A stretch of 64,000 nt of DNA from a virus. Its lineage: Duplodnaviria > Caudoviricetes. A program made the translations under genes and the position numbers. The stretch covers positions 29,135 to 93,134 of IMG/VR virus record IMGVR_UViG_3300037067_021941; one strand, given 5' to 3'. This document shows positions 1-64,000 of this stretch, one piece after another. Positions within the stretch are counted from its first letter, which is position 1; each line of letters begins with the position of its first letter. The notes beneath the pieces were generated by a model. It was not told the origin of the DNA. It saw nothing but the letters and a program-made list of their open reading frames with translations, and did not search any database.

Positions 1-3000
1 GCTACTGTTATTTGAGAGCCAGACACAATACTAACACCACTTGAACTATCAGTTGTATTTAACGTCATCGCGACTGGGGTATTTATTGCGCCAGCAGTTT
101 GTGTTGTTGTATCATAAAATGAACCATAGTATGGGCCAATGCTAGACGTACCACCAAAAACATATTTCCATGTCCCAACAATAGTATCATATGCAACCAA
201 GTTAATCCTTATCTGATTGTTACCAAATGTGATATCAGTTGAATCTAACGTTAAATTGTTGCCATCATTATCACTAATTGCGAATGGTAATGTTACGTTT
301 CCTTTAGTGTGCGTGATTGTTAAAATCCCAGCAGTCAAGTCGGAATTTGTGAAAGTACCCGAAATATAATTTCCGTCTACTCCGGTGGCACCAACTAGCC
401 CGGTGGCACCAACTATTCCGGTTGCACCAACAGGTCCTGAAGCACCACCAGTTTCACCCTGTGGACCAGTTGCACCCGTTGGTGCCAATACAGTTAACGT
501 TGTGTCGACATACGAAGCTCTCGAAGTCCCTTGATAAATCATACTAATATTACGTGTCAGGGCTGCTGTAGTATATCCAAGAGCTCTGACAATTATCCTG
601 TCGGTCGTAAGAATCGCAATATCACTCAAAACAGTGTAATCCATTTCGACAGCTGTAGCAACACCGGCACTCCTAGCAGCAATCTCTGTTGTTGAATTTG
701 TTATGAATAATTGTGTAGTTGTTCCGTCTAACGCTCGTTTAAGAACTTGATATTTAGCATAACAAAGAGTGCCACTTGCCCAGAAAGTCCCAACAAATTT
801 CCATAGACCTGCTGTGATTTTCGCTTGACCAGGGATATCTAAATCCGTTATGCAAATTATGAATGGTATACCATCTGAGTCTTCGTCTGACGCAGCAGTT
901 AGTGTTTGTGTTAATTCGCTACCAGTCGGTGGTGCTGCATTTAACCTACTACCATGTACAGTCAACACAGATGACGATGTTTCATTGGTTAAATTGTTCT
1001 CAGTTATACCACATAGAGTTAAAGTGAGTGCTGCTACAGTATGAATTGATACTGTTTTGTTGTTATTGACCGTGCCAGTAATATCAGCTATTTGCCATTG
1101 TTGCCACCCATCAGAGATAAAACTACCAGATGCACGAGTGATTGTTCTAGTCGCAGCAACATATGTCAATGTATCGGTTGTAGATGGTGTCGAGAACGAT
1201 TCGCCACCAGACGCATCAAACCAAAAACGCATCCCTGTAGTCGGGCCTTGAATACCTGTTGCACCAGTTAAACCCGTAGCACCAGATACGCCGGTGGCAC
1301 CAGTTAGACCAATACCAGTAGCGCCTGAAGCCCCATCAACACCGGTCGCACCAGAAGCGCCAGACGCTCCATCAATTCCGGTTGCACCAATTGAACCAGA
1401 AGCACCTTGCACACCAGTTGCACCAGAAGCACCAGACGCTCCATCAATTCCGGTTGCACCAGCTAAACCAGTCGCACCAGTAGATCCTGTGAAACCTGAG
1501 GCTCCTTGCACACCTGTAGCACCCGACGCACCATTAACACCAGATGCACCAATAACAATGGGACCTGTGGATCCAATTTCACCGGTAGGACCGGTAGATC
1601 CGGTCACACCAGTAGCACCAGTAGCTCCTGTCGAACCAGTGGCCCCAGGCAAGCCTACAGGGCCAGTGGTTCCTGTTGAACCTGTTGAACCTGTTGAACC
1701 GGTAATACCTATCGCGCCCGTAGAGCCAGTAAAACCAGTAGCCCCAACAACGCCAGTAGAGCCAGTAGCGCCAGTCAAGCCAATCAAGCCGGTTGCCCCT
1801 TGGCGTCCTCTATATCCAGTTGCACCCGTTGAACCCGTAGCACCAATTAAACCAATAGTGCCTGTTGCACCAGTTGAACCTGTAGCACCAGATAGACCAA
1901 TTACACCAGTAGAGCCCATAGGCCCTGTCGCTCCTGTCGCGCCTGTCGAGCCCGTAGAACCAGATAAGCCGATAGAACCAGTTGAACCAGATAAGCCTGT
2001 CGCTCCTGTCGAGCCCGTTGAACCAGTAGCACCAGATAGACCAATTACACCAGTAGAGCCTATAAGCCCTGTCGCTCCTGTTAAACCTGTTGAACCTGTT
2101 GAGCCAGATAAACCAATTAATCCAGTAGCTCCAGCTAATCCTGTAGAACCAGATAAGCCTACTAGCCCAGTAGCCCCAGTTAAACCTGTGGAGCCAGATA
2201 AACCAGTTGCTCCCGTTAAACCAATTGAACCAGATAAACCGGTAGCACCTGTTAAGCCTGTTACCCCGGATGAACCAGTAGAACCAGTCGCCCCCGTTAA
2301 GCCTGTTACACCAGGTAAACCAATAACGCCTGTTGCCCCTGTTGAACCAATATGTCCTGTTGCACCTGCAGATCCAGTTAAACCAGTCGCTCCTGTAGCA
2401 CCGGTCGAGCCAGTAGCTCCAACTAATCCCGTTGCACCTGCTAAACCGGTAGAGCCAGATATGCCTGTTGCACCTGCAGACCCAGTTAAACCAGTCGCTC
2501 CTGTAGAACCGGTCGAGCCAGTAGCTCCAACTAATCCTGTTGCACCTGTTAAGCCGACAGAACCAGATATACCTGTTGCACCCGTAGCACCGCTTGAACC
2601 TGTAGCACCAGTAAATCCAACCACACCAGTAGAGCCAGTCAACCCAGTAGCACCGGTGGCACCAGTAGAACCTGTAGCACCAGTTAAACCAATCAAACCA
2701 GTAGAACCTTGACGCCCTCTATATCCAGTGGCACCGACTGGTCCTGTTGCACCTGTTGAACCAACAATTCCTGTTGCACCTGTCGCACCTTCTATGCCGG
2801 TTTGTCCGATAGGACCGGTAGTACCAGTATGGCCAGTAGCACCAGTTACACCCGTTGCACCAGATAAACCAACTAATCCGGTTGATCCTGTTAAACCAAC
2901 AATACCAGAAGCGCCGGAAGCACCAGTTGCACCAGAAATGCCAGTGAGGCCAGTTGCACCAGAAATGCCTATTACGCCTGTCGCACCAATTTGACCAGTA

Positions 3001-3551
3001 GCTCCAATATTACCGGTAACACCACTAGCCCCGGTGCTACCAGCATATCCTATAACACCAGTACTACCTCCAACACCTGTCGCGCCAATTTGGCCAGTAG
3101 CACCATCTATACCAGTAGAGCCTTTAAAACCCGTTGCACCAGTAGAACCAGTAATACCAATTAACCCAGTCGCACCAGAAGCACCAGTAATGCCAGAAAC
3201 ACCCGAAACCCCAGTACTGCCTGTAGCACCAGTAGCTCCTGCAGCACCAGATAAACCGACAACCCCTGTAGCACCAGTTGGGCCAATCGAACCGGTCGCT
3301 CCATCAGATCCCGTTGCGCCTGATGCGCCCATGATACCAGTTGCACCAGATGCACCATAAATGCCGGAAGCGCCAACAATAATATTGTTGATCTGCTCTT
3401 GTAATGGTGCAGTTGCACCAGCTAAACACGAAAGTTCTTGCGGACTTATTCCATCAATATTATGATTGTTTAAATCCAGTGAAGCATTTAACTTTGGGGC
3501 AGGATCAAGCGCCAAGCGTGGTACTAAATTGGCGGACAAATTATCTGCCAT
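1..3551 (-). CDS. Collagen-like (Gly-X-Thr repeat) fibre/structural protein, runs off the left edge
   Basis: ATG at 3551 ([13 protein letters not shown]...), then about 2.1 kb of G-A/S-T triplets (1250-3380), then non-repetitive domains. The same frame is open at position 1. Missing from the ORF track because there is no stop in the window. Confidence 0.85.
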
Positions 3552-3680
3552 GATCGTGTTTCATTAATAGGATACAGTTGCACAAAACAATATTTAAAGT
3601 TTGTCTGCGGACCATTATGTCGCGGGGATAATCTATAGATATGAATATCTATAACAACTGGCTAGAATAGCCTGAAAGAA

Positions 3681-5318
3681 TTATTCTGCTTCTGATTGCA
3701 GCTTTTGCCAATCTTTTTTAGTCCAAAGAGGTTCTATAACAGTCCCCCTCTGTAAAACAAAACTATTACGATCTTTATCGTAATCAACTCTTAATCTAAC
3801 ACCCTTGTCGGCCACTAATAATCTCTTATTCTGATTTCTAATGTCTTGCTCCCACATTAACACCAAACAGGTCTTACGCCCGTCAGATATTATCATTCGA
3901 AGCATTGCAGAACCTCTTTTAGTCCTACCTTCTACTACGCTTACTATTACTCCCTCTAAACAATCATTAACCTTAGACTTTTCAACGGTGTGATCGCCAG
4001 TGATACGATATAAATCGATAGGAGAATGCCAATGATAACCTAAAAATTGTTTTTCAAATCTAAGAACCTGATCGAATGAATAATCTTCTGAGTATAAAGA
4101 TGCAATATCTGTATGCGTAGCTTTAATGATTGGTCTATAATTCAGTATCTTCGCAGGTATTACTTTTCTCTTCGGATATGTCTGTTTGAATACCGCGATC
4201 TGACGCTCCCTTTCTGCTGCAATTGTTTCTTCTGTCCAATTAGCTTTTGCCATAAGACAACGCATATGATAATTCTTCAATATCTTAATTGGGTAGCTGA
4301 AACTCTTTAATTTCGACTTCTTGTTAAGCTGTTGTTTTTTTGATTCTGCTATCTCTGCCTTAGCTTGTTCATCGACGTCTTTAAATTCAAAATCTTCGAC
4401 AGTACCAGAGCCATGCTCATGGAGGTACCACATCCATGTAGCTCTTTTGTTTGGGTGTAACTTAGAAAACGCACCCAATTTTATTAGTCGCTCAAAAAGA
4501 ATCTTACTCTTGCCTTTTTTCTCAATAAAATCGTCAATATCTGTATAAATATTATTACCGACTTTATCAACAAATGCTATCGCCGCCTTATCACCAATTT
4601 TCTTTAGACTTGTTAAACCAAGTGCTATATGTTTATTTGATACGTTGAGACCAGAGTGTGCAGTTGGATGCAATGTAAGCTTTGCTATGTCAATTTCACC
4701 AAATTTGACGTCTTCACCACGTGCGGCAGACATATATCGTTCAAGAGCCTGTTGGTCACATGTCCCCATTACGCTCGCCCACCATTCTTCGGCGAAATGT
4801 GCTTTAAGCCAAAGACAACGATATGCCCATAAGCAATAGCAGATAGCATGACTTAAATTAAAAGCGTATCGACCGAATGTCTCCATCTTATCCCAATATT
4901 CACGTGCTTTCGACTCGCCAATCTTCTTACTTGCACCAGTCAGCCAATGTTCTCTAACTGGCTTTAATTTCTCTTTCCATTTCTTTGCAACTGCTTTTCT
5001 TGCATCTTGCGATTCTGGACCAGTAAACCCCGCAATGCATTGCCATATGGATGTAAGTTGCTCTTGAAACACAATTACACCGCTTGTTATGCTTAAGATT
5101 TTGACAATATCTGGGTGTTCACCTTGTGCCCATCTATTGCTGGTGTCATCGCGATTTTTGACATAATCTGGGATAGAATTGTGAACCAAAACACTATTGG
5201 CAAAGAAATTACCCTCATTCTGCCAACATTGCTCAAAGTTGCCAATATCATAAACATCTTCTTCGTCGCACTCTTCGATGCTTATGATTTCAGCTAATTC
5301 TAAACCATCTGTGCCCAT
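3681..5318 (-). CDS. dnaE: DnaE fragment 4: split-intein C-half (IntC-2) fused to the C-terminal fingers/HhH/OB region
   Basis: N-terminus ...VYDI...NFFANSVLVHN|S is an intein F/G block. It is followed by GVIVFQEQ, GRYAFNLSHAICY, GLTSLKKIG and an OB-fold-like end typical of Pol III alpha. Confidence 0.92.
   Translation of the reverse strand: MGTDGLELAEIISIEECDEEDVYDIGNFEQCWQNEGNFFANSVLVHNSIPDYVKNRDDTSNRWAQGEHPDIVKILSITSGVIVFQEQLTSIWQCIAGFTGPESQDARKAVAKKWKEKLKPVREHWLTGASKKIGESKAREYWDKMETFGRYAFNLSHAICYCLWAYRCLWLKAHFAEEWWASVMGTCDQQALERYMSAARGEDVKFGEIDIAKLTLHPTAHSGLNVSNKHIALGLTSLKKIGDKAAIAFVDKVGNNIYTDIDDFIEKKGKSKILFERLIKLGAFSKLHPNKRATWMWYLHEHGSGTVEDFEFKDVDEQAKAEIAESKKQQLNKKSKLKSFSYPIKILKNYHMRCLMAKANWTEETIAAERERQIAVFKQTYPKRKVIPAKILNYRPIIKATHTDIASLYSEDYSFDQVLRFEKQFLGYHWHSPIDLYRITGDHTVEKSKVNDCLEGVIVSVVEGRTKRGSAMLRMIISDGRKTCLVLMWEQDIRNQNKRLLVADKGVRLRVDYDKDRNSFVLQRGTVIEPLWTKKDWQKLQSEAE
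5178..5318 (-). other. Split intein C-terminal half IntC-2
   Basis: 47 aa ending VHN (5178-5186), followed by Ser+1 (5175-5177). Strongly acidic. Confidence 0.9.
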
Positions 5319-6457
5319 AGTCCACCAATGAAATTATTAGAACTTTCAACTATATTAACAAGCCGCTGGTCGTTGATGCTTTTATTACAATACAGCTCTT
5401 TTTCCGTGATTAGCTTGTATGATGAATTATGGCAAGCGGCATACTCAACACCAGCCTTAATTTTCGCAATTTCTCGTTTTTCGTCATATATCTGCGGATT
5501 GCTGGCCTTAATTTCGACCATCCTACACCCATCAATAAGGAAATCGCAAAAATACCGATGACCTTGCCATGGTATTATAGGACGATTTCTTAATAATGAA
5601 ATTGGCTTAAATCGCTCACACCAAACAATAAAATCAAGTTCATATGAAGAATCGTACGGATAACATTGGCCAAAATATTCACTGAAATATTTATGTTTAA
5701 TAGTGAAGTTCGGATGATTCTCTAGCCAACGCCTCCAGCACTCTTTGGAACAGAATTTACGAGACCATTTACTGCAAACAGATAAAAATGGTGCTCCACA
5801 TGACTTGCATTTAGTTTGCTGAACACGCGCAGCCAATGCTGGATCAATTACGTAATTCGGATGAACAAGACGTTTGCGATAAGAAAGCCAACATGATGAT
5901 GAACAAAAAATTAAACCAGATGCATATCTACGACTAGCGGTTTGAATAAATTGTTCGCCGCATTCTCCACAACATACCAATTCAGGATCTTTAGCGAATG
6001 GATATGTGTGTTGAAACCATTGAATGTCGAGAGAATGTTGTTGTCTAATTTCGTTTTGTTTGGCGTTACCGGCAGCAACGAACACCGCTAACATATTACG
6101 TCGATCTTCTACTGAAGCCGATTTAACCTTTTTAACCCAGGATTGACGAGCGTCCGATAGTTGTTTGCAGTCAGCCTTGAATCGTCCCGCAGACCACATT
6201 GATTTATTTTGGTCAGCACGACGTATACGTTCAAAAGTAGTATTCATCCTCTCGCGCGTTTTGTCTGCATAAGACCGTATCGACTCATTAGTCTGTTCAG
6301 TCAATCCTTTATTCCATGGTGGAGGAGTTGCAATATTCAACTGAAATTCACGTGCTATACGATAAATATATGCAACATGAACACACAGTTTTTGGCTTAT
6401 ACTCTTCGCGTATTCACCGTTATTGACCAGCCGGATTATTTCCTGTTTTTTCGACAT
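5300..6457 (-). mobile_element. Free-standing putative homing endonuclease (Zn-finger repeats + TnsA-like PD-(D/E)XK nuclease) between the intein halves
   Basis: CxxC/FCSxxC repeats and C-terminal YDSSYELDF...YFCDFLID...VEIK. Overlaps both flanking dnaE fragments. Likely start MSKKQ at 6457. Confidence 0.75.
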
Positions 6458-6725
6458 ACAATTTATCTTTGATTGACAATTGCCCGACTGGTTTAATGCC
6501 GAAATCACCAAACATCCAATGGTTGGCGGAAGCTTTAATCGTCGCACCATTACTTAAACGAATACGATATACTTTTTTGCGTCCTGTCTTGAAAACCCTA
6601 TAATTGTCAGTGAGATCCGAATTACCTTTCGAATTAACATATTTTATCTTGTGTACATTATGATCTACCTGATCAATCCTAATGTTGCCTATATTAGTGC
6701 TAACTAATGTATCGGCAGCTAAACA
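6420..6725 (-). other. Split intein N-terminal half IntN-2
   Basis: Cys1 at 6723-6725 after HPGPMQ. About 100 aa with Hint motifs (KKVYRIRLSNGATIKASANH), then a stop. Confidence 0.9.
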
Positions 6726-8030
6726 CTGCATCGGACCAGGATGCCCCATAGCATTAAAAATCAATAAGTCTCGAAAGCTATGCACGCCAGCGGATAATGT
6801 TCGTTTAGCAAGCTCAGTATCAAATTGGAAAATACTGTCAGTCTGTGAATCGTTAGCTAATTTTAAAGCCGCTGGGTCTTCTAGTGGTATTGTCTTCTTC
6901 TCACCATTCTCCCAATAATATCCAGCAACGTTATTAATCTGATCAGAATCGTCCCATCCTTGCAGTTGGTCACCAAATGATATGCCATGATTCTCCCTGA
7001 TCATCTCACACGCTGTCTTTATATATGATAGGTTCTTCAACCCAAGTATATCCCATTTGACATAGCCAAATTTCGATAATTGTGTATTGCGGCCCTCCGT
7101 CCATATGCTTACCCATTGATCGGTCTTTTTGTCATATTGCATCGGTACATTACCGAATAAATCCCGATCCGCAATAATAAGACCACCAGCATGTTTTCCT
7201 GCGTGCTTAATGCGACCAACTAGACGTATCGCAGTATCGATTACCTGCTGATGTGCCTCCTTATTCTCTGCTACAAATTGCCCAATCTCCGGATGGTCTC
7301 TCATTATCATAGCGATAGTTGGTGTGTCAGTATCACCGCTATGACATTGTGGACATTCTAGACCTTTGTGTTTGAAACCACATTCTTTGTCGACACCATC
7401 CTCTTTTACACGACCTTTACAAGCACCATATCCACCTTCGCGCATTTCATTAACTTCATCTGGCAAGATTTTTGTTAATTCAATCGCTCTATTTTTAGTG
7501 CCTTGATCTCGATCTATCTTTTCAAGCCCAAGTCCAGAATAGGCATCTGCGATAGCTTGCTTTAAAAGATAAGCCTGCCAAGTACCAACACTTGCCACAT
7601 TACGTTTCCCATATCGCTTAGCGACATAATCTTTAATCTGGTTCCTAGCTTCTGGTAAACAATCAATGTCTATATCTGGTTTATCGTCGTCTTGACGAAT
7701 ATCAGATGGTAGTTTACCAGTCTTTTTTAAGACAGCTTGAACATCGTCATACCTCGCACTAAGCATCAATGGACCATTTCTATGTGCGATTGGATCGATA
7801 TTTGCATCACCAGTGAAACGATTAAGTAGCCATGGTAGTAGAAGTTGATTTGGATTTTTATCAAACTCTTTACCAGATTCTATCAGATCTTCCCAATACC
7901 TTTGGGCTCCTTGCATGCGAATCTGATCTAATTCAAAATCTAGTCGCTTGGTATAAATCTCTGGTAAGCTCAATCGCTGTATCTTTTTATGGGCGATTTG
8001 TGCAATTTTCTCAAATTCAAATTTACCCAT
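6420..8030 (-). CDS. dnaE: DnaE fragment 3: catalytic palm/thumb fused to split-intein N-half (IntN-2)
   Basis: PDIDID, GKHAGGLII, KWDILGLKNL, IFQFD and HPGPMQ, then intein block A CLAADTLV and block B ASANH. Confidence 0.92.
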   Translation of the reverse strand: MGKFEFEKIAQIAHKKIQRLSLPEIYTKRLDFELDQIRMQGAQRYWEDLIESGKEFDKNPNQLLLPWLLNRFTGDANIDPIAHRNGPLMLSARYDDVQAVLKKTGKLPSDIRQDDDKPDIDIDCLPEARNQIKDYVAKRYGKRNVASVGTWQAYLLKQAIADAYSGLGLEKIDRDQGTKNRAIELTKILPDEVNEMREGGYGACKGRVKEDGVDKECGFKHKGLECPQCHSGDTDTPTIAMIMRDHPEIGQFVAENKEAHQQVIDTAIRLVGRIKHAGKHAGGLIIADRDLFGNVPMQYDKKTDQWVSIWTEGRNTQLSKFGYVKWDILGLKNLSYIKTACEMIRENHGISFGDQLQGWDDSDQINNVAGYYWENGEKKTIPLEDPAALKLANDSQTDSIFQFDTELAKRTLSAGVHSFRDLLIFNAMGHPGPMQCLAADTLVSTNIGNIRIDQVDHNVHKIKYVNSKGNSDLTDNYRVFKTGRKKVYRIRLSNGATIKASANHWMFGDFGIKPVGQLSIKDKLYVEKTGNNPAGQ

Positions 8031-8036
8031 GATATC

Positions 8037-8510
8037 TTATAATAATGTAGTAATTGTATTGCTGTCGCTATTGATACCAGTCTCTACTGTTGTTTTAGCT
8101 ATATCAAAAGCTTGTTGCAATTGTTCTTTTGTTCCAATTAATACTATCAAATTTTCAAATAAATCAGCTTTCTCACGAAAACGACGTATCAACTCGATAT
8201 TTTTCTTAGGCACCAACTTGAATTCGCCGTCTACACGTTCCATAAACTGCGCAACGTACTTAGTTGTAACTAATTCGACTGGTGCTTTGCGTAGTCGCAA
8301 TACAGGAGTTGCTTTAATGCTCATCAAACCCAATATAGCAGCTTTCAGATCACATTGAGGTCCTGTACTGCTACCAACAAGCTCACTGATAACTCTTATG
8401 GCCTTACGATCATGATCGTCAACATAATGCAATCCGGCAGCACAAGCACCGCGTTGTGTCGGTTTACCGTTATCAATGCTATAACCGCAAGCATATATTG
8501 AAATCTTCAT
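8037..8510 (-). CDS. RNase HI-fold protein with a degenerate active site
   Basis: MKISIYACGYS..NG resembles IYTDGS; STGPQCDLKAAILGL resembles TNNxAELxA; TTKYV resembles DSxYV. Confidence 0.6.
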   Translation of the reverse strand: MKISIYACGYSIDNGKPTQRGACAAGLHYVDDHDRKAIRVISELVGSSTGPQCDLKAAILGLMSIKATPVLRLRKAPVELVTTKYVAQFMERVDGEFKLVPKKNIELIRRFREKADLFENLIVLIGTKEQLQQAFDIAKTTVETGINSDSNTITTLL

Positions 8511-8965
8511 TGTTCTCCTCTAAGTTTTTTACCGTCAGCATCAGTGAGTTGTGGATATTCAGCGCCAGTAATCTCTTTGAGTTGAGCAATCGCCATGCCA
8601 AGTACATTAAAAAATACAGTGCAACGCTCAGATGTGTTTATTGATTCAGTAACCTTCATACAATCAATAATGCTTTTCATACTAGCGTTGGCCTTAATGC
8701 GAAGTTCAATTGCATTGTATGTATTTGTTAACTCTTTCAGTCTATCTAATATTCCTAGTATCGCAGCTTCAAGAGAAATAGCAGCAAGCGTATAGAGCGT
8801 TTTAGCTTGATCGGTATCACCAGGCGGAAGACATCCAATGAATTCAATCAATCTCATATTCATCTGCCCTAACAACGGGCATGGTTCGCCCACTAAGAGT
8901 AAATAATCGCTCATAGCGGCATGTAACGATTTTAATGACGATTGAAAAATATCTTTAGCCATCAA
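8507..8965 (-). CDS. Hypothetical helical protein inside the dnaE locus
   Basis: 152-aa ORF overlapping both neighbours (translational coupling). Confidence 0.65.
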   Translation of the reverse strand: MMAKDIFQSSLKSLHAAMSDYLLLVGEPCPLLGQMNMRLIEFIGCLPPGDTDQAKTLYTLAAISLEAAILGILDRLKELTNTYNAIELRIKANASMKSIIDCMKVTESINTSERCTVFFNVLGMAIAQLKEITGAEYPQLTDADGKKLRGEQ

Positions 8966-9272
8966 TTTTAGTCCTTAAAAGATAACCACCACGCGAACTA
9001 GCTAAGAAACGATCAAAACTCAACTTCCATTTAAGACTATTGATATTATGAATGCCAAGCAAATAACACACAAGTGAGCCAGCAGCCGAATTGGAGCTGA
9101 AAACGCCATTTAACCTGTAAGTGTTGGTATTACTTACTTGCAAATCAAACACCTTACCTGTGTAATGACGCCTCGATATGCTTTTTATTTTTAGCCTCTC
9201 TACGGAACCTGCTGATACCAATGCTTGCAATTCGCTGATGTTTCGGATCTGTGAAGGCAATAATTGTTGCAT
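8955..9272 (-). CDS. dnaE: DnaE fragment 2: split-intein C-half (IntC-1) + 44-aa extein SAAGSLVCYLLGI...FDRFL
   Basis: YTGKVFDLQV...YRLNGVFSSN|SAAGSLVCYLLGI. ATG at 9272 with GGAGAG upstream. Asn at 9090-9092, Ser+1 at 9087-9089. Confidence 0.9.
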   Translation of the reverse strand: MQQLLPSQIRNISELQALVSAGSVERLKIKSISRRHYTGKVFDLQVSNTNTYRLNGVFSSNSAAGSLVCYLLGIHNINSLKWKLSFDRFLASSRGGYLLRTKIDG

Positions 9273-10215
9273 TGTTAATCTCTCCGATTTGTTTCCACAT
9301 ATGTCCACCGCCCAACCTACGTAGAATACATTCAGTTAGTAGTCTTTCAGTGTCGTATAGTATATACGAGTCTGCAATGCCTGTTTCAGCGATATAACTA
9401 TTTGCCGCTGTTTGTTTTTCAGCAACATTACTCTTATAGAAACCTTTCACTTCGATTATCGTCCGCTCACCATTTCTATCAACTACGAAGAAGTCTGGAT
9501 GATAGAAATGATTACCATATGCAATTGCAAAATTACACCTTCTAATTTTGCTATATTTATTTCTTACACCCCATAGAAATATCAGTTCGTATGCACTATC
9601 AAACCTTATCTTATGCCCGTTAATCAGAACCGTACCTTCGACAGATCGACTTCTTCTACGGTGTTTATTAGCATATTCCGGATCGATCTGCATTGTTTTA
9701 TTATGCAGATCGAACGCTCTCAAGCACTGTATTCTATAATCTTTATTCTGCCATAGTAATCTACTATTATTTCTATTTAATTCTAATTTCGCAGGCTCAT
9801 TTTGTATCAAATTATCGAGACATTTTAAACAGATATTGTCATATTGGTAATGCTTTCTATCTGCGAGTTTAGACCATCGTATGCGGTACTCACAACCACA
9901 TTCATGACATTCAAATCTAACTAATATCTTTGAAGATACTCCCATCAGATATTTTATTGCTATTTTGTAGTCTATACAACCACTGAATATCTGATAATGA
10001 AATTCTTCCGGAACAGCCTTAAACACAGCGCTAGATTTTGCTAATTTAAGTAAACATTTTCGGCATATATGCTCGTTTTTATATGTCTCTCTATATCTTA
10101 AATTATGGGTTGTCGTTGCACAATTCACACCACATTTTTCACAATTATAAGTAATCCTGACATATTTCATGGGTACGGGTGGCTTGTTGGTCCTGTAAGC
10201 TACCAATGATTTCAT
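9154..10215 (-). mobile_element. Free-standing putative homing endonuclease (Zn ribbons + TnsA-like PD-(D/E)XK nuclease) between the intein halves
   Basis: CxxC pairs and FDSAYELIF...YHPDFFV...IIEVKG. Overlaps the IntN-1 end and the IntC-1 start. Start is uncertain (10215 or 10170). Confidence 0.75.
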
Positions 10216-10474
10216 CTGTATCTTTGATTTCAGATGCCGGCAAAAGCATAACCAAGCCACCCCTGATAACATATAATTTATGATCGGCAGTGATTGTTAT
10301 CATACAACCATCTAATTCAAAGACAAACAACTCCTCTGAAACATCATAAATAAATTTATTCTCAACGGTTTGTTCATTTCCAAAGCCATCTTGTATCTTG
10401 TCTCCTATCTGGATATCTTCAATTTTCTTTTGTTGGTAATGATTGATATTTATTAGCGAGTCTGGAATAGTGCA
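10145..10474 (-). other. Split intein N-terminal half IntN-1
   Basis: Block A CTIPDSLI, KKIEDIQIGD, block B ITADHKLYV, ASEIKDTDEI. Acidic. Confidence 0.9.
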
Positions 10475-11743
10475 GCCGCGAGGCCCAAATATCCAGCCTT
10501 GTCGTTTACCCCATTGTATCCAGTCTCTAGTTATCAAGAAATAACTAGAAAAGCCCTTATCAATAAATCGGTTTAACTCTATCTCTGCTTGTTCTGCGTA
10601 CGTGACATCACGCCCATCACATGACCATTTTGTTGTATCTTTGTCCCAGCCACGTAAATGAAGCTGTTCATTGACTATAGCACGCAACACATCATTGGCA
10701 TTTGTTCCAGGTTCTATAACCGACCAATTTGGAATTTTGGGTGACGTATCTGGCATAAGTTTATCACATCGTTCTGCAATTAACAGCGTATTATCGCACA
10801 TTTCTTCAAATTTGACGTCGTCTATTCCGTTAGAATAATCACCATTCTTGAATGTCGTCCAAAGCTCTGCTCGCGATTTGAAAAACTGCTCATCGCCCTG
10901 TGATGCGAACATTTTAGTATCATGAATATTGGTTTTCTGATCGACCGCCATCATGATCTTCTGCAGATATGCGTCTTCACGTGTCAGATAATGAGCGTCA
11001 TTTGTAAGCACTAATCTAACACCATACTTATCAGCAAGTTCAATAAGTTGGTGAAAAACAGCGACGTCATGTAACTCAGCGATGCACGGCATCTGCACTT
11101 CGATAAAGAAATCTTCACCAAACACTCCCTTGAATTCTTTTAAATATTCAATTGCCGTCTTGTCGGCTCTACTACGCGGATATTTCTTTCCATCTTTAAT
11201 ATTATTTTCAATGTCTAGCCGCAGTTCATATGATAACGGACCATTAACACACCCAGATAAAACAATTAATCCTTCTTTGAGTTCGCATAATCTTTCAAAC
11301 CAAATACGAGGTTTGCCAATATATGAGTGTTCCCAAGCCAACGTTGTTAATTTAATCAGGTTAGAAACACCGGTAGAGTTCTTTGCTAAAACGGTTAAGT
11401 GCCGATTACGCATAATACGCTGTTTAAGACTATCAGGTAATAAATCACGTTTTTTTCCTGATTCTTCAATTTTCTTACGCAAAGTCTCATAGGCATTGAA
11501 ATATATCTCAGAACCACTTATATACTTCAAACCTCGTTTCTTGAAAGCAAAATGCATATCTGGAAAAGATGCCATGTGGCCATGCTCTGTAGCGGCCATG
11601 GCTGGAAAGCCAAGCTTCGCACAGGCGTCTGCATATTGTTCTGCTGATGGTACTCCGTCTAAAGAGCTGAATAAAGAATGCACATGTAAATGCGCAAATT
11701 CTTTGGGACCATTATACTGAGATGGTTCAATTTCTTCCAACAT
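10145..11743 (-). CDS. dnaE: DnaE fragment 1: PHP domain + start of palm fused to split-intein N-half (IntN-1)
   Basis: HLHVHS..SLDG, TEHG, HLTVLAKN, NDAHY, GFSSYFL and GPRG, then CTIPDSLI...ITADH. Cys1 at 10472-10474. Confidence 0.93.
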   Translation of the reverse strand: MLEEIEPSQYNGPKEFAHLHVHSLFSSLDGVPSAEQYADACAKLGFPAMAATEHGHMASFPDMHFAFKKRGLKYISGSEIYFNAYETLRKKIEESGKKRDLLPDSLKQRIMRNRHLTVLAKNSTGVSNLIKLTTLAWEHSYIGKPRIWFERLCELKEGLIVLSGCVNGPLSYELRLDIENNIKDGKKYPRSRADKTAIEYLKEFKGVFGEDFFIEVQMPCIAELHDVAVFHQLIELADKYGVRLVLTNDAHYLTREDAYLQKIMMAVDQKTNIHDTKMFASQGDEQFFKSRAELWTTFKNGDYSNGIDDVKFEEMCDNTLLIAERCDKLMPDTSPKIPNWSVIEPGTNANDVLRAIVNEQLHLRGWDKDTTKWSCDGRDVTYAEQAEIELNRFIDKGFSSYFLITRDWIQWGKRQGWIFGPRGCTIPDSLININHYQQKKIEDIQIGDKIQDGFGNEQTVENKFIYDVSEELFVFELDGCMITITADHKLYVIRGGLVMLLPASEIKDTDEIIGSLQDQQATRTHEICQDYL

Positions 11744-11747
11744 ATTC

Positions 11748-11900
11748 TTATTCTTGCGTCCTTAAACAGTCTCCTCGGCAGAATGGGCATAACCATTTAT
11801 CACCAACCAATTGCAAATCGTTCGTGGCCTGATTACATCCTTCACAATCATAAATACGACCTGGAAAGTCGAAATGGTCATGTTCATCTTCACAAGCCAT
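11748..11900 (-). CDS. Small Zn-finger protein
   Basis: CEGC...CPFC. ATG at 11900 with GGAG upstream. Confidence 0.5.
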   Translation of the reverse strand: MACEDEHDHFDFPGRIYDCEGCNQATNDLQLVGDKWLCPFCRGDCLRTQE

Positions 11901-11911
11901 GATATGCTCCG

Positions 11912-12982
11912 TCAAGATGCCGATGCAGCAATAAGACACCCTTCTGCTACAGCAAATAATGGGTCTTTACATCTCTTCACTTTATTGACTTCAAAAGGCA
12001 TCTTCTCTTCTTTAAATAGTTGTGATACCATCTCTTCAAAACCGGCTGGACATGATGTTCCACCAGCCATGAATACGTCAATGGGCTTATCTATACGAGC
12101 ATTTGTTTCGTTATCAATAAACCCTTGCACAATGCCACGTATTACGTTTTGAATCAAAATGCGATAATGTAAAATAATATCAAGTTCAAGTCGTGTTGTG
12201 TAAGCCTGCGTCAAATCGATTTTCTCTTTCATCCTGCATACTGTAGTCGGCGTCTCTGCCGATTTCTTACGCAGTACTTCAGTGTCATATCCATGCCGCT
12301 TTGCGACTTCGGTATCAATCCAATCGCCAGCACCAACCCAGCTAAATGAATAAATCTCATTTCCCCAAAGAACATAACTGACAGTGACAGTGCCAGCACC
12401 CCAAGAAATACCGATACCAGTAGCATCAGGTGTCTCTTTAAGCACTAATGCATGCGATTCTTTTATGGAAGAAGTTTTAATACTCGATATGGTTTGATAC
12501 CCAGAAATAATCAAATTTAAAACTTGCTGATGGTAATCAATGTTACTCGGTCGATTCAACGCTTTAGCTGTAGTACAATAACATAGTTTGATTTCCGGTT
12601 CAAACTCACCAGCATCATGTTCAGCCATAGATAGCAAACCCTGCACAATGCTAGATAACACCATAAGAGCCGCTTCATCAGGGGCTACACCACCCTCAGC
12701 CATTGGACGCAGTAATGTGTCATTATGTGCGTAAGCTAATTCTTCCGCGTCCTTGCCCAACACATAAATGCCGTCCTGGTTATCCAGGCGAATCCATTTT
12801 GCTGGCCGCTTAGTCCCATCAGACCGCATTTTATTTGGGTCATCAAGCATATTCTCTATGAATTTGCTTGGACGAGGAATCAAATAGTAACCATTGATTT
12901 CCCTGAGAAACACCGTTTTCTTATTGTGATAGAACGAAACAACTATGTTTTTCGTCCCAATGTCGATACCAATCGCATTCAT
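11912..12982 (-). CDS. Actin-like ATPase (MreB/ParM/MamK superfamily)
   Basis: Phosphate-1 IGIDIGTKN, connect ESHA, phosphate-2 GISWGAGT, AGDWID, adenosine MAGGTS, PLFAVAEG. AGGAGAG RBS before ATG 12982. Confidence 0.85.
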   Translation of the reverse strand: MNAIGIDIGTKNIVVSFYHNKKTVFLREINGYYLIPRPSKFIENMLDDPNKMRSDGTKRPAKWIRLDNQDGIYVLGKDAEELAYAHNDTLLRPMAEGGVAPDEAALMVLSSIVQGLLSMAEHDAGEFEPEIKLCYCTTAKALNRPSNIDYHQQVLNLIISGYQTISSIKTSSIKESHALVLKETPDATGIGISWGAGTVTVSYVLWGNEIYSFSWVGAGDWIDTEVAKRHGYDTEVLRKKSAETPTTVCRMKEKIDLTQAYTTRLELDIILHYRILIQNVIRGIVQGFIDNETNARIDKPIDVFMAGGTSCPAGFEEMVSQLFKEEKMPFEVNKVKRCKDPLFAVAEGCLIAASAS

Positions 12983-13055
12983 AGTTACTCTCCTGATTGT
13001 GCAATCGTCACCCAATCCAAATACTAAAGATGATTGCTCTAATTCTTCGTCAGTA

Positions 13056-13385
13056 TCATCTTTCACGTCTTGTGACAACTTTTGTTCCGAATCCACCTTT
13101 TGGGATTGGCGGTCGTCCAATGGAGGGGGCGAGAAGTTCTGGGGAAATATCTGGCGCGTTGAAAAATGGAGTGGCCATGGGCTGCTGGGGGGCATTAACA
13201 ACTCGCGTTGTAATTCCTTGCTCTCCGGAATATGATCCGGTGGTAGCTTGCGTAATCGGTTTTTCCACGTTGCGATTAACAAGTGTATTCCTTATAAATT
13301 CTCTCAACACCACCAACACGAGTCCAAATGACACTAAAGAAATTATTAAGGCTACAATCGCGATTGCTAACGCTATTATGTCCAT
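13056..13385 (-). CDS. Small protein with N-terminal transmembrane helix and Pro-rich tail
   Basis: About 25 hydrophobic N-terminal residues. Lies immediately upstream of the actin-like gene. Confidence 0.6.
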   Translation of the reverse strand: MDIIALAIAIVALIISLVSFGLVLVVLREFIRNTLVNRNVEKPITQATTGSYSGEQGITTRVVNAPQQPMATPFFNAPDISPELLAPSIGRPPIPKGGFGTKVVTRRER

Positions 13386-13390
13386 AATAA

Positions 13391-14896
13391 TTACTCTGAC
13401 AGCTCGGTATTCTTTATGCCGCCCATGTACTCATACCGCAACAAAGAAATATTCCATTTCTTTAACGACTCCAATAACATATCATATCCCCTGTTAATGC
13501 GATTGATGTAATTTTCAGTATCTTTGTTGTCAGGCCAATATTTTCCCTTATTATATTGTGGAACTAATGTGGTGTGGCTACGACCATCTGGAGAAAGCTT
13601 CGCATCACAACCAAATAAAGAGATTGATTTTGCACCGAGAAATGCAGCTATGTGTATGGCCGTGTGGACTGTCGAAGCATGATGAAAGAATGGCTGATCT
13701 TTATTATTGAGACAAGAATTGCTATCTTGCGGCCCTAAATCAAAAGTTATACAATCAGAAAATTTTGCTGATGGTTCTATAGACGTTTTACCAGCACCAA
13801 TTTTCAGTTTCTTTGGTATAAGTAGTTGACTCGAAAGATAACGCTTAGCATCGATTACAGCTTCTGCCGGTTTTAAATCATGGAACACAACATAATCACA
13901 ATTGAATATCAAGGAGTTGTAATTCACACCAATCACAATATCGAAATCATCTAATATACCGTTCGTAACATGATCTAACGATGGACCAGCACCTAATATA
14001 GCAATGCGTGCGTTTGCGTGCTTATTTTTCAATAATTCTATTCCATGTAAATCTGGTAAGAAATTATCTAAAAACCATTGAAAAGGTCTTTTTTGAATTC
14101 GATCACGTATAGCGATTCGTTCTGAAATATCCCCAAATTTAATATCTCCCGGCTTCTTCCTGATAGATTGATAAAATAACTTTTTATAATCATCAAACCA
14201 AACTTCCGCTATTCTTGCTTTATTTGCTTCTAGCGTGGTCGTATCGAATTCATAATTAAACTTGTTTTTGAACCAGTGTGCAACCACAGAATCACGAACT
14301 ATCTCAACAGTTCCACCAGCTAACCATGTCCGAAGTGAAAATTCGATATTTTCACATCCCCATTTATACATCCCAGTATCAAAACCGCCAATCTCGTTCC
14401 ACCATTGTTTGGTAAATGCAAAACAATGACCGGCTAAAGCTGGTGTCATATCAGATCCATCATCTGATATCCAATTAAAATCAAGATTCCAGCGCCAACC
14501 AGTTTTGGCATAAGCCGATGTTGTTTCCATCCAAGTAGGTGCATCAAGCCCTCTTGTAAGCGGTACAGCGACACAGTTATATCGCTCTCCTAAGCGTTTA
14601 ACAATAGGTAATAGCCAATCAGATGCCACTTTAATGTGTGGGTCCATTGATACTATCACAGGAGATTTCACAGCTTCGGCAGCAATATTCCGTGATCTAA
14701 TTAGTCCTTCTCGCATATTATTTCGAATAATTCTAACTTTAGGTCTATCTATCACAATAGGAATTTTACTACAATCGTCAACTATGATAAATTCATCAAT
14801 GAGGCCCGGCATCGTTTTTTCTATGATTGTATCTATTGTTTTCTCGATATATTCCTCGTTTAGTGCAGACATAATAATTGTCGCTGTCAGCATCAA
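13391..14896 (-). CDS. Polypeptide GalNAc-transferase-like (GT27/GT-A) domain fused to a Maf/DUF115-like domain
   Basis: REGLIRSR, DPH (DxH), TPALAG, GFDTGMYKWGCENIEFSLRTWLAGG, VAHWFK, NKARIAEVWFDDYK, GDISER, FQWFLDN. C-terminal ILGAGPSL...STVHTAIHIAAFLGAKSISLFGCD. Confidence 0.85.
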   Translation of the reverse strand: MMLTATIIMSALNEEYIEKTIDTIIEKTMPGLIDEFIIVDDCSKIPIVIDRPKVRIIRNNMREGLIRSRNIAAEAVKSPVIVSMDPHIKVASDWLLPIVKRLGERYNCVAVPLTRGLDAPTWMETTSAYAKTGWRWNLDFNWISDDGSDMTPALAGHCFAFTKQWWNEIGGFDTGMYKWGCENIEFSLRTWLAGGTVEIVRDSVVAHWFKNKFNYEFDTTTLEANKARIAEVWFDDYKKLFYQSIRKKPGDIKFGDISERIAIRDRIQKRPFQWFLDNFLPDLHGIELLKNKHANARIAILGAGPSLDHVTNGILDDFDIVIGVNYNSLIFNCDYVVFHDLKPAEAVIDAKRYLSSQLLIPKKLKIGAGKTSIEPSAKFSDCITFDLGPQDSNSCLNNKDQPFFHHASTVHTAIHIAAFLGAKSISLFGCDAKLSPDGRSHTTLVPQYNKGKYWPDNKDTENYINRINRGYDMLLESLKKWNISLLRYEYMGGIKNTELSE

Positions 14897-14902
14897 TATC
14901 TC

Positions 14903-15544
14903 CTAAATGCAAAGTGTTGTATGGCCAACATTTTCAAATTGAATACCCCGTTTTTTCAATTCATTAATTACCGCACTCATTACTGTGCGTTGGCTATCAG
15001 AAATAGTTCCAGGCTTCGATGTATGGTAAAAATAATGCTTACCAATACTATTAAATCCACAGCCGTATAATACGATCTTAGTTGCGCCCATAACATAAGC
15101 TAGTTGTACAGCACAGCAACTTATTGTGCCACCAAACATCAAATAATTCATGTCCGGTTTAAGTCTGTCTGATTTATACCATTTATACATAAAAGTTAAA
15201 TGTGGCTCTATGGGTAATGGTAAGACGATATTATTTTGCTTCGCAGTAACAACCGCTGCCCGCGTTATGGTTGGAAACAAAACATCTGGATACAAGATTT
15301 TATCTGGTGCAGCAGTTAATTTAGCTATGACTCTAATTTTTGAACAGTCAATACTAAACCAATCATATGTCGATGATCTAACATCACCACATATAAAATA
15401 GTCGAACTTCTTACCTAATTTAGCAGCACCATTAACACCTATTGAAATATCACACTTACTCTTGATAAATTCGACCGCTGTTGGCCCAGAACCAACTATA
15501 GCAATCGTGGCACCCTTGTGAATGTTGTGAAGCGATTTAATCAT
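14903..15544 (-). CDS. Maf/DUF115-like (sialyltransferase-like fold) glycosyltransferase
   Basis: IAIVGSGPT, IGVN, TISCCAVQLAYVMGATKIVLYGC, HYFY. Confidence 0.7.
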   Translation of the reverse strand: MIKSLHNIHKGATIAIVGSGPTAVEFIKSKCDISIGVNGAAKLGKKFDYFICGDVRSSTYDWFSIDCSKIRVIAKLTAAPDKILYPDVLFPTITRAAVVTAKQNNIVLPLPIEPHLTFMYKWYKSDRLKPDMNYLMFGGTISCCAVQLAYVMGATKIVLYGCGFNSIGKHYFYHTSKPGTISDSQRTVMSAVINELKKRGIQFENVGHTTLCI

Positions 15545-15562
15545 ATCTCTAAGAATACAGCG

Positions 15563-18346
15563 CTATGCACACGCAATAATGATATCCGCACCACTACCAT
15601 CAGGTACTGATCCATTTCGCGAATCTTTAGTTATACTTCCAATCGATATAAAAGTACCAGACGGTATAGTCATGCCATTAACAGTTATATTACCTGTACC
15701 AATGTTATATATTGTGACATTAGTCGTAGTTGGATCGCCACTGTCGCATCCAGATGCACCTACCGCGCTAAACCTATTATACCAAAATTGGAAAGTATTG
15801 CCAGTACTATATGAACCAGTTATTATCTCTGGTGGAACAACGCCAGCACATCCAACGTGCGCATCAGTATTCAGTGTAAGACCACCAGTGCTCGAATTGC
15901 CATAATAACACACAGCAGTACCACATTTGCCATACAAATCAAAATCAGTATTCGTAGACCAATTTAGCTCGGCTGTAATGGTATAAGCGCAAGCACCCGT
16001 AGCACCCGTAGCACCCGTAGCACCTGTGGCACCTGTGGCACCCGTAGCACCCGTAGCACCCGTAGCACCCGTAGCACCTGTGGCACCCGTAGCACCCGTA
16101 GCACCCGTAGCACCCGTAGCACCCGTAGCACCCGTAGCACCCGTAGCACCTGGGCGACATCTAGTATACGCAATCCAGCCGTTACCATATTGTGATATCG
16201 GTGTACTACTATCCGGTTCCGGACAATAACAGCCAGTAGTACATGGATTTATGATTTTAGTCCAACTTCCACCACCAGGAGACATATACCATTCACAATT
16301 GCCTGGGCATATTAGTACTCCTGTGGCACCCGTAGCTCCCGTAGCACCTGTGGCACCTGTGGCACCCGTAGCTCCCGTGGCACCTGTGGCACCCGTAGCT
16401 CCCGTGGCACCTGTGGCACCTGTGGCACCTGTGGCACCCGTAGCACCCGTAGCTCCTGTGGCACCTGTGGCTCCTGTGGCACCTGTGGCACCTGTGGCTC
16501 CTGTGGCACCCGTAGCTCCTGGTCGAGTAGTTGCACCAATAGCACAAGCCAATACAGAATAGCCTAAACAACTAATAACACCACCCAAATTGATATCAAT
16601 ACTAAATTGTAATGCAACACCACTCACGCCAGAATATGAGAATGATAGTGATGAACCAATAACGGAATATTTCTTACCACCAGTTATTGTACTGTTGTTA
16701 GTACATGCTGCAGACCATGATACCGAACATGAATTAGCATCTGGATAGTCTGGACATGACTCGCTGCTAATTGATTTTGCTTCTTCACAGATCGAATTAA
16801 ATTGTGTACTAAATGTAATTGTTGCTGTTGTAGAACCACTTTCCGTGTTTGGTACGTTAACAGTTACATCGTAATGCTGTAATGTGCCGTCAACTACACA
16901 ATCGAAACCTTGACATGATGGATTTGCAGACGAATCAGCACCGTATGGTAAATTTATTTCTAGATTAGTATCAAGATAACTAGGACAATCACATGGGCAA
17001 CATAATTCCGTAACTGGCGGCATAATTGGCTCAATAACCAACACTGGACAACTACCAGTAATATCATTTACGTTCGAACAAAAGAAAAAATCTTCCTGAC
17101 AACATCGTTGGCCTGGAAATTGAGGCTCAATAATTGGCCATGGGTAACGTGTATCTCTGTTAGTAGTGGAATTTGCTTGTCTCCAAGCTACTATAGATGC
17201 TGGCGTAAAATCTTTCCAACTGAACTGATTAGATTGATGCTGCGTCCAGCACGCCTCTATTGGTGTCCATTCAACAAACTGCAATTCAGGTATCGTAAAT
17301 TGTTTTTCTGCAAATTGAAATCGCGCAATGCCTTTACAATTATCAGTAGTAGTCCGCACAGATGCAAATGACAAGTCATTAACCGTTTTAAGAATAGTCG
17401 TGTTTGTCGTAGTGCAAACATGTGAAATTGCCAACTTTGATACACAGTTATTTAGAAATAAAGAATCGGAAAAGAAATAAACGCTCGATTTCAAGCTACT
17501 AAAACGCAATGAAATGATTGCTTTGGTAGCTTCAACTGCATCATCTATTAAATTACTTTCTATTACTTCAAAAAAGCCACTACCGTCTATACCTTGTGGC
17601 CCCTTCCGACCAATTTCATTGGCTTTGTAGTACCAATTGTCATCAGACCATTCATTAGATATTAATTCACCAGACAGTTTCGATGTAGTACGATCATAAT
17701 TTAGGAATGAATCAATATTAACATCAAATTCTGAGTAAATTATTATAAAAGGATCACCATTAATCGGCTGTGAAATAGTCAGCGAGCTTTTAATAGAATT
17801 ATTCTTAAATAGTCGTAGTGATATCGGCGTATCGATCGTAGAAGTAACGGTCGCATCAATTGTTAGTCTAGTCCCATTTATTGTTGCAAGATATTTCTGT
17901 TCGGCAGCTCCTGCCGTACCATCAGCTCCTTTATTTCCTTGTTCACCAGTCTTACCTCGTTCCCCTGGACATTTTAACTGCGATAATAGTGATAGTAACC
18001 GTGGTCTGCTTACTTCTATTCTTAAATCATTTGCTGATTCTGGTTCGAACGTGATAGTATGGTTAGAAGATTGAAATAAATAATAATATCCTGCTACATG
18101 TGGATATATTTTAAGAAAATCAAAAGTAAGCCCACCCTGAACGGCATCTGATATAGCGTTTATACGTGTGGTGATACCTGGTGAAACCAATCCATCATTA
18201 GTCTCGGTAACAACAGGTATTGATTTATATACACCGATACAAGACCATGTGTTTAATTTACTATCATATTGCCACTGATCGCCGTTACCATCTAACACGA
18301 TAGTGCCATCTGCAATATCAGTACTGTTTAACGCATGACAATTCAA
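15563..18346 (-). CDS. Cys-rich virion structural/fibre protein with two (GAT)n collagen tracts
   Basis: 927 aa with short collagen segments, [11 protein letters not shown] and long GAT arrays. Paralogue of 18357..20465. Confidence 0.75.
15993..16150 (-). repeat. 9-bp tandem repeat encoding (Gly-Ala-Thr)n
   Basis: gcacccgta/gcacctgtg units on the plus strand. Confidence 0.95.
16320..16520 (-). repeat. 9-bp tandem repeat encoding (Gly-Ala-Thr)n
   Basis: gcacctgtg/gctcctgtg/gcacccgta units. Confidence 0.95.
17867..18218. repeat. 352-bp direct repeat, copy 1 (identical to 19986-20337)
   Basis: Read base by base as identical from tctagtccc to aacaggt, at offset 2119. Confidence 0.9.
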
Positions 18347-18356
18347 CGCTTACTCC

Positions 18357-20465
18357 CTATGACGGCGATGGTGATGGCGATGGTGATGGCGACAATACTG
18401 TTGATGGTGGCGACAATGACAACGAAGGCGATGGCGACGGCGATAACACCGATGGTAAAGGTGAAAGTGAAGGCGATAATGCTGATGCCGATGGTGAAGG
18501 CGACAAACTAAGCGAGGGTGACAATGATGGTGATAACGACAATGAAGGCGACAATGACGGTTCTATCTCTAAGGGTGCCTCTACAGCCCCTGTTGTTCCT
18601 GTATCAGCCGAAGTTGCGCTAGTCGTATTTACAGTAATAGTTAATTTATAACCAAGACAACAATCAAGCTTTAATGTATTGATTTCTGCACTCGTAATAA
18701 TCGTACCAGACGAGCCATTAAAATAAAATGATATGGTTCCAATACCCGATAGATGCTGAGAATTGTCGCCAGATTGCCTAGTCATTGTTGACGTTTGTGC
18801 CGACTGGTCTGTAACCATCCAACTAATCGGGCAATTCTGCTTAGAAACTGCTTCTCGTGGATCAAACGAAAATCCAGGTATTGTGTCTGTTTGTGAATTG
18901 TATAAATCCCTCGACTCATCACAAAGAGAATCATACTCTAGTTTCCAAACGACTGATGTTACTGTTGATGATTCAGTCGACACATTAATAGCGATATTAT
19001 AATAATGAGATTCGCCGTTGATGCTGCAAACGGCAGCTTGTACCGATGTGCTGTTAATGTCGATCACATTTACATCTTCAAATTTATATCCACCCTCAAG
19101 TAAGAATGATATCGGACAATCGCAATCACATCCATAAGATGACGACAATGGCGTCTGCAAGTCATCAATTATACAAACGGGACAAGAGCCAGTTACGTCA
19201 TTTACATTCGAACAAAAGAAAAAATCTTCCTGGCAACACAATTGTCCCGGATTGGATTCTTCAATTATGGACCACGGATAGTCTGGATTAGCGGCAGTGT
19301 TATCATTTGCCTTCTGCCATGGCATCATACTAGAGCCGACTTTTGTAAAATCCATCCACGATAATTTAGTGGCAGCCATATGCCTCTGCCGCAAACACGT
19401 GCTCGTAGGTGTCCATTCACTAAAAATAAGATTTGGTATATCTGCTGTTATCTCTGTAAGACTATACCTAACTATATTCTTACAGCTATCAGTAATAGTC
19501 TGTAAAGCCGCATATGAGTTAGTGAGAGATGTAGTTGTAGTTGAGCATATATGACCGACAGCAAGCTTAGATACACAATTTGTTTTAAATAATTCAGTAC
19601 TGAAATAGTTGATTAGACCAACACCATCACCCTGTCTCAATAATATTATGGCTTTGCTTGATATTAAATCATCACCAACGGTATCTGATACAATTTCTAA
19701 AAAATTGCTACCATCGATTCCGGTAGGACCCTTTCTACCCATTTGCAAAGCTTTATAGTACCAAGACGTTGCCCCCCATTGAGAACTTGTAATTTGACCG
19801 GCCAATCGACCTGCAGAATAATCAAAAAACGTAGAATCAGAATCTATTACAACATCAGATTGTATTATTTCAAATTCAGAGTTGATAATTTCAATCGTAA
19901 TCGTTGAAGTAATGGAATTGCCAGAAAAAACTCTTAATGATATTGGAGTACCCAATGAATTGTCAACAAGAACATTTATCTGTAATCTAGTCCCATTTAT
20001 TGTTGCAAGATATTTCTGTTCGGCAGCTCCTGCCGTACCATCAGCTCCTTTATTTCCTTGTTCACCAGTCTTACCTCGTTCCCCTGGACATTTTAACTGC
20101 GATAATAGTGATAGTAACCGTGGTCTGCTTACTTCTATTCTTAAATCATTTGCTGATTCTGGTTCGAACGTGATAGTATGGTTAGAAGATTGAAATAAAT
20201 AATAATATCCTGCTACATGTGGATATATTTTAAGAAAATCAAAAGTAAGCCCACCCTGAACGGCATCTGATATAGCGTTTATACGTGTGGTGATACCTGG
20301 TGAAACCAATCCATCATTAGTCTCGGTAACAACAGGTGAACTACCAATAGTCCCAACATTTATCCACGAATTTGTTTGTCTGTCATATTGCCATATTGTA
20401 CCATATGTATCGCACACTTCCATACCATCAGTAGCTGTCTTCGGCAGATGTGCAATATTAGCCAT
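18357..20465 (-). CDS. Cys-rich structural protein with Ser/Pro-rich C-terminal tail
   Basis: Paralogue of 15563..18346. Ends in SPSLSLSPS...SPSPSPS. Confidence 0.75.
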   Translation of the reverse strand: MANIAHLPKTATDGMEVCDTYGTIWQYDRQTNSWINVGTIGSSPVVTETNDGLVSPGITTRINAISDAVQGGLTFDFLKIYPHVAGYYYLFQSSNHTITFEPESANDLRIEVSRPRLLSLLSQLKCPGERGKTGEQGNKGADGTAGAAEQKYLATINGTRLQINVLVDNSLGTPISLRVFSGNSITSTITIEIINSEFEIIQSDVVIDSDSTFFDYSAGRLAGQITSSQWGATSWYYKALQMGRKGPTGIDGSNFLEIVSDTVGDDLISSKAIILLRQGDGVGLINYFSTELFKTNCVSKLAVGHICSTTTTSLTNSYAALQTITDSCKNIVRYSLTEITADIPNLIFSEWTPTSTCLRQRHMAATKLSWMDFTKVGSSMMPWQKANDNTAANPDYPWSIIEESNPGQLCCQEDFFFCSNVNDVTGSCPVCIIDDLQTPLSSSYGCDCDCPISFLLEGGYKFEDVNVIDINSTSVQAAVCSINGESHYYNIAINVSTESSTVTSVVWKLEYDSLCDESRDLYNSQTDTIPGFSFDPREAVSKQNCPISWMVTDQSAQTSTMTRQSGDNSQHLSGIGTISFYFNGSSGTIITSAEINTLKLDCCLGYKLTITVNTTSATSADTGTTGAVEAPLEIEPSLSPSLSLSPSLSPSLSLSPSPSASALSPSLSPLPSVLSPSPSPSLSLSPPSTVLSPSPSPSPSPS
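19986..20337. repeat. 352-bp direct repeat, copy 2
   Basis: See copy 1. Confidence 0.9.
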
Positions 20466-20470
20466 ATATT

Positions 20471-20674
20471 TTAATCATCTGATGATATTGCATCCAGTAA
20501 TTCACCTGGATCATAATCTACCAACGGAACGGCATGATCCGTACTGTCTTCGTTTTCTGATTCTGTGGCACAACGCACACACAAAACCGTATCTGGAACA
20601 GCCTTTAAACGCTCCTTAGGTATCTTTCGCCCGCACTGTTCACAGATAATAATAATTTGTTCTATTTTTTCCAT
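20471..20674 (-). CDS. TraR/DksA C4-type zinc-finger protein
   Basis: CEQCGRKIPKERLKAVPDTVLCVRC. GGAGG RBS. Confidence 0.85.
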   Translation of the reverse strand: MEKIEQIIIICEQCGRKIPKERLKAVPDTVLCVRCATESENEDSTDHAVPLVDYDPGELLDAISSDD

Positions 20675-20728
20675 TTCGCATTACCTCCTAATACATACTT
20701 ACATTTACACATAAGAAAATATAAATAC

Positions 20729-21340
20729 ATGGATACCATCAGGTTTGAACGCAAACTATTCGAATCTCTACTAAACGAGTCTATGACGACCGATGGAATA
20801 ATCTACTCTATCAATAAACAACGTAAGTCAAGACAATTGAATCAATTAAGCCACAATACTAAGATAGATATCGCTGCAAAAATTCAAGCAAAACAAATGG
20901 CGTCTACAGGCGAGTTTGGACATGTTCTAAGAGGAGCAAAATATCCAACACTGGCAGATAGAATGAGAGTAACTGAATATGCTTATTCTAATGCTGGCGA
21001 GGTATTATATTCAGGAATAGATGATACAGAGACAGTAGTACAGTCTTGGCTGAATTCCAAACCCCATCGCGAAGCAATATTGCACCCTGATGTCGAGGAG
21101 ATTGGTATATCTGTACAATATTCCCAAAAAGGAAGACCATATGTCTGTGCGGTGGTGTGCATTCCAATTGGAAAGAAATCAGATACAATTGAAGATATAG
21201 GCGACGAAATTTTAGAAGTCGTAAAAAGGTACGGGAAAACTGCTGGTAAGAAATTACTTATCAAAATAGCTAAATCTGACTATATGAAAGAGATAATCAA
21301 ATCTCCAATAATTCAAAAGATTATAGCAATATTAAGATAA
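20729..21340 (+). CDS. CAP (SCP/Tpx) domain protein
   Basis: INKQR...AKQMA...FGH...AGEVLY...VQSWLNSKPHREAIL...EIGI. Confidence 0.85.
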   Translation: MDTIRFERKLFESLLNESMTTDGIIYSINKQRKSRQLNQLSHNTKIDIAAKIQAKQMASTGEFGHVLRGAKYPTLADRMRVTEYAYSNAGEVLYSGIDDTETVVQSWLNSKPHREAILHPDVEEIGISVQYSQKGRPYVCAVVCIPIGKKSDTIEDIGDEILEVVKRYGKTAGKKLLIKIAKSDYMKEIIKSPIIQKIIAILR

Positions 21341-21350
21341 AACTGCGGTA

Positions 21351-21725
21351 CTAATAAGATGAAATGGAATCGCCCGCTTTAATAAACTTAGCCATCTCCT
21401 CAGGCGTTGCATGTTTAGCGCAGAACATATGGTGATTGAATACATCGGGCTTGTGTTTAATGAATCCGACAGTCATCGCCTGTTCATTGCAACCTTCGGA
21501 TTCGCATTTTTCCTTTGGCCATTCTCGCATGATTGGGGTGAATTCGATACCTTGGATCAGATACAACCGCCAATGCTCACGAGCCTCTTGTTCCGTCGTA
21601 TGACCTGGACAATCAGATGCACATAATCCGACAGGCCATATTCGATCACCATTTCTACATGTGTAGTGAAATAAGCCAGTGGATTTACCATCTTTGATAA
21701 TCTCACGTGGTTGGTAGTAGTTCAT
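21351..21725 (-). CDS. Hypothetical Cys/His-rich protein
   Basis: ATGA overlap with the upstream endonuclease stop. Confidence 0.55.
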   Translation of the reverse strand: MNYYQPREIIKDGKSTGLFHYTCRNGDRIWPVGLCASDCPGHTTEQEAREHWRLYLIQGIEFTPIMREWPKEKCESEGCNEQAMTVGFIKHKPDVFNHHMFCAKHATPEEMAKFIKAGDSISSY

Positions 21726-23284
21726 TTTGAACTCCATAACAATTTATAATGACCAGCACCCCATAATCTACGATATTTATTGTTGAACATGTTTATTGAT
21801 TCCGATAGCGTCGGATCAAATGCCTCTAATCTATTTGATAATTTATGTTTTTGAAAATGCTGTCTGCTAAATAATAGGTCTTTTTTGACATAACAATAAT
21901 CGGGTTTAGTTTTCAATACGACAGTAAATCCGTTGTGTTGATAAGAACTAGCAGACGAATATCTCCTATCAGCATAGCTCATGATTTGTTGTATACCTAT
22001 TTGTTTCACAGCATATTTCAATAATTTTGTAAACCCACCAGCAACACTATGACCACATAGTACAGCGTATCGTATTAATTCATATTGATATTTAGGGTGT
22101 CTTGATAGTGACATGACTGCCAGTAAAGCATCATTGTATTTTAACCCAAAATGCCATGATGCTTTACGCCCACCTTGTAGATGATTTTCATCCATAAATT
22201 TCACAGCGTCTATATTATCAAGCCCAACGATATGACATTTACGTGCTTGGTCTCGATGACTTAACTGCAAATTGTGACTTATCATTGAACAAACAATTTT
22301 GTTTTTACCGTACCATTCGTAATCCCAAAATTGCAGTAGTCGCACACCGGCAGATTCAGCAGCATTTGCTTTATACATGTGCTTTAGTTTCTGTTTTATT
22401 GTTTCTGGTGCACCGTATGAATGACGATAAATACCATGAAACTCAATAGCTAGTTTATGTGCAGGAATATAGATATCTGCCTCGTATGGTTTTAATATAT
22501 TTCTGTCGTTTATAACTAATTGTATATTCAAAGCAGTTAAGAATTCAACTAACTGTTGGTGGCCCTTTGAAACAGAATTAGCCGAAGCACACTTCTGACA
22601 TCCGCACCCATTTAAATGATCTGCTGGTGTTTGCGTAAAAAGACCATGTTTTTCACATCCTATTAAAATTTTATGTCTGCATCCTGCATATTCAGCCTCA
22701 TCGTAATGATATTTATCATTGTGAACGTTACGCGCTTTTGCGGTGAATTCTTCCTTAGTACTCATCAAAGATGTTGATATGGCTCTCCTATACTCATCCG
22801 ATTGCCGCTGCAAAAGAATGGCTGACTTGCGTTCCTCGTCTTGCCAATAACTAGCTGCTAATTTTGCGTTTGTTATTTTAATATCTACCGGAACCGTCAT
22901 CATACCAGCAATAACAGAGGCAGAAAAAGTGGGGTTGTTAACCCTTTGTGCAGCCAGTTTTTGATACACCTCTTTGTTTGTGGCTCTATTTAACTTGGCG
23001 GCACATCGTTTACATCGGACATATCCATCTCTAATAGCCCTGCGTTGCATTTGTCTTGGTTTGCCACAATCAATGCAGTTACATATTACGATATCAGTGT
23101 TTTTGGGCTGTGCTGCATATTTCGCTTTCATTACATCAGACTTGAGTTTGTTGGCATTATCAGACGCACATTTGCCGCATAACACAATACCAGACTTGTG
23201 CAAAGTCTTAAAATAATTTGATATGGTCTTACTACTTTTATCGCCACATTGTGGGCATGTAAATATTTTACGTTTAGCTGCCAT
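21722..23284 (-). mobile_element. Free-standing homing endonuclease (Zn ribbons, Vsr/EDxHD-like nuclease, Hef-like C-terminus)
   Basis: CxxC repeats, CEKHGLF...HLNGCGCQKC, EADIYIPAHKLAIEFHGIYRHS, FWDYEW, NHLQG...SYADRRYS. Confidence 0.8.
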
Positions 23285-23306
23285 ATACTACATTTGATTG
23301 ACGGCA

Positions 23307-25082
23307 TTAAAATGGAATGTCGTCGTCCTCTGTTGGTTTTGATCGGATTTCTTGAATTTCCGATTTAAATGCCTCGCCATAATTAACAGCGTCTTTAAAC
23401 CACGATGGAATCATACTAGCTGCTTCTAACATAAATCTGTTGAAAACTTCATCAAGCACATAAGTGTGTGCCCAGTCAGTCTCACTTCGAATACTGCGAC
23501 CGCATGATTGGATAAGTTTCAAGGCTGTCAACCACTGATAATATCGCCGATCAAGCTCCATTCTTCGCATAAGTTGTTTATTGTCCATGAAATTAGGCCA
23601 TGGTACTTTACAAATCAACTGTACCCTACTTAAATCACCACGCAAATCCAAACCTTCATGCAATGCCGGTGCTACTATGATAGTATTATCGCTATCATTA
23701 TGCCTCCGTAGCATGTCTTCTTTTGTAGCAAATCGTTTTTGATATAAAAATCTATGGCGATGTCGCGACTTTTCCATCAGATAATCAGCAATAGCAAAAT
23801 TGTGCGTATGAATGATACCACGATCATTCTCATATCTATTTAAAATCTGATCTGTCTTTGCAACTAACTTTGGAGCCCATTCGTTCATTTTAGCAGGACC
23901 GCCAACTATTCTAGCTGCACTATCGACAATTATTGGGCGATTCTCGACTGGGAACCTATTCTTCATACGATATGCAGCTACTTGGTTCCTTGGTATGCCC
24001 AAAGAATAGCAAAATATATCAACGTCTAATATTGTCGCACTCATCATCAAAACATTCGAGCCATTATTAAACATCAATTTGTGGGATTTCGAATGTACAA
24101 AAATTGGCTTCAAAACAACAGAGCGATGCGTATGGCGATTTTTCTCTTTACCTTGCTCGACGATTTTGAATTCGGCAACCCAATCTTCACCTTCTTCTAT
24201 GCTAGCGTAAAAAGCATTAATTTTACGAACTAGGCCCTCGTACTCATCAGCTGTTTCAGTGTCCTCAGCCTCTTCGGCTTCATCTACAATTATCTGTATT
24301 TTGGATAATATATTGTTGTCTTTGAATGACATATAGTATTCTTGCGGCATTTCATATTCTTCAAGCTTATATCCAAGCTTCTGTAGTCGCTTATCATCAA
24401 TAGTTATTGATATAAAATCAAGAAGTTGGGGCTCTGCCTGGTGACATTCATCAATAATTAATAGATCGCGTACCGAGAATCTTTGCGCGATGGCTCTTTG
24501 ATATAAGAAACTACTATAATTCATAATTGCCACCTTGGCAATCATTGTCTTAGCTATTTGCTTATAATAAGGGCACAAACTGTGATGCATAGCATTGAAT
24601 GTTTTCTCTGCATAAGACTCGTTTTCACCCGGTTTATACGGAAAACACAATTCGCAACGACGAGCTTTATCCTTTTTGCGACAGTATCCTTTATCACAAG
24701 TTGGAGGCGCATCTAACAATCTATCCAAATCCTTTTGGAACATCGCTTTTCTGGCAACAGCATTCTTACCAAAGTTCCCATAGAAGGCACAGGTATAGGC
24801 TGATCGTCCCTTCAGGTCGACGACTTCACCGCTACCGAAATCTTTCATTATCTGTGTCTGCAGAACTTTCTGAACGGTAAGGTAATAGCTACTTGTAAAG
24901 AATTTCGCAACAGCCATACCAATAGCCGACTTACCTGCACCAGTTGGTGCTTCGAGAACGACATACTTCTTACCAGACATGAATGCTTTGAGTATAAATT
25001 CGATACATTCAAGCTGGCCTTCTCTGAAAGTATCGAATGGAAAATATTCCGGTATTTTGCTTAGGTCGAATTCTAATTTCAT
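23307..25082 (-). CDS. DinG/YoaA (Rad3-like) SF2 helicase
   Basis: EAPTGAGKS, Cys cluster with CPYY, DECH, MSAT, EGLD, KVPWP, QSCGRSIR. Confidence 0.9.
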   Translation of the reverse strand: MKLEFDLSKIPEYFPFDTFREGQLECIEFILKAFMSGKKYVVLEAPTGAGKSAIGMAVAKFFTSSYYLTVQKVLQTQIMKDFGSGEVVDLKGRSAYTCAFYGNFGKNAVARKAMFQKDLDRLLDAPPTCDKGYCRKKDKARRCELCFPYKPGENESYAEKTFNAMHHSLCPYYKQIAKTMIAKVAIMNYSSFLYQRAIAQRFSVRDLLIIDECHQAEPQLLDFISITIDDKRLQKLGYKLEEYEMPQEYYMSFKDNNILSKIQIIVDEAEEAEDTETADEYEGLVRKINAFYASIEEGEDWVAEFKIVEQGKEKNRHTHRSVVLKPIFVHSKSHKLMFNNGSNVLMMSATILDVDIFCYSLGIPRNQVAAYRMKNRFPVENRPIIVDSAARIVGGPAKMNEWAPKLVAKTDQILNRYENDRGIIHTHNFAIADYLMEKSRHRHRFLYQKRFATKEDMLRRHNDSDNTIIVAPALHEGLDLRGDLSRVQLICKVPWPNFMDNKQLMRRMELDRRYYQWLTALKLIQSCGRSIRSETDWAHTYVLDEVFNRFMLEAASMIPSWFKDAVNYGEAFKSEIQEIRSKPTEDDDIPF

Positions 25083-25083
25083 T

Positions 25084-25275
25084 TTAAATAGTTGGTTTTA
25101 TGCCCAACAACACCTGTGTATTCCGTATAAATTCTCTATCAATTGGTTCCAAAATCTCAGAGGATATTTTTGCAAGTTTCGCACAACTTGTGCATAGCAT
25201 GCGAGAACCATCTAGATACTTCACTTCAACAACACCGTCGTTTTGACAGCTAAAATTTCTCGATTGGCATCTCAT
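25084..25275 (-). CDS. Small hypothetical protein (possible Zn-binding)
   Basis: Fills the gap between co-oriented genes; CxxC. Confidence 0.45.
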   Translation of the reverse strand: MRCQSRNFSCQNDGVVEVKYLDGSRMLCTSCAKLAKISSEILEPIDREFIRNTQVLLGIKPTI

Positions 25276-25290
25276 CCAAATTCAAATACT

Positions 25291-25539
25291 TTATGTAGTA
25301 GTAGCTATATCAGAAGCTACCGCTTTACTCCATTTTACCCATAAATCTTTTATCGATTCTAAGTATTTTAGTGGTAACTCAACTTCGCCGTTTTTCTCTA
25401 ACGCTGCAAAGCTTCCAAATTTAACTAATTTCCTAGTGTCTATATCGTGAAAAGAGTGAGCCCATTCACAGAATCGCAACCAAGTCTCTTTGCTTGTGTC
25501 AATGTTGTTTAAGGCACTCTGTAGATTTTCATTAAACAT
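25291..25539 (-). CDS. Hypothetical protein
   Basis: GAGGTG RBS before ATG. Confidence 0.6.
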   Translation of the reverse strand: MFNENLQSALNNIDTSKETWLRFCEWAHSFHDIDTRKLVKFGSFAALEKNGEVELPLKYLESIKDLWVKWSKAVASDIATTT

Positions 25540-25564
25540 AAATCACCTCTCATAAAAATTTGAC

Positions 25565-26671
25565 ATGACAAAAATAGCAATTATTGCCGACGTTCATCTT
25601 GGATATTCAGGACGTAATAATGACATTTTGTGGGCTTTGAGAACTGTTAGAAATTATTGCCATAACCATGATATCGATATTGTCATAGTTCTCGGTGATC
25701 TTTTTCACGACAGACAACATCTATCTATAGAAATACTTTGTGGAGCTTATGATTTTTTCAAAGAAGCGAAAAATGAATATAACCAACAATGGATTGCATT
25801 CCCAGGTAATCACGATATGTTCTTAAAACATAGCTGGGACATTAATAGCATCCGTCCACTTGGTGAGCTTCTGACTATTATCGACACAGTCAAGATTTTA
25901 GAAATTGATGGCAGAAGATATTGGATATTGCCATTTGTATACTCCGAATCAGCATATATGCGGATTCTAGAGCGAATAGAAAAACAAGCGAGTAAAGAAG
26001 ACGTGTTGCTTACGCATGTCGGAGTTAATAACGCAATCCAGAATGTATGCTTCTTATTACAAAGATGGTCAATGGTAACATTTATTCAAAGCAAGTTTGA
26101 TCGCGTGTATGCCGGACATTTCCATCTTTGTCAACATGTGCATAATAATCTTTGGTATCCTGGTAGCATCATACCTTTTAAATTCGACGAAGGTGATACT
26201 GAACATGGATTCTTTGTTTTCGACCAAGACAAAAACGAACATGTATTCATTGATGTTTTCGCAGAGAGTAGATTATCAGCACCAAAAATAGCAACACCAC
26301 CTCAATTTTGTACATTCGCCGAAGAATTTCTCGATAAAAAGACAGAAACTGACGTAACTGGTAATATTATCAGAATAGCCACGACTAGAGACTATACACC
26401 AAACGAAACACAAGAAATACGTGAACACTTTATGTCAATGGGTGCTAAGAAGGTTACTTTTATTAACCTATCTGATGATGAAGCACCGAATGCGAAATTA
26501 TTGGAATTTGAACCAATAAAAATAGAAGATTTGTTTGCTAGGTGGTTCGATCAAGACTTACGCAATGCAAAAGATTTACGACGCAATTTAGCAATCAGAT
26601 TAAATCGAGAAATAGTTGACGAAGGCAACGAATTATACTCTAAACGAATGGACCCAGATGCCATCATTTAA
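25565..26671 (+). CDS. Mre11/SbcD/gp47-like metallophosphoesterase nuclease
   Basis: ADVHLG, LGDLFH, PGNHD, LTH, AGHFH, YPGS. Confidence 0.9.
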   Translation: MTKIAIIADVHLGYSGRNNDILWALRTVRNYCHNHDIDIVIVLGDLFHDRQHLSIEILCGAYDFFKEAKNEYNQQWIAFPGNHDMFLKHSWDINSIRPLGELLTIIDTVKILEIDGRRYWILPFVYSESAYMRILERIEKQASKEDVLLTHVGVNNAIQNVCFLLQRWSMVTFIQSKFDRVYAGHFHLCQHVHNNLWYPGSIIPFKFDEGDTEHGFFVFDQDKNEHVFIDVFAESRLSAPKIATPPQFCTFAEEFLDKKTETDVTGNIIRIATTRDYTPNETQEIREHFMSMGAKKVTFINLSDDEAPNAKLLEFEPIKIEDLFARWFDQDLRNAKDLRRNLAIRLNREIVDEGNELYSKRMDPDAII

Positions 26672-26879
26672 CGAGCCAACGCTTACATTTCGAACGTTAT
26701 ACCTAGGTAAGATTACTATTCCAGCATCAATCATTGTAAAATGGACCGAACGTTTAGATGTGACTGACAGGCTAGAGCATTGTGCGGAGATCACGTTAAG
26801 AGATGGTACGTTTTTAATCGCTACCGACAGAATGACGCACAATGCGCGAAAAAACAAGAAAAATTGGCATCACTGTTAG
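26658..26879 (+). CDS. Small hypothetical protein
   Basis: ATG overlapping the end of the nuclease gene. Confidence 0.4.
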
Positions 26880-28609
26880 TTCTTCTTTTTGCTCGGTTTC
26901 TTAATAACATTCTTTTCCGCCACAACTGGCGCGTACTTGCGGAAGCATAATAAATTATTCGTAAACCATCTCATAAAATAACCATCGAAGCAATATTCTA
27001 GACATTTGTTTTGCAGATCCAACTCATGAATAAGTCCTAAATTCTTAAATTTATCACACCAATATTGCTTGGGACGACAATTGATATGCCCAACTCCACC
27101 TTGCCCAGGTTGTGCTGCAGTCCAAATAAGAATGCCGTTAGGTGAGAGACAATCGTAAATTTGTTTTGCGATCTGATCAGAATATTGTGGGTCAATGTGC
27201 TCCGCAACTTCTAAACAGACGACCAATGGTTTTTGATACTTACCATTTAACCTCAAAAGGTCCTCAACAAACAAATTTTCTTCATTATCGATACGTGGAT
27301 CAATATCAATACCTATGCAATTGACGCCGATATCAGTCATCGCATAGGTATAAGTTCCGGGACCACATCCGATATCAATGACATCATTCGGGTTAATGAC
27401 CTCTTTAATCCAAGTAGCCAACCGATTTGCGAACGGCCTCTCTTCTAAAGCTACCTGCTCGTAATCGATCTGCTCTTTTGTGATAACCGGATATATTTTT
27501 TTATTGAAGCCTAATTCGGTGCGATTTGGTTTCGGCTCATACCAGCCCTGCTTACCGTGAATGTCGAGAACAGATTCGAAGAATTCTTCGTACATCCCTG
27601 CAACTCGTTCCATTGAGAAGTTGTTTAACGCCCACTCGCGACAGATGTGTGGGTTGATTTTATGAATATTTTTGGCAGCCCAAACAAACTGTTCAAACGT
27701 ATGGCAGCGATAGCCTGTTATGCCGTGTAGATTATTCTCAGTGAAGGCACCCCAGTCTGTTGTGATAGTCGGTGTTCCAGAGAACAAGCTTTCAATTTGA
27801 ACACCGCCAAAAGGTTCATTATATTGACTGGCTAAGATCAAACCCTTTGCGCGTGCCATTAATTTCTTACGCTTATCGATATCAGCATAGCCGACAAATT
27901 CAACATGTCCATCATCAGCAAGCTTATATTCTTCATCTCTCTGCCCCGCTACCACAAGTTTAGCTCCAATAGCTTTCGTTACTTGTTCCGCGATATGAAT
28001 CCCCTTACCAACATAAACGCGACCACAGAATAGGAAATAGTCATCTTTTTCAGCTGAAAATTCAAATTCATCTGGATTAAAGTAATTCGGAATGACGACG
28101 TCATACCAATTCTGCATACAAGTACCGACAGATTGTAATCCGTAAAAAGCGTGATATATAGCATACGACTCGAAAATCTTGTACTTTGCCCAATGGCCAC
28201 CAGCATATCCAATACCTGGCTCAACGCAAATCAGATCAGGATGAGCATCACAAATCGGCCTATGCCCGGAGCCCCAAAAGGGCAAAATGAAATCGTTTTT
28301 CTGTTTTCTGATACCGATTTCTGCTATCGCATTTCTATTGAATGTTGTATAAGCGTGGTCATTTGTGTCGAATTTAAAGAAATGCTTGCGCCAATCATGA
28401 TCGCCGTAAGCTTTTTTCCAATCTTCGTTTGTTAAAACCGGCACATGTTCTGAGCACTGTAAGTCTGAATCTTCATGGCCATAGTGGATGACGGTATGTC
28501 CGCGATCGGTCATCATTTTGGCAAATTTGACGACTTTCTGCGTATATGCACAGGCAACAAACTCTTTGGATGAGACTGTATGTTGGAGTCCCATTATATG
28601 AAAACGCAT
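26876..28609 (-). CDS. GT4 glycosyltransferase fused to a class I SAM methyltransferase
   Basis: FCGRV...[18 protein letters not shown]; then [15 protein letters not shown]. Confidence 0.85.
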
Positions 28610-28649
28610 TTTATACTCCTTGAACGGATTTTGTGATTCTTTTAAATAC

Positions 28650-30251
28650 TCAGTATTGTTTTAGTGTATTCAAGAAATTCTTAACATCGCCACTAGGCAT
28701 CTCTATTCTTGTAAACGATTCTGGATATAAAACGCTAAGTATGGTATAAAACGCTTCTTCTGTGCCCATATATTTATTTTGAATGGCCCATTCTATTTCA
28801 GAATAAAATAATGGTGTCACATGTTGGATTTGCTGTTTCGTTCCACCAAATAGTGTGGCTCGACAGACGTAATTTGGATTCCTGGTGCATCGCTCAATCA
28901 TCCCATTAATATTATAGCCGTGTATCTCAGCATTCGTATAGTATGGATATGATGTAATGAAAAATTTGTCTTTTGGTATTCTCGTAAAATAGAACTGATT
29001 AAGATCATCAGATATGTGAAAACTATTACATATACCAGAGTCGATCCAATAAAAATAACTACTATTATTAGTTCTGGTGGCGGCATCTAACATACGCTGT
29101 TTCATCAACGTCATAGCAACATAGTGCCGCGAGCTTATAACACTGTCCTTCATCCATGCGGATTGGGTATCCCAACCGAAACTAGAAACAACATCAAGCA
29201 CACCTTGAAAATAATCACATGCTTCGATATCGGTAGTATTGAACTTAACAAGAGTTAAATCGTGATTACCTCGTAACTTTTTCATTAATTCGAAATGTTT
29301 TTCATCACAGTGTAGAATTAAACGATGCCTAGTATTTAGTATCTTCTTGACACCCTCTAAGTAATGAGTCTCAAAATCTCTGTCGTTTCTACCAAGATCA
29401 ACTAACATAGAAACAAGAGTGATGTCATGCGGATGACGGTAGCCTTTATCAAGAAAACGATAATTGAACTGTGGATAAATCCTGTCGTGTTTCAGTTCAT
29501 TCGGAATATAATCCTCTGGTGTTTTGGTATCATCCGGCCTTCTACCAGCAATCGCACTGCAATCGTCCCCAAGATGTCTTACATATTCCTGGCCGCCTAA
29601 GAATACTGCTTTATATCCTAACGCTAAAAATTTCCTATCAATATTCCATTCGTTATGCCATTTCTCAACACGACCAAGCCATATCAGATCATCACGTCGT
29701 TTGAGATTAGGACTGCCAACCCACCCATACCAAGCCAGATGATAATCTGTTATTGTCCAGGGTTTCTTGTTATAGTAAGAGACCTTTGTGCCGTCATTAG
29801 CCGTGAATGTAATTAAATTCTTATCGTAAGCTTTGATCCCTTGCCATTCGAATGTTCGCCAAGAAATATCGACAGTGCCGATATTTCTATACTTTTGCAG
29901 TATACGCTTAGAATCAATTAGATAACCGGGTTTTAGAAATTCCCAATCGTCTTCTAAATAGAAAATGTATTCGGAATCGCAATATGATACCATGAAATCC
30001 ATAGCCCACCACTGGCTACGATTTCTAGGGAAGCAAATAACATCACAATAAGTGCCATATTCTTCTACAAGCTTTTCAAAAACGCCCTCAACTGCACTAT
30101 CGTCGACTATCACCATCTTGGTTGCGTAGTCTCTTGTGGCTATAAATGATGCCAATGTTTTTCTTAGAACGTCTAGCCTATTACAACTCAAAACGAATGT
30201 TGTAGTATCTGAATCTGGTTGTTCTACTGTATGAAACTTAGCTTTGTTCAT
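28650..30251 (-). CDS. GT2-like domain fused to an HtrL/YibB-like domain
   Basis: IVDDS, YLEDDW; then [12 protein letters not shown]...YFYWIDSG...LFGG...GTEE. Confidence 0.7.
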
Positions 30252-30343
30252 GCTTTTCCTCTATTTGACCAGTTCAAAATAACATTCTACTGAACCAATA
30301 TGTTATATACATATTGATTGTGTCGAGAGAACGGTCAAAGAGT

Positions 30344-30598
30344 CTAAGGTGTGGCAGATTCGCCAAGAAAAGCTTTGTAGTGATTTTTAGCTATATCGAA
30401 ATAATGTGGTGGAATTGCGGTACCTTGTTCTAGTTGCTCAGCCATCTGTCTAAGATAAGTAATGGTCGAATTTAGAGCCTGCTGCTTGGTCATCTGCCCA
30501 AAACCCTGGACCATAATAAGCGGGGACTCATTGACGTCCTCAGAAATCATCCTAGAAAGTTCACTAATATCATCGTTTGATAAGTTGAGTCCAACCAT
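30344..30598 (-). CDS. Hypothetical protein
   Basis: 84-aa ORF in a co-oriented run. Confidence 0.55.
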   Translation of the reverse strand: MVGLNLSNDDISELSRMISEDVNESPLIMVQGFGQMTKQQALNSTITYLRQMAEQLEQGTAIPPHYFDIAKNHYKAFLGESATP

Positions 30599-30603
30599 GA
30601 TTT

Positions 30604-30996
30604 TTAGTTGTCCAAATGGCTCAGTGCAGAGTCGACAGAATTGAATAATTGACGAATGACTTTCTCGTTGCCATCCTTCGTACCGGCGAAATGAGCCAAT
30701 ACGGTATTATTATCTAAATTGTCAAAATTCTTATCTCCCCACATATGTGATCCTTTTAATGAATCATGCATGAGGTACCTAGCTAAATTATCATCTACTA
30801 CGAATAAATAGGTGTGATTTATTACTGGTTTATGCAATTTGAACGGTATGCCAAACGAGCCCAACCACACTTTGACATATTTTTGGGTTGATGCTGGTAA
30901 TTCACCAAGATTGACATCGACGAGATTTAACTGTCCACTCTCTACTATTTCGTTGTATCGATTTATTGTGTCTTGTACGCGATCAATCTTACCCAT
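30604..30996 (-). CDS. Hypothetical protein
   Basis: GGAG RBS. TATAAATA on the minus strand at 31021-31028. Confidence 0.6.
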   Translation of the reverse strand: MGKIDRVQDTINRYNEIVESGQLNLVDVNLGELPASTQKYVKVWLGSFGIPFKLHKPVINHTYLFVVDDNLARYLMHDSLKGSHMWGDKNFDNLDNNTVLAHFAGTKDGNEKVIRQLFNSVDSALSHLDN

Positions 30997-31056
30997 AATA
31001 TCTCCAATAGTGTCGTCTTCTATTTATAATTTGATTGACTCGTGCTATTATAACAT

Positions 31057-31422
31057 ATGTCAAAGGTCGAACGCTATTTCCGCTTAGCCAAAACAATAGC
31101 TGTCAAGGGGGATACTCCTGTAATCAAGCGTAACCATCGTCTTGGTGCAGTCGGTATTAGAAGCGATGGTGTAATCGTGACTGCAAGTAATATACCTTGC
31201 AGAGATTTATATGCAATGGCGCATGCTGAAGCCAGACTGGTTAAGAAGTTGAATTATGGATCAGAAATATTTGTAGTTAGAATACTCAGTAATAATACTC
31301 TTGGCAATGCTTGTCCGTGTATCAAATGTCAAAACGCAATGAGACTTAGAGGTATACGACGCGTATATTATTCAATCTCAGACGACAAATATGGCGTAAT
31401 AGTCTTCGCGAATCTACGCTGA
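31057..31422 (+). CDS. Zn-dependent cytidine/dCMP deaminase-like protein
   Basis: HAE...PCIKC...VYYS. Confidence 0.8.
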   Translation: MSKVERYFRLAKTIAVKGDTPVIKRNHRLGAVGIRSDGVIVTASNIPCRDLYAMAHAEARLVKKLNYGSEIFVVRILSNNTLGNACPCIKCQNAMRLRGIRRVYYSISDDKYGVIVFANLR

Positions 31423-31968
31423 TTCTGGTTTTTGAATAGCCCAAGATTGCCAATCTTTTGGGTATTCTTGCGTTAAAAGCAATGTAAGATTGTTATCAGC
31501 AACAAACTTGTCGACATCCGGCTTCACATTAGACCACAATTTATAAACATAATCGTGGCCACACAACCATCCTCTTGATTTTATTTTTGGCCACCATGCA
31601 GCTATATCTTCTGCCGCTTTCGTATGGTCGGCATCGATATAAATAATGTCAAGGCTCTTATTTGGAAACTTTGCAGACACGGCAAGAGAAAAGCCTTTAA
31701 TAATTTGGATTCTATTATTATTAGCGAACCTGTCGCGAACATATTGGTAGTTAGTGTCGTGATCAGACTTCGCCGCACCATCTTTCTCTTGCCAGACTGT
31801 TCCGGGTTGTGATTGCCAAGAATCGATTAAATAGAGCATTGATGGATCGTTTTCTGCTAAAATCGTTGCAGAGAAATCACCACGCAATACACCAACTTCT
31901 GCAACCATCCTACAATGCGGAAGTGAACGCATCAAACTAGTTCTATCAGACAAATTAAGATTGTGCAT
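31414..31968 (-). CDS. Class I SAM methyltransferase (Methyltransf_24-like)
   Basis: AEVGVLRG, IDSW, IYIDADH, GWLCGHDY. Confidence 0.85.
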   Translation of the reverse strand: MHNLNLSDRTSLMRSLPHCRMVAEVGVLRGDFSATILAENDPSMLYLIDSWQSQPGTVWQEKDGAAKSDHDTNYQYVRDRFANNNRIQIIKGFSLAVSAKFPNKSLDIIYIDADHTKAAEDIAAWWPKIKSRGWLCGHDYVYKLWSNVKPDVDKFVADNNLTLLLTQEYPKDWQSWAIQKPESA

Positions 31969-32002
31969 GTTACCCTCGGTTAATCATCCATGATTATATA
32001 CC

Positions 32003-32551
32003 CTATTGAGTGTGAGTTGCTATAAACTCCTCGGATGACATCCAACGTTTGTGCTCGACAGACAGGACCTTTGAGAAAGCACCGATAAGAGTCGGGTTGT
32101 GTACAGCGGCGATGATTTGGTGATTCGTTGCTCGCAGCTTCGCGATAATTTTGTGAATTGATCTGATACTTAAAGCCATATCTGGTTCATCTAAAACAAA
32201 ACATTTCTTCGTATCAGATTGTTCCCCTAAGACGTCAAACAAGGCAAGGACGCAATTACCATGCGATTGAAAACGCATATACACATCAGCAGCGAATTCA
32301 ATATGGGCCTTAGTTCTTGGATTGTCGCGTTCAAAATCGAATATCCGCAGTTCGACCGTGCCTTCGCATTTCAGGTCAGCTATATTCTTTAACTCTGTCT
32401 TTTGGTTGATTCCTTTTCGAAATAACGTAAGAATAGAACTCTTACCCGTTCCTTGGTCGCCAACTAGTAGATTAACACCGGGCTCGAACTCAAAGAAGTC
32501 ACCCTCTTTGAAGCATCGCCAATCTGTTTTGAATTTAATTGATTTGATCAT
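32003..32551 (-). CDS. Small ABC-type ATPase (COG3910-like, no membrane partner)
   Basis: Walker A GDQGTGKS, signature QSHG, Walker B VLDEPD, H-loop AVHN. Confidence 0.85.
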   Translation of the reverse strand: MIKSIKFKTDWRCFKEGDFFEFEPGVNLLVGDQGTGKSSILTLFRKGINQKTELKNIADLKCEGTVELRIFDFERDNPRTKAHIEFAADVYMRFQSHGNCVLALFDVLGEQSDTKKCFVLDEPDMALSIRSIHKIIAKLRATNHQIIAAVHNPTLIGAFSKVLSVEHKRWMSSEEFIATHTQ

Positions 32552-32554
32552 GAT

Positions 32555-32593
32555 AAAAAAGTGCCCCAGTGGACATATCCGGTCCACCGGGGC
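32555..32593 (-). terminator. Intrinsic terminator-like hairpin + U-tract closing the ncRNA
   Basis: Minus strand GCCCCGGTGGAC-CGGATAT-GTCCACTGGGGC followed by ACTTTTTT. Confidence 0.6.
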
Positions 32594-33045
32594 TAGTGTA
32601 ATTGTATTACTACAATCGTGCACCGAATTACAGAGACCAACTTTTCCGTTTAACCACCCTATAGTCACCTAATAGTGAAATACAAGGAATTTTCGACCCT
32701 TGAGTTTTATACCCATGTGTAATGCGATTATACGACGACCGCAGGTTAGTATTCTGCCCGCAAGAGCGGTCGGCCTGAGTTGCACAGGCATACATGGTTG
32801 GTTTTGGTCGAGGACTCGATTTGGTCTCCGGTGCGATGTTAAACTTGTAGCGGTAATCTGAACCTTAGTGGACTGGGACCTGCCTCTAGCCGCTGGGCTA
32901 CCCCCGCGTGTTTTGATTAAGTGCGGGGACCAGGATTCGAACCTGGGCTGTGGGTTTTAGTCCGTCAAGTTGAATTTGAGATTGAGACTACGCTACTTTA
33001 ATAACCCATGACCAATCAGGTCAGGGTGTATCGTTGACCTGTATT
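32555..33045 (-). ncRNA. Large structured ncRNA with two circularly permuted tRNA-like modules (YrlA/Y-RNA-like)
   Basis: Module 1 at 32870-32963 and module 2 at 32713-32797, each T-arm then closed acceptor stem then D-arm. Enclosing long-range stems 32839-32865/32979-33001 and 32615-32640/32821-32837. Confidence 0.7.
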
Positions 33046-33795
33046 TCACAGTTGGTGATTGCAGGTATCGAAAACGTAGCCAAGGAAATTCTTGGCTACT
33101 GAAATGTCTTTCACTTCAACGCTGTTCGCTTCGCCCCTCGCAGTTCGAACTGCCTCTTGTAGCTTGACGATGCGAGCAAGCATTGCGCGGCGGTCGGTGT
33201 CGGGAACACCACCAGAGTACTTGATCGTCGACCAATAACCAACCGGGACGTCTTCCATCCAAGTCTCGACTTGAGCGGGGTGCTTGTCGGTGGCGTCGTA
33301 CTTCACGTTGTTGCGCGGCACCTTCTTGGTCCGAATCGATTCGGACGCTTCGGTGGTGTAGTCGCCGCTGTCGCCGTTCTTCGACCACTTCTCAGCCGGA
33401 TCGAGAACCGGGAACTTCGCGACGAAGGTGTGCAAGTCGGTGAGTTGCTTTTCGAGGAACAACAAGTGGGTCGCCGGGACCTGGCTGATAATGGTCTTGC
33501 CATCAACAATCACGTCGGCGAAAGCCGTTGTGTTCGCGATGTCCTGGGTGGCGACGATATCGATAACGTCGGTCAGAATGGTTCTGGCCCGTTCGATCGA
33601 TTCCGAAACGCGGATCTGAACCAGCTTCGCCTCCGAAGGTAGCTTCTCGCCTTCGTCGTTGATTGGCCGGTAATTCCGTGCGATGCCGTTGAGCAGGTCG
33701 GTCTTCTGATGTAATTTGTGCAGTTCGGTTAAACCCGACACTGCTCGCGCCTTCTTGCCATCAGCAAGCGCGATAATTTGATGTAGTTTGGCCAT
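33046..33795 (-). CDS. Conserved uncharacterised helical protein (MAKLHQIIA...), GC-rich
   Basis: GGAG RBS before ATG 33795. Motifs VPATHLLFLEKQL, FPVLDPAEKW, ATDKHPAQV and VGYW recall a widespread bacterial/phage family (from memory, not searched). Confidence 0.85.
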   Translation of the reverse strand: MAKLHQIIALADGKKARAVSGLTELHKLHQKTDLLNGIARNYRPINDEGEKLPSEAKLVQIRVSESIERARTILTDVIDIVATQDIANTTAFADVIVDGKTIISQVPATHLLFLEKQLTDLHTFVAKFPVLDPAEKWSKNGDSGDYTTEASESIRTKKVPRNNVKYDATDKHPAQVETWMEDVPVGYWSTIKYSGGVPDTDRRAMLARIVKLQEAVRTARGEANSVEVKDISVAKNFLGYVFDTCNHQL

Positions 33796-33854
33796 TTGGC
33801 TATCTCCATAGTTTGAAACTGAAAAGTGTGTTTTAGCACGACAAACGTAGTTCA

Positions 33855-34151
33855 TTAACTTCGGCGATAAGATACCGAAGGAGCATCCGCATTCGGGCCA
33901 CCAGGACCCTCTTTGATGTGGTCCTTTGTTGTGTGGTCTGTCTCTGGTTCTGCAATACCTGGGCCGACGACCTCAAGTTGGATGGTATCAATCCAACAAC
34001 CATCAACAAGTTTTCCGTCTTTATCAACAGGTGGTTTCACAAGCCATTGTACACAGCCGTTAATATATTCCGTTCTGCCGGTAACAATTCCACGTAGCCC
34101 GGTAACGCGGTCTCTGACTTCGACACGCATCCTGACAGATTCAGTAGCCAT
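33855..34151 (-). CDS. Hypothetical phage protein (SH3-like)
   Basis: RDRVTGLRGIVTGRTEYINGCVQWLVKPP. Confidence 0.65.
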   Translation of the reverse strand: MATESVRMRVEVRDRVTGLRGIVTGRTEYINGCVQWLVKPPVDKDGKLVDGCWIDTIQLEVVGPGIAEPETDHTTKDHIKEGPGGPNADAPSVSYRRS

Positions 34152-34238
34152 GATTTTCCTTCGTAATTCTTCGGAAATTGTGTGCGAACGATTGTAATAA
34201 AAAGACGCTGGTGGTAGCCGGAGCTTCATAACAAATCT

Positions 34239-34260
34239 TTACCACCCAATTGGGTGGTAA
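34239..34260. promoter_or_regulatory. Perfect 22-bp palindrome (terminator or operator)
   Basis: TTACCACCCAATTGGGTGGTAA, just downstream of the CAP gene. Confidence 0.45.
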
Positions 34261-34276
34261 GTGAACGAGCAATTAT

Positions 34277-34753
34277 TTACTCGAATTGTTGGCACCAGAA
34301 TGGAGACCCACTTGGAGAGGCATATCCAGTAAACCCGGCTTTAGTATAGCTTGAATTTAGAATATTTGCTCGATGTCCAGGGCTGCTCATCCATGCCGCT
34401 ACGACATCATCAACATCGGCTTGACCCATTGCAATATTCTCACAGCGATTTGCACAATGAATCATTGAATGGTTATTGGCCATCCACCCACAATGTTGCC
34501 TCGCATTGTGAAGTACCGTAATATCGAGAATTAAAGCTCTAAGGCCATATTTCTCTCTGATGGCATTGATGGTGTTGAGCAGCTTATTCTCGTGCTCATA
34601 TACTGGGGACTTATCGATTGGTGCATTTGATGAGGCGGTAGTACTGCCACTGCCTGAGTTATTATGATGGAAAAGGTGACGACCACGAGCAAACGCTGCG
34701 TCAGTTGATAATGATACAATCACACACATACACATAATCCACTTCATAATCAA
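34277..34753 (-). CDS. Secreted CAP-domain protein
   Basis: Signal peptide ending AFA; INAIREKYGL, ENIAMGQ, WMSSPGHRANIL, FWCQQF. Confidence 0.88.
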   Translation of the reverse strand: MIMKWIMCMCVIVSLSTDAAFARGRHLFHHNNSGSGSTTASSNAPIDKSPVYEHENKLLNTINAIREKYGLRALILDITVLHNARQHCGWMANNHSMIHCANRCENIAMGQADVDDVVAAWMSSPGHRANILNSSYTKAGFTGYASPSGSPFWCQQFE

Positions 34754-34780
34754 CTCCTTTTTGATGGGAAAACGACTGGC

Positions 34781-35239
34781 TTAAATATCGGTGACTCGTT
34801 GATATTGTGGTTCTACCGGATTATCAGTAGAACCGAATCCCTTACTACCACGCTCGGTCTCATCGAGGGTGTTTACTTCAACGATTGACACTTCTGGAAC
34901 TGGTAACACTAGCCCCTGGATTATCTTGTCGCTCGGTTGTATAAACTGAGTATCATCACTCAGGTTGACAAGACAAACCAATATTTCTCCACGGTACGTA
35001 CAATCTATCACACCGGCAAGCCGGTGAATATTTCTCTTTGCACCCATTCCAGATCTATCAAATAAAACAACACAATACCCCTCATCAATCGCTGCTGCCA
35101 ATCCGGTGTGAAAAACATAACTTTCGCCTGGTGCAAGTTGAGCATAATCAACTGTTGTTATATCAATACCAGCCTCTAATGCCCCAGCCTTCACAGGAAT
35201 CTTGGCGTCTGGTCGCAGCTTTTGGAATTTAATTTGCAT
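34781..35239 (-). CDS. dut: Trimeric dUTPase
   Basis: AGID, DRSG, GVIDCTYRGEI, IIQG, RGSKGFGST. Confidence 0.95.
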   Translation of the reverse strand: MQIKFQKLRPDAKIPVKAGALEAGIDITTVDYAQLAPGESYVFHTGLAAAIDEGYCVVLFDRSGMGAKRNIHRLAGVIDCTYRGEILVCLVNLSDDTQFIQPSDKIIQGLVLPVPEVSIVEVNTLDETERGSKGFGSTDNPVEPQYQRVTDI

Positions 35240-35279
35240 AACTTATCAAATACATCTACAGTTAAGGTATTATAAAATC

Positions 35280-35462
35280 ATGACCACAAAACACTGTGAA
35301 GATTGCGGTGAAATAATCCCGGTTGAGCGTCTTGAAGTTCTGCCAAACACTAAATACTGCGTTAAGTGCTCTATCTCACATCCTCTACCTGATCCTGATC
35401 CTAATATTTTATGTGCTAGAGCAAGCTTGTCGTCTCAGAACGGGTTTAGTCCTAAGGATTGA
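35280..35462 (+). CDS. TraR/DksA C4-type zinc-finger protein
   Basis: CEDCGEIIPVERLEVLPNTKYCVKC. Confidence 0.8.
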   Translation: MTTKHCEDCGEIIPVERLEVLPNTKYCVKCSISHPLPDPDPNILCARASLSSQNGFSPKD

Positions 35463-35506
35463 CAAATCATTCTCTATTAAATATATAATAACCACACTAT
35501 ATAGGG

Positions 35507-36637
35507 ATGATGATGGATATTAATAGAGAGCTTGATACGATTTTCGAAGACGGCAGATTTAATCGAATCAGAAGTCTGTTCAAGAAGAAAAAAGAATCTA
35601 CCGGACCTCAATCTAAACCGGAGGCTGAAAAGGGTTTCTTCGGTGCTTCTGATCGCCGCAGTTTCTTAAAGAAAACAGGTAAAGCTGCTACTGGCGCGAT
35701 ATTGCCACTTCAGCACCTCGGCCTTAATCCGGTCACTATCAAGGCGGTTACAGATACGTTATCAGGGCATATATCTAACCGCCCGATTACAGCTGAAATT
35801 AAAAAGCGATGGTCGCCACGACCGACCGGTGTCCCTATGATAGACAACGGTTTGTTAAACCTGCAAAATATGTGGCATCAAATTACTAGATTAACAGATA
35901 ATCCTATTGAGATGCTATGTGGATATGGCTTCAGAAGTAAAATCTCGCCAAATCTTGTCGCCTCTATTGTTCAACAAATAGCAAAGGGTAGCGGCAATAA
36001 AATAAAAATCGGTAATGAGCAATTCACAATCAGCGATAATCTCAAACTAAGCCAAGGCAATGTTGTAGGAAGCATTGCTAATGAGATTAACGCAATCAAA
36101 TTATCGTGGTCAGAAGAAGGAAAAGAAAATGATAGAGAACATTATAATCATATATTAAGATATTATGAAAATCGCCTCGCAAAAGCAGAAGAATTATCTA
36201 AAACAGCAAAATATGATTTCTATCTTAATTCTGAAGGTGGTACCAGGATACATATAACCGATCTGCCTGCGGAATTAAGTTGTGATGTTGGAGGTTCCGA
36301 TTTAACACAATGTGGTAAAGACTTCTCAAAAGCTGTGTTGGCATGGTGGGATAGAAGTAATACTCCTTTTACTATTAGTAAAAGAGCCGCTGAATATCTT
36401 GATAAGATGGGTGCAAAGCCAAAGCAATTTAATACTTGGGAAGAATATGCAGAAGCGGCACGCAAGTCTGAAAAAGATATGATGTCACGGCAAAAAGAGT
36501 TTTCTGGTTCTGATGAGGAACCAGAGGAAGTGAGACACTCTCCAGACTCTATGGAGACGATGAGAGGGACTAGTTTGCAATATCCTTATGATGAAAGCTT
36601 CGATAGGAAACTCAACAAAGTTTTATTCAATGAGTAG
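35507..36637 (+). CDS. Hypothetical protein with an internal twin-arginine-like motif
   Basis: 376 aa; DRRSFLKK at about residue 50. Confidence 0.7.
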   Translation: MMMDINRELDTIFEDGRFNRIRSLFKKKKESTGPQSKPEAEKGFFGASDRRSFLKKTGKAATGAILPLQHLGLNPVTIKAVTDTLSGHISNRPITAEIKKRWSPRPTGVPMIDNGLLNLQNMWHQITRLTDNPIEMLCGYGFRSKISPNLVASIVQQIAKGSGNKIKIGNEQFTISDNLKLSQGNVVGSIANEINAIKLSWSEEGKENDREHYNHILRYYENRLAKAEELSKTAKYDFYLNSEGGTRIHITDLPAELSCDVGGSDLTQCGKDFSKAVLAWWDRSNTPFTISKRAAEYLDKMGAKPKQFNTWEEYAEAARKSEKDMMSRQKEFSGSDEEPEEVRHSPDSMETMRGTSLQYPYDESFDRKLNKVLFNE

Positions 36638-36712
36638 ATAGCGACAAATATTGAACTTCACAAAAGAGCGATCTGAATTAAAGTTCAATAAGTAGATAGA
36701 CGTATTAAAATA

Positions 36713-36847
36713 ACACTCGAACCCAGTGATTTGATCGGGAAACCGGATAATCACGACAAAAACACTCGACACACTCGACACACTCGACACACTCGAACCC
36801 AGTGATTTGATCGGGAAACCGGATAATCACGACAAAAACACTCGACA
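36713..36847 (+). repeat. Two 59-bp direct repeats separated by tandem ACACTCGAC 9-mers
   Basis: acactcgaacccagtgatttgatcgggaaaccggataatcacgacaaaaacactcgaca at 36713-36771 and 36789-36847. Confidence 0.9.
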
Positions 36848-36850
36848 TTT

Positions 36851-36964
36851 CTCACATTAGACCGCAGTCACACTTCGGTGTGATAGGTTAGCCGAGCTCA
36901 TTTCACATTGCTGCCGCAGTCACCTTCCCAGTGACCTAATCGACACTGGGAAGGTGATAGGTAG
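36851..36964 (+). repeat. Two copies of the hairpin motif TCACATT..CCGCAGTCAC-[stem-loop]-GTGATAGGT
   Basis: Copy 1 has a cUUCGg loop. Copy 2 has a longer stem, CACCTTCCCAGTG/CACTGGGAAGGTG. Confidence 0.75.
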
Positions 36965-37023
36965 ATCCTTTCGTGGTGTCCAGCGTGTTCTCCGTCATCA
37001 AGATTGGTTCATTGAGTGTGTGT

Positions 37024-37338
37024 CTACATAATGGCATTGGTTATGTTGCGTCGGTGCTTTTCCACTAAAAAGAACCGAGATGATGAAAACCGGTTTAAAA
37101 ACTCACCGGTAATTGTAACATCAATACGGAAGGCAGTAGTGCCTTCTACAGGGTGATGTGAATTGATGAACTGAAACAGCAGACTTTGGTTTAATTTCCA
37201 AAGTTGTCCAGGCAACGAGCAAGTAGTTGATCTTGCAATCCCGGCTGCGTCCTTGGTCCAAACGTGATAGTTTGAATTGCTGGTATAAAGTTCATTGAAC
37301 AATTTGCAAATTTCAAATTTTATGTAGACTCCGGCCAT
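37024..37338 (-). CDS. Hypothetical protein
   Basis: AAGGAG upstream of ATG. Confidence 0.45.
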   Translation of the reverse strand: MAGVYIKFEICKLFNELYTSNSNYHVWTKDAAGIARSTTCSLPGQLWKLNQSLLFQFINSHHPVEGTTAFRIDVTITGEFLNRFSSSRFFLVEKHRRNITNAIM

Positions 37339-37473
37339 TTACGCTTTTCTCCTTGCTATCACAGGGGAAGCCGGGTTCGTATTCAATTTAATATCATGAA
37401 GGAAAGAATAATTAAGAAAAAGGATTTTAAAACACCCAAGAGTAGATAATGAAAAGAACCAAACATAATAAAA

Positions 37474-38460
37474 ATGATGAAAATAGCAAAAGTAGTAGAT
37501 CAATATGGGTGGGCCTATTACTTTCTCGACAAAGAACAGCAGAGATATTCAAAACACGAAATAGTAATATTTAGGCATAATGAAGTTAATTTGGATGGGC
37601 TTGATGCAGTTTATATTCATGGCCCAGACATTTCACCAGAAGCATTAGAATTATGTCTAAAAGCTAAAGAAAAGAATATAAAAGTCATCGGTGGACATGC
37701 TGGTCCTGTTGCAAATCTGCAACCATACCCATATCTTGATTTAGCAGTTGGAATTTCACCTCAGACATTCCAATTCTGTAAAGAACATTATTCATGTCCA
37801 GCTATCTTCTTGCCAGAAGGTATAGATACTGAATTTTTCAAGCCACTAAGGAGGACAAACCAAGTTTCGACTATGATTGGGAGATGGAAATATCGTAATG
37901 AGCATCTCCCAATTCCTTCACTATCGAAAAAGGGTGGCAGATATGTTCAAAATATGATTGTTGGTTGGGCTGGGCGAAGAGATGATGTTAAAAGAATGCA
38001 TCTACTCGATCAACTAGATTTCAAAATAGAGATACAATCACAACATAGCAAGCAATTTTTTGTAGAACGAACTCTCGATCACATGCTGCGGTTTTATAAC
38101 GCTATCGATGTTCTTGTTATGACAAGCCTAAGCGAATGTATGCCCAGGGTCGTACTAGAGGCATGTGCTTGTGGAATTCCTGTTGTATGCACTGATGTTG
38201 GTTCAATCAGGATGATATTGGATAATGATTGGATTGTTCCAGTCAATCCAGAAAATGTAGTTGTAAATGAAATGAATAAACGACTACATACGTTAGAAAC
38301 TCTAGCGTTTAGGAAGAAAGTTGGATCAGAAAATAGGCAAAGAATTGAAAAAATGTTAAGTTGGAAAGTTATATCGCCGTATTGGGATACAGCTTTTAAT
38401 GCAGCTATTGAGGGTAATATTGGTGTTATTGATGCCATAAATCGACATTTTGGGAGATAG
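37474..38460 (+). CDS. GT4 glycosyltransferase
   Basis: PEGIDTEFF, GWAGR, ECMPRVVLEACACGIPVVCTDVG. Confidence 0.9.
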   Translation: MMKIAKVVDQYGWAYYFLDKEQQRYSKHEIVIFRHNEVNLDGLDAVYIHGPDISPEALELCLKAKEKNIKVIGGHAGPVANLQPYPYLDLAVGISPQTFQFCKEHYSCPAIFLPEGIDTEFFKPLRRTNQVSTMIGRWKYRNEHLPIPSLSKKGGRYVQNMIVGWAGRRDDVKRMHLLDQLDFKIEIQSQHSKQFFVERTLDHMLRFYNAIDVLVMTSLSECMPRVVLEACACGIPVVCTDVGSIRMILDNDWIVPVNPENVVVNEMNKRLHTLETLAFRKKVGSENRQRIEKMLSWKVISPYWDTAFNAAIEGNIGVIDAINRHFGR

Positions 38461-38462
38461 TA

Positions 38463-40094
38463 ATGGATATATCGAATTTAGTGACAGCATTCGTTATAAG
38501 TTCTGGTTCAAACCCAAATTATAAATCGTGTTTAGAAGCTCTAAATAATCAAACGGCCAAAGTCACTATCGATATAATTAAAGACTATAGCCCAATGTCG
38601 GTAGCTTTTCAACAAATGCTCGTCAGATGTAAAACACCATATTATATTGAAGTCGATGAAGATATGGTGTTAAATCCTGATGCAATAGAGATAATGTATA
38701 ATACAATTATTGAAACAGATGCAAAGTGTTCAATGGTCGCATTTCAGTTACTTGATGTCCATATCGATTTTATAATCTATGGAATCAAGATATACAAATA
38801 TGATATTTTCAAAAACTACCCATATAATCTCGAAAACATGTCGTGTGAAGTAGAACAGCTCGAAAGAATGAAAGCTGATGGCTATACCTATAAACTGGCG
38901 CTTCAAGTCGTCGGTAAACACTCGCCGTTATGGAATAAAGAACTTATTTTTGAAAGATACTTGAACTTGATGGAGAAGTTCAAGGAGTTTGGATATGTTT
39001 GGTTAGAAGATCTTCCGAGAAAATTATTTACAATTTTCAAGAAAGATCCATCCGAATTAAACTTATTTGCTCTCCTTGGTGCATACACAAGTGTTGCAAG
39101 TACAGAAAAACTACAATTGGGCGAAAAGAATTTCACAAAGAAGCGACAGCAATTTCACGCAATGCAAAGTTTTATAGAACAACCAACATCTGCTACACTA
39201 TATATTACTAACAAATGTAATCTCAAATGTGATTTCTGTTGGAGACAACATAAGGACTTAGAAGACTTTCCGGATATGACTACTGGTGTTGTGGACGATT
39301 TATTATTTAGATTCCCATCTATCCAATCATTGTGTGTCTGCGGTTTTGGAGAACCTTTTCTATGTGAAAACTTAACAGCGATAATGCAATATATTAAGAA
39401 GCCAGTATCACAATGGCACTCTTATAATAAGAATCTTTACGCTGGCCTTATTACAAACGGAACATTAGTAACTGAAAAATTACCACAATTGCGTGATAAA
39501 GGCTGTTTACCTGATTATTTATCAGTCAGCTTAAACGCATCGAATGCAACAGAATTCAAACAAATAACTGGTCATGATTTATTCGCACAGGTGCTGTCTG
39601 GTGTGAAAACAAGCGTCGATACAGGAATACCAACATATTTATCTCGCGTCTGCGATAAACAGAATCTAAATGGTGTTCGAGAGTTTTTGCGATTAGCTAA
39701 ATCTCTTGGCGTTAAGGGTGTTCATCTCCATAATTTATTACCACATTTTGATGATGACAAAAATACGAAATTCTGGGATATGGTTCTTACTAAAGATGAT
39801 CATTTTCTTATAGAAGAAATTGCAAACCTGCCAGAAGCAGACATCATAGAAACATACCCCGTCTTAATCGCCAAAGACGAAGTCATGAAAAAATGTCAAT
39901 TCCCATGGAAGACTATTGGTATAAATGGGAATAGATCAATAACGATTTGCAACAGTGTCGCACCACCACGGAAAGAAAATGGATTGATTACAGATAGTAT
40001 AGTATGGCATAATGCATACTGCAATCAATTCAGAGAAGTAAAAATTAACGAACAATGTGAAGCCTGCAAGAAATGCTTCCGGAACTGGCAATGA
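38463..40094 (+). CDS. GT-A-like domain fused to a radical SAM/SPASM domain
   Basis: YYIEVDEDM; CNLKCDFC, GFGEPF, ITNG; C-terminal CQFPW...CN...CEACKKC. Confidence 0.8.
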   Translation: MDISNLVTAFVISSGSNPNYKSCLEALNNQTAKVTIDIIKDYSPMSVAFQQMLVRCKTPYYIEVDEDMVLNPDAIEIMYNTIIETDAKCSMVAFQLLDVHIDFIIYGIKIYKYDIFKNYPYNLENMSCEVEQLERMKADGYTYKLALQVVGKHSPLWNKELIFERYLNLMEKFKEFGYVWLEDLPRKLFTIFKKDPSELNLFALLGAYTSVASTEKLQLGEKNFTKKRQQFHAMQSFIEQPTSATLYITNKCNLKCDFCWRQHKDLEDFPDMTTGVVDDLLFRFPSIQSLCVCGFGEPFLCENLTAIMQYIKKPVSQWHSYNKNLYAGLITNGTLVTEKLPQLRDKGCLPDYLSVSLNASNATEFKQITGHDLFAQVLSGVKTSVDTGIPTYLSRVCDKQNLNGVREFLRLAKSLGVKGVHLHNLLPHFDDDKNTKFWDMVLTKDDHFLIEEIANLPEADIIETYPVLIAKDEVMKKCQFPWKTIGINGNRSITICNSVAPPRKENGLITDSIVWHNAYCNQFREVKINEQCEACKKCFRNWQ

Positions 40095-40097
40095 AGA

Positions 40098-40751
40098 ATG
40101 GCAAAGAAATTTCCACCATTGATAATCGTCGATGATAAACAGAAATGGGCTCACGTTTCGATACCGAAATGTGCATGTAGCTCCATCCGTCGTGCTTTAG
40201 AGAAGCACTTTAAATTGGAACCGGTCGAAAAGTACGAAATGGTGCATAACCGCACATGGCCCCACGTGGAATCGATGAAATGGATAGCAAGCCTTGATGA
40301 TAGTTGGTATACTTGGGCTATCGTTCGCAACCCTTTTGATAGGCTTGTATCAGTCTGGCAAGAAAAATGCTGCGTGTCGGAAGCAAAACCGTGTCTCGGG
40401 CCTCAACTTAAGCGGTTGGTCGGTAAGTCTTTTGACGTGTTTTGCCGCAATATATGCGACCTCGTGCAAAGTCCGCCAGAAGATGAAATATTAGATACTC
40501 ACATTACTCCCATGTCGCATTTCCTATTATATAACGGGGAATGCGTAGCGAAAGTCATACGAGAGATGTATGAGGCAGACTCTTTCTGGCTCGAATTGCA
40601 AAAACGGTACAGGTTTCCTGACTTAGAACATTTGAATATTAGTATACATAAACCATCAGGTTGTTATTATACACCAGAATTACGACGCCTTGTGGAAGAA
40701 GCATATCGTAATGATTTACAATTATGGTGGAGCAGTACAAAATCGTCATGA
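40098..40751 (+). CDS. Carbohydrate sulfotransferase (Sulfotransfer_2-like)
   Basis: 5'-PSB IPKCACSS; 3'-PB VRNPFDRLVS; YRNDL. Confidence 0.85.
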   Translation: MAKKFPPLIIVDDKQKWAHVSIPKCACSSIRRALEKHFKLEPVEKYEMVHNRTWPHVESMKWIASLDDSWYTWAIVRNPFDRLVSVWQEKCCVSEAKPCLGPQLKRLVGKSFDVFCRNICDLVQSPPEDEILDTHITPMSHFLLYNGECVAKVIREMYEADSFWLELQKRYRFPDLEHLNISIHKPSGCYYTPELRRLVEEAYRNDLQLWWSSTKSS

Positions 40752-40768
40752 TTAGTCAGGATTAGAAA

Positions 40769-41059
40769 ATGAAAACAATGCACAAAATTACGTCAGAGGA
40801 ATTATTAGACCACATGGCGTGGTCTGGCTTGTGGACGGATCACCCAGAGTTTGATAGCAAATTGCGGATTTCAATTTCTAAACGGCAAGGTGTTAGTGCT
40901 TATAAAAATAAATTATTAAAATCTGATAACCCCTGCGAAAGTAACTCTGAAGAATTTAAAGATTGGAATTCTGGGTGGGATACGTGCAATCATATGGAAG
41001 AAAGTTGGAAAACATTTTTTGATAAAGAGTTAAAAGATGATTTACACGACATATTGTAA
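40769..41059 (+). CDS. Hypothetical protein
   Basis: NPC...DWNSGW motif; co-oriented. Confidence 0.5.
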   Translation: MKTMHKITSEELLDHMAWSGLWTDHPEFDSKLRISISKRQGVSAYKNKLLKSDNPCESNSEEFKDWNSGWDTCNHMEESWKTFFDKELKDDLHDIL

Positions 41060-41074
41060 ACCGCCAGTGAAAAC

Positions 41075-41986
41075 ATGATATATACATCGACTTATGTCGG
41101 TTGGTACGGTTTCATAAATAACCCAAAAGTAATGAATGTATCGTTTGATATCAAACCAACAATAGAAGATTGGCTTGTGGTTTGGCAGCCAGTAACGCAG
41201 GATGAGCTTGATAAGGTAATGGCTGTCATCAACAAATTTGAATATTCTAAGAGAGTCCTGATACATTACGAAGGAAGATATAAAAGACCTCATGGGTACG
41301 GTGTTAGATACCAACAACAATTTGGAAGAATATATACAAATTGCTCTACAGATGTTGATGGCAATACAGTAAAATATTTTCCAGTGCCCGTATGGGTCAA
41401 ACCAATCACAACAATAACTAAGAGAGAACAATTAATATGCTCTGTCGTAACGAATCGCAGCCACGACAGAGAACCAAGATGCCAAATTACTCGCAGATTA
41501 CAAAATCTTGGAATGGATGTTTATGGTATTAATGATAAACCAATATTGGGAGACACTCCAACTTCTAGGAGTTACGCTGCGAAACTGATGACCATGTCTC
41601 AATACAAGTTCGCTTTTGCTTGTGAAAATCAATTAGATTTAGGACATCTCACAGAAAAACCCTTTGATGCCATATCTGCTGGGTGCATTTTAGTCTATCT
41701 TGGCCCTTTAGATGCTTCACTATTTATCCCTGAAAATTGTTATATTAATTATCGTGATTTTTGGTCTGAATTGGAATTGATGGCACATATCAAAAACATG
41801 TCTTGCGATGAGATAGGCAAGTATCAATCAGCAATATCGCAAGCACGCGACACGTTAATTAATATGAGAACATTTGAATCGTGTGTTAGGTACGTTTGTA
41901 AAGATTTGGGATTTGATTGTGAATCACCATATCACGCTCAATTAGTTGAGTTGACCAATTCTGTAGCCAGCAAGAACACTATATGA
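41075..41986 (+). CDS. GT10 alpha-1,3/4-fucosyltransferase-like protein
   Basis: YKFAFACEN...HLTEKPFDAISAGCILVYLG. Confidence 0.85.
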   Translation: MIYTSTYVGWYGFINNPKVMNVSFDIKPTIEDWLVVWQPVTQDELDKVMAVINKFEYSKRVLIHYEGRYKRPHGYGVRYQQQFGRIYTNCSTDVDGNTVKYFPVPVWVKPITTITKREQLICSVVTNRSHDREPRCQITRRLQNLGMDVYGINDKPILGDTPTSRSYAAKLMTMSQYKFAFACENQLDLGHLTEKPFDAISAGCILVYLGPLDASLFIPENCYINYRDFWSELELMAHIKNMSCDEIGKYQSAISQARDTLINMRTFESCVRYVCKDLGFDCESPYHAQLVELTNSVASKNTI

Positions 41987-41999
41987 TAGGTGGCCCAAT

Positions 42000-42539
42000 A
42001 TGAAATTACATTTGGGATGCGGTAAAACTTTCATTCCTGGATATTACCACATTGACGTAATTGAATTTCCGCATGTTAATATGATTCACAGTGTTGAATC
42101 TCTACCCATGATTCAAGACGAATCTTGCGACGTGGTATATGCATGCCATATATTAGAACACTTCCATAAGAAACAGATTTTACCAGTCCTAAAGGAATGG
42201 TTAAGGGTTTTGAAGAGAGGCGGTACTTTAAGAATATCTGTGCCGGATGTGGAGGCACTGCTAACAGTTTACAAACAAACACACGATTTGAATTTGATTA
42301 TTGGGCCTCTTTTTGGTAGAGGCAATTATTTATATAACATCCATTACACAGCTTTCGATTTTCAAACATTATCTGCCGTTTTATTAGAAGCTGGTGCGAC
42401 TGGAATCGTTAGGTATGATTGGAGAACAACAGAGCACGCTGCTATCGATGACTATAGTCAGGCATATATGCCACATATGGACAAAGAGAATGGCACTTTA
42501 ATTAGTTTGAATGTAGAAGCCTTCAAAAAGGATATTTAA
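42000..42539 (+). CDS. Class I SAM methyltransferase
   Basis: KLHLGCG, HILEH, RVLKRGGTLRISVPD. Confidence 0.88.
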   Translation: MKLHLGCGKTFIPGYYHIDVIEFPHVNMIHSVESLPMIQDESCDVVYACHILEHFHKKQILPVLKEWLRVLKRGGTLRISVPDVEALLTVYKQTHDLNLIIGPLFGRGNYLYNIHYTAFDFQTLSAVLLEAGATGIVRYDWRTTEHAAIDDYSQAYMPHMDKENGTLISLNVEAFKKDI

Positions 42540-42540
42540 A

Positions 42541-43344
42541 TTGAACGTTTATGGAGTTACTTTCGACCCGATAACAAATCAACTAGTGTTAGATAAACAT
42601 GACTGCGGATTACTATCAAATGCTTCTGTGACTTTTAATGGCCTTCTTCAAGCACACAAGCTCACATCAGACCCCATACAAATAAAGTGGCCTCGCACAA
42701 GCGTTTGGAATAAGGACGACAGAGAAGACAGAAATGTGTTTGAATTATATTTTAAGGCCAATCAAAACAAACAACCACCAAGCGTTAACCATGATGTTTA
42801 TTTTTATTGTAGTATTGGTGATTGTGGGAAGTTTGATTTTCAACATTTATCATCTTTCAGAGATTTCTATTTTGGATTCTCAAATGAAGTGCTTCAAACA
42901 GAACAACACTTCTTGAAAAAATACACTATTGAGCCAGAAAAAACAATAGCTGTTCTGTATAGGGGCACTGACAAGATATTGGAAGTACCAAGGGTCCACC
43001 CTCGTTTTTATTTGAACGCTATTAAAGATCTACCACAAGATCACAAAGTTTTATTACAAACCGACCAAATTCAGATACTCAAATATTTTCAACAAGTATT
43101 AGGTAATCGGCTAGTATATATCGATGAAATGCCGATGACAGATAACGACAATGTGATGCATCAACAGACAGGTATTTGCAATTATGTGTTGGGATTGAAT
43201 TATTTAGCGGCTATCTCAATTATGAGCAAATGCGCTCATGTCGTTTTTGATACAAATAATGCGGGGTTGTGGATTTGCATTCTTAGGGGAAATTTACGAA
43301 ACACCTGCCAAATCTTTGCGGAGGTTAAAACTTGGAAACATTAA
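42541..43344 (+). CDS. NodZ/GT23-like (alpha-1,6-type) fucosyltransferase
   Basis: CGLLSN, AVLYRGTDK, LLQTD, MSKC...N. Confidence 0.65.
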   Translation: MNVYGVTFDPITNQLVLDKHDCGLLSNASVTFNGLLQAHKLTSDPIQIKWPRTSVWNKDDREDRNVFELYFKANQNKQPPSVNHDVYFYCSIGDCGKFDFQHLSSFRDFYFGFSNEVLQTEQHFLKKYTIEPEKTIAVLYRGTDKILEVPRVHPRFYLNAIKDLPQDHKVLLQTDQIQILKYFQQVLGNRLVYIDEMPMTDNDNVMHQQTGICNYVLGLNYLAAISIMSKCAHVVFDTNNAGLWICILRGNLRNTCQIFAEVKTWKH

Positions 43345-44039
43345 GAGCCTTATATATTGATCTCTTAAAGAAATCCCTGATGGATATTGGTGTATATACC
43401 GAGATCCATGAAGCTGCTACAAATGGGACCTACTGGCCTACTAGAGCTTTCACAATGATAGGTCTTAAGAGATTAAATAATTTACAGCTATGTATAGAGG
43501 ACGTTATTAAAAATAAAATTGTTGGTGATTTTATCGAGACAGGAGTTTGGCGAGGCGGGTCAGTTATATTCATGCAGGGTATGCTAAAAGCTTACCAAGA
43601 GAATCGGCAAGTGTTTGTTGCGGATTCTTTTCAAGGAGTGCCACCGCCAAACGTTGAAAAATATCCGATAGATAAAGCAAGTACCCTTCATGAAGTTGCA
43701 TTATTAAAAGTAACAAGAGAACAAGTTGAAAAGAATTTCAAGGTTTATAATCTACTTGATTCCAATATTGTTTTCTTAGAGGGTTGGTTCGAGGACACTT
43801 TGAATACTGACTTAATTACAAAGCTAGCCATATTAAGGTTGGATGGTGATCTATACGAATCCACTATGGACTCTTTGAAAGCTCTATATCACAAAGTGTC
43901 TAAAGGAGGTTATATCATTGTCGACGATTATGCATCTTTAGCTTGTAAAACGGCTGTGATTGAATTTCGATCAAGAAATAAAATTACAAATCCTATTATA
44001 GCCATTGATTCATGGGGAGTTTACTGGAAAAATGAATAG
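43332..44039 (+). CDS. TylF/MycF-family sugar O-methyltransferase
   Basis: TMIGLKRL, GDFIETGVWRGG, ADSFQG, GWF, LRLDGDLYEST, VDDY. Confidence 0.92.
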   Translation: METLRALYIDLLKKSLMDIGVYTEIHEAATNGTYWPTRAFTMIGLKRLNNLQLCIEDVIKNKIVGDFIETGVWRGGSVIFMQGMLKAYQENRQVFVADSFQGVPPPNVEKYPIDKASTLHEVALLKVTREQVEKNFKVYNLLDSNIVFLEGWFEDTLNTDLITKLAILRLDGDLYESTMDSLKALYHKVSKGGYIIVDDYASLACKTAVIEFRSRNKITNPIIAIDSWGVYWKNE

Positions 44040-44649
44040 AACAGACATTATCAACTTTTATGTCGATAAATTCGTTGAGTGTGCTTATTTGGAAGTTGGC
44101 GTAGGAAATTTATCAGCAAACTTCACTAAGATAAGAGCTGCCAATAAATTCTGTGTAGATCCTTGCACGCAAGGCGCTACATACAAGATGAAATCAAATG
44201 ATTTCTTTCTCAACAACCAGAGAAAATATGATGTTATTTTTATTGATGGTGACCATAGAGCCATCCAGGTTATTGAAGATATTCGCAATGCTCTTAAATT
44301 TATTACACAACGTGGGATCATTTTGTTACACGATTGCAATCCTCTACTAGAGACACACCAGAGAGATGAAATTGTTGAAGCACATTGGAATGGATCGGTA
44401 TGGAAAGCGATTCTTTTCTACAGAATGACAGAACCAAATATAAGCATTCAAACTGTGAATATTGACGAAGGGATAGGTATCATTAAGCCCTTTGCGCAAC
44501 AACAACTTTTCACACCGAGGTTATCAGTCTCACTTGATCCAAATGAATTTTGTACATTTTTTACTTTCGATTTCTTACATGAACATAGACAGAATATTTT
44601 AAATCTTTTGACTGTCGAAGAATGGAGAGCGATGGAAAGTAATGGATAA
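44032..44649 (+). CDS. Class I SAM methyltransferase (Methyltransf_24-like)
   Basis: YLEVGV, VIFIDGDH, LLHDCNP, WNGSVWK. Confidence 0.85.
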   Translation: MNRTDIINFYVDKFVECAYLEVGVGNLSANFTKIRAANKFCVDPCTQGATYKMKSNDFFLNNQRKYDVIFIDGDHRAIQVIEDIRNALKFITQRGIILLHDCNPLLETHQRDEIVEAHWNGSVWKAILFYRMTEPNISIQTVNIDEGIGIIKPFAQQQLFTPRLSVSLDPNEFCTFFTFDFLHEHRQNILNLLTVEEWRAMESNG

Positions 44650-45673
44650 TTATAAAGTTGCAAATTTGGGCTGCGATCCATGGAGTGAGGGGCTAAAATC
44701 CCAGATTCTTGAATTTCCACACTATAAAACAGCCAAAATATGGATTGAGAATATAAATATTGATATGGAAGAGACACCATATTATCAATGGCTAAAAAAC
44801 GAACTAGATGCTAATGGTAGTGTCTGGAATGGAATATTGAATAATAAAAGTGATATTATAAGACAGTATGACAATTTCAAACACTTGTTCTGGATGGCAC
44901 CAAGTTTTGTAGAACATGAGATAATGAATCGTGTTGTAAATGGAGTCATGCATTATTTTGGTCCCATTTGTATAAAAATCGAAGATGATGGTGCTATGTC
45001 CATTTGGGATGGTATGCACAGAATATCAATCTTATTCGCACTTAATTATCCTATTAAATTCACAATTTGCGAACGACAAACTAAATGGCAAAAAATTGTA
45101 GATGATTTAAAGCAATTATATCCAACCATAATGTATCAAGCTATACCACATCCAGATTTTGAAGATTGGAACTATTGCAATAACGACGAGAAAGAATCGA
45201 ACATTAAGAACATCATTGAAGAGCATAATATTAAATCGGTTCTCGATCTTGGCAGTTGTCATGGTCATGTTCTTTATAGTATAAGAGAATTACTTAAATC
45301 AGCAGCGGGCGTGGAATATAATCAAATCAGATATCGTATGTTGAAGCTATTGTTCGATAAAATTGGATTTGCAGCATATAACGATAACTTCTTCAATGTC
45401 GTAGAGAAATATCAGGGTAATGTTGATTGCGTTTTCGCTTTAGCTGTATTCCATCATTTTTCCAAAGAAAATCCGTTAGAGAAATTTGAGAATCTGTTAG
45501 ATCATATAAGAAAAATATCAAGCACACTACTCTATGAACTACCTGAGCCATGCGAAACGCAGTACGACTGGATGTATAAAGATGTAGATATGCACAGTCT
45601 TATTCAATCGAGATACAAAAACAAACTCGTTGTTCAGATGCAACAAAGGAAGCTTATACTACTACAAGCATAA
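44642..45673 (+). CDS. ParB-like N-domain + class I methyltransferase
   Basis: IWDGMHRISI; VLDLGSCHG, GVE, LAVFHH. Confidence 0.65.
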   Translation: MDNYKVANLGCDPWSEGLKSQILEFPHYKTAKIWIENINIDMEETPYYQWLKNELDANGSVWNGILNNKSDIIRQYDNFKHLFWMAPSFVEHEIMNRVVNGVMHYFGPICIKIEDDGAMSIWDGMHRISILFALNYPIKFTICERQTKWQKIVDDLKQLYPTIMYQAIPHPDFEDWNYCNNDEKESNIKNIIEEHNIKSVLDLGSCHGHVLYSIRELLKSAAGVEYNQIRYRMLKLLFDKIGFAAYNDNFFNVVEKYQGNVDCVFALAVFHHFSKENPLEKFENLLDHIRKISSTLLYELPEPCETQYDWMYKDVDMHSLIQSRYKNKLVVQMQQRKLILLQA

Positions 45674-45730
45674 AGATGGATGTATTAAATAAAAAGCTAT
45701 CTCAAACTGTAATAAATTGAGCACGAGAAA

Positions 45731-47923
45731 ATGATTGATCTTGAATCTGTTGCTGTCGAAGGCTTCATGAGTTGGGGGCCATACCAATCAACGATTAAGC
45801 TGTCCAATATGGAGCAATGCTTTATTATTGGTAACGTCTTCGATAAAACAGGCTCCAGCGGACACTATGGCCGATCCAACGGTGCTGGCAAATCTTCATT
45901 GATGCAAGCCATATTATGGTGTTTATCTGGCAGCACTGTTTACAACCTAAAACCTGGCGATAAAGTATTAAATTGGTTCTCGTCGGGCAATGCTAGAGTT
46001 ACGCTCAGATTCAAGAATGGCGATGAAGTAACTCGTGTTAGAACGCGATCGGGAGATACAGAGCTTTTATTCAGACGTGGTACACAAGAAATTATCAATT
46101 GCACTCTATCGACTACTAGTAATCAACAACGATTATTAAACAAAGAGCTAAGCTTTGATTATGGTTTATTTTGTGGTTCTGTGTTCTTCTCTCAATATCG
46201 TCAGCCGTGGCTTGCCATGCAAGACCAAACAAGACGCCAAGCTTTTGAACGTATAATGGGAATCGACCGTTTGTCGATTTATGCAGAGGTTGCAAAAGCA
46301 AGATATGATAGAGTGCTACAAGAACAAGAAAAACGTAAGATAAAAATAGAGGGATCAAACACTAACATCGCTAATATGATGCAACAGCTTGTACTTGCTC
46401 AAAGCTCATCAGAAACATTCGAGACAAGTCGTAGTGAACGTCATGCAGCAAAACTAAAACATTTAGCTGAATATGAAGAACAAGCGCGTCAATTTACTCA
46501 AATAGATATAACTGCCTTGACCCAGAAATGGAGCATAGTTGACAAAATCAATGCTAAAATAATAGAAATTCAATCTCAGATAACCGAAGCCGACTCTGGT
46601 ATATCCAATGCTGAGAATGTGAAGCTGAATGCAATTATACGCCTTAGACAAGAAGCACAAACCACAAAAGATACCGTATCAAAATCATCTGGTGTTGAAG
46701 AGGCATCAATACAAAATACGTGTGATAGCGCAACTAAAAAGAAAGAAGATGAAATCGACGTAATCGACAAGAAGATATTAGCTATCCGCACTAAAGTATC
46801 GGAGCAGAATGGCATCGTAAACTCACAAGACGCCATTATTAAACGATGGTTGGATAAAGCTGGTAAGATATGTACAGAATGCGAGCGTGAACTTCCAGCA
46901 GATTATGCGAATAGTAAAATTGATGGCCCGAAATTTGTGAAGGGTACGGCAGAACGTAAGATATTAGAATTCCAGATTGTAATAGCTGAGCAAGAAGATA
47001 AGATTGCTAAAATCAGAAAACAAATTGAGAAAATAGAAACGGAGGCTGAAACAGCCATAGCAGCAGCTTCCGCAAAATCATCAGCAGCAATCGCTGCCAT
47101 TGACAAGCAATTGACGGCATCGATCAATGTTGTTAACGAAACTGCTACAACAACCAAGACTGAATTGCAAACGAAGAAAACGCAACTAGAGAAACTCATT
47201 ATAACTACCAGGACGAAATTAGCTACTGTGAAACCAGATCTTACTGTCAAAGAGGCTAACGCTAAGAACGCCCAACGGAATACAATCATCGACTCGATAC
47301 GTCGCGCCAGAGAAGAGGCTGATAATATAGCGGCAGAGAAAAACACGCATATGACGCCCATTATACAATTAGGTCAAGACATCAAGAAGATGGAAGACCA
47401 GGTTAAAGTCGAAACAAAAGATCTAAACACTTACGATATTATTTTATCCCATCTGCAATATATCTATAAAGCTTACAGCGACCGCAGGAAAATCAAGAGC
47501 TATTTAATTAATCGCCATCAACCATATTTTAACTCTAGATTACATCATTATCTCGATTTATTTGGGCTAGATATCAAAGTATCTCTCACAGATTCGCTCG
47601 GCATTGAAAGTAATCTATGGGGATACGATTTCCAAAGCGGAGGAGAGCGAGGAAGAACAGATTTAGCCTTTATGTTTGCTGTGTTCGATTTACATCAGGG
47701 GATGCATGGACCGCAGAGTAATATCTTAATATTAGATGAACCAGAAAAAGCTCTAGATGAATATGGCCGTCAAATGCTAATAAGTGTAATCAAAGATGAC
47801 CTAGCGACTAGATTTGAGTCAATTTTCATCATATCACACAGCGACTGCTTCCAAGATGTTTTCCCACATCAAATCACTGTCGAAAGAACTGACAGGTTCT
47901 CACATATTACCGATATCAGATAA
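45731..47923 (+). CDS. Rad50/SbcC/gp46-like SMC ATPase
   Basis: GRSNGAGKSS, coiled coil with CTEC hook, QSGGE, LILDE, IISH. Confidence 0.92.
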   Translation: MIDLESVAVEGFMSWGPYQSTIKLSNMEQCFIIGNVFDKTGSSGHYGRSNGAGKSSLMQAILWCLSGSTVYNLKPGDKVLNWFSSGNARVTLRFKNGDEVTRVRTRSGDTELLFRRGTQEIINCTLSTTSNQQRLLNKELSFDYGLFCGSVFFSQYRQPWLAMQDQTRRQAFERIMGIDRLSIYAEVAKARYDRVLQEQEKRKIKIEGSNTNIANMMQQLVLAQSSSETFETSRSERHAAKLKHLAEYEEQARQFTQIDITALTQKWSIVDKINAKIIEIQSQITEADSGISNAENVKLNAIIRLRQEAQTTKDTVSKSSGVEEASIQNTCDSATKKKEDEIDVIDKKILAIRTKVSEQNGIVNSQDAIIKRWLDKAGKICTECERELPADYANSKIDGPKFVKGTAERKILEFQIVIAEQEDKIAKIRKQIEKIETEAETAIAAASAKSSAAIAAIDKQLTASINVVNETATTTKTELQTKKTQLEKLIITTRTKLATVKPDLTVKEANAKNAQRNTIIDSIRRAREEADNIAAEKNTHMTPIIQLGQDIKKMEDQVKVETKDLNTYDIILSHLQYIYKAYSDRRKIKSYLINRHQPYFNSRLHHYLDLFGLDIKVSLTDSLGIESNLWGYDFQSGGERGRTDLAFMFAVFDLHQGMHGPQSNILILDEPEKALDEYGRQMLISVIKDDLATRFESIFIISHSDCFQDVFPHQITVERTDRFSHITDIR

Positions 47924-47939
47924 TAGGAGTGTTTGAATA

Positions 47940-49103
47940 ATGGATAGCTCAGAGGGCCAATCGGCGTTGGTCGCCGAGCCACCTAGTTCTAAAACGCAAT
48001 CTTTTCGCGAACGATATTTTCCAAACACGACCAATGAAGAATGGAATGATTGGCGTTGGCAGTTAAGCAATAAATATACGACGAAAGAGCAGATCGAGAC
48101 TATAATTGATCTGAGCAGTAAAGAAAGTTCAGCTATGGTAAAACTCCATAGCTATGGTAGACTAGCGATTAATATTACACCATATTATCTCAGTCTAATA
48201 TCACCGAACGAGCCAAATCAACCGCTTCGACGAACAATTGTACCAACCTTCGATGAATTTTACACATCGCCCGGTGAAACAGAAGATCCATTATCGGAAG
48301 ACAGAGACACCCCAGTTCCGAAGCTTGTGCACCGATATGGTGATAGAGCTTTGCTTTTAGTAGCTGGCCAATGTGCTAGTTATTGTCGATATTGCACACG
48401 ATCAAGATTGATTTGTGTACAAAATGCAAAACCAGCTACGCAATCGCAACTAAACGCAGCGATAGCTTACATCAGACAAAATACAAATATCAGGGATGTC
48501 ATCGTATCTGGTGGCGATCCACTATTATTTAGAGACGGCAAGCTTGATTCAATTCTGTATGAACTGCGGCACATTCAGCACGTAGAAATTATCAGGATCG
48601 GTACAAAGGTACCCGTAGTACTGCCACAGCGAATTACACCAAAACTATGCAAAATGCTAAAGAAGTACCACCCACTTTTTATGAGTATCCATTTTACGCA
48701 TCCAGACGAATGCACCCAGGAATGCGCTAAAGCTTGCTCGATGCTGGTAGATGCTGGGATACCACTCGGTTCGCAAACAGTACTACTGTCGGGCATCAAC
48801 GACAGCGTCGAGACTATGAAGTTATTGATGCATCGACTACTGATGATGCGGGTAAGACCATATTACTTATATCAATGCGATCTAGTTACTGGCACAGCAC
48901 ACTTTAGGACTCCAATTTCGAAAGGCGTAGAAATTATTGAGGGGCTTCGTGGGCATACCTCAGGTTATGCCATTCCTACATTCGTGGTAGATGGCCCCGG
49001 TGGTGTCGGAAAAATACCAATACAACCAAATTATGTAATCAAACAAGATGAGACAGGATCTGTACTTCGAAATTTCTGTGGGCAGACTTGCCACTATCCC
49101 TGA
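47940..49103 (+). CDS. kamA: Lysine 2,3-aminomutase (KamA-family radical SAM)
   Basis: LVHRYGDR, CASYCRYCTR, SGGDPL, QTVLL, PYYLYQCD, GHTSGYAIP, PGGVGKIP. Confidence 0.88.
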   Translation: MDSSEGQSALVAEPPSSKTQSFRERYFPNTTNEEWNDWRWQLSNKYTTKEQIETIIDLSSKESSAMVKLHSYGRLAINITPYYLSLISPNEPNQPLRRTIVPTFDEFYTSPGETEDPLSEDRDTPVPKLVHRYGDRALLLVAGQCASYCRYCTRSRLICVQNAKPATQSQLNAAIAYIRQNTNIRDVIVSGGDPLLFRDGKLDSILYELRHIQHVEIIRIGTKVPVVLPQRITPKLCKMLKKYHPLFMSIHFTHPDECTQECAKACSMLVDAGIPLGSQTVLLSGINDSVETMKLLMHRLLMMRVRPYYLYQCDLVTGTAHFRTPISKGVEIIEGLRGHTSGYAIPTFVVDGPGGVGKIPIQPNYVIKQDETGSVLRNFCGQTCHYP

Positions 49104-49117
49104 TAAAATATAATTTT

Positions 49118-49648
49118 ATGGCTCAATTTACAGATAAACTACGAACTGCCCTGAATAATGATGTCGCCGAAAGACTTCTTGTCCGTTATTTTACTAGTAA
49201 GGGATTTGATAAGACGAAACTCGACCAATTAATTTATCCACCAATTATGCAGGATATGCAAATTGCTATATCCGAAATGTCAGATAAATTAGAAGTCGTA
49301 CCGCATGTCAGAAACATTGATCCGCTTGGCGATACTGCTCGTTTGGGATGGAATTTATTCGTGCTTGGTAATCAGCGATGCTACTTGGGCGAGACATTCC
49401 ATATGGGACTCAAACGTCTCACTCTTCAATTGCAGCATGGACAGATTTTATCAGAAGATATGTCAGCTACGAGGCAGACGACGCCCAGACGAGTCATTAA
49501 GTTTATTTCGAGAGTTTTTCAGAGCCATGAAGACGGCTATATTAATCTCACCCCACGTATAATTCCGCTGCCTTATCAACACCCGAGAGCATCAGGCTTA
49601 GGCATGGCTCAACAGTTTTGGAGCAAGCCTGGCGGACCTAAATGGTAA
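49118..49648 (+). CDS. Hypothetical protein
   Basis: Likely ATG at 49118 (MAQFTDK). Confidence 0.6.
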   Translation: MAQFTDKLRTALNNDVAERLLVRYFTSKGFDKTKLDQLIYPPIMQDMQIAISEMSDKLEVVPHVRNIDPLGDTARLGWNLFVLGNQRCYLGETFHMGLKRLTLQLQHGQILSEDMSATRQTTPRRVIKFISRVFQSHEDGYINLTPRIIPLPYQHPRASGLGMAQQFWSKPGGPKW

Positions 49649-50998
49649 TTACATGTCAGGCTCGACAGCCATACCATGTGCTATTAGTTGCACACCAATT
49701 ATCTGCTGACATTGTTTAATGTCTTTTGGTGTGCATCCAAGAAATTTTGCCATCCGATTCTTGTGAGGGACGCCCTGATTTACTCGCGGCGTATCCGGAT
49801 ATTGTCTGACAAAATCTTGGTAGATTGGTCCAGTACCAAGTAGTAATTGAAAAACCGCTTGGCAATGCCCATCTGGTAAACAACGTTGCACATGAGTGAT
49901 GATCTCATGTGTCTCAACAGTATTTGCACTATCTTCGAGCATGTGTTGATCCTCTAACTGTGAGATAACATCAATCGAATCACCGTCATCGCTGCGATGA
50001 CCAACGACATTGTTCACAATTTGAACTTCTGAATTGACAGACGCAGAAAATTCAGTATAAGATGCTTGCCCCTGCATATCGCGTACCACTATATAATTAG
50101 AATTGATAGCGACTTCTCCATTAAGAGAAATTAAACGCTCCTTGATTTCCCAAAAACGAGGATAGAAATCTGATGGCGATAGCAACATTGGATCACACGT
50201 AATAGCATAACAAGAACAATCTATAGGGAATAATTTATTACGCTCCGGAACATCATGATAAATGTGAAAGGCTTTCAAGTCTGACAATAACAAATTAATA
50301 GAATCAGCAGCGGTTTTGTCAGTTGGTCCGAACAACCCTATTGTTCGTTTTTGATGTTTGGTTATTGGGTTTTCGAGCAGTATCTGTCTGAAATAATTCC
50401 AAATAAATGATCCAAAAAATTTCTTTAGCTGTTCTGGGTCATTAAGGATTCGTTCTGGGTCTTCTATTTTCGTCGCTCCACGGATAGCTTTGATACAACT
50501 TTTAATTAGCGGTGGAACTCTCCGCTCTCGTTGCAATCTATCGACGACGTATAAATATTCTTCCTGAGTTAGTGGATCGTCCACTAAGAAAATGCTATCG
50601 CACGGATCTGAAACCAAACAGCCATTACAAACAGGACAAAAATTAAAACATCTATTGAATTGCGTAATACGATTGCTTTGGCTGAGAAAAGAAGTGCTAT
50701 GACATAGCGAGCATTCGAAATTATAGTCGGCGTGATATAGAAGGTGCACAAGCCCGCGCCAAACAGCTATTTGAAACTCTTCTTGTGCTGCATTTATGTT
50801 ATCGTGATAATCAGCAGCAATTGTAGCTCCTAATTGATAAATAAACTCTTGCTTGTGCCCAGCAAGTACTTCATGCTCTCCCACAGTAACCATCAACTCT
50901 TCAATTCTGCTTCGCTGTTCTGGTGTCAGATTTTTCATCGTGACATTTGCGAGTGACCCACGCAAAAAGACCTCCGCCTGTTGTCTTACTTTGGCCAT
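49649..50998 (-). CDS. Divergent sigma70-like factor with a Zn-ribbon insertion
   Basis: AQEEFQIAVWRGL (region 2.2-like), CSLC/CPVC insert, FGSFIWNYFRQIL (2.3/2.4-like), C-terminal LPDGHCQAVFQLL...RMAKFLGCT (region 4 HTH-like). Confidence 0.5.
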   Translation of the reverse strand: MAKVRQQAEVFLRGSLANVTMKNLTPEQRSRIEELMVTVGEHEVLAGHKQEFIYQLGATIAADYHDNINAAQEEFQIAVWRGLVHLLYHADYNFECSLCHSTSFLSQSNRITQFNRCFNFCPVCNGCLVSDPCDSIFLVDDPLTQEEYLYVVDRLQRERRVPPLIKSCIKAIRGATKIEDPERILNDPEQLKKFFGSFIWNYFRQILLENPITKHQKRTIGLFGPTDKTAADSINLLLSDLKAFHIYHDVPERNKLFPIDCSCYAITCDPMLLSPSDFYPRFWEIKERLISLNGEVAINSNYIVVRDMQGQASYTEFSASVNSEVQIVNNVVGHRSDDGDSIDVISQLEDQHMLEDSANTVETHEIITHVQRCLPDGHCQAVFQLLLGTGPIYQDFVRQYPDTPRVNQGVPHKNRMAKFLGCTPKDIKQCQQIIGVQLIAHGMAVEPDM

Positions 50999-51051
50999 AC
51001 AAACATTCCTTCGAGTGTATTAAAAACAGGGAAAACAAAAGGGAACTCTCA

Positions 51052-51693
51052 ATGGCAAAATATTGCGATACGCAAGTATTAGAGCGTAATTGGTTCGAGT
51101 GGCTTGTTTCAAGTAATACACCAAGCATCGAATCTCTACGTGTAAAAGGCGTTTTGTGGACTCTCATAATAGGAATACTACCGGATAGTAAAATACTAGA
51201 TCCATGTCATGAGACGCGATTGCACTACATTGCCAAGGATAACATCATTTTTTGTACAACGGGTGATATTGTCAACTGGTTTATGCCTGGTAATTTCACC
51301 AAAGAACAGCTTGAATTGAGAGGATATTATCTCGAACCGACAATGTCCCAAAGTTGGCAGGCTATGCTGCAAGACATCGCTAAAATGTGCAATGGTATAG
51401 CTAGCAAATTTAATCAGCAGTCTGCAGAAGAAACAAACAATCTTGCTAGCGAAGCACTCATCCAAGTCATCAGCAAGATTGCTCGCGGCAAATTGAAATA
51501 TACGCCGGGAAGAGCACCCGTATTCAATTTGTTGACTACAACAATCCATCGTTGTATATATAGTATTTTGAGTAAAGAAACGAGACAAAAGAAGAATTTT
51601 GCCGCCTTTGCCGACAATCTTATCGAAAGCGGTAAAACCCACGCAAGCTATAATAGAACAGGTCTGAAATCTCGTGTCAAGATTGATCATTAA
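51052..51693 (+). CDS. T4 gp55-like (late) sigma factor
   Basis: YCDTQVL...IAKMCNGIASKFN...LASEAL...KYTPGRAPVFNLLTTTIHRCIYSILSKETRQ, matching the gp55 pattern ..DPEK.NPFAYFT...KEKKQ. Confidence 0.6.
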   Translation: MAKYCDTQVLERNWFEWLVSSNTPSIESLRVKGVLWTLIIGILPDSKILDPCHETRLHYIAKDNIIFCTTGDIVNWFMPGNFTKEQLELRGYYLEPTMSQSWQAMLQDIAKMCNGIASKFNQQSAEETNNLASEALIQVISKIARGKLKYTPGRAPVFNLLTTTIHRCIYSILSKETRQKKNFAAFADNLIESGKTHASYNRTGLKSRVKIDH

Positions 51694-51723
51694 AGCTCTC
51701 TGAGATGCCGGAAAATATTAGTT

Positions 51724-52659
51724 ATGAAATTAAATCTCAGAGTACGGCCAATCAATAATACTAAACGTGAAATAATTTTACCGCGAGCTGTTAGGCCGGT
51801 AATTAAGCAGCAGGTATCTGTAACCAAAGTATTGCGTGCAACGATGCAGGCGAAGTTGGCATCGCCGAAATCGCCAATACCCATCAATCGGCGGCCACCA
51901 GTAATGCCCAAAAGGGGAATCGCCGCCAAACCAACCAAATCACATAAGCCAACAGTTAAAGTAATAACTCGTGATCCACCGGAAGCTAGTGGCAGGAAAT
52001 TACGAGAATTGCATAATTCCTGTGTCGGTCGAATTTTAGTCATCGTCGCTAATGGCCCGAGCGTTTTGGAAATAGATACAACCCAATTGCGCGATCTTCC
52101 GCGTGTCGATATGATGTCAATAAATAAGCCAGATATGCGAGTCTGGCCGACAAAATATTGGTTATTCTGTGATATTTCTCAATTGAAGCGTCATAACGAC
52201 TTATGGTCGGCATATAATGGTTATATTTTCAATTCTACAATGATCACCGACTCTCGGCCAAACACAATCTTTGTTAAGAATATACCCGGTTTCGGATTCA
52301 GTACAGATCTGACCAGTGGCTTTCATATAGGTAGATCTTCTGTTTATGCCGCAATGCAGGTTGCTCTATGGCTTGGATATGATAAGATATATATCTTGGG
52401 TATTGATATGGGTGCTGTGCAGGTAGACGGCAAAGAGATGCTACACTTTTATGGTGTGAACCAAGATTGTACATCAGATAGTCGCAAAAAGAGATTCACA
52501 GAAGAAGCAAAATATTATGAAGATGCTGCACGCTCACTCCCCGTAGAAGTCAGAAAGAAATTTTACTTCTGTAGTGCTTACAATCAGTTCAGGTTTCTAG
52601 ACCAATTCAATAGATTGGACCATAATAAAGTTATTGATGCAATTCGCAGCAGTACGTAG
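51724..52659 (+). CDS. Maf/DUF115-like glycosyltransferase with a basic N-terminal extension
   Basis: IVANGPS, SIN, SSVYAAMQVALWLGYDKIYILGIDM, HFYG. Confidence 0.75.
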   Translation: MKLNLRVRPINNTKREIILPRAVRPVIKQQVSVTKVLRATMQAKLASPKSPIPINRRPPVMPKRGIAAKPTKSHKPTVKVITRDPPEASGRKLRELHNSCVGRILVIVANGPSVLEIDTTQLRDLPRVDMMSINKPDMRVWPTKYWLFCDISQLKRHNDLWSAYNGYIFNSTMITDSRPNTIFVKNIPGFGFSTDLTSGFHIGRSSVYAAMQVALWLGYDKIYILGIDMGAVQVDGKEMLHFYGVNQDCTSDSRKKRFTEEAKYYEDAARSLPVEVRKKFYFCSAYNQFRFLDQFNRLDHNKVIDAIRSST

Positions 52660-52666
52660 ATAATTT

Positions 52667-53296
52667 ATGTTAACACAAGAAGTAATATGCCCATATTGTA
52701 GCTCAGAATTTTCTGCTGCTGTATGGGTCGATAGTAGATGTGAAAAGTGTGGTGGGAATTATTATTGGTCGATGGAATCTAACACTAGTCTTACTGATAG
52801 TTGGCATGTTATTTCGTGGGACAGAGATAAGTCTATTTATGTAGCGACAACGTTGGCCAACTGGGAACAAGCCAGAGCATTTATAAATTTCTTCAAAAGT
52901 CTACAAATCCCAATAGCTTTCGACTGGACAGTATGGGGTGAAGAAATTGCTAATAACAAAACATCGAGAGATATTAATCCAGACTCATTGCAACAAAAAG
53001 CGTTATGTGAGTATGAAGGTGTATCGACAGCATCATATGTCCTAATAATAGTTCCTACTGGACGTGGTACGAACTTTGAATATGGTGTTGCTTACCAGCG
53101 CCTGAACGATGTCAATCCGCCAATTATTACGATTTTAGATGAAACAGAACCAGTGGAACCTGTGAGTTTTCATTATTTGCCGGGCGTCAAGAGAGTGAAA
53201 TTTGTTAGTAATGCTATAGAAGATGTCTTAAAACACTTTGATATCGACATCAAAGATATAAATGTCGATTTAATTGCTTATGGCTTAGGGAGATAA
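52667..53296 (+). CDS. Zn ribbon + nucleoside 2-deoxyribosyltransferase / dNMP N-hydrolase-like domain
   Basis: CPYC..CEKC; SIYVAT...FDWT...GVSTASYVLIIVPTGRGTNFEYGVA. Confidence 0.65.
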   Translation: MLTQEVICPYCSSEFSAAVWVDSRCEKCGGNYYWSMESNTSLTDSWHVISWDRDKSIYVATTLANWEQARAFINFFKSLQIPIAFDWTVWGEEIANNKTSRDINPDSLQQKALCEYEGVSTASYVLIIVPTGRGTNFEYGVAYQRLNDVNPPIITILDETEPVEPVSFHYLPGVKRVKFVSNAIEDVLKHFDIDIKDINVDLIAYGLGR

Positions 53297-53298
53297 CA

Positions 53299-53490
53299 AT
53301 GCTTGACCAGAATAAAATGCCGTCGAAGCCGGTAGTGCCGGAAGGTACGAAGCAGCAGAAGACATTTGCTGGTCCCCATGGCGGTGGTGTCGCTTACAAC
53401 CAGTTATCGGTTGGTAATAACTTCGCTGTCCATAATCCAATTCCGGGACATACCCAGCAACAGAATGTTGAAATTAAGAAGCCAAAGTAA
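53299..53490 (+). CDS. Small hypothetical protein
   Basis: AGGAG RBS. Confidence 0.5.
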   Translation: MLDQNKMPSKPVVPEGTKQQKTFAGPHGGGVAYNQLSVGNNFAVHNPIPGHTQQQNVEIKKPK

Positions 53491-53846
53491 TGGCATTTGT
53501 TAATGAGTTGTACTCTATTCGTGATCAGATAGCAATAGCGGCACAAAAAATCTATGATGATTGGATTCAAGACGACGAAGGAGTAGATGCTCAATTCGGT
53601 GGTGGCGGCATATGCGACGAAGTGCAGAGAGTTATGGCAGATGTGATATCATCTAACATTAATTGTGAATTAGAAGATGGTGGTTGGGAAGGTGACGACC
53701 ACGCCAATCTAATCGTTTCTAGAGACGACGAGCGATATTTAATTGATATACCTGCACAAACTTATGAGTCTGGTGGTGGAATGAACTGGCAAAAGCTGCC
53801 AGATATTGTCATCACTCCAGACGATGTTATAATTGTTGCTATTTAA
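53490..53846 (+). CDS. Acidic hypothetical phage protein
   Basis: GGGGICD motif; coupled to the previous ORF. Confidence 0.6.
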   Translation: MAFVNELYSIRDQIAIAAQKIYDDWIQDDEGVDAQFGGGGICDEVQRVMADVISSNINCELEDGGWEGDDHANLIVSRDDERYLIDIPAQTYESGGGMNWQKLPDIVITPDDVIIVAI

Positions 53847-53926
53847 TATTTCTTTTATTGTATGCTCGTGTTAGTATTGTTTCGGACTAATGTATGTATT
53901 TAAAATAATAACACCAAGGACACAAA

Positions 53927-54616
53927 ATGCTATACTACATAAGCCAGAAGCTTGAATTAGACATAATGCAGGGGAGTGAATTAAACGAAGCTATGGAATT
54001 AGCTCACGTTTACAGAATGAATACGGTAATTGTTCATCCGGACTTGATTTTAGATGCCCAAGTACAACGTGTCAAAAGACAAGCAAAATACAAAATATTG
54101 ACAACTGTTGACTGGCCGAAGGGTGATAAATCTGGAATATCTAAATTTCGCAGCATGTCAATTCATTCTTTGTCATGTGATGGATTTGAGATTGCTTTGG
54201 GAATCAAATCACAAGGCGAGACCAAAGCAGAAACATTAGCAATCACTAATTTCATTCGTACACAGTTACCACAAGTTCAAGAAATCAGGTTCATTCTAGG
54301 TTGTTTGTCTAGAGAACAAGCCGATATCGATAATTTATGTTTAGCTATTAAGGAGATTCCTGCGCCGAATTTATTGCGGACCGACATTAATCTTCGTTGT
54401 GCGCAAGCAAAAGCTAACATATCTGCACATAGTGCTTCACTAGCTGCAATACAAGCCAATATTAACAGACCGATAAAGCTATGTGGCAATATAAATTCAG
54501 CTAAAGTTATAGCGTCGTGCAAAGCTAGTCGGTATGGCGTAAGTTTAAAGCAGGCGCAGACTATTATCAAAGAGCTAAAAGAAAATCCAGATAAAATCCA
54601 AAAGATATTCAAATGA
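53927..54616 (+). CDS. DeoC (deoxyribose-phosphate aldolase)-like TIM barrel, degenerate
   Basis: TTVDWPKG ~ TVIGFPLG; IRFIL ~ LKVII; LLRTD ~ FIKTS; IKLCGNI ~ VKASGGI; RYGVS ~ RIGTS. Confidence 0.6.
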   Translation: MLYYISQKLELDIMQGSELNEAMELAHVYRMNTVIVHPDLILDAQVQRVKRQAKYKILTTVDWPKGDKSGISKFRSMSIHSLSCDGFEIALGIKSQGETKAETLAITNFIRTQLPQVQEIRFILGCLSREQADIDNLCLAIKEIPAPNLLRTDINLRCAQAKANISAHSASLAAIQANINRPIKLCGNINSAKVIASCKASRYGVSLKQAQTIIKELKENPDKIQKIFK

Positions 54617-54798
54617 TAGTTAGCAATATCGAAGTTGGAATTCTGGTACGCATTTATAATCAAGAACATATTTGGCATAATGAGATAGGGATTGTTCGCG
54701 AGATAGGGCCCGTATTCAGTAGAATTGAGTTGTTAGAAAAACTAATATGGATACCAAACCATTGGTTGGTAGAGGTCGAAACCAATGTAGGAGAATAA
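54613..54798 (+). CDS. Small SH3/KOW-like protein
   Basis: IEVGILVRI...GIVREI; ATGA overlap. Confidence 0.5.
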   Translation: MIVSNIEVGILVRIYNQEHIWHNEIGIVREIGPVFSRIELLEKLIWIPNHWLVEVETNVGE

Positions 54799-54799
54799 A

Positions 54800-55141
54800 A
54801 TGGTCGAATTCGATATAATTAGCGAACTTGGAGACAACGCTGAGTTATTGACAAAATCTGACTTATGGTTGACTACAGTAGAGTCTAAGTTAAGACAGAA
54901 TTTAACTATATTATTACACGATTTAGAACAGTTACAAACTGCCATCAGAATTAAACAGCGATTGCAACAAAATAATAGAGTTGCAGTCAAACGCCAAGTA
55001 AATCATGGTGGTATTGCTGATGAAGTGATTGAAATTCTCCCGTTATCGAAAGCAATTCAAGCAGCAAACAAAGTCAGCGACAACAAACAAATTAATGTGT
55101 GGCACGCAGACGGCTATGATATTCAAGCCGTATTAGTCTAA
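54800..55141 (+). CDS. Hypothetical protein
   Basis: AGGAG RBS. Confidence 0.6.
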   Translation: MVEFDIISELGDNAELLTKSDLWLTTVESKLRQNLTILLHDLEQLQTAIRIKQRLQQNNRVAVKRQVNHGGIADEVIEILPLSKAIQAANKVSDNKQINVWHADGYDIQAVLV

Positions 55142-55184
55142 AATTAAATCACAGCAGTATTTGATAAAAGGGATTGAGGCAACA

Positions 55185-56432
55185 ATGTTCAACAATACCG
55201 ACACCAATTTCTGTTTTACACCGGGTAAATTGACAATCTTAATGGATGGAGGAGCAGGAAGTAGCGGTAAAGGCAAATTGGGAGCATTCGTTGCTGCCCA
55301 TGCAGATAACTGGCAATTTGCTTGCAATACATTCGCTCCACAAGCTGGCCATTGGGTTAAAAATGATGACGGAAAATCATATTTCTATCAGACATTCAAT
55401 AGTTGTGCTTGGATGTCTGACAAATATGAAAAGCTTTATATCGGCCCAGGATCAACTATCGAACTCGAAGCATTTTGGAGAGAAAAAGAACAAAATAATA
55501 TCCCAGGATGTAAAATTGGTATAAGTCCGGTAACATCAATTTTACAAACGATTGATGGCAAATTCGAACGCGGCCTAATCGATTTCGACGGTAACAACCG
55601 CGTTATTTCTGATCACTCACTAGCAAAGACGGGGACAACTGCACATGGTTGTGGAGCTAATCGTGCTAGACGAGTACTGCGCAGGCCAGAAGCAAGATAC
55701 GCCAGGGACATACCAGAACTTAGTGAATTCATTTGTGATGTACCTAATGAAATAATGGGGCGTCTAGAAGAAGGTCAAGCGGGTATGTTAGAATTGGCAC
55801 AAGGGTTCCAACTATCATACATGCTACCAGAGTTCTTCCCATTTACGACATCTAGAAATTGTACTGTTGCAGCCGGACTTGACGATATGATGCTGCCGCC
55901 GATTTATGCTGGCAATGTTATATTGAATTACAGAACATTTCCAATTCGTATCAGTAGCTTGAAGTATATTGGCGAAGGCGGGAAGCATCTGACATTCGAA
56001 GAAATCAAAAAATACGAGATTGAAGGCAAATCATACGAGATTTTCAAAGGTAATTCTGGTCCTGGTTACAATGACCAAGAAGAAACGACATGGGAAGAAA
56101 TCACAACCAATAGTGGCTCTCCCATCCCGATTATGGAGATGACAAGCGTAACCAAGCTGCCACGCAGAGTGTTCACATTTAGTCGCAAGAATGTCGAACA
56201 ATCAATTCTGCACAACCGCACTAACGGTAAAACATTCATTGCTGTCAATTTCGTCAATTATCTTGACCACAGTTTGACAGGTATGCGAGCATCATTCAGT
56301 CCAGTTGATTTTTGGTCTAGTGATATGATTACAAAGTGGTTGGATCAAAACCTTTCCAATTTAGATACCGAAGTCATATTGCTTGGAACAGGTGAAAAGA
56401 CGGACGATTACGTACTAATATCGACCACCTAA
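55185..56432 (+). CDS. purZ: PurZ-type adenylosuccinate-synthetase paralogue (N6-succinyl-2-amino-dAMP synthase)
   Basis: GSSGKGK (Ser where PurA has the catalytic Asp of GDEGKGK), QAGH, AQGFQL, FPFTTSR, RTFPIRI, GNSGP, TSVTKLPRRVFTFS, VNFVNY. Confidence 0.8.
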   Translation: MFNNTDTNFCFTPGKLTILMDGGAGSSGKGKLGAFVAAHADNWQFACNTFAPQAGHWVKNDDGKSYFYQTFNSCAWMSDKYEKLYIGPGSTIELEAFWREKEQNNIPGCKIGISPVTSILQTIDGKFERGLIDFDGNNRVISDHSLAKTGTTAHGCGANRARRVLRRPEARYARDIPELSEFICDVPNEIMGRLEEGQAGMLELAQGFQLSYMLPEFFPFTTSRNCTVAAGLDDMMLPPIYAGNVILNYRTFPIRISSLKYIGEGGKHLTFEEIKKYEIEGKSYEIFKGNSGPGYNDQEETTWEEITTNSGSPIPIMEMTSVTKLPRRVFTFSRKNVEQSILHNRTNGKTFIAVNFVNYLDHSLTGMRASFSPVDFWSSDMITKWLDQNLSNLDTEVILLGTGEKTDDYVLISTT

Positions 56433-56434
56433 AT

Positions 56435-57244
56435 ATGAACATTAAACTAGCCGCTTATATGGATGAGGTTTGCGATGATCCAGATAAGTCTGGCGAGCTA
56501 TTAACATCAAAAAACATAACCAATGTTTGTCTTCGTCGCGCTTGGTGCCGCGATATATCTAGTATGCCAGATAATGCAATTGGTATACTAGGCGGTATAC
56601 TAACTAAATATAAGCTATCACCAATATTATTACATACAGATATAGGATGCGTCGAGCCAGAAAAATTATCTTCTGAAGAGCCAAAACTCATCAGAGCTAT
56701 GCAGATATGTAAGTTTTTAAAATGTAAAACAATTTGTATAGGTTTTGGCGCTTCATCAGTAAAACCGTCTGGTGAGTATGTTCAACAATGGTTAGCAATC
56801 GCTTCAAGATTAAGTATCAACTACGACATGATACCATTGTTGGAGCCAAATACAAATTGTTATTACGATAAACCAGCATCACTTGCTATCGTTTTGAACA
56901 AATTTAAACGAGTAAGCCTATTATTTGACCCAGCATTATTTGTTATACGGTCGAAGACCAATCCATTCATCAAGTTTTGGTCGTTATTGAAATCAAGAGT
57001 TAGCTTCATTGACGTTCACGATTTTAAGAGCGGAGATTCTGCGAAGCCAGCTGGGTTTGGAGATGCTCAACTGGACATTTTGGTAGCGGACGCTATAGTT
57101 TCCAATTTTTCTGGATGGTTCTGTTTGGAGCCTGGCTTAGGCAGGCGATATGGAGAAGCGACAACAAAAGAAGAAACGTTTCTACGTGCTTTCGACGCTT
57201 GGGAAGCACTATTACAAAGAATACAATTACCAAAAATTTTGTAG
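56435..57244 (+). CDS. Sugar-phosphate isomerase/epimerase (AP endonuclease 2-like TIM barrel)
   Basis: LLEPN, LFDPA, DVHD, FCLEP metal-site pattern. Confidence 0.7.
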   Translation: MNIKLAAYMDEVCDDPDKSGELLTSKNITNVCLRRAWCRDISSMPDNAIGILGGILTKYKLSPILLHTDIGCVEPEKLSSEEPKLIRAMQICKFLKCKTICIGFGASSVKPSGEYVQQWLAIASRLSINYDMIPLLEPNTNCYYDKPASLAIVLNKFKRVSLLFDPALFVIRSKTNPFIKFWSLLKSRVSFIDVHDFKSGDSAKPAGFGDAQLDILVADAIVSNFSGWFCLEPGLGRRYGEATTKEETFLRAFDAWEALLQRIQLPKIL

Positions 57245-57254
57245 GAAAGTTACT

Positions 57255-57470
57255 ATGGCCATTAATATTTCAGAAGCACTCGTTCAGATGCGTAAAGCAG
57301 GCCCAAAATGTATCAGAACGATGCAAATGCCCGGACAAGACATCAACACCGGAGCCTATAAGATCGAAGTTTTAGAGGGCGGTCAATGGACGCCGATCTT
57401 GGAAGGACTGCCGAGAGCTACAGCAGAGAGCCTGATTAGTCAGGCAACGAACAGGGTGATTATGGAATAA
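57255..57470 (+). CDS. Hypothetical protein
   Basis: AGGAAAG before ATG 57255. Confidence 0.55.
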   Translation: MAINISEALVQMRKAGPKCIRTMQMPGQDINTGAYKIEVLEGGQWTPILEGLPRATAESLISQATNRVIME

Positions 57471-57829
57471 TGGGCTTACTTGATACAAGACTTATTTGGC
57501 TGCGTGAAAGACTTGCTAAAAAGTCAGCTACACCCAATCGTTTCGCTGAATTACTTGGTGTTTATGACCCGAGTGCAAGAGTTATAACAATATCGCTTGT
57601 AATTACAATAGATAGCACAGAATATAGAGTCATCAGATGTCATAAGTCTGTTAGTTTAAGACAAACCGATGATGAAATAACTGAATTGCGAAAACTGCAC
57701 CGCAATATGATCAATTATATGGTACAAACTTATGGCGATGCGGAGTGGTCTGTTGTAATTAGAAAATTTTTGCAGTGGTCAACAAACCCAGTACACAAAG
57801 CAGTTATGCAGCGATGGAGTGGAACTTAG
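57470..57829 (+). CDS. Hypothetical protein
   Basis: TAATG coupling with the previous ORF. Confidence 0.55.
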   Translation: MGLLDTRLIWLRERLAKKSATPNRFAELLGVYDPSARVITISLVITIDSTEYRVIRCHKSVSLRQTDDEITELRKLHRNMINYMVQTYGDAEWSVVIRKFLQWSTNPVHKAVMQRWSGT

Positions 57830-58491
57830 GATTCTTGGTCGGGAAGATTTTCGATCATAATTCCGAAGAACTTGTAATCACCATCGCCTCTATTATAGCT
57901 GCAATGATAGACCTCTCCAAATTTAGCACCAGCCTCCACGGCTTTATGCCTGGTGGGTGCTTTTATCCCTAGCCACAATCTGCAGGTAACAAGTCCCAAC
58001 GGGTCGAGTTTGCCATCTTCCAGGTTGATACTAACATTCGATTTTAGTTCGACGCTTACCTCGAAGAAGCCATGCTCTTTGCACTTCCGATACCAGAATA
58101 GACTACATGCGTCTTCATAGCCATCTTTTTCGAACTCGCTCGCCCGCCCTTTTTTGGCGATATATTTCGAACCGCATTGACTGCACCATACGTTCTGGTG
58201 TGTCATATATGACTTACACCTATCACAAATGTAGTAGGTGTATATTTCTTCGTTTCTCGAATTGGGATGATAGAACGCCGCTGCCACCAGTTGTCTCTTC
58301 TTTTCTTCCGGTAGCCCCCTCTCTTCACCAGGGTCATATACCATGGCGATGTGTCCATATTTCGAACAAAGATTTGCTGCCTCTTCTCTGGACGTCGCTG
58401 TCACAGCCAGCTCGACCGTAAAAACGCCTCTCAAACCCAGCGACTCTATATTAGCGTCCTTTAGACGAACGACGACAGTATACTGAGACAT
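57826..58491 (-). CDS. Hypothetical protein with a Zn ribbon
   Basis: CDRC...CSQCG; GGAG RBS before ATG 58491. Confidence 0.6.
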   Translation of the reverse strand: MSQYTVVVRLKDANIESLGLRGVFTVELAVTATSREEAANLCSKYGHIAMVYDPGEERGLPEEKKRQLVAAAFYHPNSRNEEIYTYYICDRCKSYMTHQNVWCSQCGSKYIAKKGRASEFEKDGYEDACSLFWYRKCKEHGFFEVSVELKSNVSINLEDGKLDPLGLVTCRLWLGIKAPTRHKAVEAGAKFGEVYHCSYNRGDGDYKFFGIMIENLPDQES

Positions 58492-58587
58492 AGTTGCTCC
58501 TATTAGCTTCCTGTAGTTATAGCACGACAAATAACTACAGTTAATCGAACATGGAATATTGGCTCTGAAATATCTATATGATATTTG

Positions 58588-58851
58588 TTACCACTTCTGA
58601 GCGTTCTTAGCAAAGACCGCTTGCTTCTTTGTCGCCTTTGAGGCTTTGCTGCCCGGCTTCAAGACCTGATTGGCGTAGCCAGCGACACTCTTTCCAGCCT
58701 TATCTGCTTTGGCCGTGAATTTACCCCTATTGGCCTTCTTGATAGTGCCAGTCTTCTTTTCTGACACTACTGGCACTTGATTAATAGTAATTTTCTGTTG
58801 TGCTGGAACACCAATAAAACCAGATCCAAGTAATACTGTTGGCTTATTCAT
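58588..58851 (-). CDS. Small basic protein (IKKANRGKFT...AVFAKNAQKW motif, seen in phage virion proteins)
   Basis: Lys/Ala-rich C-terminal motif, recognised from memory. Confidence 0.65.
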   Translation of the reverse strand: MNKPTVLLGSGFIGVPAQQKITINQVPVVSEKKTGTIKKANRGKFTAKADKAGKSVAGYANQVLKPGSKASKATKKQAVFAKNAQKW

Positions 58852-58853
58852 GA

Positions 58854-59813
58854 TTACGCTCGCTGTCCCGGTTTTAACACCGGTTTTGGACCATATTGCT
58901 CTCTAAATTCATCGAAATCTTTTGGATATGGCTTTGCTGGAAGCCTTCTCAAATCGATGTTCATTCCCATCCGTTTAGCTTTGGCTCGAATACGTCGTAT
59001 CCAGTAGCCTTCGTCTTTGTCTTGGTTAGCCTGTTTACTGGCATCACGCATACATCGATTAATAAACATAGCCATATCATATTTCTTCGTCAATGGAGTA
59101 GATGGTATTGGTGGTTTTTTGTTAGTTGTTTTCTGCTTGCGATTAGTATTTATCGCATCTAATTGCTGCGATAATATAGAAATAGCTATTGTAGCGATTC
59201 TTCCGTTATTGCCCGAGCGTATCAATTCTGCGCCCTTATACACTCGCTTTTTAGGGTCGAGCATATCGAGTGCGTTAGATATAGTTTGACCTATTCCTTC
59301 TACACAAGTATATGTATCTCTGCTCTCATAAGCATAGTTAGATCTTCTGCGTGGCGTTGGAGTTGACCCAGCCTTATTGAATAAAATTTCAAACAGTTTG
59401 TCAACGTCTGTATTACCTGTGCGTTGTGCGTATAATGCTGCTAATCTATCTTTCGTATTTTCAAGGTCTCTATTAATTATAGGACCGATTTTGGCTTTAG
59501 CTTTAGCAATTAACATAGCACGCTCTTTTTTGGTTGCGCGTCCACCATGTTTCTTGTCTATGGCACTTATAGCTGACTGCCACCAATCATCAGCTTCGGA
59601 TGAATCATCTAACAATGATGTATTGAGCTCTTTGGCCGCTTTAATATAATTCAATAAGCCAAGCTGCTCAACTACTTTATTGTGTCCAGCGATATATGTT
59701 TGGAACTTTGATATTCCATTTGCAATCAAGTCAGACAAAAGCCCCTCTATAATGGGGTATTGTCGATTTAACAATAATGCTTCGTCTAAACGGTTAATAT
59801 TTACTAGTTTCAT
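58854..59813 (-). CDS. Hypothetical protein (possible internal head protein)
   Basis: 319 aa, basic, RLDEALL near the N-terminus; AAGGTG RBS. Confidence 0.65.
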   Translation of the reverse strand: MKLVNINRLDEALLLNRQYPIIEGLLSDLIANGISKFQTYIAGHNKVVEQLGLLNYIKAAKELNTSLLDDSSEADDWWQSAISAIDKKHGGRATKKERAMLIAKAKAKIGPIINRDLENTKDRLAALYAQRTGNTDVDKLFEILFNKAGSTPTPRRRSNYAYESRDTYTCVEGIGQTISNALDMLDPKKRVYKGAELIRSGNNGRIATIAISILSQQLDAINTNRKQKTTNKKPPIPSTPLTKKYDMAMFINRCMRDASKQANQDKDEGYWIRRIRAKAKRMGMNIDLRRLPAKPYPKDFDEFREQYGPKPVLKPGQRA

Positions 59814-59883
59814 CCATCACCTTACCATACTAGATAGTGTAATTTAGCCATTCTGAAGTAATGATTGATTCAGAAACAGCTTT

Positions 59884-60312
59884 ATGGTAAAATTTGGCAA
59901 CGACGTATTTCAAACAATTATGGCAAAAGCTCTACGACTACTCAAAATTCCTTTTATCGTTATTGCTTACAATGCGAAAACGATATTTTCTTTCGACAAC
60001 GAAGAGGGGATAAGCACACTACCAATTTTTATCGACGCCGAAAAAGCCGAAAAATTTCGCAGATATTTTGCAAGAAAATTCAAGCTGAAACTACAAATTT
60101 GTGTCGTCGATTCAGTAGAAAAGGGGCTGAATCTCATCGAATGTGCTTCTATGGTTTGCAAGACATTACAGAACGTTGTAATCGATCCGCCACCGCCATC
60201 ATCAAAAGCAACACAACCACCATTAAGACCAATACAAACAGTAATTAATTCACTTCAGGGTCGCTATCGTCGTCAAAAGGCAAGTATTCGTCAGAGTCTT
60301 CATAAGAAATAG
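59884..60312 (+). CDS. Hypothetical protein
   Basis: 142-aa ORF. Confidence 0.55.
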   Translation: MVKFGNDVFQTIMAKALRLLKIPFIVIAYNAKTIFSFDNEEGISTLPIFIDAEKAEKFRRYFARKFKLKLQICVVDSVEKGLNLIECASMVCKTLQNVVIDPPPPSSKATQPPLRPIQTVINSLQGRYRRQKASIRQSLHKK

Positions 60313-60377
60313 GAATCTTCGGTACAGGACGTATCTGATCAAGGGGCTCATCTAATGATATTTCCTCTTCTTCCACG

Positions 60378-60635
60378 TTGAGGTTTTTATCCATGCCAGC
60401 ACCATATCCATCATACCCACCAAATCTGTCGGTAGTATCTAAAACAGGCGGATTTTACCGAACTTGTGTTGTTTTAGATTTATATACTATCGAACCAATA
60501 ACCCCTGCACAACTATCACAGATAGAGGATCAGATCGGTTTGACAGTATCTAAGATGAAAACAATTCATAGTTCTGATGTAGTTGGGCCAAACAGGTTCA
60601 CTACACAACTTCTGAATGCTTTACGGTTGGAATAA
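60378..60635 (+). CDS. Hypothetical protein
   Basis: Probable start MPAPY at 60393 after GAGG. Confidence 0.45.
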   Translation: MRFLSMPAPYPSYPPNLSVVSKTGGFYRTCVVLDLYTIEPITPAQLSQIEDQIGLTVSKMKTIHSSDVVGPNRFTTQLLNALRLE

Positions 60636-60670
60636 TATTTAATAGTATTTAATTAATAGAAAGGAATAAT

Positions 60671-61375
60671 ATGCCGATTCGATTACTAACGTCTGAGGGA
60701 GGAGTTTCGGATGAACTTTTCGAGATAGTTGGTCCAGCAGACAGGAAAAATTGCATTTATGTATCTGATAGCGTCGGCAATCAAATGAGAGTACATAAAG
60801 AACGGGTTTTGCCACCAGACGCACTAGGGAAATTGGTCGCAGTCATGCACGGAAACAAATTGAAAACTGCATGCCCAATTTGTTCAAGGACATTGCCGGT
60901 TGAAGGAAATACTGCAGAATGTCCCGTCCACGGTAAACTTCAAATAACAAGTCACGAACACCTTAATCAGGACAATACGTCCAAAGCACTACAGGAAAAC
61001 AAAATGTCCAAGACAGAAACAGTTACTATGGTAGATTTCGCGGTTGTTGCACAATATGGCGTTGAACTTTGGACGAAGCAACAGCTGAAATTCAGTGATC
61101 CGCATACGGATGTACAATCACACGTTTTGCTTGCTGATAATCCGGCACGCAAGCTATGCTTCAATACTTATAATGGAGCACTTGGCAAGAAGAAGACGAA
61201 TACCGAAGATTCTTTTCTTGCACAATTACAGGCATTCAAGGACGGTATTGCGATCGAACCATTGGGCACATCAGTCTACCCTCTAAAAGGTACTCTTGAT
61301 GACGCCCGAAAGAAGCTTAGAAAAACTGGTTATGCCTCTCCACTTTCAACGACAGCAGATGACAAGGCGGAATAG
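60671..61375 (+). CDS. Hypothetical protein with a Zn ribbon
   Basis: CPIC...CPVH; AAGGA RBS. Confidence 0.65.
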
Positions 61376-61476
61376 ATTTCTATTTCTTCGAGGCTGGAAG
61401 ATTTGTTCAGATCTCCCAGTCCTCATATTATGATTTGTGGAAATACCACAAACTACCAAAAACAAGGATTGTTTAT

Positions 61477-61686
61477 ATGTTGGTATTATCACGTAAGAGG
61501 GATGAGAGTATCGTTATCGGCGATGATATTACGATTGTCGTTGTTGATATACGAGGAGATAAAGTTCGTTTAGGGATTGAAGCTCCCAAGGATATTTCAG
61601 TTCATAGACGAGAGATATTCGATATAATTAAGGCAGAAGATGAGGACGCCAGAAGAAAACAAAACGCTAATAGCTCAAATGGATGA
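61477..61686 (+). CDS. csrA: Carbon storage regulator CsrA/RsmA
   Basis: [47 protein letters not shown]. Confidence 0.95.
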
Positions 61687-62047
61687 TGACACTATTAAGC
61701 GGCGTGTCAAAGCACGTGAACAAGCACGCATCTTGATTGCTTTAATTACAGAAGAAGCCACAAACATCACATCCGATGCTATTGAATCATTCTGGGACGA
61801 AATCAGGCAATCTCTACCTCCAATAGATATACAATCTACATCAAACTTACCAATGACAGACGAGCAAGCCCGCATATTTGGGTTAACTCTGATGCCGTTT
61901 GGCGAATTCAAAGGTCAGGCTATACGTGACGTACCGATGGGCAGACTTGAATGGTATAGCGATTCACAATTCCAGAAGCAGTTAGTACGTTATCTAAACA
62001 GCCCGAAAATAAAGCAAAAAAGAGATCTTGACGACTTTGCCGACTAG
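61640..62047 (+). CDS. Hypothetical protein with an MPFG..KG (DUF3820-like) motif
   Basis: [21 protein letters not shown]. Confidence 0.65.
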
Positions 62048-62059
62048 CAAAGATATGAC

Positions 62060-62701
62060 ATGATTCATGTCATAGGTGATAGTCATGTTTGCTTTTTTAA
62101 TGGTGCTGACGGAATCACAGATCTATATCCATATGCCCACAGTAATCCGCCATTCTTAACATATCGTATAGGTGCCGCTCTAGCTTATAACGTCTGCAAG
62201 GCATATTCAACTTGTGGTACTAAAGAAGCCATAGAAGCAATTGCTTCAAAAATCTCTGCATCTGACAGTATATTGCTCAGCTTTGGAGAAATCGATTGTA
62301 GATACCACATAAAACATCAATCGGTTAAACAAAACACACGAGTACAAAATATTATAAACGATTGCGTTGAACGATATATCACAGCCATTCAGCCGATGTG
62401 TCATAAGCATAAAATTGGAGTTTGGGGGCCAGTGGCAACAACTCACTGGCCTGTGGAAAACTCATCGCATGAATGTATGGTAGAAGGTAGTCATGAGGAG
62501 CGAAACGAGATTACTAGATTATTTAACGAACAGTTGAAAATACGCAGCACAGAAACCGGGGTAAAGTTTTTCAGTGTCTTCGAGCAGCTGTTATGTCCAG
62601 ATGGTACAACCAATCAATATTATTATGCCGATTATATCCATTTGGGCAAGGTGGCGACATCGTTAATGCTACAAACTGGACTTGTGGAAGCTATGAGTTG
62701 A
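62060..62701 (+). CDS. SGNH/GDSL hydrolase-like protein
   Basis: VIGDSH, FGEIDCR, DYIH. Confidence 0.8.
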   Translation: MIHVIGDSHVCFFNGADGITDLYPYAHSNPPFLTYRIGAALAYNVCKAYSTCGTKEAIEAIASKISASDSILLSFGEIDCRYHIKHQSVKQNTRVQNIINDCVERYITAIQPMCHKHKIGVWGPVATTHWPVENSSHECMVEGSHEERNEITRLFNEQLKIRSTETGVKFFSVFEQLLCPDGTTNQYYYADYIHLGKVATSLMLQTGLVEAMS

Positions 62702-63284
62702 GCCGCCAATTCTCCCACACAAAATCATAATCGTATGTCAATCGATGTGTTTGTTGTAGGCGAGCCCTAATACCATTACGCTTCTCTGCAGCATTAACAA
62801 CAAATTGATGAAATTGGACTTGTATATCTTCTATACGGTTAACAATTGCGCTGTCGATTAAGTAATCGAGCAGATCATATTCTGCACCCTCTATGTTGAT
62901 CTTCATAAGACGTATTCGCGACAGCGTATGCTCGCGAATAACGTCATCAATCGACATGATCTTAATAGATTCTTGATAGCCAGATTGTATCATAATGCTC
63001 GATGCATCACCGTTAACAGAGATGCTACACGAAGTATTGGACGGACCTATGCCAGCATGATAAACGTGTACGCTAGTACCGACAAGGGTCTGCTTCGCAA
63101 TTTCATAATATGCAGCTATAGGCTCAAACGCTAATATCTTACAATGATAATGGTCATAGATTCTGCGGCTCCAAGCACCATGATATGCACCGCAGTCAAT
63201 AACAATATCGTTTCTGCTTATATTGTAATTTAACCTTAATGTGTCGTCGCCACGATCAGCGGCCCAGCGATCAAAATCTGGCAT
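62691..63284 (-). CDS. FkbM-family methyltransferase
   Basis: IDCGAYHG, AFEP, MKINIEGAEY, QVQFH. Confidence 0.9.
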   Translation of the reverse strand: MPDFDRWAADRGDDTLRLNYNISRNDIVIDCGAYHGAWSRRIYDHYHCKILAFEPIAAYYEIAKQTLVGTSVHVYHAGIGPSNTSCSISVNGDASSIMIQSGYQESIKIMSIDDVIREHTLSRIRLMKINIEGAEYDLLDYLIDSAIVNRIEDIQVQFHQFVVNAAEKRNGIRARLQQTHRLTYDYDFVWENWRLNS

Positions 63285-63285
63285 T

Positions 63286-64000
63286 TTAATCCTTCAAGTG
63301 TAAGTCTGAAACATTTGAACGACAATTATGTCCATCTACCATTCTTGGCCAGTTGCCCTCGACAAAATCTACATCTTGCATACCAGTCCGTCCTTCAACC
63401 AATGGACTAAATGTACGGCCACTACCAAGAGCCCCAGCCCACCAACTAAAAGAGGAATTGGCACGCAACAATACGTTTGCGTTCATCAACAACATAAAAT
63501 CTTCTAAAAAAGATATGCCGCTATCGATTAAGTCTTGGGTTGGTCGTTTGTTACCTTCTTGTACCCAGTTAATATGGTTAACATCAAATCCGAATTTTTT
63601 GCACGCTGTGATATATGAAGATTCACTAATTAAACAATAAATATTATCAAGCCCAATATAATCACCTCGTCTTACGTGAGCTGCGATAAGCGGGCGAGTT
63701 GTAAATCGATGTTCCCATTCACTTCGTAAACGGAGCCAACTTTTAAGCTTATGCCGCGACATAAAGTTTATTGCTGTTTGATTTTGAAAATATCCATTGA
63801 GTGTGATGTTGACTCTGCCGTTAGGAATTTCATCAAAACCAGCATTTGGCAATGTATGATCTGATAATGGGGTAGATAGTTCAAATATCTTTTGTCCTAT
63901 CCAAGGCGGTGTCAACAAGACTGCTCCGTATGTTTCTGCATAAGCACGCGCGAAAGCATATTGAAAAAGTTGGTTGCCAAATCCGCCAGTAAATAATACA
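63286..64000 (-). CDS. GT11 alpha-1,2-fucosyltransferase (start beyond the right edge)
   Basis: GGFGNQLFQYA near the window end, GYFQN, HVRRGDY, NSSFSWW. Confidence 0.9.
   Translation of the reverse strand, partial: VLFTGGFGNQLFQYAFARAYAETYGAVLLTPPWIGQKIFELSTPLSDHTLPNAGFDEIPNGRVNITLNGYFQNQTAINFMSRHKLKSWLRLRSEWEHRFTTRPLIAAHVRRGDYIGLDNIYCLISESSYITACKKFGFDVNHINWVQEGNKRPTQDLIDSGISFLEDFMLLMNANVLLRANSSFSWWAGALGSGRTFSPLVEGRTGMQDVDFVEGNWPRMVDGHNCRSNVSDLHLKD

Follow-up and report, generated by a model that had tools for sequence, protein, structure and literature searches.

The stretch of 64,000 nucleotides analysed here (the window) comes from a phage of the Caudoviricetes whose DnaE-type polymerase is interrupted by two split inteins of mirror-image charge, one with an acidic N-terminal and a basic C-terminal half (N-acidic/C-basic) and the other with the reverse polarity (N-basic/C-acidic). 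A preliminary description of this DNA took the arrangement for a built-in, naturally evolved orthogonality code, and the question raised by the locus is whether the opposite polarities were selected to keep the inteins apart or were simply brought in by each of them. The explanation favoured here, to which we give a probability of about 0.8, is that a DnaE natively encoded by two genes was independently invaded by two fractured-gene elements, each with the polarity inherited in its own lineage, and that no orthogonality code has evolved.

Two interrupted genes in the dnaE locus

All features of the dnaE locus lie on the minus strand (Table 1). The N-extein of gene A matches Pfam PHP (E 1e-32), positions 16-66 of the DNA_pol3_alpha profile and Pol III alpha sequences in the PDB (E 1e-32); it aligns contiguously with gene A of an intein-free relative (L005), and its terminal ...GPRG directly precedes intein 1. 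The short C-extein continues the same profile (66-98) and is joined straight to the N-extein in all intein-free relatives, where the gene ends at the same place. Further along the profile, the N-extein of gene B covers positions 99-260 plus the fingers and ends in ...HPGPMQ immediately before intein 2, the C-extein matches DNA_pol3_finger and HHH_6, and both exteins are contiguous in relatives without the intein.

Table 1. Features of the dnaE locus, in window positions
Feature	Positions	Strand	Description
Gene A N-extein (ext1)	10475..11743	-	423 aa; PHP domain and start of the Pol III alpha palm
IntN-1	10148..10474	-	109 aa; Cys1, block B TADH; stop 10145-10147
HEG1, candidate free-standing endonuclease	9154..10272	-	372 aa; out of frame, overlapping both intein-half ORFs
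IntC-1	9090..9272	-	61 aa from the ATG at 9272; ends ...SSN, then Ser+1
Gene A C-extein (ext2a)	8958..9089	-	44 aa, SAAGSLVCYLLGI...FDRFL...; stop 8955-8957
orf152, small conserved gene between the two dnaE genes	8507..8965	-	same position in relatives
orf157, second small conserved gene between the dnaE genes	8037..8510	-	conserved in relatives
Gene B N-extein (ext2b)	6726..8030	-	435 aa; N-terminal domain of 114 aa, palm (PDIDID...), part of the fingers
IntN-2	6423..6725	-	101 aa; Cys1, block B SANH; stop 6420-6422
HEG2, candidate free-standing endonuclease	5300..6550	-	416 aa; overlaps both halves, at the IntN-2 ORF end and the IntC-2 start
IntC-2	5178..5318	-	47 aa; ends ...VHN, then Ser+1
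Gene B C-extein (ext3)	3684..5177	-	498 aa; remaining fingers, HhH domain, C-terminal domains

The junctions of both inteins are fixed to the residue by relatives with empty sites, and positions 5178 and 10474, between which the preliminary description had placed its observation, are indeed intein boundaries. Each intein opens with a position-1 nucleophile (GPRG/CTIPDS in intein 1 and HPGPMQ/CLAADT in intein 2, the slash marking the junction), and both have the block B and C-terminal motifs expected of this class (TADH and ...SSN/S; SANH and ...VHN/S). Pfam Intein_splicing matches IntC-1 (profile 120-155), IntN-2 and IntC-2, all under the gathering score. Among PDB sequences, the best matches of IntN-2 are DnaB mini-inteins (E 8e-6), IntN-1 matches a solved chain named 'DNA-directed DNA polymerase' (9hth, E 4e-4), with weaker matches to the Pho RadA intein and to an intein-like domain of bacterial origin, and the best match of IntC-2 is the gp41-1 intein (6qaz), weak at E 1.4. 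Weak when taken singly, these profile and structure matches argue convincingly for inteins together with the precise junctions. Same-site counterparts of IntN-1 are 55-70% identical (L008, L019, L020, L021 and L025) and those of IntC-1 66-80%, with lower values for IntN-2 (31-35%) and IntC-2 (42-49% in L006 and L010).

In both genes, the intein halves are found in separate ORFs of the same strand with a candidate endonuclease ORF between them, out of frame, and their net charges are complementary (-12/+5 and +8/-12), as in fractured genes. HEG1 shows weak Pfam matches to TnsA-like and DUF790 profiles as well as PHROG matches to endonucleases and resolvases. HEG2 has a weak TnsA-like Pfam match and matches PHROG 'HNH endonuclease' families at E 3e-7, and a search of it against PDB sequences gave no match. 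A PD-(D/E)xK-like core is common to both, which are regarded as candidate free-standing endonucleases on these similarities.

The preliminary description implied that the exteins are three fragments of one polymerase chain, a picture that is wrong, as each intein lies in a gene of its own. Tandem trans-splicing of three pieces into one protein is ruled out by the stop found 44 codons after IntC-1 and by the two conserved genes, orf152 and orf157, standing between the IntC-1 ORF and the ORF that bears IntN-2; it is also at odds with the order gene A - orf152 - orf157 - gene B, kept in all relatives of the clade of the window. An intron-like RNA, looked for in relation to this three-piece reading, was not found. 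In 10 of the mapped related loci, an orf152 product with 27-63% identity is encoded at the corresponding position, and the orf157 product is 26-90% identical in relatives, neither giving any match in the Pfam and PHROG searches. In distant DnaEs (≤30% identity) the polymerase is contiguous, and residue 456 of gene A abuts residue 116 of gene B.

A jumbo-phage DnaE-type polymerase would thus be encoded by gene A (PHP domain and palm start) and gene B (palm, fingers and C-terminal domains), each of which would have been invaded separately by a mobile element made of a split intein with a free-standing endonuclease gene between its halves. As expected from the literature on such elements, the four polypeptides would undergo two independent trans-splicing reactions, with IntN-1/IntC-1 giving a protein A of ~467 aa and IntN-2/IntC-2 a protein B of ~933 aa. 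Both proteins presumably assemble non-covalently, as the conserved gene arrangement suggests.

Mirror-image charges of the intein halves

Translation and counting reproduced exactly all four hand counts of charged residues given in the preliminary description. IntN-1 has 20 D/E and 8 K/R (net -12, pI 4.3) and IntC-1 8 K/R and 3 D/E, for a net charge of +5 from the ATG at 9272 and likewise from the alternative starts tested, whereas IntN-2 holds 16 K/R and 8 D/E (net +8, pI 9.8) and IntC-2 12 D/E and 0 K/R (net -12, pI 4.05). Pair 2 is therefore charge-reversed relative to pair 1, and both wrong pairings (N1+C2 and N2+C1) are like-charged, as previously claimed; either of them would yield a dead-end product.

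When the halves were taken singly, a sign test on charged residues placed IntC-2 (p = 5e-4) and IntN-1 (p = 0.036) beyond chance, and the skews of IntN-2 (p = 0.15) and IntC-1 (p = 0.23) within it. Despite these two non-significant tests, the charge skew of both inteins is real, since it is concentrated on the expected pairing strands, whose homologues form the published 'charge zipper' (local net charges of -5/+4 in intein 1 and +6/-10 in intein 2), and is conserved across the relatives of each intein.

Polarity and mobility across related loci

Polarity was surveyed across 114 related loci. The site-1 family is N-acidic/C-basic in 8/8 members (N -12 to -17, C +5 to +10), even in contiguous forms, and the same polarity occurs in 11/11 members of the site-3 family. 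At site 2, the inteins of the window, L055 and L112 show N-terminal halves of +7 to +9 and C-terminal halves of -11 to -14, and further N-basic site-2 inteins were found in L195 (+16/-16), L199 (+9/-13) and L193 (IntN +14, with IntC off the contig). The polarity of intein 2 is, as judged from the phylogeny, inherited, because the window, L055 and L112 form one N-basic/C-acidic clade (support 97/96). Moreover, 21/34 split-type IntN relatives in a library of representatives at 50% identity are net basic. A natural charge swap is also seen within the site-2 family, where L122 and L136 differ from the window, L055 and L112 with compensating changes in both halves; since such compensated flips occur, polarity is an evolvable trait.

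The N-basic/C-acidic inteins at site 2 are mostly found without a partner. Site 1 is empty in five of these loci (L055, L112, L193, L195 and L199; two of them in the clade of the window), with gene A intact and contiguous over site 1 in L193, L195 and L199, and only in the window does such an intein reside together with intein 1; most related contigs are fragments, so that 'solitary' here means solitary within the dnaE genes and not in the whole phage. A link of reversed polarity to genomes carrying both inteins, proposed for checking in the preliminary description, was not borne out by this count of five solitary cases to one co-resident, all the less with the window's case belonging to one inherited clade.

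Loci with two split inteins are few (n = 3), and the window is the only one of opposite polarity. In L122 (same contig as L065, a complete 355.8-kb genome with terminal repeats) the charges are -14/+9 at site 1 and -12/+3 at site 2, and in L124/L064 they are -17/+6 at site 1 and -17/+5 at site 3, so that both sister loci are N-acidic/C-basic throughout.

Both elements behave as separate insertions. The closest relative (L005/L035), with 80-93% amino acid identity across the exteins, has a precise empty site at both positions; intein 1 occurs without the site-2 intein in L008, a site-2 intein without intein 1 in L006/L012 and L112, and neither in L005, L007, L009, L011 and L013. In L043, L088 and L126, intein 1 is a contiguous mini-intein devoid of endonuclease; HEG1 is present in split relatives and missing from the contiguous forms. 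Inteins 1 and 2 share ~20% identity, and each of them is also only ~20% identical to the site-3 family. Insertion sites in this phage DnaE number at least nine.

Origin of the opposite polarities and comparison with known systems

Selection of opposite polarities for a shared cell, where like-charge repulsion would block N1+C2 and N2+C1, could draw on several of the results above: the mirror-image charges are real both globally and on the pairing strands, either wrong pairing would be a dead end, and the compensated flips at site 2 show that polarity can change. Engineered charges did make a split intein derived from DnaB orthogonal (10.1101/546465). Even so, such selection is very unlikely. 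The N-basic/C-acidic state maps to a single branch whose clade has solitary members, same-polarity pairs are found in two of three loci with two split inteins, and reversed polarity is on record for gp41-1 and gp41-8, which interrupt single-intein genes (Dassa et al. 2009, PMC2677866; 10.1101/546465). Natural inteins of the same polarity are themselves orthogonal: gp41-1, gp41-8, NrdJ-1 and IMPDH-1 are mutually so, including the same-polarity pairs gp41-1/gp41-8 and NrdJ-1/IMPDH-1, by experiment (PMC7090010). The preliminary description had named an equal frequency of reversed charge among solitary homologues as the observation that would speak against its code, and with five solitary cases the code is, by its own standard, largely refuted. 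In a variant of this idea, also quite unlikely though slightly less so, the N-basic/C-acidic swap arose under selection for orthogonality beside an N-acidic/C-basic split intein in an ancestral phage polymerase and later homed into genomes lacking the partner; if true, the inteins of the window, L055, L112, L195 and L199 on one side and those of L122 and L136 on the other would make a natural, ready-made orthogonal series on one intein scaffold.

A weaker role for charge, in which polarity was inherited and yet opposite charges reduce non-cognate encounter complexes in this phage and add to orthogonality, is possible, if rather less than an even bet, and is compatible with the favoured explanation. 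The electrostatic 'capture' step in split-intein association is established (PMC2677866; 10.1101/546465), non-cognate halves associate non-specifically by charge in vitro (PMC7090010), and the local strand charges are strong here (+6/-10 against -5/+4); on the other hand, the sister phages cope with same-polarity pairs, and in Npu DnaE cross-activity survived a local charge swap, which alone was insufficient for orthogonality (10.1101/546465). That one or both inteins are relics, with the polymerase pieces being pseudogene fragments or working unspliced instead of being rebuilt by splicing, is the least credible of the alternatives. The next-to-last residue of intein 1 is Ser (...SSN) where His is usual, the start codon of IntC-1 is uncertain (a GTG at 9308 is the alternative) and its ORF overlaps that of HEG1. 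However, the same Ser is found in 8/8 family members, including contiguous forms that must splice for a working gene A, every ORF is intact, both inteins keep Cys1, the block B His, the terminal Asn and the +1 Ser, and the exteins are as conserved relative to intein-free phages as noted above.

Under the favoured explanation of two independent invasions, the halves of each intein would associate through complementary charged strands, as known from the literature, and the choice of the acidic half would be a heritable trait of the intein lineage, brought in with the element. Intein 1 would come from a family that is always N-acidic/C-basic, and intein 2 from the N-basic/C-acidic clade at site 2, with a gp41-1-like polarity. 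As polarity is lineage-bound, the mirror-image charges would be a by-product of which two lineages homed in. We infer that the two pairs are orthogonal and that their discrimination most likely rests mainly on the low sequence identity between them, opposite charge being at most an added bonus; a functional contribution of opposite polarity in this phage is plausible by analogy, because charge engineering made the DnaB-derived intein orthogonal.

The dnaE region of the window is an ordinary 'fractured gene' locus. The DnaE-1, -2 and -3 loci described by Dassa et al. (2009, PMC2677866) have the same order of N-extein-IntN, out-of-frame endonuclease ORF and IntC-C-extein on one strand, a phage-like DnaE host and complementary half charges, and both polarities were already reported among the natural split inteins of that work; the window differs in having two such elements, one in each of the neighbouring genes that natively encode its DnaE. 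Intein 2 shares its N-basic/C-acidic polarity with gp41-1 (6QAZ), which is opposite to that of Npu DnaE (Beyer et al. 2019, 10.1101/546465). DnaB mini-inteins, matched by IntN-2, were named the closest structural relatives of gp41-1 (10.1101/546465), but the similarity of IntC-2 to gp41-1 is not significant, host gene and insertion site are different, and the same allele is not claimed. The cyanobacterial DnaE split intein (Npu/Ssp; 4lx3, 1zd7) resembles intein 1 in residing in Pol III alpha and in being N-acidic/C-basic, and it has true sequence homologues in the site-3 inteins of the sister phages (E 3e-5), but the inteins of the window occupy other sites (GPRG/SAAGS and HPGPMQ/SIPDY), and the cyanobacterial halves lie at distant loci with no endonuclease in between (PMC2677866). 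Finally, in charge-swapped Npu DnaE and the charge-engineered NpuDnaB pair (10.1101/546465), inverted strand charges should disfavour cross-association, a principle of which the site-2 family is a natural version; those are designed, biochemically tested variants of one intein, whereas the window holds two unrelated lineages known from their sequences.

A two-gene DnaE with an intein in each gene

The source record (93 kb, CheckV completeness estimate 26%) fits a jumbo phage of which only a fragment is present. Its dnaE locus comprises eight ORFs on the minus strand (window 3681-11743), whose exteins were recognised by Pfam and PDB searches as successive parts of Pol III alpha (PHP, palm, fingers and HhH). 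Gene A (exteins ext1 and ext2a, ~467 aa) carries intein 1 and gene B (ext2b and ext3, ~933 aa) carries intein 2, each split into halves IntN and IntC with a free-standing endonuclease candidate (HEG1, HEG2) between them.

Features of the dnaE locus in the window
Feature	Position	Strand
ext1 + IntN-1	10145-11743	-
HEG1, 372-aa ORF	9154-10272	-
IntC-1 + 44 aa of extein	8955-9308	-
orf152	8507-8965	-
orf157	8037-8510	-
ext2b + IntN-2	6420-8030	-
HEG2, 416-aa ORF	5300-6550	-
IntC-2 + ext3	3681-5318	-
End of gene A to N-domain of gene B	7689-9089	

Genes A and B are separate in every relative of the clade, and the conserved genes orf152 and orf157 lie between them in all relatives with individual pieces mapped. 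Distant DnaEs (≤30% identity) join gene A residue 456 to gene B residue 116 in a single reading frame. Since the two-gene DnaE extends throughout the clade and distant DnaEs are contiguous, the break at 8955 is on sequence grounds a lineage trait and not an intein site, so that inteins 1 and 2 interrupt different genes. The ligation of one chain from three pieces, as implied in the preliminary description, was not borne out, and four polypeptides giving two proteins are expected instead. An RNA element such as a group I intron at this break, which lacks an intein, was ruled out by a permissive Rfam scan of positions 3000-12500, which returned one chance-level miRNA match and no intron-like RNA.

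The stretch from the end of gene A to the beginning of gene B shows a DnaE split natively across the whole phage clade. Gene B begins with a 114-aa domain (motif RLxFELxxIxxQG...NPNxLLLPWLL...DP) that matches in homologues the Pfam palm segment (profile from ~15) also found at the end of gene A. This domain looks like a degenerate duplicate of the gene A C-terminus, lacking the GPGRGS motif, an idea based on motif resemblance and on a Pfam match spanning profile 15-260 in homologue P0002; direct BLASTP between both regions was not significant (E 6.2). Neither this N-domain in the window nor orf152 or orf157 matched anything in Pfam or PHROG. In two more distant relatives (L024:11532-11837 and L071:9603-9971) the N-domain is itself broken into two ORFs (residues ~81-120), the first ending in an acidic, beta-strand-like tail (...GEVLEIFLDNGQ...), a possible further intein-remnant fracture.

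Charge polarity across the intein families

A recount reproduced exactly the charged residues initially given for the four halves: 20 D/E and 8 K/R in IntN-1 (net −12), 3 and 8 in IntC-1 (+5), 8 and 16 in IntN-2 (+8), and 12 and 0 in IntC-2 (−12), with IntC start codons inferred. On the strands matching the published charge zipper, local net charges are −5/+4 for intein 1 and +6/−10 for intein 2. Sign tests on each half went beyond chance only for IntC-2 (p = 5e-4) and IntN-1 (p = 0.036); the mirror-charge observation stands because the pattern is kept across relatives of each intein.

Three viral-contig scans with pieces of the window, together with two alignment-based scans, one of viral contigs and one of metagenome contigs, provided 114 non-redundant related loci (L-numbers), in which all dnaE insertions were mapped and the intein halves extracted. 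A tree clearly separated three split-intein families, with support of 100/100 for those at site 1 and at site 3.

Net charges of intein halves by insertion site (arrow, insertion point)
Site	Loci	IntN	IntC
Site 1, GPRG↓SA(A/G)GS	8	−12 to −17	+5 to +10
Site 3, AFNK↓SH	11	−10 to −17	+1 to +6
Site 2, HPGPMx↓S, N-basic	window, L055, L112	+7 to +9	−11 to −14
Site 2, HPGPMx↓S	1 (L122)	−12	+3
Site 2u, 26 aa upstream	L041, L136	−5	−2 to −6

The site-2 family is mixed in polarity, its N-basic trio forming one clade (support 97/96). Within this family (27-47% identity) a natural charge swap distinguishes the window, L055 and L112 from L122, L136 and L041, with both halves altered together. One branch reads like ...GRKKVYRIRL... 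in the IntN strand and has an acidic IntC start, another reads like ...GEKEIFEIET... and has a basic one (MKIKSITSK...); outside the N-basic clade an acidic IntN strand meets a basic or neutral IntC strand. Such natural relatives offer a clean data set for the share of the charge zipper in partner choice.

A search of 1.8 billion representative proteins with IntN-2 recovered 34 relatives of split type, whose net charges range between −12 and +16 and of which 21 are basic; of ten that were scanned, nine lie in fragments of DnaE. The representative proteins are of gene-B type, without site 1, whose occupancy was judged from genomic contexts. These contexts added three N-basic site-2 inteins, L193 (IntN +14), L195 (+16/−16) and L199 (+9/−13), all with gene A as one intact ORF aligning contiguously across site 1.

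Inherited polarity or an orthogonality code

The preliminary description proposed that the opposite charges form an evolved orthogonality code, under which reversed polarity would be tied to the co-residence of two inteins. The census points the other way: N-basic/C-acidic site-2 inteins occur in five loci without intein 1 (L055, L112, L193, L195 and L199) and in one with it, the window, where absence of a second intein refers to the dnaE genes only and most contigs are fragments. Reversed charge in solitary homologues, which had been named beforehand as evidence against the code if equally common, is therefore what was found. Nor is opposite polarity general among co-resident split inteins, since both share the same polarity at two of three double-split loci (n = 3 in all), namely L122 (on the same contig as L065, complete at 355.8 kb with terminal repeats; site 1 −14/+9, site 2 −12/+3) and L124/L064 (site 1 −17/+6, site 3 −17/+5). 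Because split inteins that reside together in sister phages can be of like polarity, their specificity must come from other features of the sequence. In this regard, gp41-1, gp41-8, NrdJ-1 and IMPDH-1 are mutually orthogonal (Pinto et al., PMC7090010), which indicates that opposite polarity is not needed; moreover, inteins 1 and 2 are only ~20% identical, so that orthogonality would be expected anyway.

The best explanation is that two unrelated fractured-gene inteins homed independently, one into each DnaE gene, and that each would have arrived with its own inherited polarity. Each pair would join through its own complementary strands, as the literature suggests, and then splice, converting four polypeptides into two proteins. 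With polarity inherited along each lineage, the mirror-image charges would be coincidental, and an adaptive origin of the polarity appears very improbable. As an addition to independent homing, a contribution of opposite charge to pair discrimination in this phage is plausible, though less likely than not. In the literature, gp41-1 carries charges opposite to those of Npu DnaE; Npu DnaE remained cross-active when only its strand charges were swapped, and charge engineering worked in a DnaB-derived split intein (Beyer et al., 10.1101/546465).

Independent homing agrees with the distribution of the inteins, which on sequence comparison are judged mobile and independent of each other. The closest relative, L005/L035 (extein identity 80-93%), has exact empty sites at both positions, L008 has intein 1 and its endonuclease but no second intein, L006/L012 and L112 carry only a site-2 intein, and several relatives have neither. 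The architecture matches the fractured genes described by Dassa et al. 2009: the halves occupy separate ORFs of one strand, and a free-standing endonuclease candidate lies out of frame between them. Three DnaE loci of this type were already listed there (PMC2677866). HEG1 and HEG2 have in common a PD-(D/E)xK-like core, with weak TnsA-like and endonuclease profile matches; a sequence search found no solved-structure homologue of HEG2. Several CxxC pairs precede the shared core YEL...DF...E[VI]K in both, and their ORFs share 19-155 nt with the ORFs of both intein halves, an overlap suggestive of tight coupling in expression.

At L043:5783-6279, L088:4168-4679 and L126:7633-8135, intein 1 is a contiguous mini-intein of ~165-170 aa in one frame, without an endonuclease gene and with the acidic-N/basic-C polarity of the split form unchanged. 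A single site thus shows interconversion of split (with endonuclease) and contiguous forms, documenting what had been proposed for fractured genes.

Further insertion sites and known systems

Altogether, DnaE of this clade has at least nine insertion points, counting sites 1, 2, 2u and 3, three contiguous-intein sites and two intein-less breaks. The contiguous inteins lie at gene A residues ~77 (L061, L084, L085, L123) and ~249 (L061, L063, L124) and at gene B residue ~474 (L123), and their ~365-445 aa leave room for an embedded endonuclease domain. A further gene B break without intein termini (residue ~353; L069:10681-17178, L126:10702-11810) has an N piece ending in a basic tail of ~40 aa (e.g. 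...KKYAVKLKNGEILLLNHGDKI...) and a C piece opening with a short acidic one (e.g. MINFEDIESIEEINDIS). The basic tail is similar to the middle part of an IntN of site-2 type, and the acidic tail to the first strand of the corresponding IntC; both may be remnants of inteins that no longer splice, retained as association tags.

In G004, the complete record of L065, contiguous intein matches at 181.8-184.6 kb and 259.4-259.9 kb fall outside dnaE, in ORFs of 1455 and 529 aa; these phages are intein-rich. An intein profile search of the window's 93-kb record returned known halves only and missed IntN-1, which indicates limited sensitivity.

The site-3 inteins of 11 jumbo-phage loci (including L124:11336-11656), with halves separated by gaps of ~1.2-4.1 kb, are homologues (E 3e-5) of the classical Npu/Ssp DnaE split intein of cyanobacteria. 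Their gene B site lies, we presume, a few residues from the cyanobacterial DnaE insertion site, and they may bear on the origin of that intein.

Split inteins are in standard use for ligating proteins, where orthogonal pairs are sought after. A natural charge code would have supplied a design rule, and the comparative evidence argues against one here. Modestly new are the occurrence of two fractured split inteins in neighbouring genes that encode one polymerase system, the natural compensated charge swap in the site-2 family, the split and contiguous forms of intein 1, and the number of insertion sites in phage DnaE. The window itself adds, from a single phage, a new natural split-intein pair of opposite polarity, presumably orthogonal and comparable to the combinations of gp41-1 with NrdJ-1 or IMPDH-1 already in use.

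What the first reader, a model, noticed from the sequence alone, without database searches (positions are those of the whole stretch)
32555..33795. Candidate new RNP system: ~490-nt RNA with two circularly permuted tRNA-mimic modules behind a conserved helical protein
Seen in sequence (minus strand). Module 1 (32963 to 32870) reads GGACT..CCAGG-TTCGAAT-CCTGG (canonical T-arm), TCCCCGC-[15-nt loop]-GCGGGGG (acceptor stem closed by a loop, no CCA), TA-GCCC-AGCGGCTA-GAGGC (D-arm), ..AGTCC. Module 2 (32797 to 32713) reads CCATGT..GCCTG-TGCAACT-CAGGC, CGACCGC-[loop]-GCGGTCG, TC-GTATAATCGCATTAC, ACATGG. So the tRNA 3' half precedes the 5' half twice and neither module has an anticodon loop. Each sits on a long stem: GTAGCG/CGCTAC + TAGTCT/AGATTA + AATCT/AGGTT for module 1; GCACCG/CGGTGC + GAGACCAA/TTGGTCTC and TCGACC/GGTCGA for module 2. 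There is a hexamer-periodic tract (GTCTCA ATCTCA AATTCA ACTTGA) and a terminator at 32555-32593. Established: a T-arm, closed acceptor, D-arm order is the hallmark of YrlA-type bacterial Y RNAs, which are short, single-module and linked to Ro60/Rsr. Inference: this RNA is several-fold longer, has two modules, has no Ro60 gene in the window, and lies between an uncharacterised helical protein (33046-33795) and a small ABC ATPase (32003-32551). It could be the scaffold of an undescribed RNP, for example a decoy for host anticodon nucleases or tRNA-sensing defences, or an RNA repair/decay tether.
Basis: partly seen in the sequence, partly recalled or inferred. Interest (0 to 1): 0.92.

Follow-up and report, generated by a model that had tools for sequence, protein, structure and literature searches.

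The report
Two-headed tRNA-mimic RNA beside DUF7873
A jumbo-phage gene of unknown function (DUF7873) is followed by a 444-base folded RNA carrying two back-to-front tRNA look-alikes, and the same gene-RNA pair recurs in many phages and bacteria, so it is probably an undescribed RNA-protein particle built on tRNA mimicry.

Summary
Window 32555-32998 (minus strand) is a structured RNA. It has two domains, each closed by a basal helix and capped by a circularly permuted tRNA-like head (T-arm, 7-bp acceptor, D-arm, no anticodon loop), and it ends in an intrinsic terminator. It follows a DUF7873 gene (Pfam E 1e-94).

In 67 of 68 loci with a DUF7873 relative, the same module(s) lie just downstream on the same strand. 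These loci include cultured phages of seven host genera and three bacterial chromosomes.

No Rfam family reaches threshold. The closest is YrlA (sub-threshold, 31-45 bits in relatives; gathering score 69).

The pair does not depend on Ro60: 9 of 10 isolate phages lack TROVE. The window's own lineage, however, does carry Ro60 with its own YrlA-like RNAs about 80 kb away.

Features measured here:
- The acceptor "loop" starts with N73-CCA in about a third of members.
- Head 1 is tRNA-Leu-like (D-arm 36/39, A73 38/46).
- There is a T-loop/D-loop tertiary covariation.
- A period-6 tract (z 13) and a fixed UUAAAYG motif are present across the family.

The function is inferred, not shown. This scan has already found the same pair in at least 99 other genomes. 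The downstream ATPase is not part of it.

The parts
33046..33795 (-). DUF7873 protein gene (249 aa)
   Evidence: Pfam PF25283 E 1e-94. There are 4868 homologous clusters, all named 'hypothetical' or the like; none carries a functional annotation that fits. The AF2 model has pLDDT 88.7 and no convincing PDB or BFVD match.
32555..32998 (-). Conserved structured RNA (444 nt), two domains plus terminator
   Evidence: Conserved from GTAGCG to the terminator in L011-L015, while the flanks diverge. MFE z -4.86. No Rfam match.
32991..32996 (-). Basal helix P1, 5' strand (GTAGCG); pairs with 32847-32852
   Evidence: RNAalifold pairs 3-8 with 153-158. Two of these pairs show compensatory changes.
32965..32990 (-). 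Hexamer-periodic tract (TAGTCT CAATCT CAAATT CAACTT ..)
   Evidence: Period-6 signal across 37 loci: lag 6 z 13.1, lag 12 z 7.2. Part of the tract pairs with AGGTT/AGATTA at 32865-32853.
32861..32970 (-). Module 1: permuted tRNA-Leu-like head (T-arm 32946-32930; acceptor 32929-32923 with 32907-32901; junction loop 32922-32908 starting A-CUU; D-arm 32898-32882)
   Evidence: Model R1 scores it 69.6 bits, E 6e-25; this stretch is itself one of R1's 42 training rows, so the match is by construction. Stems covary across the family. The D-arm is closest to tRNA-Leu.
32835..32846 (-). Linker between the two domains
   Evidence: Unpaired in the consensus structure.
32620..32834 (-). Domain 2: basal helices P2 (32834-32828 with 32626-32620) and P2b (32827-32821 with 32640-32634), enclosing module 2
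   Evidence: Compensatory changes at 7 of 14 pairs in six sequences.
32816..32820 (-). AUCGA motif in the linker strand of domain 2
   Evidence: ATCRA occurs in 33 of 42 loci against 8.7 expected.
32696..32813 (-). Module 2: permuted tRNA-like head with variant T-loop UGCAACU (T-arm 32789-32773; acceptor 32772-32766 with 32742-32736; junction loop 32765-32743 starting U-CUU; D-arm 32733-32719)
   Evidence: R1 scores it 20.4 bits, E 9e-8 with filters off. Stems covary. G55 in the T-loop goes with CG in place of GG in the D-loop.
32656..32692 (-). 37-nt insertion specific to this phage
   Evidence: Absent from L011-L015.
32647..32653 (-). UUAAACG motif
   Evidence: TTAAAYG lies 21-24 nt after the module-2 D-arm in 32 of 42 loci against 0.7 expected. 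Here it is displaced by the insertion.
32601..32616 (-). Small hairpin before the terminator
   Evidence: Seen in the MFE fold. Not scored in the consensus structure.
32555..32593 (-). Intrinsic terminator (12-bp stem, U run)
   Evidence: Terminator scan. Conserved with G-U/G-C changes.

Best explanation
This is a member of a widespread RNA family that is absent from Rfam and from the papers I could search. The family is always encoded right after a DUF7873 gene, and the two most likely act as one RNA-protein particle that does not need Ro60.

The RNA has two domains. Each is closed by a basal helix and topped by a circularly permuted tRNA-like head. Each head has an intact elbow (T-loop/D-loop contact) and a full 7-bp acceptor stem, but no anticodon loop. 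Head 1 descends from tRNA-Leu and keeps A73. Head 2 is a generic class-I head, Gly-like in this phage.

The 'loop' closing each acceptor is built like the junction between a tRNA 3' trailer and a 5' leader (N73, then CCA or a U-rich CCA-less trailer, then at least 3 nt, then +1). I infer that RNase P and the 3'-end maturation enzymes open it, as they do in vivo for M. smegmatis YrlA. That would leave two free CCA ends on a multi-piece RNA held together by its helices.

A period-6 tract and two fixed motifs (AUCGA, UUAAACG) are the likeliest docking sites for DUF7873.

Proposed role (inferred): to present two tRNA-shaped heads to tRNA-handling machinery during the phage-host conflict over tRNAs. 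This could be as a decoy or sponge for factors that recognise the acceptor end and elbow, or as an adaptor that recruits tRNA maturation or repair enzymes.

Shown: sequence, structure, conservation and gene linkage. Inferred: transcription, processing, protein binding and function.
For: Linkage:
- Modules lie just downstream of DUF7873, on the same strand, in 67 of 68 loci.
- This includes three bacterial chromosomes with unrelated neighbours and Vibrio phages at 28% protein identity.
- In whole phage genomes the top model hits are at the DUF7873 locus.

Structure:
- T, acceptor and D stems are 97-100% paired, and all 15 of their pairs covary. On 112 model-aligned matches the covariation score is 0.76, against 0.19 shuffled and at most 0.16 slid.
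- The basal helices covary.
- Family-level complementarity across each domain has mean z -1.5 and -1.9, against +0.1 for the wrong partners.

Elbow:
- T-loop U55 goes with D-loop GG in 73 of 78 heads. G55 goes with CG or AG in 12 of 13.

Acceptor junction:
- N73-CCA opens the loop in 16 and 15 of 46 non-redundant loci, where chance gives about 0.7.
- The spacer after CCA is never shorter than 3 nt.
- U is at -1 in 26 of 42 and G at +1 in 34 of 42 for head 2.
- Where the phage's own tRNA genes encode CCA, 5 of 5 heads do too.
- Precedent: M. smegmatis YrlA, with a 7-bp acceptor stem, is cut by RNase P and receives CCA in vivo (PMC4201824; 10.1101/312249).

Leu-like head: the D-arm best matches tRNA-Leu in 36 of 39 loci, and A73 is present in 38 of 46.

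Ro60 independence: 9 of 10 isolate phages lack TROVE.

Context: the pair lies inside tRNA arrays in Arthrobacter, Gordonia, Rhodococcus, Rhizobium and Vibrio phages.
Against: - There are no transcript, processing, binding or phenotype data of any kind.
- DUF7873 has no recognisable RNA-binding or catalytic fold.
- About two thirds of heads lack encoded CCA, including both heads of this window.
- Some junction loops are sequence-conserved (UCUUG..GGGCA in head 2 of this clade), which argues that they are kept rather than excised.
- The anticodon-stem equivalent is only 52-64% paired in the canonical register.
- My loci were found through the protein, so the rate of linkage applies to relatives of 28% identity or more. 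An earlier check in this scan (e1-2703945) found the pairing much less regular with a cruder pattern test.
- One locus pair (L020/L021) has no downstream module.
- The window's lineage does carry Ro60, so use of Ro60 in trans cannot be excluded here.
Confidence: 0.5

Rival explanations
1. Same particle, but the acceptor loops stay closed. The RNA would be an uncut scaffold that only mimics the tRNA elbow and acceptor helix, as is proposed for most YrlA RNAs. The CCA would be read inside a loop, or would be an evolutionary leftover.
For: - Most YrlA RNAs are thought to keep closed acceptor loops (10.1101/312249).
- Both window loops lack CCA.
- The head-2 loop is sequence-conserved in this clade.
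- Long loops often fold into their own hairpin.
Against: - A universal 7-bp acceptor stem is the main determinant of RNase P cleavage (PMC4201824).
- N73-CCA is enriched more than 20-fold at a fixed position.
- The minimum spacer after CCA is 3 nt.
- No stable tetraloop caps are seen. The shortest loops are 5-7 nt and begin with a discriminator-like base.
Confidence: 0.2
2. They are extra Y RNAs of the YrlA class that work with the phage's Ro60 encoded elsewhere. DUF7873 would be only a neighbour.
For: - Relatives on complete contigs encode TROVE/Ro60.
- Head 2 of several relatives scores 31-45 bits against Rfam YrlA.
- My module model also picks up the Ro60-adjacent RNAs at 36-39 bits.
Against: - 9 of 10 isolate phages with the pair have no TROVE gene.
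- The TROVE genes have their own adjacent YrlA-like RNAs.
- The Ro60-binding motif GNCGAAN0-1G occurs in only 8 of 42 RNAs and not in the window.
- No match reaches the family's gathering score of 69 bits.
- Linkage to DUF7873 holds across phyla, while all other neighbours change.
Confidence: 0.1
3. It is a cis-acting 3' UTR of the DUF7873 mRNA, for example for mRNA stability or autoregulation, and not a trans-acting RNA.
For: - There is no sigma-70-like promoter between gene and RNA, and a single terminator after the RNA.
- The order and strand are constant.
Against: - About 400 nt with two full tRNA-like heads, conserved elbow contacts and CCA junctions is far more than a stabiliser needs.
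- In one phage the modules lie 1.8 kb downstream, after another gene (L007).
Confidence: 0.07
4. They are permuted pre-tRNA genes that mature into real tRNAs. The extended anticodon helix would be cut and joined, and the acceptor then opened, as in red-algal permuted tRNAs, with DUF7873 as the processing factor.
For: - The order is 3' half then 5' half, with N73-CCA and canonical tRNA features.
- This possibility is raised for YrlA in 10.1101/312249.
Against: - No 7-nt anticodon-loop equivalent or conserved cleavage motif is visible.
- The anticodon-stem equivalent is poorly conserved.
- The two heads sit in a conserved larger architecture with basal helices, a hexamer tract and fixed motifs.
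- DUF7873 resembles no nuclease or ligase.
- Bacteria lack the splicing endonuclease (10.1101/312249).
Confidence: 0.05
5. It is a two-piece (permuted) tmRNA-like rescue RNA.
For: - It has the same gene order as permuted ssrA: T-arm, acceptor 3' strand, intervening segment, acceptor 5' strand.
- One relative gives a weak beta_tmRNA hit (24.8 bits).
Against: - ARAGORN and Rfam find no tmRNA here.
- G3:U70 occurs in 1 of 42 heads.
- There are two heads, and the partner is not SmpB-like.
- Phendrix has a separate genuine tmRNA.
Confidence: 0.02

Closest known systems
YrlA (Y RNA-like A; Rfam RF02553) with Ro60/Rsr (Chen et al. 2014, PMC4201824; Wang et al. 2018, bioRxiv 10.1101/312249)
   Same: - The head is a circularly permuted tRNA mimic in the order T-arm, acceptor stem-loop, D-arm, on an open anticodon-stem equivalent that runs into a basal helix.
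- The elbow contacts are kept.
- M. smegmatis YrlA has a 7-bp acceptor stem, is cut by RNase P and receives CCA.
- Tandem Y RNAs (YrlA and YrlB) are common.
   Different: - There are two heads in one roughly 400-nt transcription unit.
- The constant neighbour is DUF7873, not Ro60.
- No Ro60-binding motif is present.
- A 7-bp acceptor stem is universal, often with encoded N73-CCA.
- Head 1 is tRNA-Leu-like.
- It has a period-6 tract and a UUAAAYG motif.
- Scores stay below Rfam's threshold (0-45 bits against 69).
Two-piece (circularly permuted) tmRNA
   Same: The gene is permuted, so that T-arm and acceptor 3' strand plus CCA come before the acceptor 5' strand. The intervening segment is removed to leave a base-paired multi-piece RNA.
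   Different: There is no alanine identity pair, no SmpB partner and no detected tag frame, and there are two tRNA-like domains.
[quoted passage not shown]
   Same: A predicted tRNA-like RNA partnered with a protein other than Ro60, placed in the setting of RNA repair and conflict.
   Different: That RNA is described as resembling an authentic tRNA and goes with a Band-7 protein. Here Band-7 is next to the pair in only one phage (NiceHouse). The original paper could not be read.
Permuted tRNA genes of Cyanidioschyzon merolae and some archaea
   Same: The 3' half precedes the 5' half. The acceptor is closed by an intervening sequence that RNase P and RNase Z open.
   Different: Those genes mature to normal tRNAs with an anticodon. 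Here no anticodon loop can be drawn, and the heads are embedded in a larger conserved RNA.

Membership tests
YrlA (Rfam RF02553) | Score at or above the curated gathering score (69 bits) | tested here: not met
   The window gives no hit even at E<=10. Head 2 of relatives scores 31-45 bits.
YrlA (Rfam RF02553) | Encoded next to a Ro60/TROVE gene | tested here: not met
   No TROVE in the window's record. In relatives TROVE lies 23-80 kb away. It is absent from 9 of 10 isolate phages.
YrlA (Rfam RF02553) | Ro60-binding basal stem with GNCGAAN0-1G | tested here: not met
   The motif occurs in 8 of 42 RNAs, at no fixed place, and not in the window.
YrlA (Rfam RF02553) | tRNA-like domain in the order T-arm, acceptor stem-loop, D-arm, without an anticodon loop | tested here: met
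   Present twice. The stems covary.
YrlA (Rfam RF02553) | tRNA-type elbow (T-loop/D-loop contact) | tested here: met
   U55 goes with GG in 73 of 78 heads; G55 goes with CG or AG in 12 of 13. This rests on sequence covariation only, with no 3D data.
Canonical tRNA | Cloverleaf with an anticodon arm, detected by ARAGORN or Rfam tRNA | tested here: not met
   ARAGORN finds 0 genes in the window. Rfam gives no tRNA hit.
tmRNA (one- or two-piece) | Detected by ARAGORN or the Rfam tmRNA models | tested here: not met
tmRNA (one- or two-piece) | G3:U70 alanine identity pair | tested here: not met
   The pair at 3:70 is G:U in 1 of 42 heads. In the window both heads have G3:C70.
tmRNA (one- or two-piece) | Tag reading frame and SmpB partner | not tested
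   No search for a tag frame was made. The partner protein's model is a helical bundle plus sheet, but it was not compared with SmpB directly.
DUF7873 (Pfam PF25283), the protein partner | Score above Pfam's gathering score over the full length | tested here: met
   317 bits against a cut-off of 27, covering profile positions 1-242 of 244.
b7a-tRNA / Band-7 system | Band-7/SPFH gene adjacent | tested here: not met
   tblastn with the NiceHouse Band-7 protein finds it only in NiceHouse, among all loci held and the window.
Permuted tRNA genes (C. merolae type) | Bulge-helix-bulge motif that allows the anticodon loop to be joined | not tested
   No motif search was made. The anticodon-stem equivalent is only 52-64% paired in the canonical register.

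The most novel reading that the evidence does not exclude
Both acceptor junctions are opened to free CCA ends, and at least head 1 is charged. Head 1 has a tRNA-Leu-type D-arm and A73, the features that (from my memory of the literature) LeuRS uses without reading the anticodon. The particle would then be a two-headed aminoacyl-tRNA mimic. Together with DUF7873 it would engage a machine that handles tRNA acceptor ends, such as the large ribosomal subunit's A and P sites, an aminoacyl-tRNA transferase, or a toxin that attacks CCA ends. This would be a new way for phages and mobile elements to tap or block translation.
Probability: 0.1. Interest if true: 0.95.

Novelty: new variant of a known kind. 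Interest (0 to 1): 0.8.

Why it matters
The tRNA-like heads are of the YrlA kind, whose own function is still unknown after a decade. Here the same building block appears twice in one RNA. Its partner is a different, very highly conserved protein: about 40-50% identity between phages of actinobacteria, cyanobacteria and metagenomic relatives, and 4868 clusters in all. Many copies carry an encoded CCA end. The pair sits inside phage tRNA arrays and in variable regions of bacterial chromosomes.

If it is a real particle, it is one of the most widespread large non-coding RNAs still missing from Rfam. It also offers cultured, harmless model phages (Gordonia, Arthrobacter, Rhodococcus) for asking what tRNA mimicry without an anticodon is for.

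The CCA junction, the tRNA-Leu ancestry of head 1 and the T-loop/D-loop covariation each make a concrete prediction that can be tested at the bench.

Tried and rejected
- **Rfam.** Nothing at gathering thresholds over the whole window. At E<=10 over 1 kb the only hits were a terminator look-alike (NsiR1), a miRNA and radC, all chance.
- **ARAGORN.** No tRNA or tmRNA.
- **blastn of the RNA against 50,697 phage records.** No match. The family is visible only through the protein or a structure model.
- **Fold searches with the DUF7873 model.**
  - Foldseek against PDB: best E 6e-3 at TM about 0.1, with Cas7 rows that are meaningless at that TM.
  - VIA-align wide: best Z 8.1, generic helical bundles.
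  - BFVD: nothing.
  - PDB sequence profile: nothing.
  - ESM Atlas: only its own family and unnamed phage clusters at TM 0.46.
- **PHROGs.** No family for the protein.
- **Literature.**
  - 'DUF7873' occurs in 0 papers.
  - Searches for permuted tRNA or tRNA-like RNA in phages found nothing on this pair.
  - Burroughs and Aravind 2016 could not be opened by PMC id or DOI. I know its b7a-tRNA only through 10.1101/312249.
- **Chimeric tRNA.** I considered that acceptor strand 5'(1) pairs with 3'(2), which would make a chimeric tRNA from the middle piece. This is not systematic across loci.
- **Dimeric tRNA junctions as false positives.** These explain the weaker model hits inside tRNA arrays, but not the DUF7873-linked modules, whose two acceptor strands pair with each other.
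- **ATPase at 32003-32551 as a partner.** Rejected; it is not conserved.
- **N73:N-1 pairing.** Tested as a sign of selection for exactly 7 bp and uninformative: 8 of 40 and 16 of 41, against about 37% by chance.
Full report
**What is there.** On the minus strand, a 249-aa gene (33795-33046) is followed by 491 non-coding bases that end in a strong intrinsic terminator (32593-32563 plus a U run). The gene is a full-length member of Pfam DUF7873 (317 bits).

ARAGORN finds no tRNA or tmRNA in the window. Rfam 15 has no match at its gathering thresholds, and nothing relevant even at E<=10. The stretch folds better than all 100 dinucleotide shuffles (z -4.86). The window is phage DNA, a 93-kb fragment rated 26% complete.

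**It is a family, tied to the gene.**
- tblastn finds DUF7873 in 75 cultured-phage records, with hosts in Arthrobacter, Gordonia, Rhodococcus, Pseudanabaena, Microcoleus, Rhizobium, Klebsiella/Serratia, Vibrio and Ralstonia.
- In all ten loci that I opened, a 400-1100-nt unannotated gap follows the gene. In Arthrobacter, Gordonia, Rhodococcus and Rhizobium phages the pair sits inside a tRNA gene array.
- IMG/VR gave 65 more loci. Among them are a 94%-identical protein on a complete 388-kb contig and four relatives at 64-76%.
- A simple parser found two T-arm/acceptor/D-arm modules, about 150-170 nt apart, in most loci.
- A covariance model built from 42 copies of module 1 (R1) finds module(s) directly downstream, on the same strand, in 67 of 68 loci.
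- That count includes three bacterial chromosomes whose other neighbours are unrelated: restriction, TIR-VWA and transposase genes.
- Vibrio phages with only 28% protein identity still have a module.
- In the window, R1 scores module 1 at 69.6 bits, though this stretch is one of R1's own training rows, so that match is by construction. With filters off it scores module 2, which was not in the training set, at 20.4 bits.
- In whole phage genomes the best R1 hits are at the DUF7873 locus. Weaker hits are junctions between neighbouring tRNA genes or lie next to Ro60 genes.
- The protein family is large, with 4868 clusters at E<=1e-5, all named 'hypothetical' or the like and none carrying a functional annotation that fits.

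**Structure.**
- On the 42-sequence alignment, and on 112 model-aligned matches, the T, acceptor and D helices are 97-100% paired, with compensatory changes at all 15 pairs. The covariation score is 0.76, against 0.19 for shuffles and at most 0.16 when partners are slid.
- Pairing in the first set is partly by construction, because my parser demanded it, and the second alignment is fitted to the model. The many pair types, however, are not produced by either step.
- The anticodon-stem equivalent is weak in the canonical register (52-64% paired).
- In the window's own clade (six sequences), RNAalifold gives each module its own closing helices: GTAGCG/CGCTAC for domain 1, and GCACCGG/UCGGUGC plus AGACCAA/UUGGUCU for domain 2. 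Compensatory changes occur at 2 and 7 pairs respectively. The structure ends in the conserved terminator.
- Across 39 loci, the strands that should close each domain are more complementary than shuffles (mean z -1.5 and -1.9), while the wrong partners are not (+0.1).
- This phage has a private 37-nt insertion at 32692-32656.

**Features beyond the heads.**
- The 50 nt before module 1 are periodic with period 6 in 37 loci (lag 6 z 13.1, lag 12 z 7.2).
- TTAAAYG lies 21-24 nt after the module-2 D-arm in 32 of 42 loci (0.7 expected).
- ATCRA occurs in the inter-module strand in 33 of 42 loci (8.7 expected).
- These are the best candidates for protein contacts. That is inference.

**The acceptor 'loop' is a tRNA end junction.**
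- In 16 (head 1) and 15 (head 2) of 46 non-redundant loci, the loop begins with a discriminator base followed by CCA. Chance would give about 0.7.
- After CCA there are always at least 3 nt before +1.
- Position -1 is U in 26 of 42 and +1 is G in 34 of 42 for head 2. From memory, these are what RNase P prefers.
- Where the flanking phage tRNA genes encode CCA, 5 of 5 heads do too. Where they do not, 10 of 24 heads still do (small numbers, Fisher p 0.04).
- The window's loops start A-CUU and U-CUU, the look of a CCA-less trailer.
- There is direct precedent. M. smegmatis YrlA, the YrlA with a 7-bp acceptor stem, is cleaved by RNase P and receives CCA in vivo, whereas most YrlA have shorter stems and are thought to stay closed (PMC4201824; 10.1101/312249). 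Here the 7-bp stem is universal.
- I therefore infer that the loops are opened, giving a multi-piece RNA with two CCA ends. Against this, the head-2 loop (UCUUG..GGGCA) is sequence-conserved in this clade, which would suit a loop that is kept.

**The heads are real tRNA shapes and are not equivalent.**
- T-loop position 55 is U with GG in the D-loop in 73 of 78 heads. Where position 55 is G, as in the window's head 2 (UGCAACU), the D-loop has CG or AG instead of GG in 12 of 13 heads. This occurs in both modules and in several lineages. It is a tertiary covariation of the elbow contact.
- Head 1's D-arm is closest to tRNA-Leu in 36 of 39 loci, although Leu makes up only 17 of the 125 reference tRNAs. 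Its discriminator is A in 38 of 46.
- Head 2 has no constant isotype. Its discriminator is U in 27, G in 10 and A in 9 of 46. In the window it looks Gly-like.
- From memory, LeuRS is one of the few synthetases that ignores the anticodon. That makes charging of head 1 conceivable, but nothing here tests it.

**Relation to Ro60 and Y RNAs.**
- The architecture of each head is that of YrlA, the closest known family. Head 2 of several relatives gives sub-threshold YrlA hits (31-45 bits against a gathering score of 69).
- Membership fails on score, on Ro60 adjacency and on the Ro60-binding motif, which occurs in 8 of 42 RNAs and not in the window.
The window's record is a fragment. Its close relatives on 64-100%-complete contigs do encode TROVE proteins, 23-80 kb from DUF7873, each with its own YrlA-like RNAs beside it. 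In this lineage the two systems therefore coexist.
- Across the family the pair does not need Ro60, since 9 of 10 isolate phages lack TROVE.

**The protein.** AlphaFold gives a confident model (pLDDT 88.7): five long helices and a beta sheet. Nothing in PDB, BFVD or the ESM Atlas matches it convincingly, and no PDB sequence is related. That the protein binds the RNA rests only on gene linkage.

**What it most likely does.** The best reading (0.5) is a Ro60-independent particle of DUF7873 and this RNA. It would display two tRNA-shaped heads, probably with free CCA ends, to tRNA-handling machinery. Its setting in phage tRNA arrays and in variable chromosomal regions points to the conflict over tRNAs. 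It could act as a decoy or sponge for factors that read the acceptor end and elbow, or as an adaptor for maturation or repair enzymes. A decoy for anticodon nucleases is unlikely without an anticodon loop.

Rivals are:
- the same particle with closed loops (0.2);
- extra Ro60 Y RNAs (0.1);
- a cis-acting 3' UTR (0.07);
- permuted precursors of real tRNAs (0.05);
- a tmRNA-like RNA (0.02).

**Novelty and earlier notes.**
- I found no paper naming DUF7873 or describing this pair. The nearest ideas in print are YrlA/Ro60 and the Band-7-associated tRNA. Band-7 is adjacent in only one of my loci.
- This scan has already reported the same pair on other DNA, with 154 notes in at least 99 genomes. One later check there priced the 'protein binds RNA, Ro60-independent unit' claim at only 22/100, for lack of any experimental datum and because a crude pattern test found the pairing irregular. 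With a structure model I find the pairing in 67 of 68 relatives, but my set was drawn through the protein at 28% identity or more.
Earlier notes had already mentioned the six-letter repeats.

Noticed in passing
L079 599-712 and G001:C1:181108-181203; TROVE at G001:C1:182300-182884: The complete 388-kb relative of this phage encodes a Ro60/TROVE protein (482-aa frame). Two YrlA-like RNAs lie just upstream of it (Rfam YrlA 35.8 bits; my module model 37.6 bits). This locus is 80 kb from its DUF7873 locus. G002 and G004 show the same arrangement.
   Followed up: partly
L005 4269-5249 (Rhodococcus phage NiceHouse): Right after the DUF7873 RNA come tRNA-Lys(ttt) and a Band-7-like membrane protein gene. 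This resembles the 'Band-7-associated tRNA' arrangement cited in 10.1101/312249. No other locus held shows it.
   Followed up: partly
L004 1072-1600 (Gordonia phage Phendrix): A phage-encoded tmRNA (Rfam 89 bits) lies in the same tRNA array. It is not annotated in the stretch of the record that I fetched.
   Followed up: no
L006 about 4185-4225 (Gordonia phage Ziko), module-2 acceptor loop: The 38-nt junction loop holds a terminator-like hairpin (AAAGCCTT..AAGGCTTTT). The two halves of that head might therefore be made as separate transcripts.
   Followed up: no
window 32765-32743 and the same loop in L011-L015, L028, L032, L035, L046: The head-2 junction loop keeps a conserved UCUUG(N0-2)GGG(C)A sequence in the lineages that also have the variant T-loop UGCAAYU. 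I could not find its pairing partner.
   Followed up: partly
L020 (and L021): This is the only DUF7873 locus pair without a downstream module. A weak module-like hit (23 bits) lies upstream on the opposite strand at 975-1069.
   Followed up: partly
window 32003-32551 (-): A 182-aa P-loop protein has SMC/AAA_23-type N-terminal and AAA_21-type C-terminal matches. It starts 4 nt after the terminator's U run and is not found after the RNA in relatives.
   Followed up: partly
window 33855-34229 (-): A 124-aa ORF (phrog_16275, unknown function) lies directly upstream of DUF7873, and a terminator-like hairpin at 34260-34239 precedes it. It may belong to the same transcription unit.
   Followed up: no
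window 32001-34000: G+C is 0.49 here, against about 0.39 in the surrounding 30 kb. This fits a laterally mobile gene-RNA cassette and a G+C-rich structured RNA.
   Followed up: no
window 26876-30251 and 34277-35239 (-): Neighbouring genes are glycosyltransferase-methyltransferase fusions, a CAP-domain protein and a dUTPase. These are ordinary jumbo-phage accessory genes, unrelated to the RNA.
   Followed up: no

Follow-up and report, generated by a model that had tools for sequence, protein, structure and literature searches.

Characterised phages with 2-aminoadenine (Z) genomes are approximately 40-66 kb in size and combine DpoZ or a PrimPol either with DatZ and MazZ or with DutZ and DmtZ. 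In PurA, the relative of the Z-pathway synthetases PurZ and PurZ0, Arg303 contacts the 2'-OH and Asp. The catalytic Asp13 is 99% conserved in PurA, according to a survey in which seven groups of Z-genome phages were counted (PMC12884076). In PurZ, the ability to reject a 2'-OH and to bind adenine has been ascribed to loss of Arg303, an insert that crowds C2', and the NTP pocket (PMC8342488). Adenine is bound by F295 and N297 in phiVC8 PurZ and by F306 and Q308 in S-2L PurZ (PMC8342488; bioRxiv 10.1101/2025.10.22.683976). The characterised PurZ enzymes, from phages phiVC8, S-2L, and SH-Ab 15497 (6FM1, 7ODX), are encoded by 40-kb siphoviruses or podoviruses, whereas the gene analyzed here is carried by a giant, uncultured, DnaE-bearing phage with a genome of roughly 350 kb.

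The gene lies at positions 55185-56432 (+ strand) of the window, a 64,000-nucleotide stretch of a 93-kb record that represents about 26% of the jumbo phage genome and for which a nucleotide-level search of the phage collection returned no relatives. The open reading frame (ORF) was intact and encoded 415 amino acids counted from an ATG preceded by GAGG 7 nt upstream, with a TTG at 55161 as a second possible start. A PurZ-like synthetase was indicated by PHROG 1211 (E 2e-30), by structure prediction and by phylogeny. The three motifs that an earlier note had read as a PurZ signature were all confirmed by translation and alignment: a P-loop GSSGKG (residues 25-30; 55257-55274, + strand) with Ser26 at the position of PurA Asp13, invariant in 31 homologues; a TKLPRRVFTF loop (residues 323-332; 56151-56180, + strand) with Leu325 and Pro326 at the positions of PurA Arg303 and Arg304; and NFVNY (residues 355-359; 56247-56261, + strand), which replaces the PurA motif TKLD and provides an ATP-type base pocket with Phe356 and Asn358. 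The stretch TKLPR is identical in S-2L PurZ and reads TKLTR in SH-Ab 15497 PurZ.

More than 660 metagenomic homologues, mostly from uncultured samples, were found at E <= 1e-5, and GSSGKG, TSVTKLPRR, and NF.NY.D were invariant across 31 aligned family members; a chance ORF could therefore be dismissed. Among the best 150 library representatives, every readable P-loop carried Ser at the Asp13 position. Homologues contained inteins at two or more sites, including active-site motifs, which suggests that the gene is important.

Residue equivalences were assigned with MAFFT L-INS-i on the query, E. coli PurA, four archaeal PurA, three PurZ, and two PurZ0 sequences. PurA residues D13, R303, R304, K331, and D333 corresponded to S26, L325, P326, F356, and N358 of the query, while the catalytic H41, Q224, R143, T129, and T239 were retained; the first four of these are also shared with the PurZ enzymes of phiVC8, S-2L, and SH-Ab. 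Leu at the R303 position is common to the query, S-2L, and SH-Ab, and Phe and Asn at K331 and D333 are as in phiVC8. Beyond the equivalent of V273 (query I256), the query carried an insert approximately 30-40 residues longer than in PurA or PurZ, the difference from phiVC8 PurZ being about 30 residues. It thus combined the PurZ features of Ser for Asp13, loss of Arg303 with an insert after V273, and an adenine-type NTP pocket, while Asp13, Arg303, and TKLD of PurA were all replaced (S26, L325, NFVN). PurZ0 from Gordonia phages Archimedes and Ghobes and Arthrobacter phage Wayne (7VF6) shares the Ser13 clade with the query but keeps Asp at D333, in a GTP-type pocket, whereas the query has Phe356 with Asn358, lacks an Asp333-type guanine pocket and falls outside the PurZ0 clade.

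An AlphaFold2 (AF2) model of the protein was confident and complete (pLDDT 89.7), with phiVC8 PurZ (6FM1) as its top Foldseek match (E 3.5e-23). Sequence matches in the PDB were Pyrococcus horikoshii PurA, phiVC8 PurZ, and S-2L PurZ. The short P. horikoshii PurA (5K7X) showed equal similarity in sequence and fold (E 6e-22, TM 0.88) and shares the compact architecture, but in archaeal PurA neither Asp13 nor Arg303 is lost, Asp333 still specifies guanine (M/C/N-L/V-D for KLD), and the protein stands outside the Ser13 clade. Fold, Ser13, NF.N pocket, and crown clade are common to the query and the PurZ enzymes of phiVC8, S-2L, and SH-Ab, with which it shares 24-27% identity; it is 50-70 residues longer than these enzymes, with its large insert after the V273 equivalent.

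In the phylogeny that the earlier note had called for, the query grouped inside the Ser13 clade of PurZ and PurZ0 and not with PurA. This clade was separated from the Asp13-containing archaeal and bacterial PurA with an SH-aLRT of 100 in an LG+C20 tree and with UFBoot/SH-aLRT of 95/73 in an LG+G4 tree whose bootstrap was not fully settled (correlation 0.978); rows for the trees had been chosen from the best query matches, which skewed sampling toward relatives of the query. Support for the wider clade of the query was 100/100, and that for its crown position with the phiVC8, S-2L, and SH-Ab references was 71/80, with PurZ0 branching earlier. The family therefore appears, with moderate support, to be closer than PurZ0 to the ATP-type PurZ references. 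Identification as PurZ held with respect to clade and pocket substitutions but not with respect to the curated PurZ model NF038379, on which the query scored 136.2 bits against a cut-off of 300 (E. coli PurA, 127; reference PurZ and PurZ0, 325-421; the three PurZ references alone, 350-421). This score was close to that on the archaeal PurA model NF003295 (129.5 bits, cut-off 368), and TIGR00184 for PurA gave 45.8 against 395. The query would thus be a very divergent PurZ relative from a large subfamily, for which a literature search found no describing paper.

Homology, clade membership, conserved catalytic residues, the PurZ-type pocket, and family-wide conservation form the basis for reading the protein as a synthase. 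On these grounds it is probably a working member of a PurZ-branch subfamily that would use dGMP, Asp, and ATP and thereby feed dZTP to a DnaE replisome; we infer its substrate as well as the incorporation of Z and the degree to which it replaces adenine.

The only cultured phage match with more than 30% identity to the query (32%) was ORF141 of the 168-kb Flavobacterium myovirus MaF61 (PQ858689), which belongs to the same wider clade (100/100) and likewise has GSSGKG and TKLPR. MaF61 itself encodes PurB, guanylate kinase, and a small hydrolase of the HD type with weak similarity to DatZ/YfbR but, unlike the DnaE lineage of the query, no pair of NDT-like and DERA-like genes. No DNA chemistry has been reported for MaF61 (PMC13269007).

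In contrast to the characterised PurZ phages, the query gene was adjoined neither by a datZ-mazZ cluster nor by a gene for DpoZ or PrimPol. The earlier note had stated that DatZ, MazZ, and DpoZ were not visible in the window. For DatZ and MazZ this extended to the entire 93-kb record, but a short, divergent family-A polymerase-like (PolA-like) gene was located just outside the window (contig 13545-14735, - strand). DatZ, MazG/MazZ, and DUF5664 were absent both from this record and from 12 related ones, including one with 91% completeness, and across all 13 records a guanylate kinase scan was empty and no DUF550 match exceeded the cut-off. The single sub-threshold DUF550 match (E 0.004), to a 167-aa MazG-like protein in the 91%-complete record G001, was rejected as a MazZ of the lineage on the grounds that it had no counterpart in G000 or in other loci. 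An HD match in the same record was rejected as DatZ because the 190-aa protein showed, by eye, an HD motif of the RelA/SpoT type. PurZ0 phages have a DutZ partner, whereas the dUTPase of the window (34781-35239, - strand; PF00692, E 5e-20) was of the generic trimeric type and not DutZ-like, with 40-43% identity to ordinary phage dUTPases versus 27% to Archimedes gp55. Because no known dATP-removing helper was found on the host record or the 12 related records, we only infer a Z genome.

A different set of genes accompanied the synthetase. An NDT-family (DmtZ-like) gene and a DERA-fold gene, mutually adjacent and single-copy, occurred beside the PurZ-like gene in all 11 related loci of the DnaE lineage. 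The NDT-like profile of these relatives passed the PF05014 cut-off (35.5 versus 28.8) and, as a homologue, matched the DmtZ-type gp53 of Archimedes, a phage with PurZ0 (hhalign 87%, E 4e-6), with Tyr, acid, and Glu aligned. Y10, E16, D94, and E111 were conserved in the NDT-like protein, which contained the DmtZ-type residue set including the acid at the D12 position of Ghobes.

In the window, the DERA-type member of this pair is the conserved upstream neighbor at 53927-54616 (+ strand; 229 aa), which matched neither Pfam nor PHROG. Its AF2 model (pLDDT 89.5) pointed to a DERA/DeoC fold, with at least the top 40 Foldseek matches all DERA (E 6e-10, TM 0.74-0.77). A link to E. coli DeoC by sequence only was insignificant, the hhalign alignment spanning just 36 columns. 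Assigned by eye from secondary structure, Arg151 occupied the position of the Schiff-base Lys and Lys184 that of K201; in the same by-eye assignment, the strand-6 residue was Arg in six of eight sequences and Lys in two, with the K201 equivalent being Lys in the same six and Val in the other two. The slot of the relatives' NDT-family gene was occupied by a 209-aa ORF (52667-53296, + strand) with a Zn ribbon and a GRGTNFEYG motif. This ORF had 21 homologues, some on contigs of up to 364 kb, and no Pfam or PDB sequence match. Atlas feature matches to NDT-clan clusters (0.88-0.76), one motif, and the position in the module made an NDT fold an unproven lead; against the NDT profile of the relatives, hhalign gave E 0.024 at a probability of 2%.

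A third type of gene, of the adenosine-deaminase family (PF00962, E about 1e-41), was present in the three most complete related records, the only ones more than 45% complete, but not on the 93-kb record. This family is very rare in phages (7 of 50,697 phage records). In the related record G007, it formed one operon with a 282-aa ORF and PurB near the PurZ-like gene. Adenosine deaminases can also accept diaminopurine nucleosides as substrates, and their deamination would counter Z. This operon favors an explanation in which the query acts in purine salvage or a 'purine nucleotide cycle'. As a (deoxy)adenylosuccinate synthetase that accepts IMP or dIMP, it would then join PurB, of phage or host origin, and an adenosine- or AMP-deaminase-like enzyme in rebalancing A versus I/G pools to suit a jumbo genome rich in AT, leaving the DNA free of Z. 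The PurB of MaF61, the failure to find canonical Z helper genes in 13 records, and the near-equal scores on PurZ and archaeal PurA models are consistent with such a role. It is nevertheless unlikely, since Ser replaces Asp13 family-wide, at a position with 99% conservation in PurA (PMC12884076), Arg303 is changed to Leu, the GTP motif is changed to an adenine-binding NF.N, and the characterised members of the Ser13 clade in which the family lies (PurZ of phiVC8, S-2L, and SH-Ab; PurZ0 of Archimedes) are enzymes of the Z pathway.

A second alternative arises from the base pocket. By alignment, S26 and T320 (the counterpart of phiVC8 PurZ T262) were kept, while three residues were unlike those of any characterised PurZ: Ala24, Gln53, and Trp57 replaced F12, N38, and T42 of phiVC8, with Trp57 new close to the kept residues. 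Base specificity could therefore differ from that of characterised PurZ. A neofunctionalised PurZ relative might aminate another 6-oxopurine deoxynucleotide such as dXMP or modified dGMP, and its product might be some other non-canonical base or else a nucleotide kept out of DNA. The insert unique to the clade, the long stem branch (0.52 in the LG+C20 tree), and the unusual partner genes fit this explanation, which is judged less probable than a salvage role; beside the PurZ-like gene, no enzyme for the production of an alternative substrate was observed. That the protein is a PurA-like remnant, decayed or without catalysis and uninvolved in nucleotide synthesis, as a score below every curated family cut-off might suggest, is highly improbable in view of the invariant catalytic residues in a family of this size, the complete predicted fold, and the inteins at active-site motifs of relatives.

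Under the preferred reading of a dGMP-using synthase, the PurZ-like enzyme would convert dGMP and aspartate, with ATP or dATP, to N6-succino-2-amino-2'-deoxyadenylate, which host PurB and kinases would convert to dZTP for placement opposite T by the phage DnaE replisome. The NDT-like, DERA-fold, and adenosine-deaminase-family genes suggest that deoxyadenine nucleotides would be removed by another route than in characterised Z phages. The NDT-family enzyme would split dAMP into adenine and deoxyribose-5-phosphate, with the DERA-fold enzyme consuming the sugar phosphate, and/or the adenosine-deaminase-family enzyme would deaminate dA species. Z-DNA in this phage is plausible on the strength of its gene content. 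The broader proposition that a lineage of DnaE-replicating jumbo phages, whose metagenomic members number in the hundreds, makes 2-aminoadenine DNA with a PurZ subfamily of its own, and excludes adenine without DatZ or MazZ by means of NDT-, DERA-, and deaminase-like enzymes, is put forward tentatively, with the odds slightly against it.

Replication of a Z genome by an unusually rebuilt DnaE, as proposed in the earlier note, was borne out insofar as DnaE, a family-C polymerase, is encoded on the record; Z itself is plausible, and the rebuilding looks like fracture of the gene by inteins. Four ORFs on the - strand between 3681 and 11743 (3681-5318, 6420-8030, 8955-9308, and 10145-11743) matched the Pfam families DNA_pol3_alpha, finger, and HHH_6, with four PF07733 pieces and a weak Intein_splicing match. 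This apparently intein-broken DnaE had no visible link to Z. The PurZ-like gene was situated within a replication and recombination module and adjoined DnaE in three related loci. E. coli carrying the Z-cluster of S-2L incorporates Z into its chromosome, with Pol III using dZTP in vivo (PMC8342488), and a special polymerase would therefore not be needed.

If the subfamily makes dZ, Z-DNA would reach jumbo phages of approximately 350 kb, which abound in metagenomes, natural copying of Z-DNA by a DnaE replisome of the bacterial type would be demonstrated, and a third way of excluding adenine would supply new enzymes for Z-DNA in synthetic biology. If the proposed 2-aminoadenine lineage is real, Z genomes would be far more common than thought. 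If no dZ is made, the signature of Ser13, Leu303, and NF.N is insufficient to call a Z genome, which would be of consequence for automated annotation, where pipelines already assign the name PurZ to genes of this kind.

Downstream of the synthetase gene, a 269-aa ORF without a counterpart in related loci L004-L015 begins 3 nt past the stop codon (56435-57244, + strand); its product weakly matched a xylose-isomerase-like TIM barrel (PF01261, E 1e-3, below the cut-off). Close homologues of the PurZ-like protein were also encoded on contigs of 369 and 252 kb.

The PurZ-like gene (55185-56432, +) was intact and encoded 415 amino acids from an ATG, with a GAGG sequence located 7 nt upstream. The motifs GSSGKG, TKLPRRVFTF, and NFVNY were found at residues 25-30, 323-332, and 355-359, respectively. 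The alignment of the protein comprised members of its own family together with three PurZ, two PurZ0, and seven PurA sequences: that of E. coli, two others of the long type, and four of the short archaeal type. In this alignment, PurA residues D13, R303, R304, K331, and D333 (E. coli literature numbering) corresponded to S26, L325, P326, F356, and N358. The residue assignments in the earlier note (Ser at D13, Leu at R303, and an NF motif) were therefore right. The sequence TKLPR was common to S-2L PurZ and the PurZ-like protein.

A phylogeny of PurA, PurZ, and PurZ0, for which the earlier note had called, was built from rows picked among matches to the PurZ-like protein, supplemented with PurA sequences from genome contigs: four short archaeal ones with Asp13 and five long ones, of which four were bacterial and one archaeal. 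In a 120-row tree (LG+C20, SH-aLRT), Asp13 PurA sequences were split from all Ser13 proteins, among which the PurZ-like protein was placed, with support 100. PurZ0 references branched early, and a crown with support 99 combined the phiVC8, S-2L, and SH-Ab PurZ references with the wider clade of the PurZ-like protein (31 rows, including Flavobacterium phage MaF61). A 74-row tree (LG+G4), whose bootstrap was not fully settled, yielded UFBoot/SH-aLRT values of 95/73 for the Ser13 clade, 71/80 for the crown without PurZ0, and 100/100 for the wider clade. As judged from sequence, these placements indicate that the protein belongs to the PurZ group, broadly defined, in a deep subfamily of its own, and is neither PurA nor PurZ0.

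NCBIfam clearly did not place the protein in a curated family. It scored 136 bits against NCBIfam NF038379 (cut-off 300; reference PurZ and PurZ0 proteins 325-421 bits; E. coli PurA 127) and 129.5 bits against the archaeal PurA NCBIfam model (cut-off 368). Pfam returned a weak PurA match alone (E 6e-8), and PHROG 1211 ("2-aminooxy adenylosuccinate synthetase") matched with E 2e-30. Sequence matches to solved structures were about equally close for P. horikoshii PurA (E 6e-22), phiVC8 PurZ (1e-20), and S-2L PurZ (2e-15). A confident AlphaFold2 model based on 31 homologues (pLDDT 89.7) best matched phiVC8 PurZ (6FM1, E 3.5e-23), followed by 5K7X, 7ODX, and PurZ0 (7VF6); the predicted fold alone does not tell PurA, PurZ, and PurZ0 apart. 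In metagenomes, close homologues (55-82% identity) numbered more than 660, and contigs of 250-370 kb carried some of them. When 1.84 billion representatives were scanned in full, 1304 matches emerged, and all readable P-loops among the best 150 of these carried Ser at the Asp13 position. Three homologues (P0122, P0123, and P0124; 750-824 aa) contained inteins (Hint and LAGLIDADG endonuclease) at no fewer than two different sites, one around residue 140-150 and one close to the TSRNC motif (approximately residue 225).

The source record is a 93,134-bp linear IMG/VR fragment with a CheckV completeness of 26%, which implies a jumbo-phage genome of roughly 350 kb. It encodes the DnaE replicase reported in the earlier note, whose gene is divided among four ORFs and gives a weak intein-splicing match, as well as Mre11-like and SbcC-like proteins and a generic dUTPase. 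Outside the window, a DnaB-type helicase gene adjoins a gene for a divergent, 396-aa family-A-polymerase-like protein without an exonuclease domain (G000:C1:13545-14735, L002:13545-14735, minus strand). Its motif A reads FDWRAADIRIAA and its motif C THDS, while motif B is degenerate; PolA-like proteins of approximately 370-425 aa also occurred in six related DnaE-phage records.

Helper genes were sought in the source record and in 12 related ones from IMG/VR, among them the 246-kb, 91%-complete record G001. DatZ (PF12917), MazG, DUF5664, and guanylate kinase were found in none of these 13 records, and DUF550 gave a single weak match, in G001. Local tblastn with DatZ, MazZ, DUF550-region, and PrimPol proteins of S-2L, SH-Ab 15497, and phiVC8 yielded no match. 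The statement that DatZ, MazZ, and DpoZ are not visible in the window extended to the entire 93-kb record for DatZ and MazZ, but has to be qualified for DpoZ by the divergent PolA-like gene. G001 also encoded a dUTPase domain fused to an N-terminal region (approximately 240 aa) that contains Cys-rich and HNH-like motifs (G001:C1:4495-5652, L143:996-2153). Two radical-SAM proteins (47940-49103, +; 38463-40094, +), one with a lysine-2,3-aminomutase C-terminal domain, were encoded in the window among glycosyltransferase and methyltransferase genes.

In 11/11 related DnaE-lineage loci, a conserved module preceded the PurZ-like gene. Its immediate partner in these loci is a homologue of the DERA-fold gene that the window also holds (53927-54616, +). 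The encoded protein had no Pfam or PHROG match; its confidently predicted fold (pLDDT 89.5) had only deoxyribose-5-phosphate aldolases as structural neighbours (E 6e-10, TM 0.74-0.77). When barrel strands were matched by eye via the secondary structure of the model, the usual Schiff-base Lys position was Arg in 6/8 sequences, which had Lys at the K201-equivalent position, and the remaining two showed the reverse. Because of this pattern, aldolase chemistry is uncertain. By the same by-eye matching, the active-site Lys lay on strand 6 or strand 7, never both, which hints at a possible migration of the catalytic lysine in this family.

Beside the DERA-fold gene, every related locus encoded a nucleoside 2-deoxyribosyltransferase (NDT) superfamily protein of 190-220 aa, in which Tyr, acid, and Glu are kept; some members exceeded the Pfam cut-offs of PF05014 or PF15891. 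The protein aligned with gp53 (DmtZ type) of PurZ0 phage Archimedes (hhalign probability 87%, E 4e-6). DmtZ converts dAMP by hydrolysis to adenine and deoxyribose-5-phosphate, with the sugar phosphate transferable to the Z base (PMC12884076), and NDT domains have been independently linked to dZ contigs (bioRxiv 10.1101/2025.10.22.683976). Three larger records each contained one NDT-like and one DERA-like gene side by side; both genes were missing in MaF61 and the PolA-type relative G007. This NDT type was not found on the 93-kb record. In its slot, the window has a 209-aa ORF (52667-53296) with a Zn ribbon, representing its own family (21 homologues, jumbo-size contigs). Only language-model feature matches, a GRGTNFEYG motif, and module position pointed to an NDT fold, and profile comparison with the NDT of the relatives was not significant (E 0.024, probability 2%). 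Downstream of the PurZ-like gene, a weakly matching TIM-barrel ORF (56435-57244) was not conserved in related loci.

PF00962 (adenosine deaminase) was detected in all three related records more than 45% complete (E about 1e-41 to 3e-44), and 7/50,697 phage records matched a protein of this type. In G007, adenylosuccinate lyase (PurB), a 282-aa ORF, and a gene of the adenosine-deaminase family shared one operon (G007:C1:39730-42779, L151, minus strand), approximately 9 kb from a PurZ-like gene that had a 997-aa PolA and a thymidylate-kinase-like dNMP kinase as flanking genes. A PF00962 scan of the 93-kb record found no deaminase gene. Together with deaminase and PurB, the PurZ-like protein could act on IMP or dIMP in purine salvage or a purine-nucleotide cycle; this explanation is considered unlikely.

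In PurZ, deoxy-specificity has been ascribed to loss of the Arg303 contact and to an insertion pushing the V273 equivalent towards C2′, and ATP use to F306, N305, and Q308 (F295 and N297 in phiVC8; Czernecki et al., PMC8342488). The PurZ-like protein shares S14 (S26), T262 (T320), Leu at R303, and the NF.N motif with PurZ, and its insert after I256 is still larger. Unlike PurZ, it has Ala24, Gln53, and Trp57 at the positions of phiVC8 F12, N38, and T42, changes that were specific to its inner clade in the alignment and could permit a different base preference. An enzyme with changed base specificity appears improbable. PurA residues H41, Q224, R143, T129, and T239 were kept in the alignment, and a dead enzyme can practically be dismissed.

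Sequence comparison established an intact, strongly conserved PurZ-clade enzyme with a predicted PurZ-type pocket, encoded in a replication module. We moderately favour a reading in which the protein has PurZ activity and Z is incorporated at least in part; full Z substitution of the phage DNA is a more doubtful prospect. The PurZ-like protein would convert dGMP, Asp, and ATP or dATP to dSMP, from which host PurB and kinases would form dZTP for incorporation by the phage DnaE. This last step is plausible because expression of the S-2L Z-cluster in E. coli led to Z in chromosomal DNA (PMC8342488). Adenine would be excluded via dAMP breakdown by the NDT-like and DERA-like proteins and/or deamination, rather than by DatZ. 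A literature search retrieved no paper describing this subfamily or reporting PurZ from jumbo phages with DnaE, and among phage sequences a 2026 survey of viral PurA homologues describes PurZ and PurZ0 alone (PMC12884076). Cultured Flavobacterium phage MaF61 (PQ858689: 69188-72132, L149), whose PurZ-like gene belongs to the same wider clade, offers a ready experimental system for a Z test. It also encodes guanylate kinase (ORF95), a 210-aa, weakly YfbR/DatZ-like HD hydrolase (ORF97), and PurB (ORF149).
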